DNA from: Candidatus Nomurabacteria bacterium
GTDB lineage: Bacteria > Patescibacteriota > Minisyncoccia > Phycocordibacterales > UBA9973
Reading direction: 5' to 3'
DNA: 64,000 nt
Assembly: GCA_026395965.1 (NCBI GenBank)
Contig: JAPLXS010000004.1
Coordinates: forward strand, 686 to 64,685
Shown here: positions 1 to 64,000 of the stretch, in pieces
How the letters are laid out: each line of letters begins with the position of its first letter
Position numbering within the stretch: position 1 is the first letter of the stretch
The notes under the pieces: generated by a model
Databases searched by the model: none
Told to the model about the DNA's origin: nothing
Seen by the model: the letters and a program-made list of their open reading frames with translations, nothing else
Position numbers and translations under genes: made by a program

Positions 1-235
1 TACTGGGTTGGCTTGCGTGTTTAATTCGAAAGACTTTTCATTATCAGCTATGCTGATTGAAAAGTACCTGGCTATGTAATAGACGAAAAGTGTATTCATG
101 GTCTCTTCTCTGTATTGTATTTCTTTATATAAATTTATTTATAGGACTCGTAATTTCACTCATATTATCACCTTGACAATTTAACCATAAAATGTATAAT
201 AAACAAAAATAAGTAAATTTTAAAAACAAAAAATA

Positions 236-631
236 ATGGAAGATTTGAAAGAATTTGTTAAATTTTCTCAAGATGAACTTGATGTGTTCGAAGTGAAAAT
301 TTTAGAAAAAATGGCCATAAATAAAGCGTCAATAATTGACATTAAAAGTTCATTGGTAAACCACAATGGTACAAATGATACTTATAGTAGTTTTATTGCG
401 GACGAAGAAGGTCATTTAAATGGTTTAAGAATTGAAAAAGAGTTATCTTTATCTCGTGCTGAAAAATATCAAGGAGAATTAAAAGCTGCTTTAGCTCGAA
501 TTTACACAGGACTTTATGGCATATGTCGTATTACTGGTGCTCGTATTCCCAAAGAGAGACTTTTTGCAAATTTGATCGCAACCACATGTATACATGCAAA
601 AAATGCAGAAAAATTAGAAAACAACAAATAG
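236..631 (+). CDS. DksA/TraR-family C4-type zinc-finger-like protein (degenerate finger)
   Basis: C-terminal C-x2-T-x17-C-x-H spacing with ..IPKERL..A.. core typical of DksA/TraR fingers; followed by a hairpin terminator. Confidence 0.5.
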   Translation: MEDLKEFVKFSQDELDVFEVKILEKMAINKASIIDIKSSLVNHNGTNDTYSSFIADEEGHLNGLRIEKELSLSRAEKYQGELKAALARIYTGLYGICRITGARIPKERLFANLIATTCIHAKNAEKLENNK

Positions 632-650
632 TTTATAATCAATAAAAACA

Positions 651-682
651 AGCCGCTTCACCCGAAGCGGTTTTTATTTTTA
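651..682 (+). terminator. rho-independent terminator
   Basis: GC hairpin aagccgcttcacccgaagcgg followed by a T-run. Confidence 0.6.
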
Positions 683-853
683 GATTATTGTTTCCATGCT
701 ATAATAGTAGCAATGAGATTAAACAGCATGTCTTACTGGGCAATAGTTTTTATTTTAGTTTTGTTGGTTGTAGTAACTTACGTATTTTTTTATAGAATAC
801 TAGAGGCGTACCAAACAAGTATTATTATAGATATGCAATCAGTATAAAATAAA

Positions 854-1390
854 ATGATCAAATTAACACTTAGTCAAAGAATCAAAAAGAATATCTGGAA
901 ACGCCTTTATTTTGTATTTCCATGGGCACAATCACATTTTTTGAAATGGCATTTAGCTTGGCATGAAAAGGGACGACAGCCATACCACATAGGGTGGCTT
1001 GCTCCAGGAAAAACATTGGAGGAATTAGAAAAACATCTTCATACTGAATGGGGTTTTGGAAATCACTTTGTAGCATGGAAAGACAATGGTCAAGTTTTGT
1101 CTTGGCGCAAACTCGAAAATTTTGATAATCAGTACCATATTCGTGTATTTAAAGATGGAGAGATAAGAGGGCATCATGAATACACTCCCGAAAGTAGACC
1201 TTTTGATCATTTTGGAGAAATAAACGAAGAGTCTCGCACAGAAGAATTTAGAAAATTTTTAGGACATTATATGGTTCTTAAAAAACATATCTCACACCTT
1301 AGACCAGATGTAAACATTGCCCCGGATTCAGAAATAACTGTTGACGACAAAAACTTTTCAAAAAACGGAAGAATTAAAAAAGCTGATTAA
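854..1390 (+). CDS. hypothetical protein
   Basis: 178-aa ORF with no recognisable motif; terminator downstream. Confidence 0.45.
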   Translation: MIKLTLSQRIKKNIWKRLYFVFPWAQSHFLKWHLAWHEKGRQPYHIGWLAPGKTLEELEKHLHTEWGFGNHFVAWKDNGQVLSWRKLENFDNQYHIRVFKDGEIRGHHEYTPESRPFDHFGEINEESRTEEFRKFLGHYMVLKKHISHLRPDVNIAPDSEITVDDKNFSKNGRIKKAD

Positions 1391-1402
1391 ATATATAAGT
1401 TA

Positions 1403-1432
1403 AAAACCTCATAAAATTTTATGAGGTTTTTT
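1403..1432. terminator. bidirectional hairpin terminator between convergent genes
   Basis: aaaacctcataaaattttatgaggtttttt perfect hairpin flanked by A and T runs. Confidence 0.6.
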
Positions 1433-1468
1433 AATATGTGATTATTTTAATATTTATCAAATACAATT

Positions 1469-2662
1469 TTATTTTTTTGATTCTGGATATACAATATCCC
1501 AAAGAGAGCTTGCTATGTTGTGGGGTTTTCCTACGAGAGGGAAGTGATGAAGGTCTATAAATGGAGCACTGTTGCATTCTATCACTCCACATCTTGGTTG
1601 GTCACGCCATGAGATAGATACATCGTCCATTATAAAATCTACTCCTATAAGTGGGTCATCTAAAACCTTTGCTACTTTTTCGAGCATTTCTATATTGTCT
1701 TTGTGTACGATTTCAGTCATGTCTGTTATACCACCGCCTACTGCACGACTTGTTTTTTGACCAAGAGTTATTATTTGGTCCTTTTTTGGAATTGTATTTT
1801 CATCATGATTCCAGTGTTTTAATTCTTTTATAGCTTCTTCGTCGAGTTTTAATTGATGAAATATTGGACCAGAACGCAATGGATTTTTGTTTTCAATTTC
1901 AATAAGTTCTTTTATATTATGTATTCCATCTCCTATCACATAAGCTGGTTCACGACGAAGCACAGCTACTAGCTTGCCACCGATAAGTGTTCCTCTGAAA
2001 ACATATCCAGAAAGCTCTTCTTCTATCATCACCCAAGGTGAAAGCTGGCGAGCTATCTTGAATGCAGTCAAAAATTCTTTTTCTTCACTGAGGTGAGTTG
2101 TAGTATGACGACTTCGTGATCCTAGATTTGGTTTTGTGATAACAGGCTTACTAAGAGAATTAAAAATTTTCAAAGCATTTTTTGTAGAATGAGTTACACC
2201 ACCTTCAGCCATTTTTATACCAGCTTTTTTAAAATGCTTTTTCATTTCTCCTTTATTGTCCATCCATTCTAGTCCTTTTGGGTTGTATATCTTAGGACGG
2301 GGAAGAACATCAAAGAACCTCTTGTCTCCTTTATAGTTAGATACAAATATATCGTGACCAACATTAAAAAGACGAAATTCATACATGTTGATTCCTCTGC
2401 TTATGGCTTCGTTCCACAATACTTGTGTCCTACCACTATCATCATTTTTTGGTTCATAGGATATTTTTCCAAGTCTCAGAAAAGTTAAAGACTTTGTAAG
2501 TCCAGTACCCATCCAATCAAAAGATGTTTCGGGTATTAATTTACTCATCCAGTTTGTCCATGGGTCAATGAGTGTTCCAAGTAATACTGAAGTATAAGCT
2601 ACGATATGATTTGTTTGACTTCCTCCACAATTTACACAATAATTTTTATTTTTATTAGACAT
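1469..2662 (-). CDS. ATP-grasp domain protein (cyanophycin synthetase/RimK-like ligase fold)
   Basis: 397 aa with an ATP-grasp-like K-P-x-x-G-S-R motif block and Gly-rich loops; N-terminal CxxCGG. Confidence 0.5.
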   Translation of the reverse strand: MSNKNKNYCVNCGGSQTNHIVAYTSVLLGTLIDPWTNWMSKLIPETSFDWMGTGLTKSLTFLRLGKISYEPKNDDSGRTQVLWNEAISRGINMYEFRLFNVGHDIFVSNYKGDKRFFDVLPRPKIYNPKGLEWMDNKGEMKKHFKKAGIKMAEGGVTHSTKNALKIFNSLSKPVITKPNLGSRSRHTTTHLSEEKEFLTAFKIARQLSPWVMIEEELSGYVFRGTLIGGKLVAVLRREPAYVIGDGIHNIKELIEIENKNPLRSGPIFHQLKLDEEAIKELKHWNHDENTIPKKDQIITLGQKTSRAVGGGITDMTEIVHKDNIEMLEKVAKVLDDPLIGVDFIMDDVSISWRDQPRCGVIECNSAPFIDLHHFPLVGKPHNIASSLWDIVYPESKK

Positions 2663-2712
2663 TACTCACAATAATAACATATTTATATTTTATTCAAAAA
2701 ATTTAAATGCAC

Positions 2713-2838
2713 TTTATTTAAAAATAACTAAAATAGCTCTTTTCGAAATGCATTGCGGAACGCGTCGGCGTGAGCATAACAAATTTTCAGTAGAAAATTA
2801 TGTGCGGATTTTGAAAAGAGTTATTTTAGTTATTTTTA
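2713..2838. repeat. about 27-bp imperfect inverted repeats flanking a 65-bp GC-richer core
   Basis: aaaataactaaaatagctcttttcgaaa ... tttgaaaagagttattttagttatttt seen directly; lies between the comF stop and the ATP-grasp gene start. Confidence 0.5.
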
Positions 2839-2851
2839 TTTATACATACTA

Positions 2852-3523
2852 TTAGTGCGCAACAGCAAAACCATAAACTTTTTTAGCTCCTGCTTTTTTT
2901 AAAACCTTCATTATCTCTAGCATTGTCCCTCCTGTTGTTGTTACGTCATCTATCACAATGATTGTTCTGCCTTTTACTATTTCTTTATTTTTAATTTCAA
3001 AAACACCCCGAACATTTTCTAATCTCTTTTTTCTATTTGTAATTTTTGCTTGAGGAATAGTATCTAATTTTTTAATAACTATTTTATTTTGAATCTCAAA
3101 TACTTTATTTTCACATGAATCACAAAAACTTTTAGACAATACAAGAGCTTGGTTGTATCCTCGGGTTTTTGTTTTACCTATTGAGATAGGGGTGGGTACA
3201 ACGTATATAGACCTACCAGGTACACTCATTTTTATATCTGAAATATCTTCTATTAAATATTCGTACAATAGTTGTCCTAGTTTTTCACCTATATATCGTT
3301 TGTGGTGGTATTTCAATTCCCATATAGCTTTTTTTATTATAGGATCTTGATAATTAAATACTGCAGATATGCCACCTTCTATCTCTCTTTCATTTAGGCT
3401 TATTTTTCTAATACAATCGTTACATAGGATCTGGTTTTTTATATTACACCCAATGCATTTTGTGGGGAATATTGTATCTAATATAAAATCTTTAATTTTG
3501 TTAACATATTTGTGTATTTCCAT
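2852..3523 (-). CDS. comF: ComF family protein (phosphoribosyltransferase-like, ComFC)
   Basis: N-terminal double CxxC zinc ribbon and C-terminal PRTase motif IIVIDDVTTTGGT. Confidence 0.75.
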   Translation of the reverse strand: MEIHKYVNKIKDFILDTIFPTKCIGCNIKNQILCNDCIRKISLNEREIEGGISAVFNYQDPIIKKAIWELKYHHKRYIGEKLGQLLYEYLIEDISDIKMSVPGRSIYVVPTPISIGKTKTRGYNQALVLSKSFCDSCENKVFEIQNKIVIKKLDTIPQAKITNRKKRLENVRGVFEIKNKEIVKGRTIIVIDDVTTTGGTMLEIMKVLKKAGAKKVYGFAVAH

Positions 3524-3530
3524 TTTCTTA

Positions 3531-3559
3531 TTTTACAATAGATATGTTACAATAGATAT
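3531..3559. promoter_or_regulatory. tandem 13-bp direct repeat in the 45-bp comF/pilM divergent promoter region
   Basis: ttacaatagatat occurs twice with a 3-bp spacer; each copy contains a tacaat -10-like hexamer. Confidence 0.35.
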
Positions 3560-3568
3560 TGATTAAAC

Positions 3569-4702
3569 ATGGATAATTCATTAAAAAAAATATTTTCTGA
3601 AGGACTCACTAGTATAACAAATGCTTTTGCTTCCAATAAATCTAAAGACCAAGCACTTGGTATTGATATTGGTACTTCTTCTATAAAAGTTGTTCAGTTA
3701 AAAAAGAAAGGTGGTAAGGCTATACTTGAAACGTATGGTGTTATTTCATTGGGTCCATACGGTAAAGTCGACATTGGTTCAGTGACAAATCTACAAACAG
3801 AAGAGATATCACGAGCACTTCTTGATGTAATAAAAGAATCAAATGTAACTACAAATTCAGCGGTAATAGCAATACCTTCATTATCAAGTTTGATATTCAC
3901 ACTATCTTTGCCTGGCACAATATCAGAAGGTCAGTTATCAAAGATTGTTCCTATTGAAGCTCGTAAATATATTCCAGTTCCTATTTCAGAAGTTGCTCTT
4001 GATTGGTTTATTATTCCCAAAGAAGCAGAGTTCGAAACTGATACAGATGCTCGAAAAGTTGTTGATGACAAAATAGAAGTCTTGGTTGTTGCTATTCACA
4101 ATGACACATTGTCAAAATATCAAGAAGTATTGAAAAAAACAGATTTACATTCAGAATCTTTTGAAATGGAAATTTTTAGTAATATACGTTCATGTTTCAA
4201 CCGTGACCTAGCTCCAGTATTGCTGATTGATTTTGGAGCTTCTAAAACAAAAGCTTCTATCGTAGAAGCGGGGATCGTGCGTGTGTTCCACGTTGTTAAC
4301 AGAGGTTCACAAGATATAACTAAAAATATATCACAGTCCATGAGCATTCCTTTTGAAGAAGCAGAAAAATTAAAAAGATCAGTCGGACTAGATGCAAGCA
4401 TTGACCCAAGAGTAGAAAATATTACACGCTTATCTGTAGATTATATCTTTTCAGACATAAACAGTGTTGTACTTGCATTTGAAAAGAAGTATAATAAAAA
4501 TATTAGTAAAGTTATTTTAGTTGGAGGTGGTTCGTTGCTTCGAGGTTTACTCGAAAATGCAAAAGAAAATTTTAAGACTGAAGTTATCTACGGTAGCCCT
4601 TTTTCGAAAACAGAAGCACCTGCTTTCCTCGCACCGATATTGGAAATTAGTGGACCAGAGTTTGCGGTAGCAGTAGGTCTCGCACTACGTCAATTATCAT
4701 AA
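3569..4702 (+). CDS. pilM: type IV pilus assembly protein PilM
   Basis: Actin-like ATPase fold with GIDIGTSSIKVV N-terminus; first gene of a pilMNO block. Confidence 0.85.
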   Translation: MDNSLKKIFSEGLTSITNAFASNKSKDQALGIDIGTSSIKVVQLKKKGGKAILETYGVISLGPYGKVDIGSVTNLQTEEISRALLDVIKESNVTTNSAVIAIPSLSSLIFTLSLPGTISEGQLSKIVPIEARKYIPVPISEVALDWFIIPKEAEFETDTDARKVVDDKIEVLVVAIHNDTLSKYQEVLKKTDLHSESFEMEIFSNIRSCFNRDLAPVLLIDFGASKTKASIVEAGIVRVFHVVNRGSQDITKNISQSMSIPFEEAEKLKRSVGLDASIDPRVENITRLSVDYIFSDINSVVLAFEKKYNKNISKVILVGGGSLLRGLLENAKENFKTEVIYGSPFSKTEAPAFLAPILEISGPEFAVAVGLALRQLS

Positions 4703-4712
4703 AATTATAATT

Positions 4713-5456
4713 ATGGAAAATTCATTTCAAACATCTTTTATACCAAAGAAGCCAATAACTTCTTCTGTGTCTAGTAGGGAGCCTACAAGTCTCTTTTCTA
4801 TAATAGCTACTTTTTTGTTGATTCTTTCAATAATCGCACCTATTGGACTATTTTTTTACAAATCTTACTTAACTAAACAAAAAGAGTCACTTTCAGCATC
4901 TCTTCTGATTGCTCGTAATAGTTTTGAAAAAGATACTATAGATGAGCTTGGTTCATTTGATAAAAGAATAGGTATAGCAAAACAGCTTTTAAATAGTCAT
5001 ATTATTTTGTCACCAATGTTTAGCCTTTTGGGGGATTTAACAATTCCATCTGTTCAATATACAAATTTTAGTCAACAAAGTACTGACAAAGGATTTACCG
5101 TAACAGTAGATGGTATCGCTAGTGATTATAAATCAATAGTTAATCAGTCTGAAGCGTTTGGTAGTGCAAAAGGTAGCACATTTAAAAATGTACTATTTTC
5201 CAATTTAACAAAAGACAAAAACAATAATGTTAGTTTCAACCTAAAGTTTGATGTTGCTCCTAGCCTTTTGTCTTATAAAAACAACAGTGCATACAATGCC
5301 CAAGCAGGCTCAACAAATAATCCTGTAAATACAACAGTAAATACAGCAACACCTCAATCAAATACTCCTGCTAGTCCTGCTGTTGGTACTCCAAATCCTC
5401 AACTAAACACAACCGTTAATCTATCATTACCAAACTTAAATAACCCAAAACAATAA
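4713..5456 (+). CDS. pilN: PilN-like type IV pilus assembly protein
   Basis: Single N-terminal TM after a short cytoplasmic tail; position after pilM; P/T/N-rich low-complexity C-terminus. Confidence 0.6.
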   Translation: MENSFQTSFIPKKPITSSVSSREPTSLFSIIATFLLILSIIAPIGLFFYKSYLTKQKESLSASLLIARNSFEKDTIDELGSFDKRIGIAKQLLNSHIILSPMFSLLGDLTIPSVQYTNFSQQSTDKGFTVTVDGIASDYKSIVNQSEAFGSAKGSTFKNVLFSNLTKDKNNNVSFNLKFDVAPSLLSYKNNSAYNAQAGSTNNPVNTTVNTATPQSNTPASPAVGTPNPQLNTTVNLSLPNLNNPKQ

Positions 5457-5460
5457 TTTT

Positions 5461-6084
5461 ATGAAATTAATTGTATCAATTTCATTCATAGTTATATCAA
5501 TCGCATCATTTTTCATCTTTACAGATCCTCTTTATGCCGATATTCAAAAATTAAACACAGAAGTTGCTACTTATAATACAGCTTTAGATAACTCCATGGA
5601 GTTACAAAAAACAAGAGATAATCTAATTGAAGTATATAAAAATGTAAAAAAGGAGGACAAAGACAACCTGGATCATTTGTTACCAAGTACTATCGGCAAT
5701 ATTGAATTAATTCTTGAAATAGAAAAGATTGCAAACCTATATGGTATGCCGATCAAAAATATTAAATTTGATACAAAAGGCCTAGAAGCAGGAATCGTAA
5801 ACAAAGATAATGTTGTTGTAGCTACAAAAGACCCAGCTGACTTGTTGCCATATGGAGTTTTCCCTATGGAATTTGTCATTGACGGAAAGTACGATACTTT
5901 TGTTTCATTCTTAAAAGATATTGAGCACAATTTACGTTTAGTAGATATTAAATCCATTTCTTTCACTGTTCCTCAGCAGACTACAGGTGCAGTTGCTGCA
6001 CAAGCAGGTGGAGCAGCAGGAAATACAACCAATCCAAATATTTATAGTTTTTCATTAAAAATTGAAACTTATTGGCTAAAATAA
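5461..6084 (+). CDS. pilO: PilO-like type IV pilus assembly protein
   Basis: N-terminal TM plus coiled coil; position between pilN and pilB. Confidence 0.6.
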   Translation: MKLIVSISFIVISIASFFIFTDPLYADIQKLNTEVATYNTALDNSMELQKTRDNLIEVYKNVKKEDKDNLDHLLPSTIGNIELILEIEKIANLYGMPIKNIKFDTKGLEAGIVNKDNVVVATKDPADLLPYGVFPMEFVIDGKYDTFVSFLKDIEHNLRLVDIKSISFTVPQQTTGAVAAQAGGAAGNTTNPNIYSFSLKIETYWLK

Positions 6085-6085
6085 T

Positions 6086-6742
6086 ATGAAAAAAAGACAT
6101 AACAAATTCTTAATAATATCAACAATCATCCTTGTGTCTGGTGGAGTTTATTTATATTCTTCGGGGAATTCAAGCAAAGATAGTATTGTTCCAGTTGCTT
6201 TTGGTGCTTCTCTAGTTTCATCTACAGGTGCAGGATCTCCAGATGTTAACCCAGCATTGGCAGGTGATACAGGTTCCGATATAGCATTTCTTAATACACT
6301 TGTTTCTCTGAAAAAGATAAAACTGGGTGTTGATTTATTTTCAACAGATTCTTTTAAGTCTCTCAAAAATAATTCTGTAAAAATAGAATCAGTTAAACCA
6401 GGAAGAATGAATCCCTTTGCTCCAATATCAGCAGCTGAAGTTGTAGTTGTAGGTACTACGCCAATGGTTGCGACTGATCAGCCTACAGATATTACAGACA
6501 AAACTGTTGTATTAAATGGAACTGTAAATGCTACTACAGCAGTGACCGATACTTATTTTGAATATAGTTCAAGTTTGCTACCAGCAACAACCATCGTAGC
6601 TATATCAAAGTTGTCACTTGTGGGTACTTTTGTTAAAACTATTGTAGGGTTAACTCCAAAAACAACCTACTCTTTTAAAGCTTGTGCAAAAATTAATAAC
6701 ATAGCAAATTGTGGAGAAGTAGTCTCATTCACTACAAAATAA
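6086..6742 (+). CDS. PilP-like membrane-anchored hypothetical protein
   Basis: N-terminal TM, T/V-rich extracellular region; synteny only. Confidence 0.4.
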   Translation: MKKRHNKFLIISTIILVSGGVYLYSSGNSSKDSIVPVAFGASLVSSTGAGSPDVNPALAGDTGSDIAFLNTLVSLKKIKLGVDLFSTDSFKSLKNNSVKIESVKPGRMNPFAPISAAEVVVVGTTPMVATDQPTDITDKTVVLNGTVNATTAVTDTYFEYSSSLLPATTIVAISKLSLVGTFVKTIVGLTPKTTYSFKACAKINNIANCGEVVSFTTK

Positions 6743-6746
6743 ATCA

Positions 6747-8486
6747 ATGGTACTTATAGAAGAACTTATAAAACGTGGTCTTCTTAAAGAGAGTGATGTT
6801 GCAAATTTAGAAAAAATTGCCAATGAAAAATATAATGGCAATATAAATGAAGCACTACTCGACTTTAATCTAGATGAAGAAAAAATACTCGAAATAAAAG
6901 GAGAGATTTTTAATATTCCTATCAAGAGTGTTGACCCTAAAAGTGTGCCAGTTTCAGTTCTTCAGCTCGTACCAGTAGGTGCTGCCAAGATATATCATTT
7001 TGCTCCGATAAATCTAACTGATAGTTTTTTGGAAATTGGAATAGTTGATCCAGACAATATTCAAGCAGTTGATGCCCTTACTTTCATTACAGCTAAATTA
7101 AATAAACCATTTAAGTTGTATTTGATTACAACATCTGTTTACAATAAGTTGATGGAAAGATATGAGGGCGATAGTACTATAGGGGTAGATCAAGCTCTAA
7201 ATGAACTCGATAGTGAGATAGCAGGAGCCCTAGATGGAGGTGTCTCTATAGAATCATCTGCAAAAACATCAGACACTCTCAAACCAGGTGAAGAAGAAAA
7301 AATAGTTGAAGATGCACCTATTATTAAAATAGTTGCAGTTATATTGCGTAGTGCAACAGAAGGACTTGCTTCCGATATTCATATTGAAAATACAGGGGAC
7401 AAGGTGAAGGTTCGTTTCCGTGTTGATGGAGTTTTGCATACATCACTTTACCTACCTATCAATGTATACAACGGAGTTATAGCTCGCATAAAGATTCTTT
7501 CAAAACTTAGACTAGATGAAAAACGTAAGCCACAAGACGGAGGATTTTCTGCAAAGATAGACAATCGTAAAATCGATTTTCGTGTTTCTACTATGCCATC
7601 ATATTTTGGAGAAAAGATAGTTATGCGTATTTTGGATTCACAAAAAGGTATACAAAAGATTGATGATATTGGTCTTTCTGTTGAAAATGTAGCTTTGATT
7701 CGTGAAGCATTAAAACGCCCCTATGGTCTTATATTACTTACTGGTCCTACTGGTTCCGGTAAGACAACTTCTCTGTATTCTATGTTAAGTGAATTAAATA
7801 ATGAAGATAAAAATATTGTTTCACTAGAAGATCCAGTTGAATACAAGATAGATGGAGTAAATCAGTCTCAGGTTATGCCAGAGATAGGATACACTTTTGC
7901 TTCTGGTCTACGTTCTATACTTCGCCAAGACCCCAATGTTATATTGGTGGGAGAAATCCGCGATAAAGAAACAGCCGAACTAGCTATTCAAGCTGCTCTT
8001 ACTGGTCACTTGGTTTTATCTACTTTACACACAAACAATTCTATTGGTGCTATTCCTCGTTTGATAGACATGGGAATAGATCCATATCTTATTGCGCCTA
8101 CTCTTATTCTTTGCATTGCACAGCGTTTGGCTCGTAAAATTCATCCAAGTTCAAAACATGCTATTCCTATAGACGATGCAACAAAACTAATGTTTGAAAA
8201 ACAGTTTGCAGATTTGCCTGTTGAATATAAATCCAAAATTAATTTAGGTGATACTATATATGAAGCTGTGCCTTCAAATGAAAGTTCTTCTGGTATGAGT
8301 GGACGTATAGCTTTGTTTGAAATGTTTAAAATAGACAAAGAGATGCAAGATATCATCTTAAAGAACCCAGAAGAACTTATTATTTATAATTATGCTCGTT
8401 CAAAAGGAATGCTTACACTCAAAGAAGATGCAATTTTGAAAAGTATAAATGGTGATATTCCAATACAAGAAGCTTTTGCTGTTTAA
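6747..8486 (+). CDS. pilB: type IV pilus assembly ATPase PilB (GspE family)
   Basis: GspE_N-like N-terminal domain, Walker A GPTGSGKTT, Asp/His boxes. Confidence 0.9.
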   Translation: MVLIEELIKRGLLKESDVANLEKIANEKYNGNINEALLDFNLDEEKILEIKGEIFNIPIKSVDPKSVPVSVLQLVPVGAAKIYHFAPINLTDSFLEIGIVDPDNIQAVDALTFITAKLNKPFKLYLITTSVYNKLMERYEGDSTIGVDQALNELDSEIAGALDGGVSIESSAKTSDTLKPGEEEKIVEDAPIIKIVAVILRSATEGLASDIHIENTGDKVKVRFRVDGVLHTSLYLPINVYNGVIARIKILSKLRLDEKRKPQDGGFSAKIDNRKIDFRVSTMPSYFGEKIVMRILDSQKGIQKIDDIGLSVENVALIREALKRPYGLILLTGPTGSGKTTSLYSMLSELNNEDKNIVSLEDPVEYKIDGVNQSQVMPEIGYTFASGLRSILRQDPNVILVGEIRDKETAELAIQAALTGHLVLSTLHTNNSIGAIPRLIDMGIDPYLIAPTLILCIAQRLARKIHPSSKHAIPIDDATKLMFEKQFADLPVEYKSKINLGDTIYEAVPSNESSSGMSGRIALFEMFKIDKEMQDIILKNPEELIIYNYARSKGMLTLKEDAILKSINGDIPIQEAFAV

Positions 8487-8573
8487 TAGAAATTCATATA
8501 CCCATCACTTATTGTTATATCGAATACGATAGAACAACGGCACTCGGACAGCAAGCAAATGAATCGCTATTAA

Positions 8574-8689
8574 TTTGCTTATGCTCCTCGTTTGTTGTTA
8601 TATGGGGTGCCATAGAACAAAAGCGTTCGGACATTATGCAAATTAAAGATTACTTTATTTGCATATGCTCCTCACTTGTTGTTATAATA
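8574..8689. repeat. 116-bp conserved intergenic element, copy A, with partial upstream tandem unit(s) from about 8496
   Basis: 97% identical to 12135-12250 (3 mismatches); contains two internal half-repeats gcWtatgctcctcRYttgttgttata and ends in an extended -10-like tgttataata 5 nt before the ATG. Confidence 0.8.
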
Positions 8690-8694
8690 AATAT

Positions 8695-9087
8695 ATGGAA
8701 ACAGAACTCAAGAATATTTTAATTGTAGACGATGATAGTTTTCTTCTTGATATGTATGCATTAAAATTTATTAAATCCAATTTTAATGTTACCTCAGCTC
8801 TTGGGTCAGAGTTAGCCCTAGAAAAACTCAGAGGGGGACTCGTACCTGAGATTATTATTCTAGATATTATGATGCCAGTAATAGATGGGTTTGAGTTATT
8901 GGAAAAAATAAAAAGAGAAAATTTAGCCCCAAATGCAATAGTTATATTTCTCTCAAACAGAGGTCAGCCATCTGATGTAACTCGCGCAGAAGCAGCTGGT
9001 GCCTCGGGTTATATCATAAAAGCTTCATGTATACCTAGTGAAGTTGTAGAAAAAGTTGTTAAAATAATTAATAATACAAAGAAATAA
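8695..9087 (+). CDS. receiver-only response regulator (CheY/PilH-like)
   Basis: ILIVDDD ... ILDIMMP ... receiver motifs; no output domain; the ORF-track N-terminus MHMLLTCCYN comes from the repeat, the true start is METELK. Confidence 0.8.
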   Translation: METELKNILIVDDDSFLLDMYALKFIKSNFNVTSALGSELALEKLRGGLVPEIIILDIMMPVIDGFELLEKIKRENLAPNAIVIFLSNRGQPSDVTRAEAAGASGYIIKASCIPSEVVEKVVKIINNTKK

Positions 9088-9088
9088 T

Positions 9089-10150
9089 ATGGATTACAAA
9101 AATTTTGTTCATGTCTTGATAGAAAATCTAATAAACCAAGATGGGTCAGACTTACATCTAGGAGTAGGTCGCAAACCAGCTATAAGAATAAATGGACAGC
9201 TTGTTTTTCTTGTAAATAATCCTGCTTCAACAGAGGCTGATATGATGGGAGTTTTGGATGTGCTTATAGGACAAGATAGAGTTAAAAAATTTATAGATAC
9301 AAAAAATTCAGACTTCTCTGGTAATCTAAATGATGGCAAAGTTCAAATTCGTGGAAACGCATATTATCAGCGTGGCATGGTTTGTATTGCTATACGTTTA
9401 GTTCCAAAACCAAAAACATTTGAAACTTTAAATCTACCACCAATACTTCGCGATTTTTCTAGAAAAAAACAAGGATTTTTTCTTGTAGTAGGTCCAGTGG
9501 GACAAGGTAAGTCTACAACTCTATCTACTATGATCAATATGATAAATTCTGAAACATCATCTCACATAATGACTGTTGAAGATCCGATAGAATTTATATA
9601 TCAACCAGATAAGTCTATAGTAGATCAAAGAGAAGTGGGGGTAGATACTCCAGATTTTGTGGGAGCATTGAAAGCATTACTTCGTGAAGATGCAAATGTT
9701 CTTCTTATTGGAGAAATGCGTGACCCAGATACAATATCAGCGGCAGTTACAGCAGCTGAAACTGGGCATTTGGTATTTTCAACTTTACATACAAACAATG
9801 CTTCTCAAACCATAGACCGTATTATAGATTCATTTTCACCAGCACAGCAGGGACAGATTCGCTTGCAGTTGGCATCTAGTTTGCTTGGTATATTTTCACA
9901 GCGTTTGATTCCTCGTATTGCTGGTGGACGTATTCCAGCATATGAACTTCTCATAAACAACAAAGCTGTTGCAAACCTTATCAGAGAAAAGAGAACACAT
10001 GAGATAGATACAGTCATAGAGACTTCTTCACAAGAGGGTATGATAGATATGAACAGATGTCTTATCGACTTAGTACAAAGAGGAGAGATAAGTTTAGAAG
10101 TAGCTTATGAGTATTCAATTAATCCTAAGGCTCTAGAGCAAATGTTTTAA
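9089..10150 (+). CDS. pilT: twitching motility ATPase PilT
   Basis: Walker A GPVGQGKST, PilT-type Asp/His boxes, about 350 aa. Confidence 0.9.
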   Translation: MDYKNFVHVLIENLINQDGSDLHLGVGRKPAIRINGQLVFLVNNPASTEADMMGVLDVLIGQDRVKKFIDTKNSDFSGNLNDGKVQIRGNAYYQRGMVCIAIRLVPKPKTFETLNLPPILRDFSRKKQGFFLVVGPVGQGKSTTLSTMINMINSETSSHIMTVEDPIEFIYQPDKSIVDQREVGVDTPDFVGALKALLREDANVLLIGEMRDPDTISAAVTAAETGHLVFSTLHTNNASQTIDRIIDSFSPAQQGQIRLQLASSLLGIFSQRLIPRIAGGRIPAYELLINNKAVANLIREKRTHEIDTVIETSSQEGMIDMNRCLIDLVQRGEISLEVAYEYSINPKALEQMF

Positions 10151-10153
10151 TAT

Positions 10154-11365
10154 ATGTTATACAATTACGAGGCACTTACAAGTACAGGAGAAAAAAAGAC
10201 TGGAACCATAGATACAGGTTCCAAGGACTTAGCTATTGCAGCTATTCAGCGTAGAGGTTTGATTCTTTCTTCCATCAAAGAAGATACAGGCAAAAAAGGA
10301 TTTTTAAATATATCATTTTTCAATACGGGGAGTGTTCCTATGAAAGATATCGTGATAATGTCTAGACAAATGTCTACTCTTTTCGAATCACAAGTTGCTG
10401 CACTAAAAGCATTTAACCTACTTTCAGAAAATACTGCAAATAAATACCTAGCAAACATACTATCTATAGTTGCCGAGGATATTAAATCCGGAGTATATAT
10501 ATCTGTTGCTTTATCAAAACACCCCAAAGTATTTTCTGACTTTTATGTGAACATGGTTAAGTCAGGAGAAGAATCAGGTAAACTCACACAGACTTTTTCT
10601 TATCTTGCAGACTATCTTGATCGTCAGTATCAACTTTCATCAAAGACTAAAAATGCTCTTATATACCCAGGGTTCGTTATTGGAGTTTTCTTTATTGTTA
10701 TGACAATGATGTTTGTTTTTATTATCCCAAAACTTACTTCTATTATTAAAGAGTCAGGAATGGCAATACCATTTTTTACAAAGATTATAATGGCAACCAG
10801 TGATTTCCTTATAAATTATGGAATTATCTTATTGATAGGACTAGCAATTTTTGTTGTATATATTGTTCGTTTTTCTAGTAGTGAAAGTGGAAAAATGTAT
10901 TTTGATAGATTGAAAATAACACTACCAGTTTTTAAAAATATATATTCAAAGCTTTATCTTGCTCGTATTTCAGATAATATGGATACAATGCTTTCGTCTA
11001 GTATACCTATCGTTCGTGCGATAGAGCTTACTGGTGCAGTGACAGGCAATAGAGTATATGAACAAATATTAAAAGACGTTGCAGATTCTGTAAAATCCGG
11101 TAGCTCTCTGTCAGAAGCTTTTGGAAAACATAGCGAGATACCAAGTATAATGTCAGGTATGATTCGTGTGGGGGAAGAAACAGGCTCTATTGGTAATATT
11201 TTGAAAACTTTAGGACATTTTTATACTAGAGAAGTAAATGATGCCGTCGACACTATGGTTAGTTTGATCGAACCTATCATGATTATAATGCTAGGTCTTG
11301 GGGTTGGAATACTTCTTGCTGCGATTTTGATGCCTATTTATGATATCGCTGGAGGTATAAGTTAG
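10154..11365 (+). CDS. pilC: type IV pilus inner-membrane platform protein PilC (GspF family)
   Basis: Two GspF repeats with three TM segments. Confidence 0.85.
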   Translation: MLYNYEALTSTGEKKTGTIDTGSKDLAIAAIQRRGLILSSIKEDTGKKGFLNISFFNTGSVPMKDIVIMSRQMSTLFESQVAALKAFNLLSENTANKYLANILSIVAEDIKSGVYISVALSKHPKVFSDFYVNMVKSGEESGKLTQTFSYLADYLDRQYQLSSKTKNALIYPGFVIGVFFIVMTMMFVFIIPKLTSIIKESGMAIPFFTKIIMATSDFLINYGIILLIGLAIFVVYIVRFSSSESGKMYFDRLKITLPVFKNIYSKLYLARISDNMDTMLSSSIPIVRAIELTGAVTGNRVYEQILKDVADSVKSGSSLSEAFGKHSEIPSIMSGMIRVGEETGSIGNILKTLGHFYTREVNDAVDTMVSLIEPIMIIMLGLGVGILLAAILMPIYDIAGGIS

Positions 11366-11561
11366 AAATAAGTTTGCTTTAATTGATTATATGATATAAT
11401 GATTAAAGTTAAATGATTAAAAGTAGAGTCGCGTCTTTTTACAAAGATAAATTATTAAAATTAAATTAATGTCGTATTTCAATTGTCGCCATGCGGCTTT
11501 GATTTAAATCAAACAGATAAGTTTAGGGGATTATCATTCTAAACTATCTATATAAAAATAT

Positions 11562-12062
11562 ATGAATAAAAATAAAGGTTTTACACTTATTGAATTGTTG
11601 GTTGTTATTGCTATTATCGGTATCTTGTCTTCAGTTGTTTTAGCCTCATTAAACACAGCTCGTACTAAAGGATCTGATGCTGCTGTTAAGTCAAACCTAT
11701 CAAACATGAGAGCTCAAGCAGAACTTCAGTACAATGAATATGGTTGTTATACAGTCTCAGGAGCATGTAATGCTACAACACCAGCTGCTGTTGCTGCGGG
11801 TGCTTGTGTTGCTACTGCTAGTACTCTTTTTGCTCAGACAAATATTTCATCTGCAATTACATCTGCATTAAATGCTGGTGGAGGACTTTCTTCTTGTAAG
11901 TCATCAGTTGGAGGAGGTGCATGGGCTACAATAGTGCAAGAAAAGTCAGCAACAAAATCATGGTGCGTAGATAGTACTGGAGCTTCAAAAGAAATAACAA
12001 TTCCTGCTTCTCCTCTCCAGTCAGATTTAGATGGGCATCTTTCTACTGGTGCTTGTGTATAA
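11562..12062 (+). CDS. type IV pilin (major pilin candidate)
   Basis: Prepilin leader and N-methylation motif KGFTLIELLVVIAIIGIL; Cys pairs in the C-terminal region. Confidence 0.85.
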   Translation: MNKNKGFTLIELLVVIAIIGILSSVVLASLNTARTKGSDAAVKSNLSNMRAQAELQYNEYGCYTVSGACNATTPAAVAAGACVATASTLFAQTNISSAITSALNAGGGLSSCKSSVGGGAWATIVQEKSATKSWCVDSTGASKEITIPASPLQSDLDGHLSTGACV

Positions 12063-12081
12063 TCATAAATTTTAAATTAAA

Positions 12082-12105
12082 AAACCACCTTCGGGTGGTT
12101 TTTTA
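12082..12105 (+). terminator. rho-independent terminator after the pilin gene
   Basis: aaaaccaccttcgggtggtttttt. Confidence 0.7.
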
Positions 12106-12134
12106 ATTATATTTTTATGAAGTATAAAAATACA

Positions 12135-12250
12135 TTTGCTTATGCTCTTCGTTTGTTGTTATATGGGGTACCATAGAACAACAGCGTTCGGACATTATGC
12201 AAATTAAAGATTACTTTATTTGCATATGCTCCTCACTTGTTGTTATAATA
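12135..12250. repeat. 116-bp conserved intergenic element, copy B
   Basis: 97% identical to 8574-8689; ends 5 nt before the pilD ATG. Confidence 0.8.
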
Positions 12251-12255
12251 TACAC

Positions 12256-13068
12256 ATGTATATACTAATATTTGCATTCATTTTTTTAATAGGTACTATT
12301 ATTGGAAGTTTTTTAAATGTAGTTATTTATAGATTTAATACAGGTATGACTCTAGTAAACGGAAGATCTATTTGTATGACTTGCAACAGAAATCTTAGAT
12401 GGTTTGAGCTTATACCAGTTTTAAGTTTTTTGATTCAGTCTGGTAAATGCCGTCGTTGTGAGAGCAAGATATCTCATCAGTATCCTATTGTTGAATTTTT
12501 GACTGGTGTTGTATTTACTCTCGTTGCATACAAATTTATGCCAATTTTATACTTTTCAAGCCAAATGTATTTTTCTCTTGTTTTGTTATATATGTTTATG
12601 TTTTCTGTTTTAATAGTTATTTCTGTATATGATTTACGTCATAAAATAATCCCAGACAAATTGGTTATTATATTTATCATTTCTGCATTTTTATCTATGT
12701 TTATAAATTCATCTCCATTTGGACCTCTATTTATAATCCCATCATACGCTGCTCTAGTTTCTGGACCTATGCTAGCTTTGCCTTTTGCTCTACTTTGGTT
12801 GTTTTCAAAGGGGCGTCTTATGGGTCTAGGGGACGGGAAACTAGTTTTAGGTATTGGATGGATGCTTGGACTTTCTTCGGGTATCTTTATGGCAGTATTA
12901 TCATTTTGGATTGGTACTATCGTAAGTGTTGCTTTGATATTTTTATCCAAAAATAAAATAAATATGAAGTCAGAAATACCATTTGCACCATTTCTTATTG
13001 TAAGTGCACTTATTGTATTTATTTTTAATTTAGATGTTTTTTCTTTAATTAGATTATTTAGTATATAA
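12256..13068 (+). CDS. pilD: prepilin peptidase PilD (A24 family)
   Basis: Zinc-binding CxxC...CxxC tetrad (CMTCNRNL ... CRRCESKI) and polytopic TM body; start corrected to MYILIF because the upstream 12 codons derive from the repeat. Confidence 0.85.
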   Translation: MYILIFAFIFLIGTIIGSFLNVVIYRFNTGMTLVNGRSICMTCNRNLRWFELIPVLSFLIQSGKCRRCESKISHQYPIVEFLTGVVFTLVAYKFMPILYFSSQMYFSLVLLYMFMFSVLIVISVYDLRHKIIPDKLVIIFIISAFLSMFINSSPFGPLFIIPSYAALVSGPMLALPFALLWLFSKGRLMGLGDGKLVLGIGWMLGLSSGIFMAVLSFWIGTIVSVALIFLSKNKINMKSEIPFAPFLIVSALIVFIFNLDVFSLIRLFSI

Positions 13069-13085
13069 TTAATTTTATATTTAAA

Positions 13086-13757
13086 ATGTTCAAAAATTTT
13101 GATAATGTAAAATACAACAAAGGAGTAACCCTTATTGAGTTATTAGTTGTTATTTTTATATTTGTTGTAATTTCTGGAATTACTATTTTTGATTATGGTA
13201 AATTTAAATCATCTCTATCTATACAAAATCTTGCAGATGACATAGCTCTTTCTGTGCGAAAAGCTCAAGGGTATGCCATAGGTGTGCATAGATCAAGTAG
13301 TGTTTTTGATACTGGTTATGGAATTCATTTTTCTGTGAATCAAGAGAACTTAGGTTCTGGTAGGTACTCTGGAACAGATAAATCATTCGTTATATTTTCT
13401 GATATAAACAATGATAAAATATATGATTATGGTGAAAATTGTGGAACTCCAGCTACTGGTGATGAGTGTCTTGAACTATTAAATATATCAAGTATCGATA
13501 AGATAATAGGTATAAGATACTATGATGGTCATGTTCTTAGTGATACATTAACTAAAACAAAAAATACTCTAGATATTGTTTTCAAACGACCCAACCCAGA
13601 ACCAACATTTTGCTATAAGAATGATGGAAGCGATTCTGCCTGTGACACTATACCAGGTCTTTCTTATGTACAGGTTATAATATCAAGTAATACTATTCCT
13701 GCTGTTACCAAAACAATAACGATTTCAAACAGTGGTCAGATAAGTGTTGCAAATTAA
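13086..13757 (+). CDS. minor pilin / pseudopilin
   Basis: KGVTLIELLVVIFIF prepilin N-terminus. Confidence 0.7.
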   Translation: MFKNFDNVKYNKGVTLIELLVVIFIFVVISGITIFDYGKFKSSLSIQNLADDIALSVRKAQGYAIGVHRSSSVFDTGYGIHFSVNQENLGSGRYSGTDKSFVIFSDINNDKIYDYGENCGTPATGDECLELLNISSIDKIIGIRYYDGHVLSDTLTKTKNTLDIVFKRPNPEPTFCYKNDGSDSACDTIPGLSYVQVIISSNTIPAVTKTITISNSGQISVAN

Positions 13758-13760
13758 TAA

Positions 13761-14348
13761 ATGAAAATAAATAATAAAAAAACAAATAGGGGATTTACTT
13801 TGATAGAGCTTATGGTTGCAACCTCTATTTTTGTGGTTATAATGCTTGCTTCTATGGGGGCACTATTTACTCTTTTGGATGCATCCAAAACTTCAAGAGC
13901 CTTACGTTTTGCTATGGATAATGTCAATTTTGCAATGGAGAGTATGACTCGTTCTATCCGTATGGGTACAGATTATTATTGTGCTCCAGCTGAGACTGGA
14001 GCCTCTCCCGAATTAATTCCTGTTTCTACTCAGGATTGTGTACCACCAGAAGTTAATAGTGGTACTTTAATTGCATTCAAACCTCAAGATCCATCTGCTA
14101 CAAATAAAATACTTTATCAGTTAGACAGTGTAACTAAATCAATTCAGGTTATGAAAGACGGTTCAACATGGACATCTATCACATCACCAGATGTTCAGAT
14201 AGATAGATTGAGGTTTATTGTAAAAGGCTCTGCCCCCGATGATAATATACAGCCAAGTGTTTATATAATAATGAAAGGAACGGTTCTTGTAAAAGGTATT
14301 CCGACATCTTTTGCAATACAAACACTAGCCTCACAACGCAATTTCTAA
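13761..14348 (+). CDS. minor pilin / pseudopilin
   Basis: NRGFTLIELMVATSIFVVIM prepilin N-terminus. Confidence 0.7.
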   Translation: MKINNKKTNRGFTLIELMVATSIFVVIMLASMGALFTLLDASKTSRALRFAMDNVNFAMESMTRSIRMGTDYYCAPAETGASPELIPVSTQDCVPPEVNSGTLIAFKPQDPSATNKILYQLDSVTKSIQVMKDGSTWTSITSPDVQIDRLRFIVKGSAPDDNIQPSVYIIMKGTVLVKGIPTSFAIQTLASQRNF

Positions 14349-14353
14349 ATAAT

Positions 14354-14929
14354 ATGACCAATAAATTTACAAAAAAAAATAGTGGATTTACTTTAGTAGA
14401 AGCGATGGTTGCAGTTCTTATACTGACTCTAACCGTAGCTAGTCTTATGACTGTTGTTGCAAATAGTTTATTTACTGCTAGATATGCTAGTGATGATATA
14501 ACCGCTAGTTATCTCATGCAGGAAGCTGTAGACTATATAAGAAATGATCGTGATTCAAGTATTTTCTTGCAAAATTCTACTTGGGATGAATTCAAACATA
14601 AATATGATAATTGTTTACCTGAAGTAAATGGGTGTTATCTTGATGTAGTAAATAAAGAAGGAACTGAGCCATTGCCTGCACCATATTTTGTTAGTACTCA
14701 TTATTTGTATTATGATGACCATGCCGAGACTACTCCATATTATGTTACTGATACAGGACCTGATTCTATATCAGGTATGCTCAAAACTAGTTTTCAAAGA
14801 AAAATAGTTGTAACTAATATGCCAGAAACACCAGATGAGATGGATATAGCAGTTACAGTTACATGGCTAAATGGTGGTTCAGTCAAAACAAGAACTCTCA
14901 CGTCTACTCTGACAAATTGGCAACAATAA
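14354..14929 (+). CDS. minor pilin (PilV/FimT-like)
   Basis: NSGFTLVEAMVAVLILT prepilin N-terminus. Confidence 0.7.
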   Translation: MTNKFTKKNSGFTLVEAMVAVLILTLTVASLMTVVANSLFTARYASDDITASYLMQEAVDYIRNDRDSSIFLQNSTWDEFKHKYDNCLPEVNGCYLDVVNKEGTEPLPAPYFVSTHYLYYDDHAETTPYYVTDTGPDSISGMLKTSFQRKIVVTNMPETPDEMDIAVTVTWLNGGSVKTRTLTSTLTNWQQ

Positions 14930-14977
14930 TTTGTGAGATAAGATTTATTGCAGATTCGTTTCAATTGTTCATAAAAT

Positions 14978-15547
14978 ATGAAAAAAAATATTATACAAAA
15001 AAATATAAAAAACATTAAAATAAGTGCATCGAGATTTTTTTCTAGTTTAATAACTAAAAAACAAAATGGATATGCAATTTTATTTACTGTTGTTATAGTT
15101 AGTGCTATTGCTGTAATCAGCGCAGGTCTCTCTAGTACAGCATACAAACAGCTGATTCTTTCTTCTCTTGCAAAAGATTCTCAGACTGCATTTTACCAAG
15201 CAGATTCTGCTGATGATTGTGCTTTGTATGCAGACAGAGTGGAGAGAGCTATCACTCCAACAAATCTTTTCACAGTAGGAGGAGGTGCTTTTGCTTGCGG
15301 TAATCAAAACTCAATCTTAACTGCAGGTGGAAGTGAAGGAGATGAATTCGGAAATACTTTTACTACAGACACAATATACCCATCAGATGAAACATCTCTA
15401 AGTCCTTGTTTTAGAATAGAAATATCTAAAACTACAAACCCGGTAGGTTTAATTAAAACAAAAATATCGTCAAAGGGTTATAATCTTTGTGACAAAAACA
15501 ACATAAGAACAGTAGAGCGTGAGATTGTAGTTAATTTTGAAGAGTAA
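14978..15547 (+). CDS. PilX-like pilus-associated protein
   Basis: Hydrophobic N-terminal helix NGYAILFTVVIVSAIAV without a canonical G-F cleavage site; synteny. Confidence 0.45.
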   Translation: MKKNIIQKNIKNIKISASRFFSSLITKKQNGYAILFTVVIVSAIAVISAGLSSTAYKQLILSSLAKDSQTAFYQADSADDCALYADRVERAITPTNLFTVGGGAFACGNQNSILTAGGSEGDEFGNTFTTDTIYPSDETSLSPCFRIEISKTTNPVGLIKTKISSKGYNLCDKNNIRTVEREIVVNFEE

Positions 15548-17711
15548 TACCATGAAAGACCAAGATGCTAAAAACCGAATACAAAAACTTCGGGAAGAAA
15601 TTTCTCGTTTAAGATTCCTTTATCATGTAGAAGATTCTCCAGATGTTACAGATGATGTCTATGATTCTCTAAATAATGAGCTTAAATCTCTATTAGAAAA
15701 GTATCCTGAATATGTAGATATAAATGCTCCAGAAAACAGAGTAGGAGGTAAACCTCTCGACAAATTTACAAAAGTTAAACATGAGATAAGAATGCTTTCC
15801 ATGAATGATGTTTTTTCATTTCCTGAAGTATTAGAATGGGAAAATAGAATTTCTAAAATTACAAACAAAAAACACTCATATTTTTGTGAATTAAAGTTAG
15901 ATGGATTGTCCGCCTCTCTTATATATAAAGATGGATTATTTGTAGAAGGTTCTACTCGCGGGGATGGTTGGATAGGTGAAGACGTAACAGAAAATCTAAA
16001 AATGATAGATACTATTCCACTTCAACTTGAGGCTCCATATCCACCTTACTTAGAGATACGTGGGGAAGTGGTAATGCAAAAGAAGGTTTGGTTGTCTTTA
16101 AATAAAATACAAGAAAAGGAAGGCAAGCAACCTTTTGCAAATACCAGAAACGCAGCAGCAGGTAGCTTGCGACAGCTCGACCCAAAGATTGCAAGACAAA
16201 GAAAGCTTGATTTTTTTGCATGGGATTTAACTCAATTTAAAAATATAAATGAAGAATTACGAATTAAAAATCACTCTGAAAAACATGACTTACTGAGAAA
16301 ACTTGGATTTAAGGTTCCTCCTTATGAAAAAAAAGCAGAAACACCTGAGCAGGTTTTTGCATTTATTGAAGAGGTTGAAAAAATACGTCAAAACTTGCCT
16401 TATGGTACAGATGGTATTGTTGTATCCATAGACGAGCTTGAATTACAAGAAAATCTAGGAGTTGTAGGAAAAGCACCACGTTATATGGTTGCATATAAAT
16501 ACCAAGCAGAGCGTGCCACAACTATACTCAAAGACATTACGGTCAACGTAGGACGCACAGGAGTACTTACACCTGTAGCACATTTCAACCCAACACTCGT
16601 AGCCGGTTCTACTGTTTCAAAAGCTACACTTCACAATATAGACCAGATAAATAGACTCGATATTCGTATTGGTGATACTGTTGTAATACAAAAAGCAGGA
16701 GATGTGATACCTGAAGTAGTAGAAGTTCTTTCCAATATGAGAACAGGTAAAGAAAAGAAATTTAAAATGCCAGAAAATTGCCCTGTGTGCGAATCAAAAG
16801 TTGAACAGAGGCAAGCTGGGGTTATAGGAAATTATATAAGCAAGGCCGGAATCAAACAAAGCTCCTCTTCGCAAATGAATTTAACCCCCCGACTAAGAAA
16901 AAGTTCTATGAGTAATGGTCTGGCACCTCTCCTCCCTCGTCCGAGGACCTTACAAAGAGAAGCTTTTTCTGAATCGGGGGGAATTTCCGTTGCTTTTTAC
17001 TGCACCAATAAAAATTGTCCTGCACGCAGCAGAAGAGGCCTACAGCACTTTGTAAACATTTTTGAAATCTACGAGATAGGTCCTAGGATTCTAGATAGAT
17101 TAAAAGACGAAGGTTTGGTAAGTGACGGGGCAGACCTATTTACACTTGAGAAAGCAGATTTATCAGGACTTGAGCGCTTTGGAGAAAAGTCAGCAGATAA
17201 TATTATTTCCTCAATACAATTACACAAAAAGATTTCTCTTTGGAGATTTATATATTCTCTGGGAATAATTCACGTAGGAGAGCAGACAGCTCGCGACCTA
17301 GCTGATCATTTTGGAAAATTAGAAAAAATAATATCCTCTAGTGTTGATGAAATAAATTCAATCGCAAATATTGGACCAGTAGTGTCACAAAGTGTTTATG
17401 AGTATTTCCACGATAAAACAAATATTCATTTTATAGAAAAACTTATAGACAACGGAGTCTCTATTTATCACGAGAAAGTAAAGAGTTTAAAACTTTCTGG
17501 TAAGACTTTTGTCCTTACAGGTACTCTATCTACTATGTCTCGCAATGATGCAAAGAAAAAGATTATTGATATGGGTGGAAGTGTAGCCTCTTCTGTATCT
17601 TCAAATACTAGTTATGTTATAAAAGGAGATAAGCCAGGAAGCAAGTACGATGAAGCCCTAGCTTTAGGAGTAAAAGTTCTAACTGAAAATGAGTTTTTAA
17701 AAATAATCTAG
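15537..17711 (+). CDS. ligA: NAD-dependent DNA ligase LigA
   Basis: Adenylation domain, OB fold, Zn finger CPVC...CTNKNC, HhH and C-terminal BRCT; carries an in-frame insertion in the Zn finger. Confidence 0.9.
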   Translation: MKSNTMKDQDAKNRIQKLREEISRLRFLYHVEDSPDVTDDVYDSLNNELKSLLEKYPEYVDINAPENRVGGKPLDKFTKVKHEIRMLSMNDVFSFPEVLEWENRISKITNKKHSYFCELKLDGLSASLIYKDGLFVEGSTRGDGWIGEDVTENLKMIDTIPLQLEAPYPPYLEIRGEVVMQKKVWLSLNKIQEKEGKQPFANTRNAAAGSLRQLDPKIARQRKLDFFAWDLTQFKNINEELRIKNHSEKHDLLRKLGFKVPPYEKKAETPEQVFAFIEEVEKIRQNLPYGTDGIVVSIDELELQENLGVVGKAPRYMVAYKYQAERATTILKDITVNVGRTGVLTPVAHFNPTLVAGSTVSKATLHNIDQINRLDIRIGDTVVIQKAGDVIPEVVEVLSNMRTGKEKKFKMPENCPVCESKVEQRQAGVIGNYISKAGIKQSSSSQMNLTPRLRKSSMSNGLAPLLPRPRTLQREAFSESGGISVAFYCTNKNCPARSRRGLQHFVNIFEIYEIGPRILDRLKDEGLVSDGADLFTLEKADLSGLERFGEKSADNIISSIQLHKKISLWRFIYSLGIIHVGEQTARDLADHFGKLEKIISSSVDEINSIANIGPVVSQSVYEYFHDKTNIHFIEKLIDNGVSIYHEKVKSLKLSGKTFVLTGTLSTMSRNDAKKKIIDMGGSVASSVSSNTSYVIKGDKPGSKYDEALALGVKVLTENEFLKII
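16881..16985. repeat. GC-rich imperfect palindromic insertion inside the ligA coding sequence
   Basis: ccccccga at 16885-16892 pairs with tcgggggg at 16974-16981; the roughly 30-bp arms are mutual reverse complements at about 75%; local GC about 50% against about 32% genome. Confidence 0.5.
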
Positions 17712-17841
17712 ATATGCTATTCTAATAATACTTGTCCCGTAGTAAATTTTTGATTAATTAAAATAAACAAATTAACTGAAATATTAAAATACGATACAAG
17801 GAGTGTTTATATATAATTTACTATTAAAATTTACTACTGGG

Positions 17842-18138
17842 ATGCAACTAGAAGATATAAAGAAATTGGCAGATTTAGCTCGTATTGATATGAGTGAAGA
17901 AGAAATGGTAAAAATCGCAAAAGATTTTGATCCTATTTTGGCATATGTTGGACAAGTTCAAGAAGCTCTTAAATTGAGCGAAGAAATTTCAGCAGATAAA
18001 AAACCAGAAGATTACTTTTTACATAATGTTATGCGCGAAGATATTGTTACAAATACTCGAGCAGAATACACAGAAAAGATAACAGCAGAAATGCCAGATA
18101 CACAAGATGGGTTTCTAAAAGTTAAACAAATACTGTAA
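17842..18138 (+). CDS. gatC: Asp/Glu-tRNA amidotransferase subunit C
   Basis: About 98 aa, D(I/L)KKLA.LARI ... EE N-terminus typical of GatC, immediately upstream of gatA; start moved to the internal ATG. Confidence 0.8.
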   Translation: MQLEDIKKLADLARIDMSEEEMVKIAKDFDPILAYVGQVQEALKLSEEISADKKPEDYFLHNVMREDIVTNTRAEYTEKITAEMPDTQDGFLKVKQIL

Positions 18139-18188
18139 ATCATCTTTGTTGTCCGTGTACAAATTTTTAGAAAAGGTAATTAATAAAT

Positions 18189-19625
18189 ATGAATACAAAA
18201 ATAAACTTAGAAAATCTAACAATAGAAAAAGCACATAACTCTCTTAAGAGTGGGGAATACACAGTTACAGAACTTGTGAATGCTTATTTGAATGTTATTA
18301 AAGAAAAGAATAATGAAATAAATGCATATAGAGAAGTATATAGTGACGTACTTGAGCAAGCTCTAGTCGCCGAGGAGATGTTCAAAAATGGAACTGCTAC
18401 ACTTATGACAGGTATTCCACTTGCTCTCAAAGACAATATGCTAGTAGACGGACACATTGCTTCTGCTTCATCTTTGATACTTGAAAATTACAAGGCTACT
18501 TATGATGCAGGTATTATAAAACAACTCAAAAATCAAGGTGCAGTTTTCCTAGGTAGAACCAATATGGATGAATTTGCTATGGGGTCTTCTACTGAAAATA
18601 GTGCATTTGGAAATACAAAAAACCCCCTAGATACTTCTCGTGTTCCAGGTGGTTCTTCTGGTGGTTCAGTGGCTGCAGTAGCTATGAATGGTACTCTCGT
18701 GTCCCTAGGAAGTGATACAGGTGGTTCTATACGCCAGCCTGCAGCTTTCTGCGGTTTGGTTGGATTAAAGCCTTCTTATGGAACTGTTTCTCGTTTCGGA
18801 ATTATATCAATGGGAAGCTCACTCGACCAAGTAGGTCCTTTTGGAAAAACAGTAAGAGATGCCGAAATTCTTTTCAATGCAATAAATGGTTACGATGAAA
18901 ATGATGGAACTTCTATAAAAAAAGAAAACAGATTACAATCCACCCCACTCAAAAAGAAGATAGGAGTACCTCGCTCTTTCCTCTCTGGAGATGGAACTGA
19001 TAAAGAAATAATGAAAAACTTTGAGGAAAGTTGTAAAAAGTTAGAAGCTGCTGGATATGAGATAGTAGATGTTTCACTTCCTTTGATCAAATACTCACTT
19101 GCGGTTTATTATATTATATCTCCAGCAGAAGTTTCTAGTAACTTGGCACGGTACGATGGTATTCGCTATGGATTGCATGAAGATGGCAAAAATCTTTATG
19201 AAGTATATACAAAGACCAGAGGAAAGGGTTTTGGAAAAGAAGTCCGTAGAAGAATATTGCTCGGAACATATATACTTTCTCATGGTTATTATGATGCCTA
19301 CTACAACACTGCAATAAAAGTACGTGATGCTATCAAAGATGAATTGACCAATATATTTTTAGAAGTAGATGCCATCATCACACCTACATCACCTATGATG
19401 CCTTTCAAATTTGGTGAAAAATCTGCAGATCCGATAAGCATGTACTTGGCGGATTTATTTTCTGTCCCTGCAAATATAGCTGGAATTCCTGCAGTATCTA
19501 TACCATCAGGGAAAAATGAACAAGGTTTACCTTTTGGTTTACATATCATGGCACCATTTTTACGTGAAGACATACTATTTACTATTGGGAAAGATTTTGA
19601 AAAACAAGCCCCACACAAAATTTAA
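18189..19625 (+). CDS. gatA: Glu-tRNA(Gln) amidotransferase subunit A
   Basis: Amidase signature GGSSGGSVAAVA with Ser-cisSer-Lys triad context. Confidence 0.9.
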   Translation: MNTKINLENLTIEKAHNSLKSGEYTVTELVNAYLNVIKEKNNEINAYREVYSDVLEQALVAEEMFKNGTATLMTGIPLALKDNMLVDGHIASASSLILENYKATYDAGIIKQLKNQGAVFLGRTNMDEFAMGSSTENSAFGNTKNPLDTSRVPGGSSGGSVAAVAMNGTLVSLGSDTGGSIRQPAAFCGLVGLKPSYGTVSRFGIISMGSSLDQVGPFGKTVRDAEILFNAINGYDENDGTSIKKENRLQSTPLKKKIGVPRSFLSGDGTDKEIMKNFEESCKKLEAAGYEIVDVSLPLIKYSLAVYYIISPAEVSSNLARYDGIRYGLHEDGKNLYEVYTKTRGKGFGKEVRRRILLGTYILSHGYYDAYYNTAIKVRDAIKDELTNIFLEVDAIITPTSPMMPFKFGEKSADPISMYLADLFSVPANIAGIPAVSIPSGKNEQGLPFGLHIMAPFLREDILFTIGKDFEKQAPHKI

Positions 19626-19727
19626 CAAATAAACCACGCAATGGTATATTGTAAGTAGTGATGATGCACACTCTGATTAATTTTAAGGTAATGTTTAAAT
19701 TTTAAACGGGGTAAATATAATAAAATT

Positions 19728-20339
19728 ATGGAGCAAACAGTAATACAAACAACTTTAAATAAACCTCTTTTTGATCCAAATTATTTAAATATTGAATATG
19801 TATTTAGTAAAATAATCGAATATACAAAATCTCTGACAGATCTTTTGTCTGACCCAAATACATGGAGTACTCTAGGTGTGATTTCGGCTGTGTTGTCTAT
19901 TATTATAATAGCGATTATTATATTTTCGCTTATTAGATTGATAGAAATTCAGATTTATGACAAAGAAGAAATAGATCACGAAATACATTCCGCCGCTTTG
20001 AGAGAAAAAGAAAGAAATAGAAATGCAAATCCTAGATGGCATTATATTCAAACTCTTTCTGAGAGTCCAAATGAATCTGACTGGAGAGTTTCTATTATAG
20101 AGGCAGATTCTATGATGGAAGAAGTTCTAAAAGCCAATGGTCTTTCTGGTTCAACAGCTAGTGAACTCTTAGAAGGAGCCAAAGAAAGTGGGTATAGAAG
20201 TATTCAGGATGCATGGAGTGCACATCTCATAAGAAACAAAATAGCACACGAAGGTTCAGACTACCCACTCAGTCAGGTAGAGGGAAGACGAGTTATAAAG
20301 ATGTATCAAAACTTTTTTGAAGAACTCAGGGTTATATAA
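19728..20339 (+). CDS. hypothetical membrane protein
   Basis: Single TM, no motif. Confidence 0.45.
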   Translation: MEQTVIQTTLNKPLFDPNYLNIEYVFSKIIEYTKSLTDLLSDPNTWSTLGVISAVLSIIIIAIIIFSLIRLIEIQIYDKEEIDHEIHSAALREKERNRNANPRWHYIQTLSESPNESDWRVSIIEADSMMEEVLKANGLSGSTASELLEGAKESGYRSIQDAWSAHLIRNKIAHEGSDYPLSQVEGRRVIKMYQNFFEELRVI

Positions 20340-20413
20340 GCAAACAATATTGCGCTATTTTCATATTTATGTTATAATACGACAAAAATATTGAACCTAT
20401 AAAAACAAAAAAT

Positions 20414-28851: not shown

Positions 28852-31761
28852 TTAGAATTTTTTGATGATTATATCAATAAGTCGATTCAAATATTTATGA
28901 AAATCAGATATCTGAATTTTATTCTTATAATCTTTAAGTATTAATTCTTGGAGGGTACGCTTTGCTTCTTTTATAAATTCTTCTCGCTTAGATGAATCTT
29001 GCCAACCATCATCAAGAATATTTTCAAGACGAGATGTCATTTCTTTTATGAATTCTTTTTCAGTGCTCTCATCTGACCCAGAAAGAAATTCTTCCGAAAT
29101 AACATATAGTCCATATTCGTGGAGTGTGTATCCAAGTTCCTTTGCTTCTTCGGTCTTTGTTTTAATATCATTTAAGAGTTCATAATATCTTTTTATTCGC
29201 TCAGCAAGATCTATTTGGTGCTTCTCAAACTCTACCCTGATAGCTGTTAATCGTTCTCCAAAGCCCTTAAAAGCAGGGTGTGTGTCGATATTGATAGATA
29301 TTTCACGCTTAAGCATCTTTTCAAGATTTAAAGCTTTTTCTTCTTCAGGAAGTTTATCGAGTTTATTAAGAGTTGCAAGATCATGCACATTCAATTCTCT
29401 AAAGTTTTTAGTAATACCCTCATAGTCAATTTTATCTTGAATCAAGCTCTTAATTTTTACTCCGTAGTCAGCAAGAGAAAAAGCGTCTATTCCCTCGGCT
29501 TGAAATTCTTTACTAAATGCTAAATAAAAACTTGTAACCCATTCAAACTTTCTTAGGTAATCCATCAAGAATGGATCTGGTGAAAGTATTTCAAAAAGCA
29601 TTTTCAAGCGACCATATTTATCTTTAAAAAATTGTTGTTTACTTTCATTGTCAATGAATATTTTTAAACATCGACGTAGATTATCAATTGACGGATCCTC
29701 TATGTTTACACCCTCAAATAAACTCATAACTTCATCAAGCACATTAATAAAATCATCTTTAAGTCGATCGATATTTATCATTGCACTATCGACAATACTT
29801 TCGTCAAAATTCAGTGCATCATATAAATTTTTAGTCACACCATAATAGTCAATAATCTTTCCACACCCTTTGTTTGGGTAAACACGATTTGTGCGAGCGA
29901 TCGCCTGTAGAAGATTATGGTCACGAAGTGGTTTATCAAGATACATAACTTGCTCAACTGGTGCATCAAATCCAGTCAAAAGCATGTCACAAACAAGTAG
30001 AAATTTAAGTGGATTAGCTGAATCTTTAAACTGTTCAATTACTTTTTCTCGTTTTTGTTTGTTTGTATTATATTTTTTTAGATCATCATTATCACTATTT
30101 GGATCGCCGGGCGAATAGACTACCTCAGACCATTCTGGTGGTATAAGTTTATCAAGTAAATCTTTATATTTTGCTGTAGCTTCACGATCATAACAAACTA
30201 TCTGTGCTTTGAATCCGTTAGGTAAAACATAAAGTTTGTAATGTTCAACTATATCTTGAGATACTGCCTCCATTCTTTTGTCTAGCTTAACTAGAGCTTC
30301 TTTTTTACCATATCTCTTTGTAAGTAATTCTTTTTGAGCAGTATTAAGTTCAGAAGTAAGTTCATTGAACTGTGCATCAACCTTATCTTCGTCAATAAAG
30401 AATTTTGAAAGTCGTGCCTCATAAGTTACAGGCAAGGTCGCACCATCATCAATTGCTTGCTGAATAGAGTAATAATCTAGATATCTCTCACCGTCTTCAC
30501 CAAAATTTCTGTGAGTATTTGTTGTCAGTTTATCAATTGGAGTACCAGTAAATCCAAAAAAGAATGCATCTTTAAAAGCATTACGCATTTTAATAGCAGA
30601 GACACCTTCATTGTCTCGATGAGCTTCATCAGATAAAACGATAACATTACCCTCGATTTTTTCTATTTCCTCTAGCTCAGTAAACTTTTGAATTGTAGAG
30701 ATAAAAATACCTCGATCTGCTCCCTTAATTTTCTTTTCAAGATCTTTACGAGATTCAACACGGATCAAATTTTGACCACCCCATGCTTCAAATTCTTCAA
30801 AAACTTGATCATCAAGGTCAATACGATCAATAAGAATAAAAACTTTAGGATTTTTTAGTTCTAGATTATAACGAAGTTTCCACGCCGTAAAAAACATAGT
30901 AAGTGTTTTACCTGAACCCTGTGTGTGCCAAATAAGACCTTTCTTTACGTCACCATTTTTTACTCGTTCAACTATCTTATTACTTGCATACAATTGTTGA
31001 TAGCGAGCAATCTTTTTAGTAATTCCATCTTTTTTCTTTTCAAATACAATAAAGTTTTTAAGAATATCGAGCAGTTGTTCTTTATTTAAGAGAAAGTGTA
31101 AAGTAGAATCTATTTCTTCATCAAATAACTTTTTATCAGCCTGAGGATCTTCTCTCCAAGTTAGAAAATATTGTTTTGGAGAATACGTTGCTCCATAAAC
31201 TGTTTTAAGTCCATCTGTTGCAATATTAAAGCAGTTTGTGAGAAAGAGTTTTGGAGCAACTTTTTCATATCGCTTGATTTGATCAATAGCATTTTCAAAG
31301 TTTACTGAACTTGAAGCAGTAGGGCTTTTGGCTTCAATATCGCAAATTGGCATACCATTAAGAAAAACCAATACGTCAGGGCGAATGTTTTCAGTGTTAC
31401 CCTCAAAATAGAACTGGTTTGTTACAACGAATTTGTTATTTTCTATAATATCAAAATCTACTATTTTATAATCACGATTTTTACCAGTTTCTGGATCTTT
31501 GATATTTATACCATTTCGCAACGCCAGAAGAACTGCTTCGTTGGTATCAAGTTTTTTGGCTTCACGCATTACACTTATGGCGACTGTTTCATCTATGGAG
31601 TTAATTTTCTGAATTGCTTCAAGTAAGTGAGAACTAATAATGTACTCGTTTTCAAAAGTACGAAGTTTAGAAAATTCATCAGCAGAAATATACTCATAAC
31701 CGAGTTCCTTTATGAATTTTATTATATGATATTCAATTGTGTGTTGTTCGTTAAATTTCAT
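28852..31761 (-). CDS. hsdR: type I restriction enzyme R subunit HsdR
   Basis: N-terminal nuclease-like region, SF2 helicase Walker A HTQGSGKTLT and DEAH-like box, about 970 aa. Confidence 0.9.
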   Translation of the reverse strand: MKFNEQHTIEYHIIKFIKELGYEYISADEFSKLRTFENEYIISSHLLEAIQKINSIDETVAISVMREAKKLDTNEAVLLALRNGINIKDPETGKNRDYKIVDFDIIENNKFVVTNQFYFEGNTENIRPDVLVFLNGMPICDIEAKSPTASSSVNFENAIDQIKRYEKVAPKLFLTNCFNIATDGLKTVYGATYSPKQYFLTWREDPQADKKLFDEEIDSTLHFLLNKEQLLDILKNFIVFEKKKDGITKKIARYQQLYASNKIVERVKNGDVKKGLIWHTQGSGKTLTMFFTAWKLRYNLELKNPKVFILIDRIDLDDQVFEEFEAWGGQNLIRVESRKDLEKKIKGADRGIFISTIQKFTELEEIEKIEGNVIVLSDEAHRDNEGVSAIKMRNAFKDAFFFGFTGTPIDKLTTNTHRNFGEDGERYLDYYSIQQAIDDGATLPVTYEARLSKFFIDEDKVDAQFNELTSELNTAQKELLTKRYGKKEALVKLDKRMEAVSQDIVEHYKLYVLPNGFKAQIVCYDREATAKYKDLLDKLIPPEWSEVVYSPGDPNSDNDDLKKYNTNKQKREKVIEQFKDSANPLKFLLVCDMLLTGFDAPVEQVMYLDKPLRDHNLLQAIARTNRVYPNKGCGKIIDYYGVTKNLYDALNFDESIVDSAMINIDRLKDDFINVLDEVMSLFEGVNIEDPSIDNLRRCLKIFIDNESKQQFFKDKYGRLKMLFEILSPDPFLMDYLRKFEWVTSFYLAFSKEFQAEGIDAFSLADYGVKIKSLIQDKIDYEGITKNFRELNVHDLATLNKLDKLPEEEKALNLEKMLKREISINIDTHPAFKGFGERLTAIRVEFEKHQIDLAERIKRYYELLNDIKTKTEEAKELGYTLHEYGLYVISEEFLSGSDESTEKEFIKEMTSRLENILDDGWQDSSKREEFIKEAKRTLQELILKDYKNKIQISDFHKYLNRLIDIIIKKF

Positions 31762-31763
31762 AA

Positions 31764-33125
31764 TTATTCTGTTACACTCTTTGTTTGTTCCGGAGTTTGC
31801 TGAGTTGTTTGAGATTTTATTACATGGTTTTTAGCTCCAAAATTAAACCAACTTTTTACACCACCATATATTTCTTGAGTTCTGTCTTTATCTTCATATG
31901 GTTCTTTGTAAATTCTTTCTATTGAAGCAAGAGTAAATTGAAGTAATTCGTCTTTTTTATCAGAAAACTTGTCGCTCAAAAGTTTAATATATGCTTGAAG
32001 TGAGGTAGATAATACTGTTTTGAAAGCATACCTCTCTTCGTAATCACGTTCCATATTGTAGTTATGCGAACAAAGATACACAAGATAAATCAAAGGTGAT
32101 GTAAATAAGTAACGATACCAAGCATGAAAGTCTTTAAATCCATCAACTGCTTTATTCTGAAGATAATAAATATACAAGACAGAAGCACCCAATAAAATAA
32201 CACTACCCAATGTTGCATACTTCCAAAATCTGGCATTCTTATAAATTGTATCTCTACGCTTAACAAAAGAATCAGTAAGACTACTAGCAGTTACTAGATC
32301 AAGAGTTTCTCCAATACTTTCCTTAAATTCTAAACTCTTTGCTTTCATTCCCTCAATTTCTTTAACGGAAGATTCAGCACTTTGTTTTAATTCTCCAGAC
32401 TTTTCAGAAAGAGTTTTTATCTCAATAAATCGTTGATCAACACTTGTCTTTGTTTTTATAATTTCACTCTTTAAATCTGTTGCAATATTTAAAGTAGCCT
32501 GAATACCAATCTTCGGATCATCAACTTTTGTTTTAAGTGGGAGAAAATTAGTTGTATAGTAAGTTTCGATTTCTACGACTTTTTCTGTGATAGAAAGAAC
32601 AGTAGCATTTACCTTTTCGAGAGCAGTCTGAGAATCAACTTCAATCTGATTTATACTGTTCTTTAGTGCTGTTGCTTGATCTAACAAGGCTTGAAGTCCT
32701 GTTTGACCATCGTTGAGTTTGCTTTTTAAATCTGTAAATGTTCCATAGTAAGTCTCCAACTCTTGGATTTTGATATTTATGGCATTTGCTTTCTCTGTGA
32801 TTTGATTAAGTTCAGTTTGAGCATTTGTGTTTACTTGATCTATTTTATTTTTGAGATTTGTAGATTGATTAAATAATGCTTCCATTCCAGTACTACCGTC
32901 AGAAAGCTTCGTACGAATTTCAATAAAATTTGTGTGGTATAACTCAATCTCTTCAGATTTAGTAATAACACCAGCACTAAGAGCTTCAATTTTTTCTTTT
33001 TCTTTCTTTACATCTGCAATAAAACCCTCAAGCTCTTTTTTGAGAGCTTCTACATCAATTGTTGTTTGGTTTTTTATTTCTTCAGTTTCCATATAATTAA
33101 TTCTTAATTGTTCTAACTTTTCCAC
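31764..33125 (-). CDS. coiled-coil protein with three roughly 64-aa tandem repeats and a C-terminal 2-TM region; function unknown, embedded between hsdS and hsdR
   Basis: Repeats of the type KLSDGSTGMEALFNQSTNLKNKIDQ / KLNDGQTGLQALLDQATALKNSINQ / KVDDPKIGIQATLNIATDLKSEI; TM helices YATLGSVILLGASVLYIYYL and LFTSPLIYLVYLC; no NTPase motif. Confidence 0.6.
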   Translation of the reverse strand: MEKLEQLRINYMETEEIKNQTTIDVEALKKELEGFIADVKKEKEKIEALSAGVITKSEEIELYHTNFIEIRTKLSDGSTGMEALFNQSTNLKNKIDQVNTNAQTELNQITEKANAINIKIQELETYYGTFTDLKSKLNDGQTGLQALLDQATALKNSINQIEVDSQTALEKVNATVLSITEKVVEIETYYTTNFLPLKTKVDDPKIGIQATLNIATDLKSEIIKTKTSVDQRFIEIKTLSEKSGELKQSAESSVKEIEGMKAKSLEFKESIGETLDLVTASSLTDSFVKRRDTIYKNARFWKYATLGSVILLGASVLYIYYLQNKAVDGFKDFHAWYRYLFTSPLIYLVYLCSHNYNMERDYEERYAFKTVLSTSLQAYIKLLSDKFSDKKDELLQFTLASIERIYKEPYEDKDRTQEIYGGVKSWFNFGAKNHVIKSQTTQQTPEQTKSVTE

Positions 33126-34209
33126 TCAATAGATCCGACATTAATCCTTTTTTGAGTTTTATAAACTTATTTTTTAATTTCTTACTTATTAATATTTTTT
33201 TGTCTACCAAAGATAAAATCTCTGCTATTTTTACTTGTTCAACATATCTTGGCACGGCGACTAACTCTTTATGAACAATATTTCGATTAAGCGTTGGAAC
33301 CCCTGTGCCCGTTCCAAATCTTTTTAGATCAAAATTTTGAATTTTATAGTATACAAATTTTTCGTTATTTTTATGAAAATCCTTAACATAAAGTGTTGTA
33401 TTGTGAGGCCAAAAATCATTTTCTATATAAAAAACATTACCGAGTGTGCCACTTCTGCCTGTAACTACACCAGGAGATTTAATTTTTGTCTCGTTATGAT
33501 AATCAGTAATACCATTTGAAGTTACTAACGGATATAAACCGATTGTTCGATCTGGTACTGGTAAATCAAATCCTCTTTGCAAAGTCGCAAATTCTTCAAA
33601 GGTTTTTATTTCCCATTCTTCTGGGACATATCCAATTTTTGTTTTTTTAAATTTTTTATGATCTACACCCTTTGTAAAAAGGACAAACATTAGAGCTTTC
33701 TTTAGTTTTTCTGTTTGTAAAATAATTGAATCAATCTTTTGAATTTCAATATCTACACTAGATAAAATATTGGCAATATTTTTTTGCTCAGTTAATAATG
33801 GGATTATTATGCTCTGTTCTTGGTACTGAGAAATGTAATGTCTCTTATGATTTTCTACTTGAAAATTAGATGACTTGATCATTTCGTATATAAATTTCAA
33901 ATCAGTAGCATCGTCTATAGTTTTTAGAATTTTAATTGCAGATGATTTAATTTTAAAGTTAAAATCTACATACTTACTATCAGTGGTAAAATCATCAAAA
34001 ATAATTGCAGGAGTTTTTGTATAAATACCAAAATCTTCATCGGTATATCCAAGAATAAATGATTTATTTGCTGTTAAGACAGGTGTTTTTCCAGTAGGGG
34101 TATAAGCAGTACTTTCGACAATATAATTTCCTGGTTGCTCAAACGACAAAACTTCTTTAATTTTTTTTATCTCCCAACCTTTTGGAATTTTTGTGGTTAA
34201 TGTTTTCAT
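33097..34209 (-). CDS. hsdS: type I restriction-modification specificity subunit HsdS
   Basis: Two target-recognition domains each introduced by PxGWEx(K/V)...(E/F) (IPKGWEIKKIKEV and VPEEWEIKTFEEF) with conserved central and C-terminal helices; start chosen at MKTLTT (ATGA overlap with the upstream gene); the ORF track has an alternative start at 34272. Confidence 0.8.
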   Translation of the reverse strand: MKTLTTKIPKGWEIKKIKEVLSFEQPGNYIVESTAYTPTGKTPVLTANKSFILGYTDEDFGIYTKTPAIIFDDFTTDSKYVDFNFKIKSSAIKILKTIDDATDLKFIYEMIKSSNFQVENHKRHYISQYQEQSIIIPLLTEQKNIANILSSVDIEIQKIDSIILQTEKLKKALMFVLFTKGVDHKKFKKTKIGYVPEEWEIKTFEEFATLQRGFDLPVPDRTIGLYPLVTSNGITDYHNETKIKSPGVVTGRSGTLGNVFYIENDFWPHNTTLYVKDFHKNNEKFVYYKIQNFDLKRFGTGTGVPTLNRNIVHKELVAVPRYVEQVKIAEILSLVDKKILISKKLKNKFIKLKKGLMSDLLSGKVRTIKN

Positions 34210-35120
34210 ATGTTTCTTGATTGAACAGCTTTTATTAAATCTGAAATTGCTGAATTCAAAACTTGCAGACATATCTTTGCAGTATGTTCATCTGGGGCAA
34301 ACCCAGAAACAGCTTGTTCAAAAGGATGAACATAGTTACGAAAATCTCGCAATGCGTGGCTAAATTTTTTTACATCAAGACCCAGAAACCCTGTTTCGTT
34401 AGCAGTATTGATAAAGTTTTCAAGTGTCCAATCCTGAAAGGCTTTAATTTTCCCAATTTTATCTTTAGGACTTGAATTTGCTTGATTAAATTCCTTGGGA
34501 TATTTACTTGCGATACCAAGTAATAATCCTTCAAGTGTGCTACCTGCCATAAAAATAGAAGCAAGCGGAGCTTTATGGGCTATACATTGGCGTGATTCTT
34601 TAATTCTTTCTTTGAGAACTAACTCGATAACACTATCAAGTCCTAATTTTGCAATATCATTACTTTCAAAATCCTTTTTAAGAAATTCTTCTTCAGTGGG
34701 TAGCGTATTGTTTACATTATCTATAATTGGTTTTTTAGATTCTTTTACGAAAACTATAAATGGGTCTTTACCGCTAAACTCAATCTTCATATTTTCCATA
34801 AATAAAATATTATTCATGGACTTTGTAGCCATTTCAAGTTTTGTCATATCTGCTTTATATTCTCTAATATCAACAAGTCGAAGTACAACCTTTTCAAGAT
34901 CATCCAAGTTTCGGTCATTCATTTGCTTGAGCATTTCAAGCACCCACCATTTTCTAGTGGAACCATCATGAGAAGCGTTAATACCAACATTGTTAAAAAA
35001 TCTTGTTAAATAAGACGAAGATCGATATTGTGGATATTTTGTGGTTTCATCTCCACAAATAAAATCAGCCAAGGAATCTAGGGTTGCGTTATCAAATTTT
35101 TGTTTAATAAATCTTGCCAT
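34206..35120 (-). CDS. hypothetical protein embedded between hsdM and hsdS; possible HEPN-like R-x6-H motif
   Basis: C-terminal ALRDFRNYVHPFEQ; location typical of Abi/HEPN/anticodon-nuclease-type riders in type I R-M operons. Confidence 0.5.
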   Translation of the reverse strand: MARFIKQKFDNATLDSLADFICGDETTKYPQYRSSSYLTRFFNNVGINASHDGSTRKWWVLEMLKQMNDRNLDDLEKVVLRLVDIREYKADMTKLEMATKSMNNILFMENMKIEFSGKDPFIVFVKESKKPIIDNVNNTLPTEEEFLKKDFESNDIAKLGLDSVIELVLKERIKESRQCIAHKAPLASIFMAGSTLEGLLLGIASKYPKEFNQANSSPKDKIGKIKAFQDWTLENFINTANETGFLGLDVKKFSHALRDFRNYVHPFEQAVSGFAPDEHTAKICLQVLNSAISDLIKAVQSRNI

Positions 35121-35122
35121 AG

Positions 35123-36865
35123 TTAATACCCAAGTTTATCCAAAAAATTTTCGACATTGCCATCGACTTCGGTAAATTCTCTTTTAAGAAGTTTTATTTC
35201 TGCTCGTACTTTTTTGACATCAATAACTTCTTCTATCTCTGTAGAGTCGATATACTGTTTAATGTTTAAAGTGTACTTATTTTCTGCAATCTCAGAAAGA
35301 TCTACCACTCGTGCATATTTTTCGATCATCATATATCCATCATATGCTTTAATAATTTTTGCTATATCTTGAGGACGAAGACTATTCTGGTTTTTACCTT
35401 CAAGAAAATCTTTATCAGCATCTATAATTAAAATCTTTTCTTTTTTTTCTTTAGGTTTGTTTTTATTAAAAATTAAAATTACTGCAGGTATGCCCGTTCC
35501 ATAAAAAAGTTTTGATGGTAATGATACAATAGCTTCTATTAAGTCATTCTTAATAATCTGTTCACGAATACGTCCCTCGGCACCACCACGGAATAGAACG
35601 CCGTGAGGAAGCACAATACCTGCACGACCATTTTGATTCATTGATTTAATTATATGTAACATAAAAGCATAATCAGCGTTTTTATCAGGCGGAGCATCAT
35701 AACCATCTAGGCGACCAAACTTTGTTTTAAATGCTTCATATTCCCAATCTTTTATTGAATAGGGTGGATTTGCTACTACAATATCAAAGGTTTGAAGCCC
35801 ACCTTGTTGATTAAGAAATTGCGGATTAGCAAGAGTATCACCTCGACGAATATCTGCACTATCAAGCCCATGAAGAAACATATTAATTCGAGCAATTGCA
35901 AAAGTTGCTAGTTCTTGTTCTTGTCCATAAAGATAAAGTGTCTTTGCAATTTTTTCACCAGATTTCTGTTTTAAATAATCATATGATTCTAAAAGGAAAC
36001 CGCCTGATCCAACAGTTGGATCATAAATATGATCTTTCTGGTGTGGTTTAAGAATACCAAGAATCACTCGTTCAACTTCACGAGGAGTATAGAAACTTCC
36101 ACCTTTTTTACCAGCATCGGCAGCGAATTGTTTAATTAAATATTCATATGCATCACCAAGTAAATCAGAACTTATGTATGTATTACCAAAATTATATTGC
36201 GAAAAATGGTTAATAAGTCTTTGAAGTGTTTCATTTGGAAATCTATCTTTATTTGCAAAATCTAAATCATCAAAAATTTTATCAAGCTTGGGACTATTAG
36301 CATTTACTAATTTATCAAAAATATTATTTAACTTTTGCCCAATGCTTTCTGCTTGTTCGGTAACTTTATCCCATCTACAATCTTTGGGTACTTGAAAGCG
36401 ATGATTATAATCTGCACATGCGATAGACTTGTCGTTATATTCTTTCATCACAGTGTTGTATTCTTCATCCCACACATCACTCATTCGTTTATAAAAAAGA
36501 AGACCGAAGATATATTTCTTATAATCAGAACTGTCAATTTTACCTCGAAGAATATCTGCACTTTTCCAAAGAAATGATTCAAGTTGAGGAAGTGTGAGTT
36601 TACTACCCATTTTATCTACAATGGCTTCTATGTCTTGAGGTCGATATTTTCGATCCTTACGAGGACCTACACGAAGAGGAACGAGGGTGCCGTCTTTCTC
36701 CCAGTTTCGTAAAGTATCTTGATGAATAGAGAAAATCTCTGCTACCTGACTGATAGATAGTAATTCTGGCATGCCTTTAAGTTTTGATTGTATATCTTTT
36801 CGCATAATTGACAGTAGTAGTCTATCAGATTCCAAATATAAAGTCAAGTGTTCATAGGTTTTCAT
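35123..36865 (-). CDS. hsdM: type I R-M N6-adenine DNA methyltransferase HsdM with an N-terminal MerR/Xis-like HTH extension
   Basis: NPPY motif (VVANPPYSIKDW), HsdM_N helix LESFLWKSADILRG; N-terminal ISQVAEIFSIHQDTLRNWEKDG HTH. Confidence 0.9.
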   Translation of the reverse strand: MKTYEHLTLYLESDRLLLSIMRKDIQSKLKGMPELLSISQVAEIFSIHQDTLRNWEKDGTLVPLRVGPRKDRKYRPQDIEAIVDKMGSKLTLPQLESFLWKSADILRGKIDSSDYKKYIFGLLFYKRMSDVWDEEYNTVMKEYNDKSIACADYNHRFQVPKDCRWDKVTEQAESIGQKLNNIFDKLVNANSPKLDKIFDDLDFANKDRFPNETLQRLINHFSQYNFGNTYISSDLLGDAYEYLIKQFAADAGKKGGSFYTPREVERVILGILKPHQKDHIYDPTVGSGGFLLESYDYLKQKSGEKIAKTLYLYGQEQELATFAIARINMFLHGLDSADIRRGDTLANPQFLNQQGGLQTFDIVVANPPYSIKDWEYEAFKTKFGRLDGYDAPPDKNADYAFMLHIIKSMNQNGRAGIVLPHGVLFRGGAEGRIREQIIKNDLIEAIVSLPSKLFYGTGIPAVILIFNKNKPKEKKEKILIIDADKDFLEGKNQNSLRPQDIAKIIKAYDGYMMIEKYARVVDLSEIAENKYTLNIKQYIDSTEIEEVIDVKKVRAEIKLLKREFTEVDGNVENFLDKLGY

Positions 36866-36900
36866 AGGTTAATTTATATAAAATTGTTATAAAATAAGGA

Positions 36901-38223
36901 TTATTCTATACTAATCTTTTTATTTGAGAATATAATTTTACTCTTTAAACACCCCAATAACTCTCTTTTCTCGACATCTTGCCCCTCTCTTAAAATGTAC
37001 TTAGCATAATTCCGTATATCAATATCCTTAATTACTATTTTTTCTTTAATCCCAAGAACAGACATTTGAAATTTCTTTATCCTTTCCACCTCTGCCTTAA
37101 TTTTTTCTTTTATCCCTATCTCGTCAATATCTATTTTTTCTATTAGTTCCTCAAATTGTTTAAGCAAATCAATTTCATTAATATAGCCACATTTACAATC
37201 TCTGTCTTTTGACTTATTACAACCATAATAAACATGGCGGTGAACATTTCCATTCTTTTGTTTTTTAAATTTCTCATCTGGTGTCACACCCGATCCGCAT
37301 AACCCACAAGTCATTAATTTAGTAAAAGCGAACTCTTTACCCTCAGTTCGGATAACCTGACTTTTCATTTGTAACTGTACCTCATTAAATAATTCTTTAG
37401 TTATTATTGATTCATGTTTTCCTGTATACCAGTTTCCACTATTTTTAGGATATTCAAATACTCCGTAATAGAAATGATTTTGAAGAATTGTATAAATATT
37501 ACCTAAACTTAAATTTTTGTTTCCGCCAGCTGTTTTTAAATTCAAATCAAATTTTAACCAATGATATATTTTTCTCCCACTCCATTTTTCATAAGCAACT
37601 TTCTCAAACATTTTTTTAATAATTGGTGCTCGGTTTGGATCTAGAATAACTTGGCATTTTCTATCTATACGTTTTTCACTTAAATATCCAGTTGGAGGAG
37701 GTCCAGGCCATAATCCCATTTCAACTCTAGTCCTTAGTCCACGTTTTACATTTATACTTTTATTGTCATTCTCAAGTTTTGCCTGAGAACATAAAATCAT
37801 TAAAAGAAATTTTTCATTAGGAGAATTCTGAAACGATTGTCCGTAAGTTCGTATTTGTAAAAGTAATTTTTGATCCATTAAATCTACGAGTGATCCAAGG
37901 TCTCCTGCATTTCTACTTAATCTATCTGGTGCCCATGTGAGTATTCCATTAAACCGTCCACGCCGTATATCTTCCAGTATTTCCTTATATACAGGTCTTT
38001 CTCCAGACTCTTTAGCTGAATGAGATTCTCTTCTAATTTCTACAATTTCAAGTCCCTCCTTATCTGCCAACTGAAGCATTTCTTTTACTTGAGATTCGAT
38101 ACTTAAAATTTGTTTTTCTTCCGACTCTGTTGACTTACGAGCGTATAATACATATCTAATTTTTACTGTTGGAATAACAGCCATGGTGCCTATTAATCCA
38201 ACATTATTTATTTGTGTTTCCAT
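36901..38223 (-). CDS. large serine recombinase (resolvase/invertase catalytic domain, recombinase domain and Zn ribbon)
   Basis: YARKSTESEEKQILSIESQ catalytic Ser region, RLSRN motif, C-terminal CGLCGS...CKCG zinc ribbon. Confidence 0.85.
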   Translation of the reverse strand: METQINNVGLIGTMAVIPTVKIRYVLYARKSTESEEKQILSIESQVKEMLQLADKEGLEIVEIRRESHSAKESGERPVYKEILEDIRRGRFNGILTWAPDRLSRNAGDLGSLVDLMDQKLLLQIRTYGQSFQNSPNEKFLLMILCSQAKLENDNKSINVKRGLRTRVEMGLWPGPPPTGYLSEKRIDRKCQVILDPNRAPIIKKMFEKVAYEKWSGRKIYHWLKFDLNLKTAGGNKNLSLGNIYTILQNHFYYGVFEYPKNSGNWYTGKHESIITKELFNEVQLQMKSQVIRTEGKEFAFTKLMTCGLCGSGVTPDEKFKKQKNGNVHRHVYYGCNKSKDRDCKCGYINEIDLLKQFEELIEKIDIDEIGIKEKIKAEVERIKKFQMSVLGIKEKIVIKDIDIRNYAKYILREGQDVEKRELLGCLKSKIIFSNKKISIE

Positions 38224-38565
38224 ACCTAATGATGTCAGAGAAAAGGTCTTCTGCTAAGCTATCGCTTGTTGGCAACTTGTTGGTAACTTCCTCTGATATT
38301 TTAAGCTATTGCGATAGAATGGGCTTTGAATAATATGGTCGAAGTGATATTATTTAATTACAACTAAATATATAAAGTAAGTAGCCTAAACCTTTGGTAA
38401 CAAAGGCATGGTGAATAAGAGCGGATAAAGCATAAAGAACTCCTAGTCAGAGCTCGGCTTTATCCGCCCATACTTGGAAACGAGTATGTGTAGCTGAAAA
38501 GCTACAAGCTGGCTGGGAGCTTTTTGCGTCTTAGCCAGATTTATAACAAAACGCAAAAAATAACT
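38224..38565. promoter_or_regulatory. unusually long hairpin-rich non-coding region adjacent to the serine recombinase (candidate att/junction or structured leader)
   Basis: 300 bp non-coding in a compact genome; stems gcggataaagc/gctttatccgc, catact/agtatg, ctggct/agccag, cctttg/caaagg; 11-bp direct repeat cttgttggYaa. Confidence 0.3.
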
Positions 38566-39027
38566 ATGAGTGATCAAACACACAGTGAAAAAGTTTGGGA
38601 CAAAATCTTGAGTCCTAATGAAGAAGTTAAATATGAGTTCTCAATTGGAAAGCAGTATATAAAAACATATTTGATAATTTGGGCGATAATAAGTATACCT
38701 TTTGTTTTTGCAGTTGTTGGATTATTTATGTTTGCTTTAGCATTTTTGTATTTAAAAATATATTTACCAAAAGCAAATATCTACGGATTTACTAATAAGA
38801 GAGTACTGATACATAGAGGATTCTTTTCTACTGACTTAGTCAGTGTAGACTACAACAAAATTACTGATGTTACTGTTCGAGTATCTTTCTTAGATAAGAC
38901 ATTCACAAAGAGTGGACAGATATGTATTAATACAGCAGGTGGAATGGGTAAAGAAATAATCTTACAGCATGTAGCTAACCCATATGAAATTAAGAAAAAG
39001 TTGGACGGGTTAAGAGATGATAAGTAA
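38566..39027 (+). CDS. membrane protein with a bacterial PH (bPH_2/YdbS-like) domain
   Basis: Two TM helices followed by TNKRVLIHRGFFSTDLVSVDYNKITDVTV; the ORF track starts at an alternative TTG at 38524. Confidence 0.6.
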   Translation: MSDQTHSEKVWDKILSPNEEVKYEFSIGKQYIKTYLIIWAIISIPFVFAVVGLFMFALAFLYLKIYLPKANIYGFTNKRVLIHRGFFSTDLVSVDYNKITDVTVRVSFLDKTFTKSGQICINTAGGMGKEIILQHVANPYEIKKKLDGLRDDK

Positions 39028-39728
39028 TGAACATTATCTTAACTTGGAATATACGGCACGGCGGGGGCACGAGGGTAAATAAAATAATTGAAACTCTCAA
39101 GGGTCATACTGACGCTACGACCATTATTTTAACTGAGTTTAGGAATAACGATAATGCTTTACCAATACAAGAGGCACTCAAAGAACTTGGTTTCATTTAT
39201 CAATTCAAGGCACAGACTGAAATCAATAAAAATTCAGTTTTAATCGTTTCCAAAGAGAATTTTAAATACAAACTATTTCCTGAACTTACGAATCACTCCG
39301 AGCGTGTAGTAAAAGTCTATAATGATAACTATTCAATCTATGGTTGTTACTTCCCTGGAATGGATGACAAGAAATATGTGTTTGATTTCTTACTAAATGA
39401 GATTGAGAAAAACCCCAATGAGAAAATTATTATCACAGGAGATATTAATACTGGGAAACATTATATAGATGAACAGGGAGCAACCTTTGCTCATTCAGCG
39501 TATATCAACAAAATTGAAGAAAGTAATTTATTTGACGCATGGAGATATATTCACAACGACAAGAAAGACTTCAGTTGGTACAGTAGTGCGGGAAATGGAT
39601 TTAGACTAGATCACTTTTTTGTTCATAATGATTTAAAACCAAATGTTGTAAGTTGTGAATATATTCACCAATATAGAGAAGACAAGATTACAGATCATTC
39701 GATGATGGTGCTGACGTTAAGAAATTAA
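39027..39728 (+). CDS. endonuclease/exonuclease/phosphatase (EEP) family protein
   Basis: N-terminal LTWNIRHGGG, catalytic D/H near the C-terminus (ITDHSMMVL); ATGA overlap with the upstream gene. Confidence 0.7.
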   Translation: MNIILTWNIRHGGGTRVNKIIETLKGHTDATTIILTEFRNNDNALPIQEALKELGFIYQFKAQTEINKNSVLIVSKENFKYKLFPELTNHSERVVKVYNDNYSIYGCYFPGMDDKKYVFDFLLNEIEKNPNEKIIITGDINTGKHYIDEQGATFAHSAYINKIEESNLFDAWRYIHNDKKDFSWYSSAGNGFRLDHFFVHNDLKPNVVSCEYIHQYREDKITDHSMMVLTLRN

Positions 39729-40237
39729 TTATTTCCATATGCTTTCAACGCTTTTGTTTCTGCATCTTCAGTAGTTTCTAATTTTTCTGGTATCGGCATG
39801 GGAGCTAATTTAATTGTATATTCGATATTTTCTGTCTTAACTTCTTGTATGTCTTGCTTGTCACAATTAAACCAATCCTGCTCAAACTTTTTAAGTTTAA
39901 CTTTGTCAGGTATCAGATAACTAAGATCTTCTTCACTACGATATGTTCTTAGCACTCTCCTGTATTTAGGATTTCTGTGCACGAGATAAAATTTGGCTGC
40001 GTTCAAATCATTGTCTTGAATACCTCTTGCAACGACACTTTCTGCTCCGTCACTTAAAAGACTGTCACCCTCAGCTTGAGCTTCATCAGCTTTTTTAGCA
40101 AATCCAGGAATATCTTTACGCCATTGGTAATAAGTTTGACGAGATACATTCAATTTTCTACAAGCCGAACCGATAATCGGATTTGTTCTTAACTCATCTA
40201 TAAATAATTGATTGAGTTTATGCTTTTTCATCGCCAC
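39725..40237 (-). CDS. HTH protein, phage terminase small subunit-like
   Basis: ACRKLNVSRQTYYQWRKD HTH; sits next to a ParB-methylase as in phage packaging modules. Confidence 0.4.
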   Translation of the reverse strand: MAMKKHKLNQLFIDELRTNPIIGSACRKLNVSRQTYYQWRKDIPGFAKKADEAQAEGDSLLSDGAESVVARGIQDNDLNAAKFYLVHRNPKYRRVLRTYRSEEDLSYLIPDKVKLKKFEQDWFNCDKQDIQEVKTENIEYTIKLAPMPIPEKLETTEDAETKALKAYGNN

Positions 40238-41507
40238 TAATTATTACCGCTTTCTTGCCAGTCATATGCTCCCAGCGTTTTATGATCAAATCACAAAACA
40301 CTGGCTCTAGTTCACATCCATAGACTGTTCGACCTAATTGTTCTGCACAGAGGAGTGTTGAACCTGAACCCAAGAAACTATCAAGAATAATGTCACCAAC
40401 TCTGGTACAGCGTTTAATTGCTTTCTCGTGGAGTGTTATGGGCTTACTAGTGGCATGTTCATATTCTTTACCTGATAGTCTTTTAGCAGTCCAAATATCA
40501 ATGTATGAATCTACTTGCTCTAAAAGTTCATTGCCTGTACCAAGTTCTTGATTCATTACTTCGTTGTACTTTGTCATGTCTTCGGCTAAGTATGGATTTT
40601 TTCTAACTGAGTATATGCACGGCTCATACACTTTGTTAAAAGCAACGCCAGGTGTTGGGTTCTGATTGTTCTTTAACCACAAACACACTCGCTTGTTTAC
40701 TAGTCTAACGTCTCGATATATTTGTTGAATCATTCCGATATACACTTGGTCGCAGTAATAGAATACATGAGTATCAGGATGTGATACTAGAAGTCCTGCT
40801 TCTAAACTATCTTTGATAAATTTGTGATATTCAGTAAATGATCTAGCGTCATTTACTTCTCCTCCATAGTCGCCGTCACCACCAATTCCGCCCGCATAGT
40901 CTACGTTCAGATTATACACAGGATCCGAGTAAATCATTGACGATCTGTCACCACCGAACAGTTTTTGCAGATTCTCTTTTTTAGTTGAATCACCGCATAG
41001 TATCTTATGTGACCCAAGTAAAACAGTATCACCCAATTTAACAACTGGATTTTTGTTTTTCTTGATTTCTTTTTCAACATCTATATCATCCTCAACAACT
41101 TTCTTGTCCTCATCCATTAATTTTGATAATTCTATTGAATCAAAACCAATATCAAGGAGAAGTGGTGTATCAAACGATTTGAGTAAATCAAAGTCCCAAG
41201 TACCGCCTAGAGCATTTGAAGCTATTAAGTACCTCTTAGCTTCGTCTTCTGATAATTTTCTGTTGGGTACTCGGCAGTCAATTAATTCGTCACCACGACC
41301 AAGGAGTTGCATTGCTTTTAGTCGCTGATGACCCGCCAGAATTTTACCGTCAGTATCAATGACAGGTATTTCGACTAAATTAAACTTTTTTAAACTTTTC
41401 TTGAGATCTGACATTTGTTTGTCAGATATTTTTCGAGGGTTTACCTCTTGAGGCACAAGATCAACGATTCTTTTTTGAATGGTTGACCATTCTAGTAGTG
41501 TTTCCAT
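40218..41507 (-). CDS. ParB-like nuclease domain fused to a DNA methyltransferase (N4/N6 MTase, PF01555-like)
   Basis: ParB N-terminal GHQRLKA box; MTase DPPY-like motif SDPVYN and AdoMet motif LDSFLGSGST. Confidence 0.8.
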   Translation of the reverse strand: METLLEWSTIQKRIVDLVPQEVNPRKISDKQMSDLKKSLKKFNLVEIPVIDTDGKILAGHQRLKAMQLLGRGDELIDCRVPNRKLSEDEAKRYLIASNALGGTWDFDLLKSFDTPLLLDIGFDSIELSKLMDEDKKVVEDDIDVEKEIKKNKNPVVKLGDTVLLGSHKILCGDSTKKENLQKLFGGDRSSMIYSDPVYNLNVDYAGGIGGDGDYGGEVNDARSFTEYHKFIKDSLEAGLLVSHPDTHVFYYCDQVYIGMIQQIYRDVRLVNKRVCLWLKNNQNPTPGVAFNKVYEPCIYSVRKNPYLAEDMTKYNEVMNQELGTGNELLEQVDSYIDIWTAKRLSGKEYEHATSKPITLHEKAIKRCTRVGDIILDSFLGSGSTLLCAEQLGRTVYGCELEPVFCDLIIKRWEHMTGKKAVIISGDEKA

Positions 41508-41827
41508 AAATATATGAAATTATCTAATAATCGTAAATCCTATATATTTATAGGTTTCAGTATCTACGCTACTGGTGATAATTTATATTTATGGTTATTA
41601 AGTATATTTTATGCTAATACGACATTAAGCATATGCAAACGACTTAACCATATATTAAATATAACAGCATCTTTAATGCGGTCAAGAAAATGACAATATA
41701 ATTAGCATTAGAATATACTTAGTTAAAAATGGCAAATATTTTGTATCGGATACAAAGAAAATAGCTATATTTTAAAAGGAAATCATATATCTATCAGATT
41801 ATAAAAAAATTTGATATAATAAAAATT

Positions 41828-42979
41828 ATGAAAAATAATATAAATGATTTGTTTAATGATTTCTTAAAAAGCTATGATTCTGAGACTAAAGACTCCCTAT
41901 GGCTCGAGCAAAGTTCTAAATTTAAAGACTTTTGGAACAATAGGGTTATGTCTGATTCTAAGGAAGATTTAAGCGATTCAGAAATAGACGAAATCGTTAA
42001 AATTCTTGATAGAAACGGCAAAGGTAATACTTTTGGTTGTGAAGCTGTTGCCAAGGCAATGGTAGCTCAGGGAGCTTGGAGAAGAATGTTTAATGAATTA
42101 AAGAATAAGAAACACCTTGGAAAATGCTTAGATGAGATATTTAAAAATTCTGGTGACGCTAGGGCAAATTCAATTAATGAGCTCTATAAAGTAAATGAGG
42201 GTAATAAAAACGGACTAACTGGACCGAGTGGCAACGCCGTAAATGCTATGATTTTTGCATATAACCCCTCTAATAATTTAAGTATTATCTCTATTAAAGA
42301 CAGAAAAAAGTTATTAGAATATTTTAAGTTAGAAAATCATACAGATTTTGAAAATGATGCTATTGGGGAAAAGATAGTTAAATCCAATGAGGATCTTGTC
42401 AACGGATTCAAAAGCTTAAATATATATGGTTCCCCTAGAACAATAAGTACGTTTCTTTATACACCTGCAGTTAAATCTTTATGGAAAGATGAACCCGAAA
42501 ACACTTTTATCAGTTCTCCCGAAGAACAAGAAGAAGCAATTGAAATTCAAATAGAAGAAAAGCAAGACAATACGGATAGGACACTCTTTTACATGGAAAA
42601 AGAGCTTGAAAATTTCTTGATAAAAAACTGGGAAAAAACTGAATTAGGTAAAAAATATGATTTGATTGATGAAGACGGAAAATTTAGTCAACAATATCCC
42701 ACAGGAGTAGGACCAATAGATATTTTAGTGAAAGACAAAAAAGACGGAACATATGTCGTTCTTGAATTAAAAAGAAACCAAACGAGCGACGATACCATAG
42801 GTCAATTGGCTAGATACATGGGTTGGCTTGAAGAAAATAAGACAAACGGAAAACCAACGAGAGGGATAATTATTACAGGAGCATATGACAAAAGACTCTA
42901 TTATGCTTCAAAAAAGATAGTGGGTTGTGAAATATACATATACCAAGTTGATTTTAAGCTTAAGGAGTTTAAGGAATAA
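41828..42979 (+). CDS. PD-(D/E)xK nuclease superfamily protein (NucS / DUF4263-Shedu-like C-terminal domain)
   Basis: GPIDILV ... VVLELKRN ... QLARY motif block in the last about 100 aa; variable N-terminal region. Confidence 0.5.
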   Translation: MKNNINDLFNDFLKSYDSETKDSLWLEQSSKFKDFWNNRVMSDSKEDLSDSEIDEIVKILDRNGKGNTFGCEAVAKAMVAQGAWRRMFNELKNKKHLGKCLDEIFKNSGDARANSINELYKVNEGNKNGLTGPSGNAVNAMIFAYNPSNNLSIISIKDRKKLLEYFKLENHTDFENDAIGEKIVKSNEDLVNGFKSLNIYGSPRTISTFLYTPAVKSLWKDEPENTFISSPEEQEEAIEIQIEEKQDNTDRTLFYMEKELENFLIKNWEKTELGKKYDLIDEDGKFSQQYPTGVGPIDILVKDKKDGTYVVLELKRNQTSDDTIGQLARYMGWLEENKTNGKPTRGIIITGAYDKRLYYASKKIVGCEIYIYQVDFKLKEFKE

Positions 42980-42994
42980 ACATAAAATATTTAT

Positions 42995-43618
42995 ATGACT
43001 GAACCAAAAATAACTAAAGTCACGGAAATAATAGAAAACATTGATTGGTATATTGATCAGCTTACTCCAAATGAAAAGGACAAAGATTATGTAGTTAAAA
43101 CAATAGCCAACTTGTTAGAGTTTACGGCTAACTATTTTTCACAAATTGATAAGAGCGAAAGAAACACACTAAAATTAATTGCTTATCAAGCTGTTAATGA
43201 TTTGTATAAGTATAGTTCCAATGTAAAGTTTATGAACTTTTCTTCTGGATTATTCCTAAGTAGCGTCGTTAAGGGAATATTTGATCAATTAGCAGAAAAA
43301 GATATTTATGTATTTTTTGTTATAGATAATACTATGGAAGATGACAGACTCGGAGCTTTTATAACTGCTTATAGTAAAGCAGGATTTAATGTTATTGATG
43401 AACCTGAAAATGGAAAGAACCTAATTGAAGATATAAAAAGTAAGATTCTTCCAAAAAGAAATACGTTATTGATGTTCAAAAATTATGAATTAGAAAAACC
43501 AATATTAAGTAATCTTTTTGAATTTCTTCATGGTTATTCAGACGATAATAATGTAACGGGATTTAAGAGTAGTGGATATTTAGACACAAAATCTTATGCT
43601 TGGGGTATCGTTATATAA
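42995..43618 (+). CDS. hypothetical protein, likely co-transcribed with the nuclease
   Basis: 16-bp gap from the upstream gene; no motif. Confidence 0.4.
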   Translation: MTEPKITKVTEIIENIDWYIDQLTPNEKDKDYVVKTIANLLEFTANYFSQIDKSERNTLKLIAYQAVNDLYKYSSNVKFMNFSSGLFLSSVVKGIFDQLAEKDIYVFFVIDNTMEDDRLGAFITAYSKAGFNVIDEPENGKNLIEDIKSKILPKRNTLLMFKNYELEKPILSNLFEFLHGYSDDNNVTGFKSSGYLDTKSYAWGIVI

Positions 43619-43644
43619 TAATTATACTAATGAAATAATTTAAC

Positions 43645-44610
43645 TTAAAGTAAAATATTAAATAAATATCCAGTAAAAATAATTCCGACAGCTACTATTC
43701 CAGCAAAGATAAAAATCAATTTAATTTTCATAACCTTTTTCAAAATCATAAACTCTGGGAGAGATAAGGCAGTTACGGACATCATAAATGCAAGCGTCGT
43801 GCCCATTGATACTCCTTTCTCGGTTAATGCTGATACTAAGGGAATAACCCCCGCAGCGTTTGAGTAAAGAGGTATGCCAATCAATACAGCAAGCGGTACA
43901 GCATACCATTTATCTGATCCTGCATATTGAGCCAAGAAATCAGCAGGAACATAACCGTGTATCCAAGCACCAATTCCTATACCAATCAAAATATAAATCC
44001 AAACTTTCTTTAATATGTCTAAGGTGTAATCTCTGGCATAAATAATTCTTTCTTTTCTGGTCATTGTGGGTAATTCAATATTTCCATTTATTGTGTTTTG
44101 ATAAACAAATGGTTCAACTAAATTTTCAACTTTCATTTTACCAATAATAATTCCAGAAAGAATAGAAATGATAAGTCCACTTACTATATACATTAAAGCA
44201 ATCTTCCAGCCGAACATTCCAAGAAGTAACACTAAAGCTACTTCGTTTATCATTGGAGAAGCCACAAGAAATGAGAAAGTTGTCCCAAGTGGAACTCCAG
44301 CTTGAATAAATCCTAAAAACAACGGAATAGCCGAGCAAGAGCAGAAAGGAGTGACTATACCTAATAGTGAAGCTATAACATTACCCATGTATTTTCTCTT
44401 ATGAGAAAGTATCGCTCTAATTTTCTCTGGTGGTAAATATGAACGAATGATTGAAACACAAAAGATAATAACGGACATCAAGATAAATATCTTTATGGTG
44501 TCATAAATGAAAAAATTTACAGCACCACCTAAAATACTATCTTTTGAAATTTCAAATAATTTAAAAGTAGTCCAGTCTGCAAAAAGTTGTACTGGATAAA
44601 ATATACTCAT
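43645..44610 (-). CDS. permease (PF03773/DUF318 family)
   Basis: Polytopic; conserved TPFCSCSAIP motif. Confidence 0.75.
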   Translation of the reverse strand: MSIFYPVQLFADWTTFKLFEISKDSILGGAVNFFIYDTIKIFILMSVIIFCVSIIRSYLPPEKIRAILSHKRKYMGNVIASLLGIVTPFCSCSAIPLFLGFIQAGVPLGTTFSFLVASPMINEVALVLLLGMFGWKIALMYIVSGLIISILSGIIIGKMKVENLVEPFVYQNTINGNIELPTMTRKERIIYARDYTLDILKKVWIYILIGIGIGAWIHGYVPADFLAQYAGSDKWYAVPLAVLIGIPLYSNAAGVIPLVSALTEKGVSMGTTLAFMMSVTALSLPEFMILKKVMKIKLIFIFAGIVAVGIIFTGYLFNILL

Positions 44611-44849
44611 TATAGATTCTTAGAAATTATTTCTTTTAATTGATCTTTGCTAGGAAGCATTCCCACAAGAATTGGTTTATCATTAATAGTTAAAACAGGG
44701 CTACTAATTAATCCCATATTAACAATCTTTGAAACATCAGTGCTGTATAATACAGTATCATTAATATTTAATTCTTTTACTGCTTCTTGTGTTAATTCAA
44801 AAAGCATTTTACATTTTTTACACCCTGACCCAATAACTTCTATTTTCAT
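44610..44849 (-). CDS. thioredoxin-family redox-active disulfide protein 2
   Basis: 79 aa, CxxC (GSGCKKC), canonical partner of PF03773 permeases. Confidence 0.75.
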   Translation of the reverse strand: MKIEVIGSGCKKCKMLFELTQEAVKELNINDTVLYSTDVSKIVNMGLISSPVLTINDKPILVGMLPSKDQLKEIISKNL

Positions 44850-45118
44850 ATAATTTGTTTTGTTAATTCTGATTGATAATGTTTTATAACATCTTCATTT
44901 CTTGAATAGATTATTTTATTCCCGTCTCTACGACTTTTTAACAATTTTAGATCCTTTAAAATCTTCAAATGATGAGAGCTAAGGTTTTGAGGTAATTTAA
45001 GTTTTGGGTGTATCTCACAAGCACATTTTTCGCCATCTTTTAGAAAGCTTAAAATAGCCAATCTATTAGGTTCGGCAATGGTTGTGAGGTATTCTTTTAG
45101 ATTTAATTTGTTATCCAT
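44846..45118 (-). CDS. ArsR/SmtB family transcriptional regulator
   Basis: EPNRLAILSFL ... ELCV-like CAC metal site ... wing helix. Confidence 0.8.
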   Translation of the reverse strand: MDNKLNLKEYLTTIAEPNRLAILSFLKDGEKCACEIHPKLKLPQNLSSHHLKILKDLKLLKSRRDGNKIIYSRNEDVIKHYQSELTKQII

Positions 45119-45254
45119 AAATACTATATCAACGTATATTGATATAGTATCACTAACATAAACAAAAGCAAATTAGCTCTTTAGATAATGTGGTAAATAG
45201 TTGAAAACTTCAATAGCCAAAGTGGTGTCAGTATTGTCAGTATTCCTTTAAATA

Positions 45255-45400
45255 TAAGGTGCCCGAGACACGTCGTTTTGGTATAATAAAGTTTAACCGA
45301 TAAGCCTTGCGGGGTAATGAACCCGACCGTTCTGGCACGAAAACGCCAGCCACCTTGAGCACGTCTCGAATGCTCTAGATGCTTAGAAATTATTATTAAT
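45255..45400 (+). promoter_or_regulatory. promoter plus structured leader element E1 (paralog of 46268-46400)
   Basis: gtgcccgagacacgtcgttttggtataataaag shares about 80% identity with the start of E2; an inverted repeat cgagac...gtctcg brackets a GC-rich roughly 90-nt leader. Confidence 0.35.
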
Positions 45401-45407
45401 AAATAGT

Positions 45408-46256
45408 ATGGATCAAGTCTCAGTATTAACATTAGTAAACTTATCAAAAGACATAGCACAACTTAATTTAGGATATTTAGGAATATCAGTAGCTATTTTG
45501 GGTGTATTGGGTGGAGTTTTCATCTATTTTAATATTAAACCACTTAAAGAAGCTCTCGATAAACAAGAGATAAAAATTGATGATTTAAAAAAGGAAGCTC
45601 ATGATTTATTAGATCAATCAAAAGAACAATCCGACAAAACCTTAGAAGAATTTAAATCAAATCAATTAGACACATTAGATAAAATTTTTAAACAGCAGAA
45701 AAATGAAATAGATCTTGAAACTAAAAACAAAATTCAAGAATCTCAAAATATTCTTTCTGATAAAATTGAAAATATTTCAGAAGACAAAGATAAAAAAATA
45801 AAAGAAATAATTTTGTCTGAAACCAATAATAATATTTCTAAGTTGGATAAAGATTTAACATTAAATATAAACACCTTAAAAGAAGGTGTTTCTACAGAAA
45901 TTAAATCTCTTAATTCAGATTTGAAATTAAAAATTAAAATATTGGGAGAGAAGATTAAAGAATTACAAGTTTATAGATATAGTAAAGAAGGACAAATGGG
46001 GGCTATAATTTATTCTATTGAATTGCTTGAAGATGCTATAGATGACTATGTAAAATTTAAGGATCTATTTAAGGATGATTTTAATAAAGAAAAATTTGGA
46101 TGGAAAATAAATTTCAGATTAGAGGGGTTGATAAAAGAAATAGGAGATCTTTCCATAGAAGAAGAATATAAGACAAAAATTAATTTACAAATAAAAAAAG
46201 TTGAAAATGAAATTATTTTTGGTACTTTGATAGATAGTCTTAAGAAAAAACTTTAG
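45408..46256 (+). CDS. coiled-coil membrane-anchored hypothetical protein
   Basis: N-terminal TM, K/E-rich heptads. Confidence 0.45.
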   Translation: MDQVSVLTLVNLSKDIAQLNLGYLGISVAILGVLGGVFIYFNIKPLKEALDKQEIKIDDLKKEAHDLLDQSKEQSDKTLEEFKSNQLDTLDKIFKQQKNEIDLETKNKIQESQNILSDKIENISEDKDKKIKEIILSETNNNISKLDKDLTLNINTLKEGVSTEIKSLNSDLKLKIKILGEKIKELQVYRYSKEGQMGAIIYSIELLEDAIDDYVKFKDLFKDDFNKEKFGWKINFRLEGLIKEIGDLSIEEEYKTKINLQIKKVENEIIFGTLIDSLKKKL

Positions 46257-46267
46257 TAAAATTTTAT

Positions 46268-46400
46268 GTGCTTGAGATACGTCGTTGTTATATTATAAAA
46301 GTAGTAAAAATGACCTTTCAGGGTAAGGAACTAAAAGGTTCTAACTCGAGACGGCTAGCAGTCTAGTTTTTTGTGCTAAGTGATTCAGACGGGTTAATTA
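46268..46400 (+). promoter_or_regulatory. promoter plus leader element E2
   Basis: gtgcttgagatacgtcgttgttatattataaaag ... tctag ... tgctaag, parallel to E1. Confidence 0.35.
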
Positions 46401-46404
46401 CCTT

Positions 46405-46854
46405 ATGAAATGTTATAATACAAACATGATGCAAATAATTATTCGAGTAAGAGGTGTTATTATAAATAAAGATAAATTACTCCTAGTTGGTATTGTTGGT
46501 AATGATTATATGTGTCTTCCGGGCGGAAAACTTGAACACGGAGAAGATGTTAAAGAATGTTTAAAAAGAGAATTGATAGAAGAACTTGGAGTAAGTCCAG
46601 TTATAGGTAATCTTTTATATGTGAATACTTTTATAGATAAAAATAATGACCATAATCTTGATTTTATTTTTGAAATTTTAAATGGGGAAGATTATGTTGA
46701 TTTAGATGGATTAGAAAGAACTCATGCTTTTGAATTGGATAATATAAATTGGGTTACTAGAGATAATAATACAAATTTTCGTCCAAAAACTATAATAAAT
46801 GATTTTAAAAATGATAGTATTTCTTCCAGTGAAGTTAAATATATAAAAGATTAA
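46405..46854 (+). CDS. NUDIX hydrolase
   Basis: Nudix box GGKLEHGEDVKECLKRELIEELGV. Confidence 0.8.
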   Translation: MKCYNTNMMQIIIRVRGVIINKDKLLLVGIVGNDYMCLPGGKLEHGEDVKECLKRELIEELGVSPVIGNLLYVNTFIDKNNDHNLDFIFEILNGEDYVDLDGLERTHAFELDNINWVTRDNNTNFRPKTIINDFKNDSISSSEVKYIKD

Positions 46855-46931
46855 ATAAACTATAAACAACTCCCCAAACCAACCCGCCAACCCACCAAGT
46901 ATTTTATTCTTATTATTAGTATAATAAGAAT

Positions 46932-47852
46932 ATGAAAAACAAAATACTAATATTGGTTATTGTATTATTACTTATCGTGGCAGGTTCCATCGCGTATTTA
47001 TTTTACTTTAAAAATATAAAACCAGTACTGAGTCCAGTTGTAAATATAAATCCCGCTATTGAATACAACAATACAGAGTATGGGTTTTCTTTTGCATTAC
47101 CTGACGATTGGAAGGGTTATTCTATAATTCAAAATAATTGGGAGGGGAATCCATTAAATAACTCTTCATCAAAAGAGATTGGTCCAAAAATAATAATAAG
47201 AAATCCTAACTGGACTTCAACTCTACCATATGAGGATATACCAATAATGATTTTTACTTTGAAACAGTGGAATTCATACTTAGCAGAAGATTTTTCTGTG
47301 GGGGCCGCTCCTATTCCTGCAATCGAATTGGCGAGAAACAATGCTTTTGTTCTCGCTCTCCCTGCGCGTTGGAATTTTGATTATAGTAAAGGTTTTGAAC
47401 AAGCAGATAGTATTATAAAATCTAATCCAATAAAAGTATTTAATGTAAATATCGTTTCATATTTAAAAGATGGCATACAGTGTTATACCTATAATCATAA
47501 AGCTACAAATACAGAGCCATATAATGTAAATGAATTTATAAATATGACAATAAAAGACAATGTGATTAGTGGAACTAAAACAGGGAACCAGAGCGGACCT
47601 GATATGACCAATGGTTATTTTGGAACTATAAATGGAACTTGGAGCGAGAATACAATCGATGTTGTATACGCATATGCAGTAGAAGGTTCTAAAAATAAGG
47701 AAAAAGAAATATATAAAATAAGAGAAGATCAGAGGGGAATTGAAAAATTAAGATATCAATTGGTTGAGAAAAATGGAATACTCGTACCTGATACTACAAA
47801 GGAATTTAAAACAATGCTATATGCTAGAGTGGATTGTAATGCCTCTAATTAA
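46932..47852 (+). CDS. membrane-anchored hypothetical protein
   Basis: Signal anchor ILILVIVLLLIVAGSIAYLF. Confidence 0.45.
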   Translation: MKNKILILVIVLLLIVAGSIAYLFYFKNIKPVLSPVVNINPAIEYNNTEYGFSFALPDDWKGYSIIQNNWEGNPLNNSSSKEIGPKIIIRNPNWTSTLPYEDIPIMIFTLKQWNSYLAEDFSVGAAPIPAIELARNNAFVLALPARWNFDYSKGFEQADSIIKSNPIKVFNVNIVSYLKDGIQCYTYNHKATNTEPYNVNEFINMTIKDNVISGTKTGNQSGPDMTNGYFGTINGTWSENTIDVVYAYAVEGSKNKEKEIYKIREDQRGIEKLRYQLVEKNGILVPDTTKEFKTMLYARVDCNASN

Positions 47853-47860
47853 TTATTTCT

Positions 47861-48115
47861 ATGAAAAATAATAAAATTTGGTTTGTAAATAAAACTTATG
47901 GGTATGGTTGGACACCATATACTTGGGAGGGGTGGCTTGTGTTGCTTTTTTGGCTTATTCTTTTTATTCCTCTAACTTTATTTGCAAAGTATAATTGGAT
48001 TTTAAGTACCACAGGAATATTGTTTATATCGGGTTTATTAATATATGTTTGCTACAAAAAGGGGGAGAAGCCTAAATGGCAATGGGGAAAAAGAAAAGAT
48101 ATAAATAGTAAATAA
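47861..48115 (+). CDS. small membrane protein
   Basis: Two TM helices, W-rich. Confidence 0.35.
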   Translation: MKNNKIWFVNKTYGYGWTPYTWEGWLVLLFWLILFIPLTLFAKYNWILSTTGILFISGLLIYVCYKKGEKPKWQWGKRKDINSK

Positions 48116-48147
48116 TCCGTATAGACGTCCAACATCTATGGCTATAG

Positions 48148-49161
48148 GTGTTGGACGTCTATATTTTTGATATAATGATTTATATGAAAAATAATGAAAA
48201 TATGTTTAGTTGGGAAGCTTTGGTTCGTATAGTAACTATGGGAATTATAATTTTTCTTTGTTGGCGTGCATTGTCGGTGATTCCTGTTATTATTGTCGCA
48301 TCTGTTTTGGTTGTTTCTTTTTACCCCGCTGTAAAGAAGTTACAAAAAACAATAAAAATACCGCTTGTAATGAGTATTTTTTTGATTTTGATTGTTCCGA
48401 TTATTCCTTTTATTTATTTTGGATATATTTTCATTCCTCGTATAGTGGCTGAAATGCCCAACTTGTTGTCCAGTATCAACTTAGTTGTAAGTAATTCACC
48501 ATATTTACATAATTTGAATATTGTTAGTTATCTTCAATCTCATTTTGATTATACTTCTGCAACTATAGATATTACATTGCTTGTTTTCTCTATTATTTCT
48601 ACTTTAGTTTTAGCATTCTTTTTAATGTACGATTTTGAAAGATTGTCAGCATTATTTTTAAGTCTTATTCCTGGAAAAGAAAAGAATGAAATGAAGGAAT
48701 TGTTTAAAGAAGTTTCACTTGTGACTGGTAGATATATACGTGGAAACCTTCTTATATCTCTTATCTGTGGTGTTGTTGTTTATATCGGACTTTATTTTTT
48801 GCATATACCTTTTGCTTTACCTCTTGCTGTATTTGCTGCAGTTTTTGATTTACTTCCACTTGTTGGGCAAACTGTAGGATCTATACCTGCTATTATTATT
48901 GGTTTTGGAGTATCACCATTTACAGGAGCTCTTGTAATAGTATTACATCTTATATACCAGCAAATTGAAAATGATATTATTTCACCTGTGATTTACAATA
49001 AGGCTTTAAATCTTTTTCCTTCTATTATTTTCTTGTCAGTATTGATAGGAGCAAGTCTTTTTGGAGTTCTTGGAGCATTTCTATCTCTTCCTGTTGCAGC
49101 AAGCATACCAGCAATTATTAACTATCGTAAGAATTACAAGATTAGATATTCTGTAGAATAG
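48148..49161 (+). CDS. AI-2E family transporter (PerM/UPF0118)
   Basis: Eight TM segments with conserved LPLVGQTVGSIPAIIIGF block. Confidence 0.75.
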   Translation: MLDVYIFDIMIYMKNNENMFSWEALVRIVTMGIIIFLCWRALSVIPVIIVASVLVVSFYPAVKKLQKTIKIPLVMSIFLILIVPIIPFIYFGYIFIPRIVAEMPNLLSSINLVVSNSPYLHNLNIVSYLQSHFDYTSATIDITLLVFSIISTLVLAFFLMYDFERLSALFLSLIPGKEKNEMKELFKEVSLVTGRYIRGNLLISLICGVVVYIGLYFLHIPFALPLAVFAAVFDLLPLVGQTVGSIPAIIIGFGVSPFTGALVIVLHLIYQQIENDIISPVIYNKALNLFPSIIFLSVLIGASLFGVLGAFLSLPVAASIPAIINYRKNYKIRYSVE

Positions 49162-49188
49162 TAGTATTATATCTATTTATAAATTTTC

Positions 49189-49542
49189 ATGGAAAATATT
49201 AAATTTAATCAAAATTCAAAAGAAAAGATAAATTATTTTTTACAAGATTATTCAAATGATTTTTGGGTTATGAAGATTGCACTTATGGGTGGTACTATAG
49301 ATAGTGTTCGTAAATTATTTAAAGATGGTCATACAGTACCAACAGTTGAAAAATATATAGAAAAATGTAGAAGTGAAGGAAAGACTACACTGAATGTTGA
49401 AGACCAGAATGATCCAATTTTTATTGAAAAATCAATAAAATTAAACGAAATAGTAGAAAAAAATAATCTATTGGGTGAAAATATAAAAGAACAAGATGTT
49501 ATCGAAAAAGTTGAAGCAGCTATGGCTGTTATAAGTAGTTAA
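49189..49542 (+). CDS. hypothetical protein
   Basis: 117 aa, no motif. Confidence 0.4.
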   Translation: MENIKFNQNSKEKINYFLQDYSNDFWVMKIALMGGTIDSVRKLFKDGHTVPTVEKYIEKCRSEGKTTLNVEDQNDPIFIEKSIKLNEIVEKNNLLGENIKEQDVIEKVEAAMAVISS

Positions 49543-49587
49543 TTCGCTTAAAATTTATTTTATATAAATATGTTATATTGATTTAAT

Positions 49588-50310
49588 ATGTTTATTAAAG
49601 ATAATATTATTTACACATTCATTTTAGTTATTTTAGTTTGTATACCTTCTTCTACACTAGCTGTCGATAAAAAGGCGATAGAGAAAACAAAAGTTGCATA
49701 TCTCACTTTTGATGCAGATATGACACCTTTCATGAAAAAGAAGTTAGACGAGAAAAAGGTATCTACTTGGTATAGCAAAGATTTGGTGAATTATTTAGAA
49801 GATGAAAAAATACCAGCAACTATTTTTGTAACTGGTATGTTTGCCGAGGTATATCCAGATCTAATAAAAGATATATCTAAATATCCAGAAATCAAAATAG
49901 CAAATCATACCTATGATCACTCAGGGTTTGAAAGTCCTTGTTATGGGTTGAAAGTTGTAAAAACAGACAAAAGTAAAATAGAAGAAATAAAAAAAACACA
50001 AAAGATATTACAATCTTTAACTGGATATGAACCTAAATATTTTCGTTATCCAGGTTTGTGCAACAATAAACATGATGATGCTCTTGTAAAAAAACTAGGT
50101 CTTGAGATATCCAATGAAGGACTTGCTTCAGGGGATGCGTTCAACAAAGACCAAGTAAATATAACAAAAACAGTAGTAAATGGTGTACAAGATGGTTCTG
50201 TTATAATAATGCATCTAGGAGGGCCCAATGCGCCAGCTATAGACGTATCCATAAAAGAAATAGTTATAAAACTAAAAGCAGAAAATTATGTATTTAAAGT
50301 TTTAGATTAG
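49588..50310 (+). CDS. polysaccharide deacetylase family protein (NodB homology)
   Basis: LTFDAD ... IANHTYDH motifs, signal anchor. Confidence 0.8.
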   Translation: MFIKDNIIYTFILVILVCIPSSTLAVDKKAIEKTKVAYLTFDADMTPFMKKKLDEKKVSTWYSKDLVNYLEDEKIPATIFVTGMFAEVYPDLIKDISKYPEIKIANHTYDHSGFESPCYGLKVVKTDKSKIEEIKKTQKILQSLTGYEPKYFRYPGLCNNKHDDALVKKLGLEISNEGLASGDAFNKDQVNITKTVVNGVQDGSVIIMHLGGPNAPAIDVSIKEIVIKLKAENYVFKVLD

Positions 50311-50371
50311 ACTTGTTTGATTTAACCCTATTTAAAATAATTAATTTATAATTCTGCTATAATAAAAAAAT

Positions 50372-52114
50372 ATGAAAATTTTATTGAATTACTTAAAAAA
50401 ATATTGGAAAATATGCATACTCGTAGTGTTACTCGCATCTGTAAATCAAATATTTTCACTACTAGATCCTTTGATTTTTCGACATGTTATAGATGATTAT
50501 GCTACAAAGTTTAATACTTTTACTCTAAAAGAGTTTTTGAGTGGAGTTTCATTTTTGCTTGCTCTTGCTGTAGGTGCTGCTTTTGTGTCTCGTGTTGCAA
50601 AGAACTTTCAGGATTATTATCTAAATACTGTAACTCAGCGTCTTGGTGCAAAGATATACAACGATGGTATAGAGCACTCTCTGGCTTTGCCGTATGAAGT
50701 TTTTGAAGACAAGAGAAGCGGTGAGACACTAGGTACTCTACAAAATATTCGTAGATCAAGCGAGCTATTTATAACATCATTTATTAATGTATTTTTTATA
50801 TCATTGATTGGTTTTATTTTTGTTACTATATATGCATTTCGTATATATTGGGGAGTAGCATTGGTTTTTGCACTCACTATACCTGTCATTGGTGTTATAA
50901 GTTATGCTCTCACAGGCAAGATAAAGAAAATTCAAAAAATAATATTGGCTGAAACTACGTCACTAGCAGGAGCAACAACAGAGTCATTGAGAAATATTGA
51001 GTTAGTAAAAAGTCTTGGATTGGTAGATCAGGAAATATTGCGCTTAAATACTACAACAGAGAAAATCTTGAAACTTGAACTAAAAAAGCTTCGATATATA
51101 AGAAGTATTGGTTTCGTACAAGGTACACTCATAAATCTCATAAGAACTAGTATTTTAGCTTTTTTGCTTTACCTTGTTTTTATTGGCACTGTTACTTTTG
51201 GGGAATTTTTCTCTTTGTATATTTACTCATTTTTTATTTTTGGTCCATTGCAGCAACTTGGTGAAGTTATAAATAATTATCGCGATGCACAAGTGTCTCT
51301 AATTAAATTTAGTGAATTAATGGACACACCAATAGAGCCTGTGCCAGATATTGCAAAAGATATCGATAAAATAACTTCTCTTGAATTTAATAATGTTTCT
51401 TTTTCATATAACAATGTCACAAAATCTGCTATTTCTGGTATTTCTTTTAGAGCAGAAGCTGGTGAGACGGTAGCTTTTGTGGGTCCTTCTGGAGCAGGTA
51501 AGACTAGTCTAGTAAAACTTTTGGTTGGTTTATATCAACCAAAAGAAGGAAGTATTTCTTATAATGGTATTACAGGCAAAGAATTAAATATGAATAAATT
51601 ACGTGCCAATTTTGGCTTCGTAACACAAGATACTCAGCTCTATGCTGGATCGATAAGAGAAAATTTGCTCTTTGTAAATCCAAATGCAACAGAAAAAGAA
51701 TGCCTAGAAGCATTAGAAATGAGTGCAGCAAATTCATTGTTGGAAAGAGCTGAAAAAGGTATAGATACAACAATAGGAGAAGGTGGTGTTAAAGTTTCAG
51801 GAGGAGAAAAACAAAGATTATCAATAGCCCGAGCCCTATTGCGAAAACCATCTATTTTAATATTCGATGAAGCTACTTCTTCGCTAGATTCTATAACCGA
51901 GGAAGAGATAACCGAAACAATTCGTGATGTTTCATTAGGTGCAAAACGTATCACAATACTTATTGCGCATAGGTTATCTACTGTTATGCACGCATCCCGT
52001 ATTTATGTTTTAGAAAAAGGATTGATTACAGAAGTTGGTACACATGACGACCTGCTAAATAAAAAGGGTTTGTATTATGCTATGTGGCGACAGCAAATAG
52101 GTGAGAGAGTTTAA
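50372..52114 (+). CDS. ABC transporter permease/ATP-binding protein (MsbA-like exporter)
   Basis: Six TM helices plus Walker A GPSGAGKTS, signature LSGGEKQRLSIARAL and Walker B ILIFDEATS. Confidence 0.9.
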   Translation: MKILLNYLKKYWKICILVVLLASVNQIFSLLDPLIFRHVIDDYATKFNTFTLKEFLSGVSFLLALAVGAAFVSRVAKNFQDYYLNTVTQRLGAKIYNDGIEHSLALPYEVFEDKRSGETLGTLQNIRRSSELFITSFINVFFISLIGFIFVTIYAFRIYWGVALVFALTIPVIGVISYALTGKIKKIQKIILAETTSLAGATTESLRNIELVKSLGLVDQEILRLNTTTEKILKLELKKLRYIRSIGFVQGTLINLIRTSILAFLLYLVFIGTVTFGEFFSLYIYSFFIFGPLQQLGEVINNYRDAQVSLIKFSELMDTPIEPVPDIAKDIDKITSLEFNNVSFSYNNVTKSAISGISFRAEAGETVAFVGPSGAGKTSLVKLLVGLYQPKEGSISYNGITGKELNMNKLRANFGFVTQDTQLYAGSIRENLLFVNPNATEKECLEALEMSAANSLLERAEKGIDTTIGEGGVKVSGGEKQRLSIARALLRKPSILIFDEATSSLDSITEEEITETIRDVSLGAKRITILIAHRLSTVMHASRIYVLEKGLITEVGTHDDLLNKKGLYYAMWRQQIGERV

Positions 52115-52432
52115 TGTCTATTGTATAAAAAATCAATTATTTGATATAATAAAAATATGAATAATTTATTAAAAGAATTTGTTTCAAATGAGCCTAGAAA
52201 TTTTAGCTTTAAAATAGGCAAAGATTTAGCCTCTTCACTATCAGGTTTTGTTGCAGGAATTATAGTAGCAAGTATCGTATGGTACACTAGTATTTTGTTT
52301 TTATCAGACTTTTTTACAAAATAAAAAGTATTAAAAAGTTTATTTTATAGCTAATATATTGTTGTAGACAAATTCATATATTATGTTAGCATATTAACAA
52401 TAGTAGTTTTTTGACATATTTTTTGTTTAAAT

Positions 52433-52963
52433 TTGAATTTATTGGGTTTTCCTTGCTTCCTTATAGAGGTAAAGAAAACCTTAATAAATTCAAAAATGGA
52501 AACAACTAAAAATGGAATGAAGAGATCACTGTCTTCAGTGGCATTGTTTATTTTGAGCTCAGGTATTACATACCTGTACTTTGTATGGTGTCTATTACCT
52601 GCAATTACAAAAGTTCTTTTGATTAAATCAGCAAAAATTAAAATTACTGATGGTTTATTAATGATATTTATGCTAATAGTTGCATATATATTTATTACTA
52701 CTTGTTTTTGTTTCTTAGTAAGAATATTCAAAAATCTTAAATCACCAGAAGATCAAGGTGCTATGGGGCTTCCTATCGTTGGTCTACTCTTCAGTATTGT
52801 ATTTAGTATTGTATTTACTTTTATAATCGGATTACCTTTAAATTTATTTACAAGTAGTCTAATATCTTTTATAAATATGTTAACAATACTATTGCCTGTA
52901 TTTTTATTGATTACTTTGTTTTTCGGTTTAAAAACTGAATTTAGAAAAAAAATTGACCCTTAA
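52433..52963 (+). CDS. polytopic membrane hypothetical protein
   Basis: 4-5 hydrophobic helices; terminator immediately downstream; preferred over the overlapping minus-strand ORF. Confidence 0.4.
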   Translation: MNLLGFPCFLIEVKKTLINSKMETTKNGMKRSLSSVALFILSSGITYLYFVWCLLPAITKVLLIKSAKIKITDGLLMIFMLIVAYIFITTCFCFLVRIFKNLKSPEDQGAMGLPIVGLLFSIVFSIVFTFIIGLPLNLFTSSLISFINMLTILLPVFLLITLFFGLKTEFRKKIDP

Positions 52964-52966
52964 TTA

Positions 52967-52998
52967 AAATCACCACTCAATCTTTGAGTGGTTTTTTA
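52967..52998 (+). terminator. rho-independent terminator
   Basis: aaaatcaccactcaatctttgagtggtttttt. Confidence 0.7.
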
Positions 52999-53048
52999 TA
53001 TGGGTTAATTATAATTTAATTATTTTTGATAAAAGTTTTTTAGAAATA

Positions 53049-53387
53049 TTAGTCATCATATTCATCTATACCCCTATCTTTCTTATGAGTAGTAATTTTT
53101 TTTACTACCTTTTTTATTGTGGGTAGGGTAACGATAGGAGTAGTTTCTTTTTCAACAACAGAATTTACTATAGGGATATCAGTTACCGTCTCATCTTTAG
53201 TATTTAGATTTGATAATATATCAGATTGTATAATTTTTGGAAGAGGTAGCGTGTCTGTATTTTCAGTACTAGCAACTTCTTGGTCAGCAAAATACTCACT
53301 TTCTGTCGTATTGGTTTTTATTGTTGCATAAGCGACAAATCCAACAAATAAAAAAGAAAATATTATTAATAGAAAGTTTTTATTCAT
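53049..53387 (-). CDS. secreted/anchored hypothetical protein
   Basis: N-terminal signal anchor. Confidence 0.4.
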   Translation of the reverse strand: MNKNFLLIIFSFLFVGFVAYATIKTNTTESEYFADQEVASTENTDTLPLPKIIQSDILSNLNTKDETVTDIPIVNSVVEKETTPIVTLPTIKKVVKKITTHKKDRGIDEYDD

Positions 53388-53396
53388 AAAATTTTA

Positions 53397-53867
53397 TTAA
53401 CTAGCTCTAGATTGTCTACTAGGTGCTACATATGTAGATTGCGCTGCCGCATTGGCTTGCGCTTGAGCTAATGCTTGTTGAGCTCTTTGTTTTGCTAATG
53501 CTTGGGCCTGTTGCTGTACGAGTAGGGCTTGTGCCTTTTGTTTAGCAAGTAGAGCATCTTTTTCTTGCTGTGCTAGTAGAGCCGCTGTTTGCGATGAATA
53601 CGCAGTAGCAGGGGTGTTTTGACTCGTTACGGCTTGATCCTGTAGGAGTTGTTGACCTAGAAGGTCTTGTTGTTGTTTTGCTTGTATAAGTAAGAGATTT
53701 TTATTTTTAGTTGCAATAACATTGTCTTTTATTTTTTGTATATTTGCTTGTTGTGCTAGGGCAGTAGATTCGCTTTTAATTTTATTCTGATAAGAATAAG
53801 AACCTTGCATAAAAACAAGACCAATTAATCCAAAAGTTATTATTACATTTTTAAAATCTTCTATCAT
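53397..53867 (-). CDS. Q/A-rich coiled-coil membrane-anchored protein
   Basis: N-terminal TM then AQALLVQQQAQALAKQRAQQALAQAQ low complexity. Confidence 0.4.
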   Translation of the reverse strand: MIEDFKNVIITFGLIGLVFMQGSYSYQNKIKSESTALAQQANIQKIKDNVIATKNKNLLLIQAKQQQDLLGQQLLQDQAVTSQNTPATAYSSQTAALLAQQEKDALLAKQKAQALLVQQQAQALAKQRAQQALAQAQANAAAQSTYVAPSRQSRAS

Positions 53868-53870
53868 ATT

Positions 53871-54041
53871 TTAATCTATTTTTTGCCACATATGTGTATC
53901 ACTTTTTCTAATACTGCATTCAGCACATTTAAAATCCATAGGAAGAGTTTCCCATTTTGTACCTGGTGGTATCCCACGTGCTGGGTCACCTTTGGCTTCA
54001 TCGTATATCCATCCACATTCTAAACAAACATATTGAGACAT
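53871..54041 (-). CDS. rubredoxin-like protein (56 aa), absent from the ORF track
   Basis: Manual translation MSQYVCLECGWIYDEAKGDPARGIPPGTKWETLPMDFKCAECSIRK... : a CxxCGxIYD first knuckle and a W..KCxxC second knuckle; its stop lies 4 nt before the next start. Confidence 0.6.
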   Translation of the reverse strand: MSQYVCLECGWIYDEAKGDPARGIPPGTKWETLPMDFKCAECSIRKSDTHMWQKID

Positions 54042-54119
54042 AATTTTTTAATTTAATTATTATTATTAATAATACAACTATACAGAAGAATAATGAAAAT
54101 TAGATGAATAACTGGATTT

Positions 54120-55148
54120 TTATATGCAAGGAAAAATAACCTTAAATATAGTGCCCTTTTCAAGGTCACTTGTAACTTTTATTGCGCCACGATGTTCATC
54201 TACGATTTCTTTTACTATAGAAAGACCAAGCCCTGTTCCAGAAGAATTTTGAGTACGAGAATTATCGGCCTTATAAAATCTTTCAAAAATAAGAGAAAGT
54301 TCTTCTTTTTTTATTCCTATGCCAGAATCTTTTATTGAAAGTATTATTTTATTGTTGTCTTTTTTTAGAGATACGACAACTTCTCCATCTTTTTTATTAT
54401 AATCAATCGCATTTTTAATCAGATTGATAAATAATCTAATTAAATCGTCTTCATTGCCTGAAACATATATATCTTCATTTACTTGGTCCTTGATTTCAAT
54501 ATCCTTTGTTTGCGCATATGCACTTATGTTTTTTATTTGTTTTTTGCATAATTCAGAAAAAGATATATCTGAAAAGACCCCAATTTTCTTTTTGTTATTA
54601 ACAAGGAAAAGCAAATTGTTTGAAAGAGTTGTAAGTCTTTCGACTTCATCTAGTGATTCTTTGATAAATTTAATATATTCGTTTCCATCTCGATCTTTTC
54701 TCAATATAACTTCTGAGCCTGCTTTCATAACAGCAAGGGGAGTACGTAATTCATGTGCAGCATCTGCAACAAAACGAGCTTGTTTTTTATAAGCTGTTTC
54801 GAGTGGAGCAAGAGTTCTTTTGGAAGAAAGATAAGCAGCTATTAAGGTAATAAAAAGTATGAGCCCGTCAGAGATAAATAGAATATTTAATAGATTATCT
54901 TGCATTTCCTCAATTTGATTTTCTTCTAGATATCTAATATTGGTTTGTATTTTAGAGTGTTCTTGTTTTTCAATAACATTCATACTTATGCTGTTGGTAA
55001 ATAAAGCATACACTATGATGTTAAATATTGTTAAAACAACAAATACACCTAATGCATAGTAAATAGTTAAAAGTAAAACAGCTTTTTTGAACTCACTTTG
55101 ACTTGAAAGTGTAGCCGACTCCACGAATTGTTTGTATATATTTTTCAT
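54120..55148 (-). CDS. sensor histidine kinase
   Basis: TM sensor, H box AAHELRTPLAV, G boxes GTGLGLSIVKEIV. Confidence 0.85.
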   Translation of the reverse strand: MKNIYKQFVESATLSSQSEFKKAVLLLTIYYALGVFVVLTIFNIIVYALFTNSISMNVIEKQEHSKIQTNIRYLEENQIEEMQDNLLNILFISDGLILFITLIAAYLSSKRTLAPLETAYKKQARFVADAAHELRTPLAVMKAGSEVILRKDRDGNEYIKFIKESLDEVERLTTLSNNLLFLVNNKKKIGVFSDISFSELCKKQIKNISAYAQTKDIEIKDQVNEDIYVSGNEDDLIRLFINLIKNAIDYNKKDGEVVVSLKKDNNKIILSIKDSGIGIKKEELSLIFERFYKADNSRTQNSSGTGLGLSIVKEIVDEHRGAIKVTSDLEKGTIFKVIFPCI

Positions 55149-55761
55149 TTGAATCTTTTAATTTTTTTCGTAATTGTTTTATATAAACATCTGTTATATT
55201 GCTAAACGCACTATATGCAAAATCCCAACAATGTTCAAGTAATTGTTCTCGGGTTACGACCTGATCTGCATTTCTCATCAAGTATTCCAAGATAGTATAC
55301 TCTTTTAAGGTTAGGGGAATAGCTTTCTCTTTTTGGGTTGCAGTATGTTTAGTGTTGTCTAGAGTGATATCATTTACTTTCAAGATAGAAATTATTCTAT
55401 CTTGTGGGCGGCGAAGGATTGCACGGACTCTCGCGAGTAATTCCTTCATATCAAATGGTTTTACAAGATAATCATCAGCTCCACTATCTAGGCCTAATAT
55501 CTTGTCGTTGACTTCACCTTTGGCTGTTATCATTATGATAGGCAAATTTATATTATCATTTCTTAAGCTTTTACATACAGAAATGCCATCTTTTTTTGGA
55601 AGCATTATATCGAGTATAACTAAATCATAACTTCCAGAGCGAATTATACGCTCAGCTGTTTCTCCATCAGAAACAGTGTCTGTGGCGTAGCCCTCCTCTT
55701 CAAGCATTTGTTTAGTATACTTGGCCAATTTTTCATTGTCTTCAACAATCAATATTCTCAT
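55093..55761 (-). CDS. OmpR-family response regulator
   Basis: Receiver MRILIVEDN ... winged-helix C-terminal domain. Confidence 0.9.
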   Translation of the reverse strand: MRILIVEDNEKLAKYTKQMLEEEGYATDTVSDGETAERIIRSGSYDLVILDIMLPKKDGISVCKSLRNDNINLPIIMITAKGEVNDKILGLDSGADDYLVKPFDMKELLARVRAILRRPQDRIISILKVNDITLDNTKHTATQKEKAIPLTLKEYTILEYLMRNADQVVTREQLLEHCWDFAYSAFSNITDVYIKQLRKKLKDSNEKYIQTIRGVGYTFKSK

Positions 55762-55820
55762 AATATATATAATACATCCTATTCATCAATTATTCATCTT
55801 TTTAGTTTAAGATATAAATT

Positions 55821-56720
55821 ATGATAGAAGAATTTGAATACAATGGCAAGGCTATGGGAACAGAGTATTCTATTGCAATAGTCTCTGCTTCTCACGAGCT
55901 TTCTGATAAATTATATGAAATTTCTAAAACTGAAATTGAAAAATACGAAAAAATATTTTCGAGGTTTTTAAAGACTAGTGAACTGTCTATTTTAAATGAA
56001 AATAAAAATATGATAGTGTCCCAAGAATTTTTTGATGTAACTCTGAAAGCCCGCGAACTTTTTGAAGAAACTAGGGGAGTTTTTAATCCTCTCATACAAG
56101 TTTCTAGACTTGGGTATAATAAAAATTATTCTGATATAAAAAACGACGAAAAAACTAAAGATGAAAGTATATATGATATTGATTTTTCGAATACTCAAAT
56201 AGATAGACAATCTCGTCGTATTCAATTAAATAAAGGACAAAAGCTTGATTATGGGGGTTTTTTGAAAGGATATTTGGCTGAAATTATTGCTAAACAAATC
56301 AAATCATATTCTGTAGAGATAATAGGTGTTATTGTGAATTTAGGTGGAGATATTCACACTCAAGGTTTAGATAAAAATGGAAATAGTTTTGTATTTAATA
56401 TATATAATCCAATATCCCAAAATAATGATATAGAAGTTACTCTGTACAATGAAAGCCTTGCCACAAGCGGTACTTACAAAAGGTCATGGTTAAATTTTGG
56501 TAAAAAAATACATCACATTTTAGATATTTTTGGTAAGCAAAATCCAGAAAACGATGTTGTATCTGCGAGTGTTGTATGTGAAGATGGAGCTATATCTGAA
56601 GCATATGCAAAAGTGTTTATATCTATAGATTATAAAAATGCTATGAAATTACTAGGAGAGAAAAAGATTTCTACGATTATTATTAAAAACAATGGGCAGG
56701 TAATCAAAAATATTATATGA
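55821..56720 (+). CDS. ApbE-family FAD:protein FMN transferase
   Basis: AMGT ... I flavin-binding motif near the N-terminus, about 300 aa. Confidence 0.7.
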   Translation: MIEEFEYNGKAMGTEYSIAIVSASHELSDKLYEISKTEIEKYEKIFSRFLKTSELSILNENKNMIVSQEFFDVTLKARELFEETRGVFNPLIQVSRLGYNKNYSDIKNDEKTKDESIYDIDFSNTQIDRQSRRIQLNKGQKLDYGGFLKGYLAEIIAKQIKSYSVEIIGVIVNLGGDIHTQGLDKNGNSFVFNIYNPISQNNDIEVTLYNESLATSGTYKRSWLNFGKKIHHILDIFGKQNPENDVVSASVVCEDGAISEAYAKVFISIDYKNAMKLLGEKKISTIIIKNNGQVIKNII

Positions 56721-57352
56721 GAACATACTTTACAACAATAAAATATTTACAAGAAACACTTCTTGCTCTGGCTATCGTGACAATGATGGTGCTTCCTTCT
56801 ATGATTGTTTTTAGTCCAGATATTATATCAAATAATGTTGTTACAAATTTATATTTAATTTCTCATATTTTTTTATTTTTTGTAATGATTATAAGACCTC
56901 TTGCAGATATATTTACTAAGACTATTTGGATAAGACCATTGGTTATACTGCGAAAAGGGGCAGGGGTCATGTCTGCTTCAATAGTTGTTTCATTTATATT
57001 GGCTAAATTAATGGTTAATCCAGTAATTTATTTTTCTAGTATCGCAACTCTTAAATATTGGTCTATGGTAAATTATGCGGTGCTTGCTCATATCGCAGAT
57101 ATATCTGCTGTCATCCTTATAATCACATCAAATAATTTTTCGAAAAGTTTATTTGGAAATTCATGGAAAACCATACAGAAACTAGCATATGTGTATTTTT
57201 ATGGAAGTGTTTTATATGTGTTTCTAACTTATGGTAGTATCTACTTACTGGTTGCTCTAGTACTCGTAACTATTACGACATATATAGCCTTTATTAAAAA
57301 TAGTAACAAAAAACAATTATTAGCAGAAAACACTGCACAAAATATTATATGA
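56717..57352 (+). CDS. ferric-reductase-like transmembrane (heme b) domain protein
   Basis: Six TM helices with spaced His (HIFLFF, LAHIAD); 4-nt overlaps with both neighbours. Confidence 0.5.
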   Translation: MRTYFTTIKYLQETLLALAIVTMMVLPSMIVFSPDIISNNVVTNLYLISHIFLFFVMIIRPLADIFTKTIWIRPLVILRKGAGVMSASIVVSFILAKLMVNPVIYFSSIATLKYWSMVNYAVLAHIADISAVILIITSNNFSKSLFGNSWKTIQKLAYVYFYGSVLYVFLTYGSIYLLVALVLVTITTYIAFIKNSNKKQLLAENTAQNII

Positions 57353-58050
57353 ATATAAAAAAATTTACAGGTAAAATAAACAAAATAATAGATTTATCAG
57401 AAACAGCAAAAGAGATTCATATTTCTTTGTCGGAACCAATAGACTTTCTTTCAGGGTCATTTGTAAATTTGTTTTTAGGTATAAATGGTGAGAAAACTAG
57501 ACGTGCTTATTCTATATCTTCTTCTTCGTCACTACATGATGAGATTACTCTATCTATAAGACTAAGTCCTACGGGTACAGTGACACCATTGTTTTGGAAT
57601 AAAAATATGATAGACGAAACTGTTGAATTGATGGGACCATTGGGATTAAATACTGTTGATAAAATGAAACACAATAAAGTTTATTTATTTGCTTTTGGTG
57701 TTGGATCTGGTGTTGTAAAATCAGTTGCTGATTATTTTGCAAATATTAAAAAAGTTGAAAGTCTTGTGATTATAACAGGTAGTAGAAGTGAAGACGAAAT
57801 ACTTTATAAAGAATATTTTAATGACCTAGCAAAGAATTTTGAAAATATTTCTGTAATGCATGTTGTATCTCAACTTAGAGAAGGTTCAACTGTTCCAAAA
57901 GGATATATACAAGACCATCTAGATGGGTTTGATTTTAATAATTCAGATGTATATGTTTGTGGACAAGAAAAAGCTTGTGACCAGCTAGTTGAAAAGGTTA
58001 AATCAACAAATCCAGAAGATTGTATTTTCTTTATAGAAGCATTTCATTAG
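57349..58050 (+). CDS. FNR-like FAD/NAD(P)-binding oxidoreductase domain protein
   Basis: RAYSISS FAD motif and GVGSG NAD motif. Confidence 0.7.
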   Translation: MNIKKFTGKINKIIDLSETAKEIHISLSEPIDFLSGSFVNLFLGINGEKTRRAYSISSSSSLHDEITLSIRLSPTGTVTPLFWNKNMIDETVELMGPLGLNTVDKMKHNKVYLFAFGVGSGVVKSVADYFANIKKVESLVIITGSRSEDEILYKEYFNDLAKNFENISVMHVVSQLREGSTVPKGYIQDHLDGFDFNNSDVYVCGQEKACDQLVEKVKSTNPEDCIFFIEAFH

Positions 58051-59054
58051 TTGATCTCTATATCAACGTATGCAACTTGAGGGAATTCTTCTCTTATCTT
58101 TTTTTCTATTTTATCTATATGGTTACCTACTAGTCTAGGAATACGATCAGTAGTTCTAAACATTAGCTTGGCAAATTCTTGGAAATTATTTTTGATGTTA
58201 TCAAATTCTTCTTTTAAATCGCCCGCCTCATATATTTCTTCATAGAGAGGGGAACCGTTCCACTCAACAGTAGTATAGATTCTATATTTATTGATATCTA
58301 CAGCCACAGATTTAAATTCTGAAATATTTTCTATGCAGGGGTCTTTTAATAAAAATTCTATGATTTCTTCTGTTGTATTTTCATCCAATGATTTACCTAT
58401 AATATATTGATGGTTTTTTACGATAAGAATAACAGCCAAAAAGCCTAGAATCAGACCTACTATTATTCCACCAATAGAGTCATATATATTATCACCTGTG
58501 AAATGCATTAAAAATTGTGCAGCAAGTGCAACTACAACACCGAGTACAGCTGCACCGTCTTCATATACAACAGCTAGTGTCACAGGGTCGGCATCTTCAA
58601 AAATTTTCCTAGAGAGTTTTTTATCACCCATGAGTTCCCGCAAGGCAATCACTAAAGTTGTACCTTCTACTATAAAAGCAAGACACAAAACAAAAATTAT
58701 TGAATAATTAAAATCATGTATGTTGCTGCTATTGTGATTAATAAGAGAATCTAAAGAGTGATATACAGTAACACCTGCACCTATAAATAAAATTCCACAA
58801 GCAGATATTAAAGACCAAAAAAATCTTTCAATACCATATCCATAACCGCGAGATTCATCTGCTGGCCTTTTTGATCTTTTTAGTCCTACTAAAAGTAAAG
58901 ATTGGTTTAATGTGTCAGCAAAGCTGTGTACACTTTCGGCAAACATACTAGCTGAACCAGAGAAAATAGCAACTATTGTTTTTATTATAGTTACAAATAC
59001 ATTACCTATAAGAGCTGAAATGACTGATTTATTGCCTTGGGTGTTGTGAGACAT
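58047..59054 (-). CDS. cation diffusion facilitator family transporter
   Basis: CDF signature SASMFAESVHSFADTLNQ in TM2 and a C-terminal cytoplasmic domain. Confidence 0.85.
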   Translation of the reverse strand: MSHNTQGNKSVISALIGNVFVTIIKTIVAIFSGSASMFAESVHSFADTLNQSLLLVGLKRSKRPADESRGYGYGIERFFWSLISACGILFIGAGVTVYHSLDSLINHNSSNIHDFNYSIIFVLCLAFIVEGTTLVIALRELMGDKKLSRKIFEDADPVTLAVVYEDGAAVLGVVVALAAQFLMHFTGDNIYDSIGGIIVGLILGFLAVILIVKNHQYIIGKSLDENTTEEIIEFLLKDPCIENISEFKSVAVDINKYRIYTTVEWNGSPLYEEIYEAGDLKEEFDNIKNNFQEFAKLMFRTTDRIPRLVGNHIDKIEKKIREEFPQVAYVDIEIN

Positions 59055-59198
59055 GGCATAGATTATATCATATAAAATGTTTTATTTGAGTAAATATAAA
59101 AATATACATAAAATACTCATAATTATAAATTAGTACATATGGTATATGTATAGTATACTCCTGGTGTCGTATTAATATAATCTCATCTATAAAACTAT

Positions 59199-59330
59199 AT
59201 GCAAGAAGAAGAAACAACTACAGTTGAAGAAACAGTAGAAGCCCCAGTAGTAGAAGAAACAACTACAGCCGAAGAAACTGTAGAAGCTCCTACAGAAGAA
59301 GCAACACCAACAGAAGAAACAGCTGCATAA
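59199..59330 (+). CDS. small acidic E/T-rich repeat peptide (43 aa)
   Basis: MQEEETTTVEETVEAPVVEETTTAEETVEAP...; a -10-like tataat upstream and a strong terminator downstream. Confidence 0.3.
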   Translation: MQEEETTTVEETVEAPVVEETTTAEETVEAPTEEATPTEETAA

Positions 59331-59342
59331 GCTTTTTAAATT

Positions 59343-59380
59343 AAAAATCCCCTTTGTACTAAAAAAGAAGGGGATTTTTA
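59343..59380 (+). terminator. rho-independent terminator
   Basis: aaaaatcccctttgtactaaaaaagaaggggattttta. Confidence 0.7.
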
Positions 59381-59473
59381 GTATCTACTTGCTTTTTATT
59401 TATAAAAGGTTATAATACAGACCATAATCATAATAACTTAGCTAATAGTTAGCAGGTAAAATAAATAAAATAT

Positions 59474-60019
59474 ATGGGAAACTATCAAGGTGGCGGCGGA
59501 GGTAATAGAGGAGGTGGTTTCAGAGGTGGCAACGGTGGTGGCGGAAGACCTTTCCGTGGTGGAGACAGAGGCGAGGTTACTATGCACAAAACTACTTGTG
59601 ATGAATGTAAGAAGAGCTGTGAAGTTCCTTTTCGCCCATCAGGTGATAAGCCAGTATTTTGTTCAGATTGTTTTAGTAGTAAGAGAGACGATAGTGACCG
59701 TGCACCAAGAAGAGATTTTGGTGACCGTGCACCAAGAAGAGATTTCAATGATAGACCAGCTGCTCCTTCTTTTGCTAAACCAGCACCAGCTAATGATGAA
59801 GTAAAGAAACAATTAGCAGAAATAAGTACAAAGCTTGATCGTCTTACAAGTGCAATCGAAAAACTTGCTCAACCAAAGATGGAAACTAAATCTACTCCTG
59901 TTGCTGTAAAAGCAGTAGTTAAAGCAGAAGTTAAAAAAGCTCCAGCTAAAGTTGTTGCAAAGAAAGTTGTTGCACTAAAAGCGAAAGCTGTGAAAGTAGT
60001 TGCAAAGAAAAAGAAATAA
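59474..60019 (+). CDS. RGG-rich / Cys5 zinc-ribbon / histone-H1-like K/A-rich tail protein
   Basis: GGGGNRGGGFRGGNGGGGRPFRGG; TCDECKKSCEVPFRPSGDKPVFCSDCF; C-terminal AVKAVVKAEVKKAPAKVVAKKVVALKAKAVKVVAKKKK. Confidence 0.6.
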   Translation: MGNYQGGGGGNRGGGFRGGNGGGGRPFRGGDRGEVTMHKTTCDECKKSCEVPFRPSGDKPVFCSDCFSSKRDDSDRAPRRDFGDRAPRRDFNDRPAAPSFAKPAPANDEVKKQLAEISTKLDRLTSAIEKLAQPKMETKSTPVAVKAVVKAEVKKAPAKVVAKKVVALKAKAVKVVAKKKK

Positions 60020-60042
60020 TTTTTTGATAATTACTAAAAATA

Positions 60043-60072
60043 AAAACCCTCAATCGAGGGTTTTTATTTTTT
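60043..60072 (+). terminator. rho-independent terminator
   Basis: aaaaccctcaatcgagggtttttatttttt. Confidence 0.7.
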
Positions 60073-60110
60073 TTAACAAAGATTTAATCATAAATGATAT
60101 AATAAGACTT

Positions 60111-60362
60111 ATGTATTTTGTTTATATATTAGAATGTGCTGATCAAACTTTATATACAGGTTCTACAAATGATCTTAAAAAGAGAATGCACAAGCACAAC
60201 AATCTAAAATCTGGAGCGCATTATACAAAGATACGCAGACCAGTTGTTTTAAAATATTCTGAAGAATTTAATACTTATAAAGAAGTAAGAGCACGTGAAG
60301 CAGAGATAAAACGTATGAAAAGAGAGGAAAAAATAGAATTAATAAAAATAAGTTTCAAATAA
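60111..60362 (+). CDS. GIY-YIG nuclease domain protein (YhbQ-like)
   Basis: FVYILECADQTLYTGSTNDLKKRMHKH; start moved to the internal ATG after the upstream terminator. Confidence 0.7.
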   Translation: MYFVYILECADQTLYTGSTNDLKKRMHKHNNLKSGAHYTKIRRPVVLKYSEEFNTYKEVRAREAEIKRMKREEKIELIKISFK

Positions 60363-60931
60363 TGCAAAAGACGATACAGCTAGACGGTAAAAATATTACA
60401 TACACGTTAAAAGTTAGTAAACGAGCAAAACATATTAGAGTTGCTGTACTTAGTGACGGAAGTATTGTAGCTACAATTCCACCGTATGTTCCTTTGATAA
60501 TAGTTGAAAATTTTATAGTAAAAAAATCACAATGGATTCTAGATAAGATTGAATATTTTTCAAAATTTAAAGGTAATAGTTTTAAAAAAGGAACTCATTT
60601 GGAATACCTTAAATATAAAAATAAAGCACTAATGTTAGTTACTAATCGTATAGAATATTTTAATAATTTTTATGGTTATAAGTGGAATAAAATTGTTATT
60701 AGAAATCAAAGTACTAGATGGGGAAGTTGCTCAAAAAATGGTAATTTAAATTTTAATTATAAAATAGCATTACTTCCAGAAAATGCAGCCGATTATATTA
60801 TTGTGCATGAACTCTGTCACTTAAGAGAATTTAATCATTCTCATAACTTTTGGAATTTGGTTGCTAAAACTATTCCGGATTATTTAGATATTAGAAGAGA
60901 ACTAAAAAGTAATGGTTTTATACTTAAATAA
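60362..60931 (+). CDS. DUF45 / YgjP-like metal-dependent hydrolase, copy 2
   Basis: HELCHLREFNHS; about 65% identical at protein level to the copy at 28280-28849. Confidence 0.75.
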   Translation: MQKTIQLDGKNITYTLKVSKRAKHIRVAVLSDGSIVATIPPYVPLIIVENFIVKKSQWILDKIEYFSKFKGNSFKKGTHLEYLKYKNKALMLVTNRIEYFNNFYGYKWNKIVIRNQSTRWGSCSKNGNLNFNYKIALLPENAADYIIVHELCHLREFNHSHNFWNLVAKTIPDYLDIRRELKSNGFILK

Positions 60932-60951
60932 TTTTAGACTAAGAACATTTT

Positions 60952-60984
60952 AGGGGTCCAACCCCTAACAGGGGTTGGACCCCT
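60952..60984. repeat. GC-rich perfect palindrome (cruciform-capable)
   Basis: aggggtccaacccct aac aggggttggacccct; each arm is itself an internal hairpin. Confidence 0.5.
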
Positions 60985-61044
60985 AAACTACTAATTATAA
61001 AATCCTTTCAATTTAACTCAAAATAAGGTAGAGTAAGGACCTAT

Positions 61045-62517
61045 ATGGCTCAAGGAGAAGTAGTAGTAAGATTTGAAAAGGTTTCTTTTGAATATAGTCA
61101 CAATAAAACAATTTTGGACTGTGTGGATTTTTCTATACGCCGTGGAATGAAAGTCACAATCATGGGACAAAATGGTGCAGGAAAGAGTACAATATTCTCT
61201 TTGATTACAGGAGAAAATGAACCAGAAGATGGACAAATACATAAAGCACAGAGAGCTACTATTGCACTATCCCGCCAGGTTATACCTAGAGACGAACTTA
61301 GTCTCAGTGTCAGAGAATTTTTTGAAAAATGTTTTAAAGAAAAAGTTTATGACATAGATCCAAAAATAGATGATGTTTTAGAAATAGTAAATTTGAAAGG
61401 ACACGAAAAAGTACACGAAAGACTTATGTCATCCTTTTCAGGAGGTCAGCAAGCACGTCTACTTCTTGCTTCTGCTCTTATTCAAGAGCCAGATATTTTG
61501 CTTTTAGATGAGCCAACAAATAACTTGGATAAAGCAGGAATCGCTCACCTTACTGATTTTTTAGTTAAATACAAAAAGACAGTTATTGTTATTTCTCACG
61601 ATGCAGATTTTCTAAATAGATTTACTGATGCAGTTTTATACTTGGATCTTTATACAAAAAAGATAGAACAGTATGTAGGTAACTATACTGACGTAAGAGA
61701 CCAGATTGCTGCAAGAATGGAAAGAGAAAATCGTAAAAATGCGATGCTTTCAAAAGAAATTTTGGCCAAAAAAGAACAAGCCAATGCCTTTGCTATGAAA
61801 GGGGGAAATCTTCGTGCTGTTGCAAAGAGAATGAGAGAACTCGCAGAAACTTTAGAAGAAGAAAAAGTTGATGTAAGAAAAGAAGATAAAGCTATCCGAC
61901 CTTTTACTATTCCTGTGCAGGAAAATATAATAGGCGATCTTGTAACTTTCTCATCTATATCAATATATAAAAATCATAAAATTACAAAAATAAAAGCAAG
62001 CATTAAGCTTCGCAAAAATAAACATTTATTACTCTCTGGTCCAAACGGTATAGGAAAGAGCACTCTTCTTGAGCTAATAGCAAAAAGAAATGCAGAGGGA
62101 ATATTTATAGAGTCAGATGTTCGTATTGGATATTATCGTCAAGATTTCTCAACACTTAATTTCAATGATACTGTGTACGAATCTCTTGCTGAGACCACAA
62201 GGCAAGTAAGTGGAAGAGTAAATGAAGAGGCGATACGCTCTACTGTAGCAGGTTTTCTTATTACAGGAGATATGGTTCATACTAAGATAGGTAGCTTGTC
62301 TGAGGGTCAAAAAGGGCTTGTAGCTTTTGCTCAATTGGTCCTTACTCGTCCAGGATTGCTTATACTAGATGAGCCCACAAACCATATAAACTTTCGTCAC
62401 TTACCTATTATTGCCAAGGCGCTCTCTGAATACCAAGGAGCAATGATCTTGGTATCTCACACTCCAGAATTTGTAGAACAAATAAGAATTGACGAAATAC
62501 TTGATTTAGATAAATAA
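61045..62517 (+). CDS. ABC-F family ATPase (tandem ABC domains, no TMD)
   Basis: Two Walker A boxes (GQNGAGKST, GPNGIGKST), two signatures (FSGGQQARL, LSEGQKGLV), inter-domain linker. Confidence 0.85.
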   Translation: MAQGEVVVRFEKVSFEYSHNKTILDCVDFSIRRGMKVTIMGQNGAGKSTIFSLITGENEPEDGQIHKAQRATIALSRQVIPRDELSLSVREFFEKCFKEKVYDIDPKIDDVLEIVNLKGHEKVHERLMSSFSGGQQARLLLASALIQEPDILLLDEPTNNLDKAGIAHLTDFLVKYKKTVIVISHDADFLNRFTDAVLYLDLYTKKIEQYVGNYTDVRDQIAARMERENRKNAMLSKEILAKKEQANAFAMKGGNLRAVAKRMRELAETLEEEKVDVRKEDKAIRPFTIPVQENIIGDLVTFSSISIYKNHKITKIKASIKLRKNKHLLLSGPNGIGKSTLLELIAKRNAEGIFIESDVRIGYYRQDFSTLNFNDTVYESLAETTRQVSGRVNEEAIRSTVAGFLITGDMVHTKIGSLSEGQKGLVAFAQLVLTRPGLLILDEPTNHINFRHLPIIAKALSEYQGAMILVSHTPEFVEQIRIDEILDLDK

Positions 62518-62519
62518 TA

Positions 62520-62567
62520 AAAAAACTACTACAAACTCTGCCATGGCAGAGTTTGTAGTAGTTTTTG
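62520..62567. terminator. bidirectional terminator
   Basis: aaaaaactactacaaactctgccatggcagagtttgtagtagtttttg. Confidence 0.7.
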
Positions 62568-62579
62568 TTTGTACGATTT

Positions 62580-63230
62580 TTATATAAATTCTATTACATC
62601 ATCAAAATCTCTTCTTACCTTTGGGTAGTCAATTGTTTTATCTGCGCCACGATATCCGAGAGTAAGCATTGTAATTGATTTTAAATTCTTTTCTTTTAGA
62701 TTTAATATATCATCAACTTTTTCTGAATTAAATCCTTCCATGGGGCAGGTATCTATATCAAGCATAGCTGCTGTTTCAAGCATTATGCCTAAGGGGATGT
62801 ATGCCTGTGATTTAATCCAAGTATCGAGTGTTCCATCTGCAAGCTTTTGAGTGATAGAATTTTCTAGCATAGATTTTAATCCCTCAAGATTACCTTGGCC
62901 ATCTTTAAGAACCTTAGCTGTTCTTTCTATTCTTTCTTTAGTTAAATTGTCGACACTATCTGTTCTATAAGTGATAACGATTAAATGAGAAGCATCTGTT
63001 ATCTGTGATTGATTGTAACCAGCTTCTCTCAATTTTACTCTTGTGTCTTTATTGTTAACTACAATAAATTTCCACATTTCCATACCTATTGAACTAGGGG
63101 ATAGTCTTGCAGATTCTAAAATAACATTCATATCATCTTCTGATATTTTTCTTTCTGAATCAAATATTTTTGTAGCGTAACGCCAGTTTAATGATTCTAA
63201 AATTTTTTTTCTTATCTCATCTTTTTTCAT
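62580..63230 (-). CDS. NAD(P)H nitroreductase family protein
   Basis: LNWRYATKIFD ... SARLSPSS nitroreductase N-terminal motifs, about 215 aa. Confidence 0.8.
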   Translation of the reverse strand: MKKDEIRKKILESLNWRYATKIFDSERKISEDDMNVILESARLSPSSIGMEMWKFIVVNNKDTRVKLREAGYNQSQITDASHLIVITYRTDSVDNLTKERIERTAKVLKDGQGNLEGLKSMLENSITQKLADGTLDTWIKSQAYIPLGIMLETAAMLDIDTCPMEGFNSEKVDDILNLKEKNLKSITMLTLGYRGADKTIDYPKVRRDFDDVIEFI

Positions 63231-63402
63231 ATTGATTTTAATTTATGTTGATTAATAAATACACTAAACCATATTTATTTGACTTTATATAGTTATGGGT
63301 ATATATTCATAATATACCAGGTCGAGTTTAATAGCAAGTTTATTTATAAATATTATATTACTTTACATAAAATATACTGTGATTTAAATATATAAAATCA
63401 AA

Positions 63403-63678
63403 ATGGTAAGACCAAAATGCGATAAAAAAGTAAATTTTTGCCCAAAATACAAGGAATTTAAACCAGAAGGATGCACTAAAAATGCTGACCTTGTTTATAT
63501 TGATATAGAGGAGGCTGAAGCATTAAGATTAAAGAATATAGAAAATCTAAGTCAAAAGGAATCAGCTAATAGAATGGGCATTTCACAAAGTACTTTTCAA
63601 AGAATTTTGGTGTCTGCCTACAAAAAAGTTACAAGTGCTTTGATTGGAGGTAAAATTATTAAGTTAAATGAAAAATAA
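63403..63678 (+). CDS. DUF134/UPF0251 family HTH protein
   Basis: EEAEALRLKNIENLSQKESANRMGISQSTFQRIL sigma70-region-4-like HTH. Confidence 0.65.
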   Translation: MVRPKCDKKVNFCPKYKEFKPEGCTKNADLVYIDIEEAEALRLKNIENLSQKESANRMGISQSTFQRILVSAYKKVTSALIGGKIIKLNEK

Positions 63679-63681
63679 ATT

Positions 63682-64000
63682 ATGAACAATACAAAAGAAT
63701 TGGTAGAAGATTTAGTAAAGATGATAAATGAAGGTAAAATAATGGATGCATTTGAAAAACACTATGCAGATAATGTAGTAATGCAAGAAAATGAAACAGC
63801 TCCACGTGTAGGTAAAGATGTAAACAGAGAATACGAAAAAGCTTTTGTAGAAGGTATTGTCGAGTTTCATGGTGGTAAAACACTAGGTATAGCAGTAGGT
63901 GACAACTACTCAACAGTAGAATCATTTATGGATGTTACACACAAGGATTGGGGACGAGTAGCTAGAACTCAAGTAGCTGTTCAAAAATGGGAAAATGGTA
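63682..64000 (+). CDS. SnoaL/NTF2-like fold protein (3' end beyond the window)
   Basis: MNNTKELVEDLVKMINEGKIMDAFEKHYADNVVM pattern; the ORF runs to the window end. Confidence 0.45.
   Translation, partial: MNNTKELVEDLVKMINEGKIMDAFEKHYADNVVMQENETAPRVGKDVNREYEKAFVEGIVEFHGGKTLGIAVGDNYSTVESFMDVTHKDWGRVARTQVAVQKWENG

Follow-up and report, generated by a model that had tools for sequence, protein, structure and literature searches.

A duplicated palindromic repeat in a Nomurabacteria type IV pilus locus as a probable portable promoter

Introduction

Why does the type IV pilus locus of a Candidatus Nomurabacteria bacterium carry the same non-coding sequence of 116 bp twice, once directly ahead of a response regulator gene and once ahead of pilD? 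CPR bacteria are uncultured and possess very few recognisable regulators, and type IV pili are central to their lifestyle; how their gene expression is controlled is, to our knowledge, almost unknown. A first-pass annotation of the window (the whole stretch of 64,000 nucleotides analysed here) interpreted the sequence as a promoter-operator module shared by two pilus sub-operons and serving their co-regulation. Below, the sequence is dissected into its structural units, traced through related genomes and compared at orthologous loci, and we conclude that it is probably a portable promoter rather than an operator dedicated to pilus genes.

The duplicated element and its gene context

Pairwise alignment of the two copies, 8574–8689 (copy A) and 12135–12250 (copy B), revealed 3 mismatches in 116 nt (97% identity), in agreement with the first-pass annotation. 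The repeat finder returned the same region as the longest direct repeat of the 64-kb window (8573–8697 versus 12134–12258, spacing 3561, family D1). Identity amounts to 97% across the 116-nt core and 95% across the 105 nt preceding the ATG. The surrounding features are as follows.

3569–4702: pilM (Pfam)
Between pilM and pilB in the order of the locus: a PilO-like gene
6747–8486: pilB (Pfam), ending upstream of copy A
8494–8573, plus strand: degenerate upstream unit (u0) of copy A, composed of spacer remnants, a hairpin H1 at 8512–8537 (TTGTTATATCG-AATA-CGATAGAACAA), the linker GGCACTCGGAC and the 5' arm and loop of the H2 at 8546–8587
8546–8587, plus strand: hairpin H2 across the border of u0 and the following unit u1 (GGACAGCAAGCAAAT...ATTTGCTTATGCTCC)
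8574–8689, plus strand: copy A, 116 bp, one full unit and the terminal promoter segment (covariance model score 108 bits)
8595–8620, plus strand: hairpin H1 of copy A (TTGTTATATGG-GGTG-CCATAGAACAA)
8629–8671, plus strand: long hairpin H2 of copy A (GGA CAT t ATGCAAAT, loop ATTA, ATTTGCAT ATG c TCC)
8659–8688, plus strand: predicted promoter of the response regulator-pilT-pilC-pilin operon, with the -35 hexamer TTGCAT at 8659–8664, an 18-nt spacer, TG at 8680–8681 and the -10 hexamer TATAAT at 8683–8688, 6 nt upstream of the ATG at 8695
8695–9087, plus strand: receiver-only response regulator of 130 aa (PF00072), the first gene downstream of copy A
Between response regulator and pilin: pilT, then pilC (Pfam)
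11562–12062: pilin (Pfam), followed by a canonical terminator
12075–12108, plus strand: canonical intrinsic terminator behind the pilin gene, 26 nt ahead of copy B
12135–12250, plus strand: copy B, beginning inside the 3' arm of an H2 (115 bits), with H1 at 12156–12181, H2 at 12190–12232, -35 at 12220–12225 and -10 TATAAT at 12244–12249
12256–13068, plus strand: pilD, prepilin peptidase of 270 aa (PF06750, PF01478), its ATG 6 nt past the -10 box of copy B

The internal repeats described earlier were all recovered. The half-repeat ATGCTCYTCNNTTGTTGTTATA occurs four times in 64 kb, always inside copies A and B (0 expected from shuffles), and the inverted pair TTGTTATATNG-N4-CNATAGAACAA three times compared to 0.03 expected, namely in both copies and at 8512–8537 in the degenerate unit ahead of copy A, whose existence is likewise verified. 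Both copies terminate with TGTTATAATA 5 nt ahead of an ATG (8695 and 12256), and the assignment of the two genes as response regulator and pilD is supported by Pfam. A covariance model search of the whole window with filters off gave no copy beyond A and B. Gene callers are misled by the repeat into extending the downstream ORFs upstream to TTG starts at 8659 and 12220.

In NCBI, the response regulator has a match of 100% identity in the entry 'MAG: response regulator [Candidatus Nomurabacteria bacterium]', and an exact-protein lookup with PilD yielded no match. Minor pilins come after pilD. The adjacent two-component systems invoked earlier as candidate regulators reduce to this receiver-only protein: no other two-component gene was found among the nearby ORFs scanned, which comprise pilus genes, LigA and an amidase and include no adjacent DNA-binding regulator.

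In the Logan contigs of SRR20698642, an assembly separate from that of the window, the sequence breaks within a stretch of 70 identical nucleotides: contig L002 stops at ca. 8651 and contig L001 covers ca. 8660–12212 of the window. Such breaks are expected of a true repeat, which thereby disrupts short-read assembly within the pilus locus.

Unit anatomy and hairpin covariation

Copy A is built as a short head-to-tail array with a period of ca. 83 nt, in which the degenerate unit is followed by a full unit and a terminal segment ending with TGTTATAAT. In each unit, the hairpin H1 (TTGTTATATNG, a 4-nt loop and CNATAKAACAA) is connected by the linker GCNYTCGGAC to the long hairpin H2 (GGA-CAT-t-ATGCAAAT below an upper stem that varies and is capped by a 4-nt loop), after which comes GCTCCTC-NN-TTGTTGTTATA. 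The stems comprise 8–14 bp in H1 and ca. 20 bp in H2. In copy A, the 3' arm of H2 includes the -35 hexamer, and the 3' arm of H1 (A') can base-pair with the terminal TTGTTGTTATA, too. The element region folds far better than shuffled sequences, with z = -4.1 for the plus and -5.7 for the minus strand.

Structural conservation was analysed in an alignment of 60 distinct units, where the invariance of CGGAC, GCAAAT, ATTTGC and GCTCC is partly imposed by the search pattern derived from H2 and its flanks. In H2, 97% of the cells are paired and four pairs covary. The loop-proximal pair of H1 is found as CG in 23, AU in 17, GC in 12 and UA in 2 units, and the TA of the H1 loop is conserved in more than 90%. 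Compensatory changes are already visible within the window, as the H1 of u0 has CG/CG compared to GG/CC in the next H1, and the H2 at 8546–8587 has AAGCAAAT/ATTTGCTT compared to ATGCAAAT/ATTTGCAT in the next H2. In divergent flank units (L017 and L057), GGA/TCC is swapped for GAA/TTC and AGA/TCT.

A second folding mode involves A' (CNATAKAACAAC) and the unit end A2 (GTTGTTATA), which are inverted repeats of each other. The alternative A':A2 helix of 11 bp is well paired and covaries: pair 41–111 is AU in 48, GC in 6, CG in 1 and UA in 1 unit, and pairs 45–107 and 44–108 covary, too. Two further pairs close the internal loop (50–103, TA 24 and CG 22; 49–104, AT 19 and GC 14), so that the segment from A' through A2 can be considered as one long hairpin of ca. 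35 bp, the 3' half of which is the promoter. Alternatively, the preceding A arm is available to A' as a partner. The unit is palindromic throughout, and its outermost ends cannot be fixed.

The pairing statistics do not clearly favour either strand. Within H2, A-C mismatches outnumber G-U pairs by 24 to 10 without a sense-strand bias, and a near-invariant GG/TT at the stem base provides the sole sense-strand G-U pairs. Of the 60 units, 43 fold slightly better as the antisense strand. Moreover, many elements start 10–30 nt past a canonical terminator, so that a promoter transcribing the hairpins would hardly fit in between. A role at the level of DNA or in read-through transcripts is accordingly favoured over that of a classical 5'-leader RNA. 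The hairpins, which show strong compensatory evolution, are mostly located upstream of the predicted transcription start.

Promoter layout and predicted leaderless transcripts

The 3' end of the element has the form of a sigma-70-type extended -10 promoter. In both copies, TTGCAT is followed after 18 nt by TGtTATAAT (8680–8688 and 12241–12249) and after another 6 nt by the ATG. The same arrangement recurs in the right arm of the whole family (-35 TTGCWT, 18-nt spacer, TGTTATA), whose last unit ends in TGTTATAAT 6–8 nt from the ATG in 36 of 49 elements. Of the 49 elements, 23 have a gap of 6 nt between TATAAT and start codon, 8 one of 7 nt and 5 one of 8 nt. The gap measures 9–14 nt in another 9 and is longer in 5; TATACT replaces TATAAT in three. 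As the search pattern excluded both the -10 box and the ATG, this distribution is an unbiased finding.

The element terminus corresponds to the ordinary leaderless layout of this genome, in which SD sequences are nearly absent (2 of 65 genes in the window) and several other first genes of the window likewise possess TGnTATAAT 6–9 nt ahead of the ATG (also returned as repeat-finder families D3 and D10). A distance of 6 nt between -10 box and ATG, typical of both family and genome, implies that the mRNAs starting from copies A and B are leaderless, as proposed for near-leaderless transcripts in the first-pass annotation; the promoter activity and the transcription starts are here deduced from the nucleotide sequence. 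The promoter part of the earlier promoter-operator proposal is consequently retained.

Distribution of the family and downstream genes

Two scans were performed, the first with a pattern composed of H1 and linker against GTDB, the second with a pattern composed of H2 and its flanks against metagenome loci. The former matched two GTDB MAGs of Candidatus Paceibacteria/Paceibacterota. The latter gave 56 loci, of which three are GC-rich chance matches, leaving 53. At nearly all of them the element lies upstream of an ORF and is co-oriented with it, the few exceptions having no resolved start or lying at a contig end. Arrays consist of one to four units. In JAENWX010000003, the spacer between pilB and the response regulator gene is made up of four full units and the terminal segment, and a gene for a TrwB/TraD-like ATPase, not a pilus gene, has two units ahead of it in JBBRWS010000006.

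Downstream genes belong to more than 20 unrelated families on many Paceibacteria contigs. Pilus-type genes, i.e. two kinds of PilB (T2SSE/PilB), response regulator-pilT, PilD and pilin, account for ca. one quarter of the loci. Also represented are CorA, MgtC, VIT1, TMEM175, an MscS-like protein and an AI-2E transporter. Other downstream genes encode an Rce1/CPBP protease, a PDZ protease, RelA/SpoT, DnaX, FtsK, MreB and HPF, and further ones a methyltransferase, surface proteins and the TrwB/TraD-like ATPase. The sequence is thus largely a dispersed repeat found at many unrelated loci, the outcome named beforehand as fatal to a pilus-linked module, although pilus genes are over-represented among its sites.

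As far as sampled, the family is limited to Paceibacteria/Nomurabacteria (CPR). Its copy number appears to be low, with two copies in the 64-kb window and one match of the strict pattern in the scanned part of a 593-kb contig. The covariance model detected no extra copies in ca. 405 kb of flanks and, in the window plus ca. 550 kb of related loci, only the known copies and those at response regulator and pilD sites. A scan of viral contigs gave no matches. Rfam searches of the whole window returned nothing at the gathering score, and at E ≤ 10 the matches overlapping the element within 8400–12400 were far below gathering and not credible (25.7 versus 52.7 bits at 12186–12265; 11.3 versus 50 bits at 8656–8715).

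Presence, absence and subtype sharing at pilus and other loci

Orthologous pilus loci were retrieved via homologues of the response regulator and scanned with a covariance model built from the unit alignment. The number of units at the response regulator site varies from four (JAENWX) via two (L015, L062) to one (L068; one plus a degenerate one in the window), and the site is empty in L063, L066, L071 and L073, whose response regulators are 75–84% identical to that of the window. At the pilD site, 2.5 units are present in L063, two in L018 and one in the window, and none in JAENWX, L066 and L073. The pilD site of L062 contains a decayed copy which has lost the 5' arm of H2 and retained the promoter half. 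Empty sites are plain leaderless TATAAT promoters such as aaaacattaataattatatTATAATaaatacatATG of L071. The element is therefore dispensable at the response regulator and pilD promoters, which speaks against a pilus-specific operator.

Empty and filled response regulator sites align through ..attatatTATA, from where filled sites continue with T-NG-loop-CN-ATA... and the units until the array ends with ..gtTATAAT-n6-8-ATG. The common left flank together with the terminal TATAAT indicates that the array sits in the -10 box and regenerates a -10 box at its other end. Among the 39 arrays that are not preceded by a further unit, 24 have TGn directly left of the first TATAT; this TGn is a remnant of the extended -10 box.

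Unit subtypes are common to non-orthologous loci of different genomes and do not track the loci. The pilD unit of L018 is 95% identical to a unit ahead of a methyltransferase gene (L050) and 91% to one ahead of the TraD-like gene (JBBRWS), and the window copies are ca. 90% identical to the response regulator unit of JAENWX. Since the pilD sites of relatives are empty (JAENWX, L066, L073) or, in L018 and L062, occupied by a subtype different from that of the window, copy B is best read as a recent copy of A which arose by gene conversion or transposition; of the two explanations offered initially for the identity of A and B, selection or recent conversion, the latter is favoured. Among orthologous response regulator loci, the 110 nt before the ATG are 64–87% identical compared to 29–50% at saturated 4-fold sites, a degree of conservation that points to either selection or homogenisation among copies.

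Interpretation as a probable portable promoter

Based on these data, we interpret the 116-bp sequence as a portable promoter carried by a small non-autonomous, mobile or converting palindromic repeat and not as a locus-specific operator, an assignment to which we attach a probability of roughly 0.6. In this scenario, arrays of one to four units would occupy the -10 box of a leaderless promoter, with TGnTATA retained in the left flank, and the last unit would rebuild TGTTATAAT 6–8 nt from the ATG. The two window copies would thereby serve as promoters of response regulator-pilT-pilC-pilin and of pilD plus minor pilins, each of them supplying a -35 hexamer and a TG where relatives possess just a plain -10 promoter. 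By alternative pairing of the H1 3' arm with the unit end, most of the unit could adopt a single long hairpin. As to the hairpins, our leading guess is a need for single-stranded or cruciform DNA during propagation, in addition to insulation against read-through. In order of preference, we would guess at a structure for propagation, a site for a common regulator (i.e. a regulon), and insulation against or processing of read-through transcripts.

The mobility itself is suggested by traits shared with MITE- and Correia-type repeats, namely filled and empty orthologous sites and dispersed near-identical copies. Many copies, either orientation and disruptive insertions, which also belong to that picture, are not evident: the 64-kb window contains two copies and ca. 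405 kb of flanks no extra ones, and all elements point toward the gene. No cognate transposase or autonomous element with matching ends, no clear terminal inverted repeats plus unambiguous target-site duplication and no excision junction were identified in the sequences examined; TATA flanks both sides of the response regulator-site arrays, either as a 4-bp duplication or as part of the element. A more specific version, to which we give tentative credence well short of even odds, envisages a non-autonomous, hairpin-structured mobile element whose integration is specific for the TATAAT boxes of leaderless genes, where it sets up a stronger promoter. The 5' hairpin H1 might then form when an internal TATA/TAKA segment pairs with the TATA of the target, recognition might be guided by structure or base pairing and executed by some recombinase, and the 3' end of the element might restore -35, TG and -10 after integration. 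Re-insertion at the regenerated site might finally produce the tandem arrays.

Several features would also be compatible with a cis-element of a regulon, in which one trans-acting factor binds the hairpins, be it in the DNA itself or in the RNA of read-through or upstream-initiated transcripts, and co-regulates type IV pilus genes of Paceibacteria together with their DNA translocases, ion transporters and stress genes. The same families recur across genomes (CorA in at least five, TraD-like in at least four and response regulator in at least five of them; methyltransferase, PilB and HPF also bear the element in several genomes), which fits a regulon as well as mobility. The share of ca. one quarter of pilus genes, the conservation far above that of synonymous sites and the maintenance of the hairpins by compensatory changes, along with the H1 loop TA conserved in more than 90%, point in the same direction. 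However, close relatives manage with normal response regulator and pilD promoters free of the element, the decayed pilD copy of L062 keeps the promoter half alone, unit numbers vary from one to four, and subtypes are common to unrelated loci. The regulon is further disfavoured by hairpins that precede the predicted transcription start, often 10–30 nt past a terminator without room for an upstream promoter, by the lacking sense-strand excess of G-U pairs (AC 24 versus GU 10 in H2) with a slightly better antisense fold, and by the lack of an Rfam match. We therefore regard a regulon as unlikely. An Rfam-type structured RNA or riboswitch was discarded on the same observations.

The geometry of a hairpin between the A-rich ATAGAACAAC and the complementary U-rich UUGUUGUUAU resembles that of a bidirectional terminator, and the element might thus be a cassette that stops or processes read-through, either as a weak intrinsic terminator or as a target of RNase III, before the embedded promoter restarts a clean leaderless mRNA. 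Copy A indeed comes after pilB, which has no canonical terminator, and transcribed Correia elements are known RNase III substrates (PMC2649163). The U tract is interrupted, however, and the terminator scan made no call, whereas the genome's own terminators are GC-rich with perfect T runs (e.g. 12075–12108); many elements already lie just past such a terminator, and element-free relatives cope with a pilB-response regulator spacer of 31–55 nt. This renders the cassette distinctly improbable. The location of both window copies in the pilus locus and the over-representation of pilus genes among the element loci speak for the operator duplicated for co-regulation of two sub-operons by a local regulator, a model largely refuted by the element distribution: most loci are not pilus loci, the same pilus promoters are element-free in relatives and a DNA-binding regulator is not adjacent. 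Its chance of being correct is very small. Smaller still is that of an RNA gene array (TIGR-type guides or tandem small RNAs) or a short coding sequence. Although the units are tandem and hairpin-forming and ATGCTCCTC... shares the reading frame of both downstream genes of the window, variable spacers and an adjacent tas gene are lacking, box C/D motifs were not recognised by eye, Rfam gave no match, the frame is lost at gaps of 7 or 8 nt, and the ATG itself is a covarying stem position (ACG, GCG, GTG). Neither the in-frame ATGCTCCTC... extension nor a minus-strand GAGGAG-ATG mini-ORF is conserved, and coding potential was accordingly dismissed.

The reading as a portable promoter has several implications. 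The element family represents a concrete, searchable promoter module for CPR bacteria, and its layout suggests leaderless extended -10 promoters as the norm of the lineage. A structured repeat apparently remodels the promoter regions of pilus, transporter and stress genes between close relatives. If targeting of the -10 box holds true, this would be an unusual mobile element, one that persists by restoring the promoters into which it inserts.

Comparison with known systems

Promoter-bearing dispersed palindromic repeats are a known kind of element. In the searchable literature on CPR leaderless promoters, palindromic promoter elements and Patescibacteria MITEs, the present family is nowhere described and none has been reported in this lineage.

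REP/BIME-RAYT systems share imperfect palindromes that are kept as hairpins and sometimes arrayed. REPs are typically present in high copy number and positioned 3' of genes. A vertically conserved RAYT-like Y1 transposase gene adjoins the pilus locus in the relatives L068 and L075. The hairpin flanking the RAYT gene, CGCAAGAACCGTTCTTGCG, is different from the present element and does not occur in the window. A REP/RAYT system was rejected, as the RAYT-like gene of L075 and L079 is flanked by that other hairpin and the covariance model gave no matches there.

In hairpin-embedded single-strand promoters (Frpo/ssi of conjugative plasmids) and in cruciform-controlled promoters, -35 and part of -10 are located in the 3' arm of a hairpin with a complementary 5' arm. 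The present elements, with their long hairpin, are alike in this respect, but they are found at chromosomal housekeeping and pilus genes, and a related behaviour as single-stranded DNA can be suggested by analogy at most. Ordinary extended -10 leaderless promoters have the same terminal TGTTATAAT layout 6–8 nt from the ATG and differ by the absence of the covarying palindromic module of ca. 70–100 nt with its conserved -35 and spacer.

CPR bacteria also carry stem-loop TIGR arrays of tandem hairpin units, defined by box C/D units with two variable spacers and an adjacent tas (Nop-domain) gene (bioRxiv 10.64898/2026.09.09.750476). The present units are conserved throughout and neighboured by pilus genes, and were on these grounds not assigned to the TIGR-Tas arrays.

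BOX elements of S. pneumoniae (boxA-(boxB)n-boxC) consist of variable tandem modules, are predicted to form stable stem-loops and affect neighbouring genes (PMC3049150). The two families have in common that they are modular and dispersed; strain-variable copy number and effects on downstream expression complete the likeness. Both orientations, an enrichment between convergent genes and independence from a -10 box or a fixed distance to the start codon set BOX elements apart, and there is no sequence relation. BOX elements lie near competence and virulence genes (PMC3049150).

Correia elements (CREE/NEMIS) of Neisseria possess inverted repeats, generate promoters, form hairpins processed by RNase III and show strain-specific presence 5' of genes (PMC2649163). 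Like the present units, they are small (ca. 100–150 bp), non-coding and hairpin-forming, vary at the same gene between strains and lie 5' of many genes, including surface and pilus-related ones; both can create sigma-70 promoters at their end. CREE, without sequence similarity to our family, have 26-bp terminal repeats, duplicate their target, exceed 100 copies per genome and are found in either orientation, inside genes as well. The present units, by comparison, are near full-length palindromes in 83-nt head-to-tail arrays of apparently low copy number, which are co-oriented with the gene and sit in the -10 box of a leaderless promoter.

Translation initiation and start-codon assignment

Shine-Dalgarno sequences are essentially absent from the window (2 of 65 genes), and the sequence TGnTATAAT is positioned 6-9 nt 5' of the ATG at many first genes, for example at 22879, 41828, 46932, 50372 and 58047 (minus strand). 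The default mode of initiation in this genome appears to be leaderless. Mechanical ORF calling pushed the starts of pilD and of the gene for the receiver-only response regulator upstream to TTG codons at 12220 and 8659, respectively, both within the palindromic promoter-bearing element, because the reading frame stays open through it. In one relative (contig L005, 7403-7999) an open frame passes through two element units. Gene callers may mis-annotate such starts.

Other repeats and RNA genes

The response-regulator gene and the following pilT abut in the window, whereas an insert of ca. 125 nt separates them in two related contigs (L071, 6393-6521; L062, 6396-6520). Its ends form the inverted repeat CCCGTTAGAAGyCGCGAT...ATCGCGATCTGCTTCTAAwCGGG, and the insert may represent another small inserted element.

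Two paralogous 189-aa genes of the window, 31 kb apart in inverted orientation (28280-28849, minus strand; 60362-60931, plus strand), share ca. 71% DNA identity over 576 nt. Three tandem 45-nt repeats at 59204-59338, in which GAA and ACA codons are frequent and identity falls from 82% to 62%, probably encode a repetitive acidic protein tail.

The window holds a LOOT RNA, an RNA motif of unknown function, and a tRNA-Met gene:

38383-38506, plus strand: full-length LOOT RNA (RF03000; 77.8 bits, gathering score 46.4)
21560-21634, minus strand: tRNA-Met gene

Next to this tRNA-Met gene, one of its ends recurs as three tandem 36-nt copies at 21611-21718, which are tRNA-fragment duplications inside a tRNA cluster. 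Beside tRNA-Asp, a GC-richer, strongly self-complementary stretch (21100-21340) contains a perfect 29-nt inverted repeat (21279-21340) and a 53-nt piece (21194-21246) with an inverted second copy at 28-80 (85% identity). No Rfam family matched at its gathering score; the stretch could represent either an RNA gene that has escaped recognition or another small dispersed repeat, in addition to the promoter-bearing element.

In related genomes, the pilus locus is adjoined by the gene for a 224-aa RAYT-like transposase of the Y1 (HUH) type, which is conserved and has the REP-like hairpin CGCAAGAACCGTTCTTGCG on both sides. Coordinates for this observation, by related contig:

L075: 3950-4000 and 4676-4710
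L079: 3940-3985
L006: 2270-2300

The hairpin is absent from the 64-kb window; in the related genomes it is also located directly 5' of other leaderless promoters.

Follow-up and report, generated by a model that had tools for sequence, protein, structure and literature searches.

An NAD-dependent DNA ligase gene in the 64-kb window, the whole stretch of Candidatus Nomurabacteria DNA analyzed here, carries a GC-rich palindromic segment in frame between the two cysteine pairs of its zinc finger. The presence of such a segment in an essential gene raises the question of what it is: the footprint of a dispersed element, a structured RNA embedded in the coding sequence, a functional part of the protein, or an artefact of assembly.

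Insert in the zinc finger of LigA

The ligA gene occupies positions 15537-17711 of the plus strand, to which all coordinates refer, and encodes a protein of 724 residues, as identified from the open reading frame, Pfam matches, and alignment to Escherichia coli LigA. The protein is 100% identical to one from a Candidatus Nomurabacteria MAG at NCBI. Its adenylation, OB, zinc-finger (four cysteines), HhH, and BRCT domains are all present; of the zinc-finger model PF03119, only the second half is matched by Pfam (residues 485-496). The match to E. coli LigA (2owo, E = 8e-150) extends over residues 13-427 and 489-723. The first cysteine pair, CPVC (16779-16790; C415 and C418), aligns to C408 and C411 of E. 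coli LigA, and the second, CTNKNC (17001-17018; C489 and C494), is located in the PF03119 match. All four cysteines are invariant among 120 LigA relatives. The initial annotation recognized that the zinc finger is split by an insertion, but its estimate of about 64 residues between the cysteine pairs is too low: the spacing is 70 residues, as against 14 in E. coli and 12-21 in insert-free close relatives.

The segment missing from insert-free relatives corresponds approximately to residues 428-480 (16818-16976), according to the analysis of alignment gaps. Counted against six such relatives (P0023, P0030, P0080, P0010, P0026, and P0034), it contains 49-58 extra codons, and the originally proposed length of about 50 codons is therefore correct. 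The frame is open, without a stop codon, and S, G, L, R, and P are abundant in the encoded peptide. The high GC content noticed at the outset is also borne out: it is 51.5% in the hairpin described below and 45% in the codons of residues 427-484, compared with 35% in the remainder of ligA and 32% in the window. The 43-residue insert peptide had no match in a protein search requiring three shared 5-mers.

The AlphaFold model of the window LigA has a mean pLDDT of 78; however, residues 427-484 have values of 23-28 and lack secondary structure. The strands flanking this segment, residues 421-426 and 485-489, are placed against each other. The prediction for the insert is thus a disordered loop, located at the tip of a zinc-finger β-hairpin that is itself intact, and we propose that the function of the ligase is spared because of this position.

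Organization of the palindrome

The insert contains a full copy of a palindromic repeat, a 97-nt hairpin at 16885-16981, which was delineated by folding, a covariance-model match, and an alignment of 50 copies. According to the fold, the hairpin is composed of an outer helix (16885-16892/16974-16981), a 3x3 internal loop CTA/GAA (16893-16895/16971-16973), a middle helix (16896-16907/16958-16970), and an inner helix (16912-16915/16950-16953). The apical core, GGTCTGGCACCTCTCCTCCCTCGTCCGAGGACC (16917-16949), encodes GLAPLLPRPRT and is identical in the related loci L004, L186, and L187. The ends ccccccga and tcgggggg, reported previously as the boundaries of the element, belong to 19-nt arms (16885-16903 and 16963-16981) that are 89% complementary. 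The predicted fold of 16885-16981 is a single hairpin with interruptions, comprising about 31 pairs and having a free energy of -39.7 kcal/mol. Shuffled versions reach -26.4 +/- 3.4 kcal/mol (z -3.9), and none of 200 is as stable as the native sequence.

A partial copy of an arm, AAAGCTCCTCTTCGCAA, overlooked in the initial annotation, is positioned upstream of the hairpin at 16858-16874. It is the reverse complement of the right arm of the repeat family and can alternatively pair with the right arm of the hairpin, forming part of an inverted repeat of 16846-16874 with 16950-16978 (I1). The partial copy matches the left arm of LigA inserts in the reverse orientation ('KQSSSSQGPR...' type); it is what remains of another element that lay in the opposite orientation. 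The same composite of full copy and arm remnant is present in L004 and L186.

The window contains two occurrences of the arm pattern, as against 0.1 expected. The covariance model, whose seed alignment included the window copy, matches that copy (16875-16988) with 71 bits. The model identifies no second copy in the 64-kb window: the other matches have E >= 0.13 and are generic AT-rich intergenic hairpins, which leaves a single copy. Searches of Rfam gave no match at E <= 10 in 16700-17100, none to the element at gathering thresholds in a search of the window, and none at E <= 1 at the element in eight element-bearing loci; group I and II self-splicing introns and ribozymes from Rfam likewise do not match the element. 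Directly after the hairpin comes AATTTCC instead of a T-run, and the element is located inside ligA; it therefore does not qualify as an intrinsic terminator. A scan of the window copy with the terminator consensus produced a single weak 6-bp site (16975-16989).

Variability of the zinc-finger site among relatives

In-frame hairpin inserts are present at the zinc-finger site in 52 of 76 related LigA loci, all of them keeping the frame and free of stop codons. The length from the first to the last cysteine is 42-89 residues with an insert and 24-33 without one. The 46 distinct inserts form 17 BLAST clusters; their median fold z is -5.1, and 87% have z < -2. GGTAGAGGTTAAACCTCTACC and GAGGTCGGACCTC are examples of the other hairpin families. 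Alignment of LigA relatives, as had been suggested, shows that the presence, family, and orientation of the insert vary even among close relatives: ligases 78-81% identical to that of the window carry inserts of other families, inserts in the opposite orientation, or none. The repeat family of the window is found at the site in the forward orientation in L003, L004, L012, L023, L027, L031, L032, and L073, and reversed in L005, L014, L020, L021, L024, L045, L080, and others, as well as in L033, where it is reversed and read in a second frame. It had been considered that all relatives might share one non-palindromic loop; by contrast, 24 of the 76 loci have no insert. The insert is not a LigA-specific loop, and it is dispensable for ligA, since close relatives lack it or have unrelated hairpins in its place. 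The zinc-finger loop of LigA is a permissive hot spot where many different families of hairpins have inserted.

At this site, loci L188 and L050 differ cleanly in the presence or absence of another hairpin family, a 123-nt indel with a 7-nt direct repeat (CTCTTCG) at its flanks; the repeat is equally compatible with a deletion.

Dispersed repeat family in Paceibacteria

The core pattern GGTCTGGCnCCTCGTCCTCCCTCrTCCGAGGACC (GGTCTGGCnCCTC..CCTCCCTCrTCCGAGGACC) was scanned across 185,579 species genomes. It has 109 exact copies in 105 stretches from 44 genomes, with 1-11 copies per genome, and all 44 are Paceibacteria-type MAGs (Paceibacteria/Nomurabacteria, CPR). The core of the window differs from the dispersed core by a 1-nt deletion. 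The full-length consensus of the family is about 100 nt long, and the window copy aligns to 49 others from end to end. The core is nearly invariant across species whose LigA proteins are 65-75% identical. Viral contigs from IMG/VR do not contain the pattern, and there is thus no sign of a phage vector.

Sixty of the 109 copies (55%) are in frame inside open reading frames of at least 200 residues, belonging to about 17 housekeeping gene families, and the other 49 are intergenic. Genes bearing the core and confirmed by Pfam include those for Tgt, RNase HII, TruB, TsaD, UvrB, UvrC, MnmA, Dus, the CCA-adding enzyme, and a SAM methyltransferase; UvrA, Pol I, LeuRS, M1 aminopeptidase, NRAMP, and LigA were named by eye. 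All 60 genic copies keep the frame and are free of stop codons. The core is read in five of the six frames, which results in five peptides: SGSSSSLIRGP, GLAPRPPSSED, GPRTREDEGPD, RSSDEGGRGARP, and VLGRGRTRGQT. This dispersal of the apical hairpin through 44 genomes, both between genes and in frame within them, lends good support to the earlier suggestion of a MITE- or REP-like footprint.

Most of the intergenic copies resemble terminators, with a hairpin and a T-run that fill the spacer between co-directional genes. A T-run accompanies 39 of the 49 intergenic copies as against 2 of the 60 genic ones. The orientation relative to the flanking genes is the same in 32 of 34 intergenic copies, and the genic copies have the same bias (45:15), which suggests a strand-specific function or a strand-specific mechanism of insertion. 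Inspection of the intergenic element for promoters, partly by eye, provided no convincing -35/-10 spacing. Consistent direct repeats flanking the copies were not found. The motif CGAAG, which recurs near both ends of the element, was rejected as a target-site duplication because it is internal to the fold, where it forms the 3x3 loop and is followed by the covarying basal helix.

Covariation of the hairpin arms

The arms of the hairpin evolve together. In the LigA/PolA subfamily, compensatory changes affect 18 of 30 stem pairs, and 95.6% of the alignment cells are paired. Shuffled controls give 80% and slid partners 30-58%; none of 500 shuffles reaches the observed value. In orthologous sets, compensatory pairs number 11 of 30 for RNase HII and 12 of 32 for Tgt. 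A hand count of the window copy against L004 gives 16 stem differences, which make up eight compensatory pairs. The 3x3 loop is conserved as G[AGU]A/G[AU]A and is followed by the covarying basal helix. The maintained hairpins and the nearly invariant core fit a functional element better than junk. However, arm-to-arm conversion can yield covariation without function (the mechanism is discussed in PMC6649704). The numbers of G.U pairs on the sense and antisense strands of the genic copies are similar, which fits maintenance at the level of DNA. The proposal of a structured RNA embedded in ligA is kept alive by the strength of the covariation, but the wobble pairs show no bias towards the mRNA strand.

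The idea that the outer stems are specific to each locus, having been generated by inverted duplication of host flanks, was set aside as the main account, since the 50-copy alignment shows their descent from the family consensus. In the 90-nt insert of L031, compared with the empty site of L044, the upstream flank of 17 nt recurs as its reverse complement, which fits inverted flank duplication, and L050 compared with L188 provides a partial fit. 'Empty' sites such as L039 and L188 hold remnants of arms, so that these differences may reflect either insertion or deletion.

Explanations of the insert

The feature is probably a tolerated 'protein-coding palindrome', selfish or neutral, residing in the zinc-finger loop of LigA and resembling the palindromic elements of Rickettsia without being homologous to them. 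According to this explanation, the full copy and the adjoining arm remnant derive from a palindromic GC-rich family of about 100-nt elements that is dispersed through the AT-rich genomes of Paceibacteria/Nomurabacteria. Copies would land, or get copied, at many places, and mobility is the likely cause of the dispersal. Those surviving in essential genes would be copies with a length that is a multiple of three and no stop codons, situated in permissive loops. The LigA insert would be translated as about 50 extra residues between the cysteine pairs, forming a disordered loop that contributes nothing to the ligase and is presumably harmless to its predicted function. After insertion, both arms would co-evolve and keep the hairpin complementary; the covariation may be due to correction of one arm by the other (by gene conversion or template switching) and not to selection. 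Two observations speak against this explanation: the window contains a single copy, and no signature of mobility, such as terminal inverted repeats with a target-site duplication, was identified.

It is conceivable, if doubtful, that the element is not decaying junk but an actively maintained structured module with an invariant apical hairpin, a G-A-rich 3x3 loop, and covarying helices, and that CPR bacteria have a dedicated protein recognizing it in the form of RNA or single-stranded DNA. Such a module would act as a terminator between genes and would have colonized the loops of at least 17 housekeeping enzymes, where it either regulates or persists by strand-specific, hairpin-templated copying that duplicates the host flank in inverted form. 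Another explanation, that selection acts on a functional nucleic-acid module as RNA or single-stranded DNA and the coding capacity is a side effect, is unlikely. The module could be a signal for protein binding, processing, pausing, or termination; intergenic copies would be terminators, and genic copies would serve as sites of regulation in the mRNAs of housekeeping genes. The very strong covariation among copies in orthologous genes, the conserved G-A-rich 3x3 loop with its basal helix, and the near-invariance of the core in 44 genomes despite five reading frames argue for such a function, as does the nearly uniform orientation of the spacer-filling intergenic copies with their T-runs. The rarity of T-runs in genic copies would be expected if premature termination were selected against. 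Against it speak the close relatives, which have either no insert or unrelated hairpins in its place; the genic copies, which are found in either orientation; the wobble pairs, which show no enrichment on the strand of the mRNA; and the lack of a match in Rfam. Conversion between arms can mimic functional covariation (PMC6649704).

Selection for an ordinary lineage-specific protein loop, with incidental palindromic symmetry, is very improbable. The insert is in frame, stop-free, and in a surface loop, and long loops exist at this site in many relatives; however, the same DNA encodes unrelated peptides in both orientations and several frames, recurs between genes and in about 17 unrelated proteins, and changes by substitutions that are compensatory at the nucleotide level while the peptide varies freely. 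Nor does AlphaFold predict a structure for it. Insertions in rRNA genes are a known trait of CPR bacteria, and a long perfect hairpin is a good substrate for RNase III, as would suit an excised element: a mini-intron, an intervening sequence removed by RNase III and religated, or an intein-like peptide. Removal at the RNA level would make the reading frame irrelevant, yet the 52 LigA inserts and 60 genic copies keep it and avoid stop codons; intron and ribozyme models do not match, and the approximately 50 low-complexity residues contain no intein domains according to Pfam. Excision is thus also a highly unlikely explanation. The chance that the palindrome is an artefact of assembly or chimerism is negligible. 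Chimeric reads can generate palindromes, and the exact window LigA sequence (P0001) is known from one assembly only, in one contig. The initial concern about misassembly is nevertheless allayed by independent samples assembled with different programs: the composite insert with an identical core recurs in L004 (JGI) and in L186 and L187 (two SRA runs). Related inserts are also present in dozens of metagenomes, always in frame.

Comparison with known palindromic elements

The closest parallel to the CPR repeat is provided by the Rickettsia palindromic elements (RPEs; Ogata et al. 2000 Science, 2002 Genome Res), as they are summarized in PMC10969869 and PMC6649704. Both are palindromes of about 100-150 bp dispersed in the small AT-rich genomes of host-dependent bacteria, with in-frame copies that add a fold-compatible peptide to unrelated housekeeping proteins and other copies between genes. 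The CPR repeat belongs to a different phylum (CPR Paceibacteria) and appears to have no sequence relationship to RPEs, which would make its origin independent; none of the matches to its core among the 185,579 species genomes is in Rickettsia. A given family of RPEs codes for a single conserved peptide (PMC10969869), unlike the CPR core with its five reading frames and two orientations. Repeat identity is reported to fade with time in RPEs (PMC6649704), whereas the arms of the CPR repeat are kept complementary by compensatory changes and its apical core is nearly invariant. A further difference from RPEs is that one site, the zinc-finger loop of LigA, is hit by many hairpin families. The title of the 2002 paper by Ogata et al. 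calls in-frame palindromes 'unique but recurrent' in Rickettsia.

Intergenic copies of the CPR repeat are similar to REP/BIME elements with RAYT transposases and to terminator-like repeats, for example pneumococcal SPRITE (listed in PMC10969869), in being short, imperfect, multi-copy palindromes between genes; they have a hairpin and a T-run in the manner of rho-independent terminators. However, REPs are extragenic by definition, while 55% of the exact-core copies of the CPR repeat are genic, and the 1-11 exact-core copies per genome are a low number in comparison with REP/BIME. MITEs (such as Correia, ERIC, and BOX) are likewise small, hairpin-forming, and non-autonomous in appearance, and some create in-frame fusions (PMC10969869). 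In the CPR repeat, the whole of which is one hairpin, terminal inverted repeats matching a known IS could not be defined, and no consistent target-site duplication was found; the one 7-nt direct repeat belongs to the indel of another family.

Long near-perfect inverted repeats that are actively kept perfect are known in translated genes, and template switching or arm conversion has been proposed as the mechanism. In those genes, conserved portions of the protein are specified by the two arms and a dispersed family is lacking, whereas the CPR hairpin is a shared repeat placed in a loop. Yeast mitochondrial DNA contains optional GC-rich palindromic clusters that are polymorphic and mobile, some of them in frame in var1. 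These clusters are like the CPR repeat in being GC-rich in an AT-rich genome and tolerated in frame; they belong to an organelle and are unrelated in sequence.

Implications for CPR genomes

A literature search on palindromic repeats, MITEs, and hairpins in CPR, Patescibacteria, Parcubacteria, and Nomurabacteria found nothing relevant. The inserts split domain models, as they do PF03119 here, and in the annotation of CPR genomes they may be taken wrongly for novel domains or for misassemblies. The family is unusually informative because of its five-frame core, compensatory evolution within coding sequences, strict intergenic orientation, and multiply hit LigA loop. It makes testable how hairpins spread, whether they are perfected by template switching or by selection, and how much disordered sequence proteins receive from them. 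If the element were an actively maintained module, it would establish a new class among mobile structured elements. It would also add a second case of protein-coding palindromes, independent of the first and distinct in mechanism, that shapes the evolution of CPR proteins. In-frame palindromes in essential genes have so far been known mainly from Rickettsia, of which they seemed a near-peculiarity. The occurrence of an unrelated family in CPR bacteria, which also have tiny AT-rich genomes and depend on hosts, suggests that such palindromes are a general outcome of this kind of genome biology.

Palindromic insert in the zinc finger of LigA

The ligA open reading frame (15537–17711, + strand) encodes an NAD-dependent DNA ligase of 724 amino acids, with adenylation, OB, HhH, and BRCT domains that are all found by Pfam. 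The match to the zinc-finger model PF03119 is limited to residues 485–496 and scores under the cut-off. The protein is 100% identical to an annotated protein of a Candidatus Nomurabacteria MAG. The neighbors of ligA (type IV pilin-like genes, gatC, and gatA) and the low GC content of 32% fit a CPR genome. Two ORFs 5' of ligA (14354–15547) carry N-terminal type IV pilin-like signals such as GFTLVEAMVAV, and the gene order pilin-ligA-gatC-gatA recurs in relatives (PF07963 upstream of P0085).

When aligned to E. coli LigA, the protein is matched over residues 13–427 and 489–723, with 61 query residues opposite five in E. coli. Six relatives without an insert lack a segment of 49–58 residues (approximately residues 428–480, nucleotides 16818–16976), in agreement with the in-frame insertion of about 50 codons proposed in the initial annotation. 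The zinc finger is split as described there; however, its Cys pairs are separated by 70 residues, not about 64. The zinc-binding C415, C418, C489, and C494 are invariant among 120 relatives. The stretch 16885–16981 is one long interrupted hairpin with the arms CCCCCCGAnTnAGAAAAAG and a fold energy of −39.7 kcal/mol (z −3.9; none of 200 shuffles is equally stable). Its GC content is 51.5%, compared with 35% in the rest of ligA, which bears out the description of the insert as GC-rich and palindromic. Upstream of the hairpin, 16858–16874 is a stray reverse-complement copy of its right arm (inverted repeat I1).

In an AlphaFold2 model built with a 120-sequence alignment (mean pLDDT 78), residues 427–484 have a pLDDT of 23–28 and no secondary structure, and are located between strands 421–426 and 485–489. 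Therefore, the insert is predicted to be disordered, forming a loop at the tip of a zinc-finger hairpin that is normal in other respects.

Variable inserts in LigA of relatives

The 120 closest LigA proteins (65–81% identity) are 662–730 residues long, and the zinc-finger loop accounts for the difference. The zinc-finger site could be delimited in 76 of 80 fetched metagenomic LigA loci (L numbers). The span from the first to the last Cys is 24–33 residues in 24 of them, which lack an insert, and 42–89 residues in the 52 that have one. All inserts are in frame. Their 46 distinct DNA sequences fold much better than shuffled ones (median z −5.1; z < −2 in 87%) and form 17 BLAST clusters, which indicates that many unrelated hairpin sequences share one protein loop. 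The family of the window, defined at this site by GGTCTGGC...CCGAGGACC, occurs forward in eight loci, reversed in more than ten, and reversed in another frame in one. The use of both orientations and another frame results in recurring, mutually unrelated peptide types (SPMSNGLAPLLPRPRT, SSSSQGPRTREERGQTIAHRT, KALSRKVLGRGRTRGQT). LigAs with 78–81% identity to that of the window either have no insert or carry one of another family or in the opposite orientation.

Loci L188 and L050 differ by the clean presence or absence of 123 nucleotides (41 codons) that belong to a different hairpin family and have the 7-nucleotide direct repeat CTCTTCG on either side. Approximately 108 nucleotides of zinc-finger DNA around this indel are 94% identical, whereas the gene flanks (400 nucleotides) are just 72–77% identical; this local similarity could stem from recombination or conversion, or from remnants of the element being under constraint. 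The 90-nucleotide insert of L031, compared with the empty L044, contains the reverse complement of the 17 nucleotides immediately upstream. Arm remnants persist at several "empty" sites (L039, L188), so the differences may stem from insertion or from deletion.

Dispersed repeat family

The pattern CCTCNNCCTCCCTCNTCCGAGGAC, based on sequences related to the window's core (the conserved apical part of the hairpin), was used to scan one genome each of 185,579 species. It has 109 matches in 105 stretches of 44 genomes, with 1–11 exact copies per genome, and all 44 are Paceibacteria/Nomurabacteria-type MAGs. The core of the window equals the pattern minus one nucleotide, a variant common to L004, L186, L023, and L045. 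The full-length consensus of 50 aligned copies is (A)CGAAGC-AGAAAAGTTCTTTTT..GAtGGTCTGGCnCCTCGTCCTCCCTCrTCCGAGGACCt..AAAAAGAAC...GCGAAGt. The copy in the window can be aligned to this consensus over its whole length and belongs to the "TCCTATGAGCAATGG / CCTTGCGAAGAGGAGC" subfamily, together with copies in Pol I, other LigAs, and one intergenic site. The element has no match to any Rfam family and none in viral contigs. The covariance model from the 50 copies detects eight zinc-finger-site copies and one intergenic copy in 908 kb of LigA loci. Within the 64-kb window, it finds the ligA copy and no other.

Sixty of the 109 core copies are genic, within ORFs of at least 200 amino acids, 45 in the antisense-core orientation that the non-genic copies also have and 15 forward, and they use five of the six reading frames. 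Hosts confirmed by Pfam are CCA-adding enzyme, TruB, Tgt, UvrC, TsaD, RNase HII, UvrB, MnmA, Dus, and a SAM methyltransferase; UvrA, Pol I, LeuRS, M1 aminopeptidase, NRAMP, and LigA were identified by eye. Most of the 49 non-genic copies are a highly conserved element of approximately 85 nucleotides, near-identical across genomes, which consists of an A-run, the hairpin, and a T-run; the T-run is present in 39 of the 49, compared with two of the 60 genic copies. The context was examined for 38 non-genic copies (loci L081–L160), 34 of which have genes on both sides. In 32 of these 34, the copy is located between co-directional genes, with the core always antisense to them. The copies fill the intergenic spacer, 0–20 nucleotides from both ORFs (for example, L086 2001–2114 and L114 6862–6975).

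Other structured features of the window

Perfect or near-perfect intergenic palindromes with 18–23 bp per arm (for example, TTTAGGGGTCCAACCCCT / AGGGGTTGGACCCCTAAA) at 48120–48163, 60949–60987, and 62521–62566 are terminator-like in appearance and, according to the covariance-model search, do not belong to the ligA repeat family. The most stable 100-nucleotide fold of the window (−69.8 kcal/mol) is a perfect 29-bp inverted repeat with a 4-nucleotide loop at 21279–21340, which overlaps the end of tRNA-Asp (21331–21405, minus strand). A full-length match to LOOT RNA (RF03000) is positioned at 38383–38506 (+) and scores 77.8 bits, where the gathering score is 46.4. At 27997–28090, tRNA-Gln (27997–28068) is followed by an immediate direct duplication of its last approximately 15 nucleotides (TCCAGGTCTGGCAGC TCCAGGTCTGGCAGCC), which resembles a scar left by integration (att). 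The duplication and the repeat core have the 9-mer GGTCTGGCA in common, which could be chance.

Co-evolution of the hairpin arms

In the LigA/PolA subfamily, double (compensatory) changes occur at 18 of 30 pairs. Of the cells, 95.6% are paired, compared with 80% in shuffles and 30–58% with slid partners, and none of 500 shuffles matches the observed value. Orthologous copies contain 11 of 30 compensatory pairs in RNase HII and 12 of 32 in Tgt, with broken pairs almost absent; the pairing includes a 5-bp basal helix outside a conserved 3x3 internal loop G[AGU]A/G[AU]A, which is CUA/GAA in the window. The window and L004 have one common composite insert, which was therefore inherited; the elements are 79% identical and the flanking ligA 74–76%. 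By hand count, all 16 stem differences between the two form eight compensatory pairs. The elements of L004 and L186 are 96% identical, and their gene flanks 68% and 85%.

Nature of the insert

Direct tests contradict misassembly, excision as an intron or intein, and a loop that arose at the protein level. The best-supported reading from the sequence comparisons is that LigA probably contains a copy of a dispersed palindromic repeat that is in frame and translated. The proposal of a tolerated, mobile-element-like palindrome is supported by the dispersal of the core, genic and non-genic, over 44 genomes, and the predicted structure fits a passenger that is tolerated. A reading in which the repeat is functional or new in mechanism is rather unlikely, but is kept under consideration because the core is near-invariant across species, its orientation is biased, and the internal loop is conserved. 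In genic copies, the frequency of G.U pairs is about equal on the antisense and sense strands, which gives no sign of pairing selected specifically in mRNA. Arm-to-arm correction via template switching or conversion is described in PMC6649704 as a route that keeps palindromes perfect, and it would yield the observed compensatory pattern without any function.

Rickettsia palindromic elements (RPEs) enter unrelated metabolic genes in frame (PMC10969869; Ogata 2000 and 2002, cited in PMC6649704). The repeat of the window works in the same way, within unrelated genes; however, it differs in taxon and sequence and is not an RPE family member. It is read in five frames, whereas each RPE family encodes one conserved peptide, and its hairpins are maintained, whereas those of RPEs are reported to decay. 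No account of in-frame palindromic repeats in CPR was found in the open-access literature.

LigA has a second hot spot of in-frame hairpins in the adenylation domain, directly after LDFFAYDIAE, with the same hairpin families as the zinc-finger site; the LigA of the window has no insert there. Inserts are located at L051 10727–10749, L079 10753–10803, L060 10702–10718, L080 6312–6353, L065 3212–3253, L066 10498–10534, L075 3290–3315, L071 1278–1306, and L057 1863–1889. A small motif, GGTCACAAGTATTTTTCTGCTGAAAAATCTCGCGACC, is common to the unrelated loci L052 (16455–16480) and L021 (15825–15850) outside LigA and matches the loop of the L054 LigA insert over 19 nucleotides; this motif may represent a further small repeat or an RNA motif. 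The flanks of the fetched LigA loci contain a few intergenic hairpin copies. Hairpin families unrelated in sequence to that of the window (GGTAGAGGTTAAACCTCTACC; GAGGTCGGACCTC...) recur at the two LigA hot spots as well as between genes (L010 11222–11362; L080 6312–6353; L065 3212–3253; L066/L067; L075 1131–1182, 1810–1861, and 3290–3315). This suggests that several palindromic repeat families co-exist in these bacteria.

Follow-up and report, generated by a model that had tools for sequence, protein, structure and literature searches.

Our analysis revealed that the gene between hsdS and hsdR in the window (the whole stretch of 64,000 nucleotides) is a conserved, closely packed member of the hsd operon, as had been proposed from its position, and that its relatives occupy the same slot in other loci of this type I operon lineage. 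Its product, hereafter X, is predicted to cross the membrane twice and, as judged from profile searches, represents a large unnamed family that is defined by its C-terminal two-transmembrane (2-TM) part. The linkage of X extends to six or more unrelated families of restriction or methylase enzymes, and X is probably a membrane-acting defence accessory. The genes of the operon and its surroundings in the window are the following:

36901..38223, (-) strand: large serine recombinase at the island edge (Pfam Resolvase, Recombinase, Zn_ribbon_recom)
35123..36865, (-) strand: hsdM with an N-terminal MerR-type HTH (Pfam N6_Mtase, HsdM_N, MerR_1)
34206..35120, (-) strand: gene of 304 aa that fills the variable slot between hsdM and hsdS (weak Pfam DUF4145 match, E = 5.9e-4, below the gathering threshold)
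33097..34272, (-) strand: hsdS, directly upstream of X (Pfam Methylase_S, E = 5.9e-22)
33093..33125, (-) strand: 11-codon in-frame stretch up to a GTG, probably untranslated and absent from homologues
31764..33092, (-) strand: coding sequence of X (442 aa and a stop codon), with the ATG at 33092 as its most likely start
28852..31761, (-) strand: hsdR, beginning 2 nt past the X stop (Pfam HSDR_N, SWI2_SNF2, ResIII, T1R_D3-like)
28280..28849, (-) strand: YgjP-like metallopeptidase, last gene of the operon (Pfam YgjP-like, E = 6e-43)
28218..28254, no strand assigned: perfect 15-bp inverted repeat (I17), 26 nt past the stop codon of the YgjP-like gene

The open reading frame at 31764..33125 on the (-) strand is real, and only its beginning had to be redrawn. 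The preliminary description gave X a length of 453 aa, starting at the GTG at 33125 and overlapping hsdS by 29 nt. This GTG is merely the first start codon in frame. In the alignment, the residue corresponding to M12, within the motif 'ME(N/T)EE', opens every long-form homologue, and NCBI lists the identical protein with 442 aa; the start is thus most likely the ATG at 33092, which lies 4 nt past the hsdS stop codon, and the overlap is most likely an artefact of ORF calling. Despite the lost overlap X and hsdS are still closely spaced, and on the other side the reported proximity to hsdR holds, with a gap of 2 nt (TAA-TT-ATG) in place of 3 nt. The inverted repeat behind the YgjP-like gene is likely the end of the operon. 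A promoter scan inside the operon gave counts equal to chance and hence no internal promoter for X, and X appears to be expressed constitutively together with hsdR. The window contains no LexA-like ORF, X has neither a LexA-type operator nor a DnaA-box-like motif there, and the search for flanking repeats that would mark the island ends in the window returned nothing convincing.

The order hsdS-X-hsdR-YgjP recurs in 11 distinct type I loci, where the junctions of X are gaps of 2-4 nt or overlaps of 4 nt. The YgjP-like gene is present in every type I locus of the lineage of X, and a serine recombinase adjoins hsdM in relatives as well. The slot between hsdM and hsdS, on the other hand, varies among these relatives and holds DUF4145-like, SduA_C, RhuM or Bflower genes or small ORFs. 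The type I loci with X belong to a single operon lineage (HsdR 65-90% identical), and the 11 loci therefore count as one acquisition and not as eleven.

Comparison of X with itself supported the three tandem repeats of about 64 aa that had been described, with pairwise z values of 14-21 and an observed score that none of 500 shuffles reached. The parts of the protein are listed below in the 442-aa numbering; repeat scores are from pairwise local alignment against shuffles.

32769..32960, (-) strand: repeat 1, aa 45-108 (against repeat 2, score 136, z = 21; against repeat 3, score 95, z = 15)
32577..32768, (-) strand: repeat 2, aa 109-172 (pairwise local alignment)
32382..32576, (-) strand: repeat 3, aa 173-237, more diverged (against repeat 2, score 94, z = 14)
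31893..32342, (-) strand: conserved C-terminal family module, aa 251-400 (invariant alignment columns, profile search, AlphaFold pLDDT 80.9)
32160..32222, (-) strand: TM helix 1, aa ~291-311 (Kyte-Doolittle peak 1.74; family-averaged hydropathy >1.3 over aa 294-308)
32067..32111, (-) strand: TM helix 2, aa ~328-342 (family-averaged hydropathy; helix 101-144 of the module model)
31767..31892, (-) strand: poorly conserved tail, aa 401-442, predicted to be disordered (pLDDT <50; variable in the alignment)

The repeat motif KL(S/N)DG.TG was likewise confirmed, and maps to the loop joining long helices in the AlphaFold model. Residues 14-268 show a hydrophobic periodicity of 3.52 residues, which was matched by none of 300 shuffles. 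The earlier term 'coiled coil' is better replaced: provisionally, the model suggests four long amphipathic helices arranged in a zig-zag. This full-length model, built on an alignment of 22 sequences, has a pLDDT of 57, too weak for a fold search, and the model of the C-terminal module was used in its place. The two TM helices proposed earlier correspond to the hydrophobic segments at aa ~291-311 and ~328-342, and a tail of about 100 aa does follow the second of them. The module consists, in order, of a pre-TM amphipathic helix, TM1, a short loop, TM2 and two cytoplasmic helices, and carries the conserved motifs SF..R, W, R..(T/S)SP, (Q/N)Y..ER...EKYAFK and IYKEP. The R..(T/S)SP motif falls in TM2, which is the shorter helix and rich in aromatic residues; Pro333 is invariant there and Arg327 is conserved at its outer end. 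The plan of the family is a C-terminal 2-TM module with both ends cytoplasmic, preceded by long helical repeats in the cytoplasm that vary in number, such that the region before the module ranges from 0 to about 400 aa across the family in step with the repeat number.

A profile HMM of the module collected 1,911 clusters at 50% identity (E <= 1e-3), and X of the window matches it at 3.7e-102. The family has no match in Pfam, NCBIfam, PADLOC or the PDB. Scans of full-length X against Pfam, NCBIfam, PHROGs and PADLOC gave only coiled-coil noise (GAS, Filament, SMC, LmuB, JetC), in the case of PADLOC-DB v2 LmuB and JetC alone at E = 0.02, and with 49 C-terminal modules each PADLOC-DB v2 model matched at most one member. 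The previously suggested resemblance to SLATT-like and other membrane effectors was not borne out, as HMM scans gave no SLATT or other effector match. The SLATT profiles (Pfam SLATT_1-5) were absent among the 12 families that X of the window matches at E <= 1, and none was found at E <= 0.1; across the family no SLATT, PycTM or holin HMM was significant, the PycTM models touching one member each (E = 0.002 and 0.008). The fold search with the module model (pLDDT about 81) returned generic helical hairpins only and no SLATT or pore-former signal. X as a SLATT effector was rejected on the missing HMM match, even though it does have the 2-TM and helical regions. No LysM match appeared in the Pfam scans of X, and no MotA/ExbB-type (ZorA) or KwaA HMM matched it. 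EzrA in 7 members and CrgA in 6 gave weak matches below the gathering thresholds.

The absence of an NTPase motif was confirmed. Walker A is lacking, neither GxxxxGK[ST] nor [AG]xxxxGK occurs in the sequence of X, and ATPase families in the Pfam and NCBIfam scans yielded nothing beyond coiled-coil noise. With no ATPase motif and no Pfam match, X is indeed not PrrC/RloC-like, and an anticodon nuclease of that type was ruled out by the missing ABC ATPase/Walker A feature.

Outside the type I lineage, X was found in about 12 further distinct loci, where it is divergent from a gene for a LexA_DNA_bind + Peptidase_S24 protein. Together with the 11 type I loci they strongly support the recurrent R-M linkage of X homologues. 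The LexA-type proteins are fused or adjacent to N6_N4, D12 or N6_Mtase/TaqI_C methylases, four methyltransferase families in all, and have kept both the Ala-Gly site of cleavage and the catalytic Ser/Lys dyad. The nucleases near X in these loci are of the TaqI, BglII, TdeIII or GIY-YIG type, and in two of the loci the GIY-YIG ORF shares the operon of X. In one locus a methylase gene and an MvaI/BcnI nuclease gene come after X. The shared intergenic region carries TTGACT-17/18 nt-TATACT directed at X, and after this promoter a direct repeat with an 11-bp period, ACCTAAAC-N3-ACCTAAAC, whose sequence differs between loci; it is a candidate operator over the X promoter in type II contexts. The element TTATCC[A/C]CA, a putative DnaA-box-like site on the shared divergent promoter, lies upstream of the ATG of X, or of the ATG of the GIY-YIG ORF where that ORF precedes X. 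One relative in a LexA-methylase/TaqI locus is 60% identical to X of the window in its N-terminal part and 79% identical in its C-terminal part, and another relative, 69% identical, is a stand-alone gene.

More distant members of the family adjoin HEPN_AbiU2, TIR + caspase or DUF900, and are also found inside serine-recombinase islands. One of them occupies a phage accessory-gene (moron) position, and one is plasmid-borne, next to a P-loop NTPase and DUF4041. At least two members, on a Patescibacteria contig and on a 4-Mb Bacteroidota-like contig, have no recognised defence neighbours. No close relative of X was found among IMG/VR viral contigs, and the module itself is carried by two PHROG families and one Riemerella phage. 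As read from the alignments, the N- and C-terminal parts of X recombine independently: identity over the two parts is 87% and 43% in one relative and 49% and 83% in another, and the DNA homology between the window and locus L017 is interrupted exactly over the C-terminal module. X also diverges faster than HsdR and HsdM. By comparison of these sequences, such mosaicism and fast divergence form a pattern that is typical of conflict genes.

Our preferred reading, tentative and with somewhat less than an even chance, is that X acts on the membrane as a second-line effector, bringing the cell to arrest or death while restriction is in progress or breaking down, and is coupled to R-M by a DNA-damage signal. 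X would then be a membrane-embedded accessory of a mobile R-M island bounded by a serine recombinase, and the coupling would run via the shared DNA-damage signal and not via specific binding to the restriction enzyme. RecA-stimulated cleavage of LexA would induce X in type II loci, X of the window would be made with HsdS and HsdR and controlled post-translationally, and its output would be perturbation of the membrane. The apparently constitutive expression of X with hsdR is unexpected for a toxic protein, and since the partners of distant members are effector-type enzymes, X as a common sensor or adaptor would fit equally well. Gasdermin-like activation of X by proteolysis was considered for the nearby caspase and YgjP genes and set aside, adjacency being the one point in its favour.

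A wider proposal, possible though on balance doubtful, is that X represents the output of a previously unrecognised Patescibacteria restriction circuit wired to the DNA-damage response. In this circuit, autocleavable LexA-type repressors fused to DNA methylases would act on a shared divergent promoter with a DnaA-box-like site. DNA ends from restriction or self-cutting would activate RecA, the LexA-methylase would cleave itself, and X, as a new membrane-effector class unrelated to SLATT, gasdermin or holin folds, would then be induced. In the type I lineage of the window the same effector would be hard-wired beside hsdR, and the YgjP-like protease encoded in its operon might control it. No relevant work on LexA-methylase fusions or restriction circuits of the CPR came up in a literature search.

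The constitutive co-expression of X in the type I operon, which argues against toxicity, would suit a non-toxic membrane anchor or sensor that tethers or recruits the restriction machinery (elsewhere other nucleases or hydrolases) to the inner membrane face at DNA entry, or that senses envelope perturbation. Such a role is also consistent with a conserved X beside variable partners (Hsd, type II nucleases, HEPN_AbiU2, TIR/caspase, DUF900), with the cytoplasmic helical length of 0 to about 400 aa that varies with repeat number, and with the close packing of X and hsdR, which suggests co-production. We nevertheless hold it to be unlikely: specific docking is hard to envisage for proteins of 60-79% identity that stand beside unrelated enzymes or alone, X in the LexA-linked loci would be a repressed output and not a standing sensor, and homology to ZorA/MotA or KwaA is lacking. 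Docking of another kind is implied by a PrrC/Ronin-type guard, in which the Hsd complex binds and silences X until an anti-restriction protein (Ocr, ArdA) disables the enzyme. X occupies the slot of prrC, between hsdS and hsdR, it is closely packed with both genes, and RonA provides a precedent for a TM effector sequestered by HsdMS (bioRxiv 10.1101/2023.04.06.535777). Because close homologues over the whole protein occur beside LexA-methylase/TaqI systems and as lone genes, Hsd sequestration in the PrrC/Ronin style is unlikely here, and the free swapping of N- and C-terminal parts in nearly identical hsd operons further argues against a co-evolved Hsd interface; we consider this reading quite improbable.

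The LexA-linked loci also bear on a DNA-damage checkpoint or restriction alleviation, in which X, induced or active on cutting of self-DNA, would protect the host, for instance by pausing division like YneA, SosA and ChiZ. The divergent orientation of X and an autocleavable LexA-type gene, seen in about 12 loci together with a candidate operator over the X promoter, fits this idea, as Gram-positive SOS division inhibitors are typically encoded divergent from lexA (PMC6851548), and the EzrA and CrgA matches, all below the gathering thresholds, are division-related. The known inhibitors, however, are small, with about 60-110 aa, and span the membrane once, whereas X proteins have 340-460 aa and two TM helices and are not homologous to them; the LexA proteins, joined to methylases on mobile islands, give no clear sign of being the SOS regulator of the host cell; and AbiU2, TIR/caspase and phage moron neighbours misfit a housekeeping role. 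We regard a checkpoint as distinctly unlikely. Finally, X could be a hitch-hiking passenger with a role unrelated to restriction (e.g., superinfection exclusion or an envelope function) that is merely carried by mobile islands, as the frequent serine recombinase neighbours and the stand-alone copies amid ordinary genes on the Patescibacteria and 4-Mb Bacteroidota-like contigs would allow. This is rather improbable in view of the fixed intra-operon slot that X keeps while adjoining cargo turns over, its independent juxtaposition with at least four methylase and five nuclease families, and the conservation of the regulatory DNA common to X and the LexA-methylase gene.

PrrC- and Ronin-like accessory genes in restriction operons have taught how bacteria back up a first line of defence. 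X is the founder of an unnamed family, comprising about 1,900 clusters, that has no Pfam, NCBIfam or PADLOC profile and no structural relative, and X is coupled to many unrelated restriction enzymes rather than to one. The LexA-methylase fusions and the conserved candidate operator suggest a tie between restriction and a DNA-damage switch in the CRISPR-poor Candidate Phyla Radiation. If X is an effector, it would be a new membrane-acting abortive-infection module; should it prove to be an anchor or sensor, the membrane would emerge as a place where restriction can be organised.

Among known systems, the effectors associated with type I loci include PrrC and RonA, a TM protein of 61 aa (bioRxiv 10.1101/2023.04.06.535777). 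X shares with PrrC (EcoprrI locus of E. coli) and RloC the location of the gene between hsdS and hsdR and the presumed role of an accessory that provides a second line of defence. These two are ABC-type ATPases of the cytoplasm that carry an anticodon nuclease domain, whereas X has two TM helices, no Walker A and no nuclease domain, and its close relatives also occur outside type I loci. RonA is likewise a membrane protein genetically tied to type I R-M genes and a precedent for a TM effector under R-M control. It has one TM helix and is linked to hsdS and hsdM, most of the genomes that carry it lack hsdR, and HsdMS neutralises it (Silas et al., bioRxiv 10.1101/2023.04.06.535777), whereas X has 442 aa, two TM helices, a repeat domain, a complete type I operon with hsdR and type II links too; no sequence relationship between X and RonA was seen.

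The SLATT/PycTM 2-TM effectors of CBASS, Pycsar and Thoeris resemble X in their 2-TM hairpin, cytoplasmic helical extensions and defence-island context, but the X locus contains neither a nucleotide-sensing domain nor a signal-generating partner enzyme. A membrane-protein gene divergent from a LexA-type repressor gene is common to YneA, SosA and ChiZ and to the X relatives of about 12 loci; among Gram-positive bacteria a lexA-divergent gene is a recognised mark of the SOS division inhibitors (PMC6851548). Those inhibitors are small single-pass proteins, some of them with LysM, whereas members of the X family lie in R-M islands, X is about five times larger and not homologous to them, and X of the window has no lexA neighbour. 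Zorya ZorA and Kiwa KwaA share with X a membrane anchor, a long cytoplasmic helical region and nuclease partners, and the logic of an anchor or sensor would be analogous to the long cytoplasmic tail of ZorA or to KwaA; X differs from them in having only two TM helices, no homology and no ZorB-like partner. Heterogeneous accessory ORFs between hsd genes are represented by the rlo ('R-linked ORF') genes of Campylobacter type I loci, among which we know of no family with the architecture of X. Compared with the rlo genes, X is one conserved family that keeps a fixed slot and is also found with type II systems.

Protein X is encoded between hsdS and hsdR in a type I restriction-modification (R-M) operon, of which it is a conserved and tightly packed member. 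The genes and hairpins of the region are as follows:

36901-38223, minus strand: large serine recombinase, on the operon's strand
35123-36865, minus strand: hsdM with an N-terminal MerR-type HTH (Pfam MerR_1, aa 37-81)
34206-35120, minus strand: 304-aa gene in the hsdM-hsdS slot, weak DUF4145 match (E = 5.9e-4)
33097-34272, minus strand: hsdS, directly upstream of X
31764-33125, minus strand: X as originally listed (GTG start, 453 aa)
28852-31761, minus strand: hsdR, following X
28280-28849, minus strand: YgjP-like metallopeptidase, last gene of the operon
28218-28254: perfect 15-bp hairpin, 3' of the YgjP gene
27083-27127: perfect 19-bp hairpin, 3' of pyrG

The two hairpins are likely terminators delimiting the island and the neighbouring housekeeping gene pyrG. 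Beyond the recombinase, at 38524-40237, lie genes for a 167-aa bPH_2 (bacterial PH-domain) protein, an endonuclease/exonuclease/phosphatase-family protein and a small HTH protein. The open reading frame of X was confirmed, with its start codon corrected from GTG (453 aa) to ATG (442 aa). An in-frame ATG is located 11 codons inside the listed frame, 4 nt past the hsdS stop codon, the aligned methionine forms the N-terminus of all long homologues, and the identical protein in the database, encoded by a Candidatus Nomurabacteria MAG, has 442 aa; the start was therefore taken at 33092, and the 29-nt overlap with hsdS claimed in the preliminary description is most likely an artefact of ORF calling. 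The X stop codon and the hsdR ATG are separated by 2 nt.

The three tandem repeats proposed for X were borne out by pairwise local scores of 94-136, where shuffles averaged about 26 (z = 14-21), and the hydrophobic periodicity of 3.52 residues across the N-terminal 268 residues was reached by none of 300 shuffles. AlphaFold predicted four long helices with 'DG.TG' loops between them, followed in the C-terminal part by a helix leading into TM1, a short loop, TM2 and two further helices, with the last ~45 residues disordered. By family-averaged hydropathy TM1 lies at aa ~292-311 and the shorter TM2, which carries an invariant proline and a conserved arginine at its outer end, at ~328-342; basic residues flanking the cytoplasmic sides suggest an N-in/C-in topology. 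No Walker A motif is present in the sequence, in agreement with the stated absence of an NTPase motif. The conserved C-terminal two-TM part (X module, aa 251-400), modelled from a 49-sequence alignment, gave a confident fold (mean pLDDT 80.9, pTM 0.63). Its profile had no match below E = 0.09 among all PDB chains, and the best E-value of a Foldseek comparison of the model with the PDB was 0.6. Neither search yielded a specific likeness to any effector or pore-former, nor was there a SLATT HMM match. The earlier interpretation as an abortive-infection effector is thus supported in part: the linkage to R-M systems holds, but likeness to known effector folds was not found.

The X family is large and unnamed, comprising two-TM proteins with helical cytoplasmic extensions. 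Scans of X against Pfam, NCBIfam, PHROGs and PADLOC returned sub-threshold coiled-coil noise only. A word-indexed search recovered 53 relatives, all unnamed or 'hypothetical' and, in the few cases with organism names, from Patescibacteria (Candidate Phyla Radiation, CPR); by length they form two classes, of about 445 and 340 aa, and their conservation is concentrated in the C-terminal ~170 residues. When the X module profile was searched exhaustively against 1.84 billion cluster representatives, 1,911 clusters matched at E ≤ 1e-3 and 757 at E ≤ 1e-10, with the module always C-terminal and between 0 and about 400 helical residues ahead of it. The entries recovered by a second profile search were likewise all 'hypothetical protein', without a Pfam domain. 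Organism names among the matches include Bacteroidota and Neisseriaceae, and the family therefore extends well beyond CPR bacteria.

The order hsdM(MerR)-[variable cargo]-hsdS-X-hsdR-YgjP is shared by the window and ten further distinct loci (L002, L003, L008-10, L015/16, L017/18, L019/20/32, L024, L031, L034 and L035). The content of the hsdM-hsdS slot varies by locus (a DUF4145-like gene in the window, elsewhere SduA_C, RhuM, a Bflower protein or small ORFs) while the position of X is constant, and the slot behaves as a cargo hotspot for defence genes. The window's 304-aa product in this slot contains RDFRNYVH, compatible with a HEPN-type Rx4-6H motif. Identity to the window proteins across these loci is 65-90% for HsdR and 73-86% for HsdM but merely 43-78% for X. 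The type I loci with X are one operon lineage, and X has therefore been retained over considerable divergence rather than independently acquired. The MerR-HsdM fusion was seen in every locus of the lineage with hsdM annotated (the window, L008/L009, L015, L017/L018 and L019/L020). By called genes, the serine recombinase gene, on the hsdM strand in the window, is inverted and divergent from hsdM in L008, L015 and L017; DNA alignment confirmed this against L008 and L017, hsdM homology beginning at ~36870 in both, and the inversion could reflect self-inversion or independent insertion.

Comparison of individual homologues pointed to a mosaic evolution of X. P0021 matches the window protein at 87% identity over aa 1-172 and at 43% over aa 251-400, while P0014 shows the reverse pattern (49% and 83%); the N-terminal repeats and the C-terminal module thus have separate histories. 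The window and L017 are homologous in DNA sequence across hsdS and up to 450 nt into X; the homology ends at 32640 and resumes at 31782, just before hsdR. This break (window 31782-32640 versus L017:6164-7037) lies exactly over the X module in operons otherwise 71-78% identical, and the module was therefore swapped as a cassette in an otherwise conserved operon. In a neighbour-joining tree of the module, in which three truncated sequences are unreliable, type I, LexA-linked and stand-alone copies are interleaved. The copy in L026, a LexA-methylase/TaqI locus, shares 60% identity with the window protein in the N-terminal part and 79% in the C-terminal part, and therefore the whole protein works with unrelated restriction enzymes.

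In about twelve further distinct loci X is divergent from a LexA_DNA_bind + Peptidase_S24 protein. Some forms of the latter are methylase fusions, the partner being an N6_N4 methylase (near a TaqI- or BglII-type nuclease), a D12-class methylase or an N6_Mtase/Eco57I/TaqI_C methylase; another form is free-standing, with an N6_N4 methylase and a TdeIII nuclease after it. Four different DNA methylase families occur as fusion partners or neighbours of these predicted autocleavable repressors. The window's MerR-HsdM fusion parallels the LexA-methylase fusions, which suggests that the methylase autoregulates the operon. At one locus X is followed by a methylase and an MvaI/BcnI nuclease, and in two others (L044:6972-7352, L048:6914-7354) a small GIY-YIG ORF (126-146 aa), which may be the nuclease of that R-M system, directly precedes X in the same operon. 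In the LexA-like proteins, the Ala-Gly cleavage site and the catalytic Ser/Lys pair of E. coli LexA are conserved.

X shares with this repressor a compact intergenic region (L004, L005, L026, L027, L038 and L044-L048; e.g., L046:5196-5255) whose three-element layout is common even to loci with different flanking enzymes. A rightward predicted promoter (TTGACT/TTGACA-17/18 nt-TATACT), its -35 often within the first lexA codons, is directly followed by a direct repeat of 11-bp period, ACCTAAAC-N3-ACCTAAAC, replaced in other loci by two copies of ACTAGAA, CCTAAAA or ACCGAA. The third element is the DnaA-box consensus TTATCC[A/C]CA, in most loci 8-24 nt upstream of the X ATG (or of the GIY-YIG ORF's ATG where that ORF precedes X), farther from it in L004 and reversed in L026. 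On the opposite strand the repeats occupy the spacer of what is likely a leaderless lexA promoter, and they represent a putative operator of the LexA-type repressor. The arrangement has the look of an undescribed form of R-M control in Patescibacteria that is wired to DNA damage. No LexA-like ORF is present in the window, and the promoter, repeat and DnaA-box motifs are absent near X.

Overall, members of the family recur beside R-M systems, which span at least six enzyme families, and beside other genes of defence type. One copy adjoins HEPN_AbiU2 in a serine-recombinase island, and another lies in a further recombinase island. Downstream of a distant member (L022:11525-12881) come a 51-aa ORF and genes for a ThsB-type TIR protein and a caspase-like Peptidase_C14; RhuM-Fic is also close by, and the arrangement recalls membrane effectors that proteases activate. 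One homologue, 69% identical, is a lone gene next to HSP20 and unknown genes, a Bacteroidota-like copy is found between lnt and hflX, another directly 3' of a DUF900 hydrolase gene, and a Hymenobacter plasmid copy adjoins a P-loop NTPase, DUF4041 being close by. The module is also present in two PHROG families, 30912 and 34659 (17 of 49 members matching in one case and 10 in the other, best E about 5e-8), and a 440-aa homologue of Riemerella phage vB_RanS_GDF21 (PP067979.1; L061:5299-6621) occupies a moron-type position between early genes and an HTH repressor/integrase block, the usual site of lysogen-expressed accessory genes.

These contexts admit several explanations. The occurrence of one conserved X with many enzyme partners would suit a non-toxic anchor or sensor, one of the main rivals, and the lexA-divergent synteny known for yneA, sosA and chiZ (PMC6851548) favours another, an SOS-type checkpoint. 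The other main rivals are simple hitch-hiking and a PrrC/Ronin-like guard, the latter disfavoured by the context independence of X. We tentatively propose, with somewhat less than even confidence, that X is an effector whose output acts on the membrane in response to a shared DNA-damage signal, in which DNA ends would activate RecA and lead to LexA cleavage. A common signal would link X to restriction, rather than enzyme-specific binding, because the diversity of the enzymes and the interchangeability of the X alleles leave no room for a conserved interface. That the module also occurs by itself, as ~200-aa proteins, identifies it as the functional core. In the type I operon such an effector would presumably be constitutive with HsdR and its control post-translational, the co-operonic YgjP-like protease being, by adjacency, a candidate regulator.

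No description of the family, its architecture, the breadth of its R-M partners or the LexA-methylase circuitry was found in profile libraries or the literature. X opens a large unnamed family and, with a mechanism still inferential, a testable circuit of DNA-damage-gated restriction in CPR bacteria. As an accessory gene embedded in a restriction operon, and possibly a backup effector, it is of like kind to the known PrrC and Ronin.

Follow-up and report, generated by a model that had tools for sequence, protein, structure and literature searches.

PrrC, encoded in the EcoprrI type Ic restriction-modification (R-M) locus, is the paradigm of a latent RNase that forms a second line of defense behind restriction, and it carries an N-terminal ABC-ATPase domain (PMC3710099). 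At least 16 HEPN clades were tied to R-M systems in a 2013 analysis, and DUF4145 (PF13643) was noted there as a family frequently "in operon with R-M" whose members carry diverse N-terminal fusion domains (Anantharaman et al. 2013, PMC3710099). The hallmarks of HEPN domains, which make up Pfam clan CL0291, are an R-x4-6-H motif that closes helix 3, a polar residue after the R, and, in helix 2, another conserved acidic position that commonly belongs to E-x3-[KR] (PMC3710099). In RAZR (ring-activated zinc-finger RNase; PD-T7-4), an N-terminal recognition domain precedes a C-terminal DUF4145 HEPN RNase; substitutions R146A and H154A abolish defense, and DUF4145 is there an experimentally shown RNase fold (PMC13017515). 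More generally, single genes nested in multigene defense systems, including type I R-M, are frequently independent defense systems, a pattern termed "guilt by embedding" (Payne et al. 2024 preprint).

The window, a 64,000-nt stretch of a Candidatus Nomurabacteria contig (JAPLXS010000004.1), has a type I R-M operon in which an unnamed 304-aa gene, here called X, lies between hsdM and hsdS, as the initial annotation had noticed. The genes of the operon and the two junctions of X are:

35123..36865, minus strand: hsdM, fused at its N-terminus to a MerR-type HTH (Pfam N6_Mtase 2.7e-106, HsdM_N 5.6e-27; MerR_1 2.2e-8 at residues 37-81)
35118..35125, minus strand: hsdM stop TAA (35125..35123), 2-nt gap (35121-35122) and ATG of X (35120..35118), from sequence
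34206..35120, minus strand: X, 304-aa ORF with ATG start
34206..34209, minus strand: ATGA overlap of the X stop TGA (34208..34206) and the hsdS ATG (34209..34207), from sequence
33097..34209, minus strand: hsdS, 370 aa when translated from the ATG that overlaps X (two stretches matching Pfam Methylase_S, 5.5e-22)
31764..33125, minus strand: coiled-coil protein of 453 aa whose C-terminal part has hydrophobic segments (weak coiled-coil/SMC-like matches only)
28852..31761, minus strand: hsdR (Pfam SWI2_SNF2 5.5e-69, HSDR_N 7.5e-35, T1R_D3-like, T1RH-like_C)
28280..28849, minus strand: YgjP-like metallopeptidase gene, the last of the operon (Pfam YgjP-like 6e-43)

Both junctions of X are tight. 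Because hsdM ends at 35123 and X begins at 35120, the gap between them is 2 nt and not the 3 nt first reported; the ATGA coupling to hsdS had been read correctly. Across related operons, the gap to hsdM is 1-2 nt wherever hsdM adjoins X, both junctions are tight in L001, L091, L093, L095, and L097, and the 4-nt overlap with hsdS recurs in the first four of these. The coupled hsdS ATG is also the gene-caller start on the L093 contig, which encodes an identical 304-aa protein. There is also a longer hsdS ORF that begins at an ATG at 34272. At 65% identity or higher, nine contexts were examined (the window, L001/L011, L019, L091, and L093-L097), and every one keeps the order hsdM-X-hsdS.

An AlphaFold model of X (pLDDT 89.7) has two domains and a low-confidence linker at residues 133-139. 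Features within the gene are:

34746..35120, minus strand: residues 1-125, the N-terminal domain, with five helices plus a beta-hairpin (alignments A1 and A4)
34209..34643, minus strand: C-terminal HEPN-like domain, about residues 160-304 (model, Pfam, Foldseek, and relatives)
34530..34532, minus strand: codon of E197, invariant acidic residue of helix 2 and candidate active-site helper
34326..34349, minus strand: R258-D-F-R261-N262-Y-V-H265, the predicted RNase motif closing helix 3 (codons read directly, plus conservation)

The C-terminal half looks like a divergent DUF4145-type HEPN domain, a reading supported at the level of distant homology and fold. The HEPN-like character first suggested from the motif agrees with both profile searches and the predicted structure. 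DUF4145 is the only Pfam match of X (E = 5.9e-4, residues 174-266), at 20.3 bits against a curated gathering threshold of 23.1 bits. Among 138 representatives of the X family with no more than 50% mutual identity, 34 match DUF4145 (E < 0.01; best E = 8.3e-7), and it alone recurs, each other Pfam family being found in at most one member. Seven relatives were inspected individually, and in each the match extends over the same region from profile position 1-2 onward. The subthreshold score, together with the matches in 34 relatives, suggests that X is a sister or divergent branch of DUF4145. The alignment of X to the profile stops at position 71, directly after H265; these end points place H265 at about position 70, the His column of a bona fide DUF4145 protein.

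In the model, helix 1 (163-181) and helix 2 (185-206) are followed by an insert (207-232), a distorted helix 3 (233-263), and helix 4 (278-303). About 16 of the top 23 Foldseek matches in the PDB are HEPN domains, the best with target-normalized TM scores of 0.67-0.68 and probabilities up to 0.98 (1ufb, 0.98 and 0.67; 2hsb, 1o3u, 1wol, HepT, and sacsin are also near the top), and none of the PDB matches is significant (all E-values at least 0.68). Sequence and profile searches of PDB chains returned noise only (WD-repeat designs; FAM118B at E = 0.37), BFVD viral structures gave no significant match, X is unmatched in PADLOC and NCBIfam, and PHROGs yielded a single match at 0.091. A comparison by hhalign of the X-family profile with 14 RAZR-like DUF4145 proteins was not significant (E = 0.11), nor was that of a deeper C-domain profile (E = 0.054), in which helix 1, helix 2, E197, and "LRDF/VKDI" are sensibly paired.

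The R-x6-H that the initial annotation read near the C-terminus is present in ALRDFRNYVHPFEQ, residues 256-269, where R258-x6-H265 fits R-x4-6-H. A match to this pattern carries little weight alone because 45% of composition-preserving shuffles of X contain at least one; on these grounds we rejected the motif by itself as proof of a HEPN domain. X has a second match, R177-H182 (RQCIAH), whose residues are absent from the conserved columns of alignment A1. Judged from the alignments, the actual signal is the conservation of residues 258-265 among homologs. The two residues whose conservation had been singled out as decisive are both conserved (H265 in 138 and R258 in 132 of the 138 representatives). 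E197 is likewise present in 138 of 138, R261 and N262 in 137 each, and 124 have D, E, or N at position 259. The R261-N262 pair is thus better conserved than R258, yet R261 is only x3 from H265, outside the canonical x4-6. E197 lies inside helix 2 in the context E-G-L-L-L, not E-x3-[KR]. The hallmarks of HEPN domains that are present in X are the R-x6-H at the end of helix 3, the polar D259, E197, and the insert between helices 2 and 3.

X shares the order of elements of DUF4145, an acidic residue in helix 2 followed by a basic-x2-x-N...H motif, but differs in detail. Typical DUF4145 proteins have [RK]-x2-G-N-x3-H whereas X has R-x2-R-N-x2-H, which is one residue shorter and has Arg in place of Gly. 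Like RAZR, X appears from sequence and model to combine an N-terminal domain and a C-terminal DUF4145-type HEPN domain in one polypeptide. Unlike RAZR, X has no Cys4 pattern of a zinc ribbon, its N-domain being helical with a beta-hairpin and one conserved Cys; its R-x6-H compares with R-x7-H in RAZR (R146/H154), and the PADLOC model for RAZR does not match it. HEC-08, a DUF3644 HEPN protein with zinc fingers whose motif His is needed for defense (Payne et al. 2024 preprint), comes from Hma systems and represents a different HEPN family from the DUF4145-like X. The text and accessible supplements of the same preprint mention neither DUF4145 nor PF13643.

The N-terminal domain is strongly conserved. 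Invariant residues include C22, G23, D24, Y32, R33, H51, T55, R56, K57, and W59, of which C22 is the sole invariant Cys of the domain and, in alignment A1, of the whole protein. A stand-alone model is confident (pLDDT 92.7, pTM 0.85), and neither Pfam nor a Foldseek search of the domain alone against the PDB identified a relative (TM all below about 0.3, probability at most 0.23). The N-terminal partner models of HEPN domains in Pfam, AbiJ-NTD, ApeA_NTD1, and DpnII-MboI (PMC3710099), are likewise unmatched. An hhalign comparison with the N-domain of sister proteins with the pattern "GYVLDFS...SKAxRLRxFW" (E = 0.0028, probability 11%) is only suggestive of homology. Both halves are modular. The N-domain is also joined to other C-termini, for example in P0222 and the TM-tailed P0236, and the same C-domain is fused to many other N-terminal regions, including the GYVLDFS-type domain, TPR, and HTH. 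Such domain shuffling is typical of sensor-effector Abi proteins.

The X family is large and located in defense islands. We found 1505 homologs, mostly full length at about 300 aa. The family profile hits 2,704 clusters built at 50% identity, a search of 185,579 species genomes located 497 loci, and members come from many phyla. No PADLOC, NCBIfam, or Pfam model captures the family above threshold, one full-length homolog is labeled "DUF4145 domain-containing protein" in UniRef, and a literature search found no published activity, toxicity, or defense results for any member. Co-directional R-M genes are present within 5 kb in 21 of 80 loci, about a quarter of those examined, and the linked systems are of type I, IIG-like, III, and ISP kinds. 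In distant members, X is often 3-4 nt downstream of a methyltransferase gene (IIG-like in six loci, type III Mod in two); in a type ISP system, it is 353 nt downstream of the methyltransferase gene with a small ORF between. Other neighbors are TIR, OLD-TOPRIM, KAP NTPase, ApeA-HEPN, Shedu SduA_C, AAA_13, and a RAZR-like gene, the last directly downstream of the X-family member in L006/L014. The absence of co-directional R-M genes within 5 kb in 59 of 80 loci led us to reject an obligate R-M partnership for the family as a whole. It also argues that X is tolerated and functional on its own; with other members adjoining TIR, KAP NTPase, ApeA-HEPN, RAZR-like, or AAA_13 genes, tolerance of the family as a whole does not depend on an R-M complex.

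We favor, with moderate confidence, the reading that X is a two-domain, abortive-infection-type defense effector with a divergent DUF4145-like HEPN domain, carried in the R-M operon as a passenger. It is most likely, by analogy, a latent RNA-cutting "suicide" enzyme. Characterized HEPN enzymes suggest that the C-terminal domain would be a metal-independent endoribonuclease, with a predicted active site of H265, R258/R261, N262, and E197 that is probably completed across a homodimer. The N-domain (1-125) may be a regulatory or sensor part that would hold the RNase in a latent state until infection is signaled, whereupon RNA cleavage would halt translation in the infected cell. X is probably self-contained because most family members are outside R-M operons. 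In this lineage, it would have settled stably in a type I R-M operon as a passenger with translational coupling to its neighbors, a state predicted to provide co-expression and co-transfer with R-M and a second line of defense behind restriction. Weighing against a HEPN effector are the Foldseek E-values, the subthreshold Pfam score, the two hhalign results, the R-H spacing, and the lack of a PADLOC model.

The basic idea is not new because R-M-nested HEPN RNases are established by PrrC, the HEPN clades of 2013, and "guilt by embedding" in 2024. X is most likely a widespread example of a known habit, the nesting of defense genes in R-M operons. What is added is a large, multiphylum family that has a strongly conserved N-domain with no detectable relatives and is captured above threshold by no model in PADLOC, NCBIfam, or Pfam. 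It makes a clean candidate for a new abortive-infection system encoded by a single gene. That one of its clades is locked between hsdM and hsdS provides a tractable test of whether R-M complexes commonly control latent RNases.

Such control is the principal alternative, though an unlikely one: X would be a HEPN RNase bound and silenced by HsdM2-HsdS or the whole R-M enzyme, and a phage anti-restriction factor that disables or remodels the complex would free it to cleave tRNA or other RNA. Like prrC, X sits inside a type I R-M operon and codes for a HEPN-type RNase, in its case a predicted one, and HEPN domains linked to R-M have been proposed to act in this manner (PMC3710099). X is coupled on both sides, and hsdM and hsdS flank it in all nine close contexts, whereas the neighboring hsdS-hsdR slot, occupied in the window by the 453-aa gene, has different genes in related operons and changes cargo freely. 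The close spacing of distant members to IIG-like and type III methyltransferase genes points the same way. The constant order could mean real dependence on R-M and not mere passage, but co-inheritance of a mobile operon would explain the synteny as well. PrrC is hardly ever found outside type I R-M systems, whereas most X-family loci are not near R-M genes. X also lacks the ABC-ATPase regulatory domain of PrrC; no ATPase family, including the AAA_13-like type of PrrC/RloC, was found in X at E ≤ 0.1. The gene prrC is between hsdS and hsdR, a position that differs from that of X. A PrrC-like silencing of X through the R-M complex is plausible by analogy, and genomic context favors it only in part.

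A broader version is more doubtful. The N-domain would be a new sensor that docks on the R-M methyltransferase core, making X a general "R-M guard" HEPN RNase that watches for loss of integrity of the machinery or anti-restriction attack. Copies without R-M would have become autonomous or would serve, in trans, R-M systems encoded at other sites of the genome. If this version were true, what is known from PrrC in a single E. coli system would apply far more widely.

It is improbable that X is instead a noncatalytic accessory or regulatory subunit, with HEPN-like helices that bind RNA, DNA, or protein and tune R-M expression, assembly, or specificity without cleaving RNA. Some HEPN families only bind, such as MtlR and the nucleotidyltransferase-associated HEPN (PMC3710099), X lies between and is coupled to both genes of the methyltransferase core, and the extreme conservation of its N-domain is expected of a protein that binds a conserved partner. 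However, noncatalytic HEPN domains typically lose the R...H (PMC3710099) whereas H265, R261, N262, and E197 are essentially invariant across the 138 representatives, and most members of the family are away from R-M genes.

Marginally less probable again is that the C-terminal half is a helical domain with no relation to HEPN, with a coincidental R-x6-H and coincidental weak DUF4145 matches, a reading in line with the frequency of the pattern in shuffles, the subthreshold score of X, the nonsignificant hhalign comparison with the DUF4145 subfamily, and the lack of any Foldseek E-value at or below 1e-3, but opposed by the independent, recurrent DUF4145 matches among relatives, their common starting point in all seven inspected, the overwhelming share of HEPN domains among the top structural matches, and the location of conserved residues where a HEPN active site is expected.

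Regarding the boundaries of the island, no convincing att-like direct repeats were found that link tRNA-Gln (27997-28068) to the operon's recombinase end. In related operons whose contigs reach far enough, hsdR is always followed by the YgjP-like gene.

The gene for X, the 304-aa protein encoded between hsdM and hsdS, belongs to a type I restriction-modification (R-M) operon; the operon genes and the gene upstream of them are arranged as follows:
36901-38223, reverse strand, large serine recombinase (Resolvase, Recombinase and Zn_ribbon_recom), upstream of hsdM
35123..36865, reverse strand, hsdM, 580-aa ORF (Pfam N6_Mtase 2.7e-106, HsdM_N, N-terminal MerR-type HTH)
34206..35120, reverse strand, X, 304-aa ORF in the ORF list
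reaching 33097, reverse strand, hsdS (Pfam Methylase_S 5.5e-22)
31764-33125, reverse strand, 453-aa coiled-coil protein with C-terminal hydrophobic segments, between hsdS and hsdR
after the 453-aa protein gene, reverse strand, hsdR (Pfam SWI2_SNF2 5.5e-69 and HSDR_N)
28280-28849, reverse strand, YgjP-like metallopeptidase gene (Pfam), 3' of hsdR

Read directly from the DNA, the hsdM stop (TAA, 35125..35123) and the X start (ATG, 35120..35118) are separated by 2 nt, not by the 3 nt of the initial annotation. The ATGA overlap reported there between X and hsdS is present (TGA 34208..34206, ATG 34209..34207), and this ATG is the hsdS start chosen by gene callers on a contig encoding an identical 304-aa X. 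An alternative in-frame hsdS ATG lies upstream at 34272 (34207-34272, reverse strand); its use would mean 21 more residues and a 67-nt overlap with the 3' end of X. The MerR-type HTH covers HsdM residues of about 35-85 (MerR_1 2.2e-8, HTH_17). This fusion also occurs in five related operons (L001, L091, L093, L096 and L097) and may provide the operon with a transcriptional regulator of its own.

Profile alignments and structural modelling identify the C-terminal domain of X as a probable HEPN superfamily member on a divergent branch sister to DUF4145. DUF4145 is the sole Pfam match of X (E 5.9e-4), spanning residues 174-266 and profile positions 1-71, but its 20.3 bits are under the 23.1-bit cut-off. 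At E < 0.01, DUF4145 is matched by just five of 42 close homologues (alignment A1) and by 34 of 138 diverse representatives (best E 8.3e-7); no other Pfam family matches more than one of the 138, and one representative also touches PF05168 (HEPN). In all seven proteins inspected individually, the match begins at profile position 1-2 and spans the same region. In P0268, a bona fide DUF4145 protein (54.6 bits), residue numbers equal profile positions plus 107 and the motif histidine, H177, is at position 70. Because the alignment of X ends at position 71 with P266, we infer from these end points that H265 occupies the same column as H177. The AlphaFold2 model of X, built on the 42-sequence alignment, has two domains and a disordered linker (pLDDT 89.7). 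No Foldseek match in the PDB reaches E ≤ 1e-3, but about 16 of the best 23 are HEPN domains, including HI0074, TT1696 (prob 0.98, TMt 0.67), TM0613, ST0689, AF_0298 (TMt 0.68), HepT toxins, sacsin HEPN and Csm6. All three hallmarks of Anantharaman et al. (2013; PMC3710099) are found in X: R-x4-6-H at the end of helix 3 with a polar residue following, a conserved acidic residue in helix 2, and an insert separating helix 2 from helix 3. The HEPN reading that the initial annotation considered possible is supported, and a non-HEPN fold is unlikely because DUF4145 matches recur and structural matches are dominated by HEPN. Searches of PADLOC and NCBIfam gave no match for X, and hhalign against a 14-member RAZR-like DUF4145 alignment was not significant.

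On its own, the R-x4-6-H motif is weak evidence, because 45% of shuffles of the X protein carry it and X has a second match, R177-H182, whose residues are outside the conserved columns of A1. In ALRDFRNYVHPFEQ (X residues 256-269), R258 and H265 are separated by six residues. Residues invariant in A1 (42 sequences, 43-94% identity to X) include R258, F260, R261, N262, H265, P266 and Q269 in the C-terminal domain and, among many N-terminal ones, C22, G23, P30, R33, H51, T55, R56 and W59. Conservation across 138 of the listed HMMER representatives is as follows:
H265, 138/138
E197, 138/138
R261, 137/138
N262, 137/138
R172, 134/138
E175, 133/138
R258, 132/138
Thus, the arginine and histidine, whose lack of conservation would have told against the initial annotation, are retained throughout nearly all of these relatives. 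A non-catalytic role for X is unlikely because catalytic-type residues are invariant in the family. The family motif, R-[DEN]-[FY]-R-N-x-[IV]-H-P, is one residue shorter than both the typical DUF4145 motif, [RK]-x2-G-N-x3-H, and that of RAZR (R146...H154).

A word-indexed search recovered 1505 X homologues, which represent Patescibacteria/CPR, Actinomycetota, Bacteroidota and other phyla; with few exceptions they are full length, at about 300 aa. When a profile was run exhaustively with HMMER against 1.84 billion cluster representatives, 2704 of them matched at E ≤ 1e-3, including 413 with E ≤ 1e-30. Among 147 new representatives in the 150 matches listed (of 2704), 46 have the full-length architecture, 85 have only the C-terminal domain with other N-terminal regions in front, and five have only the N-terminal domain. 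Modelled alone, residues 1-125 form five helices and a beta-hairpin (pLDDT 92.7, pTM 0.85), with no Pfam match and no fold match in the PDB. This domain is also joined to other C-termini (393-aa P0222, hydrophobic-tailed P0236). Conversely, the HEPN-like domain follows TPR repeats, HTH domains and, in 40 of the same 147 listed representatives, a 'GYVLDFS...SKAxRLRxFW' domain. The latter, of ~90 aa, has the signature GYVLDFS..F..FF...I.I....Y...G.SKA.RLR.FW (e.g., P0140, P0145, P0147) and no Pfam model. It may be related to the N-terminal domain of X, to which hhalign gives a weak match (E 0.0028, probability 11%). Sensor-effector Abi proteins, AbiJ-NTD/HEPN combinations among them, have been described as mixing and matching their domains in this way (PMC3710099).

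Every context examined at ≥65% identity is a closely related type I operon in which hsdM and hsdS flank X. The order hsdM-X-hsdS is found in the window, in L091 (94% identity), in L093 (the contig with the identical X) and, at 65% identity, in L001/L011, L019/L097, L095 and L096. In L095 and L096, one to two small genes separate hsdM from X; in L094 (72% identity), two genes separate X from hsdS, and the contig end truncates the gene preceding X. Contexts differ at 54% identity: L012 has the order hsdM-X-hsdS, with a Shedu SduA_C gene inserted after hsdM, and the WWE3 locus L014 has no R-M genes. A second cargo position, which is hypervariable, separates hsdS from hsdR:
window, 31764-33125, reverse strand, 453-aa coiled-coil/TM protein of no confident family
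L001, 10138-11190, PIN_12
L097, 8050-8904, DUF3800
L095, 4991-6553, OLD-TOPRIM/AAA_15 ATPase
L096, 8107-9202, DUF3892 and Bro-N
L094, 447-aa protein without Pfam match (a KAP NTPase-like gene is in its X-hsdS interval)
L091, 6243-7782, Lactamase_B-like protein and a 211-aa protein
A YgjP-like gene follows hsdR in the window and in all related operons extending that far.

Scanning one genome per species gave 497 X-family loci, and contexts were counted in the best 80, with R-M genes called by phmmer using queries from the window and three loci. Co-directional recognizable R-M genes are within 5 kb of X in 21 of these 80 and adjacent in 12, where X is usually 1-4 nt downstream of the methyltransferase gene. 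The linked types are type I, IIG-like (a 927-aa N6_Mtase/Eco57I protein, six loci), type III Res-Mod and type ISP-like. Other recurrent contexts are a CAP12-PCTIR TIR gene that precedes X by 20 nt and is close to an OLD-TOPRIM ATPase (L003, 6991-8906) and a conserved tight cassette of 263 aa, X and 488 aa (L004, 186-3344), whose partners have no Pfam match. In L006 (8001-10194; also L007, L008 and L014), a RAZR-like zinc-ribbon DUF4145 gene is within 23 nt after the X relative, followed by an HNH nuclease gene. The RAZR-like protein of L006, from a WWE3 (CPR) genome, has 222 aa and scores 54.6 bits to DUF4145, so that two distinct DUF4145-type HEPN genes are neighbors at this locus. Neighbors also include a KAP NTPase adjoining an Eco57I/TaqI_C-type methylase gene, Shedu SduA_C, nSTAND3, AAA_13, ApeA-HEPN and UvrD.

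The best-supported reading is that X would be a latent HEPN endoribonuclease of the abortive-infection type, with the N-terminal domain as its regulatory or sensing part and the C-terminal domain as its effector. RAZR, a single-protein DUF4145 RNase that requires Arg and His and is activated by phage proteins (PMC13017515), is a precedent. Because three-quarters of family loci (best 80) lack R-M genes, X must be tolerated and kept under control independently of them. Alternatively, X may act like PrrC, an RNase silenced by the R-M complex and freed when restriction is disabled (PMC3710099). The conserved, translationally coupled hsdM-X-hsdS arrangement favors this for the present clade, but X lacks the ATPase domain of PrrC.

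The presence of HEPN genes within R-M operons is well established: a 2013 survey connects at least 16 HEPN clades with R-M and gives DUF4145 the entry 'in operon with R-M' (PMC3710099). Genes nested within type I R-M, BREX and DISARM are a recognized source of defense systems (Payne et al. 2024, preprint), and one full-length X homologue already has the UniRef label 'DUF4145 domain-containing protein'. What is new is the delineation of a large, uncharacterized subfamily, its variant motif, its unrecognized N-terminal domain and its fixed hsdM-hsdS position in one clade.

A tRNA-Gln gene (27997-28068, forward strand) just past the YgjP end of the operon and the large serine recombinase at the hsdM end suggest a mobile island. 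Its flanks have no convincing direct repeats, and GC content stays at about 32% throughout. The recombinase of L091 points the other way. A hairpin just 3' of the YgjP-like gene (28218-28254; perfect 15-bp stem, 7-nt loop) looks like the operon terminator. Beside the island, 38524-42979 holds further defense- or mobile-type genes:
within 38524-42979, bPH_2 bacterial PH domain protein
within 38524-42979, endonuclease/exonuclease/phosphatase-family protein
within 38524-42979, HTH protein
within 38524-42979, 429-aa N6_N4 DNA methylase, apparently orphan
within 38524-42979, 383-aa NucS_C/PDDEXK nuclease-like protein
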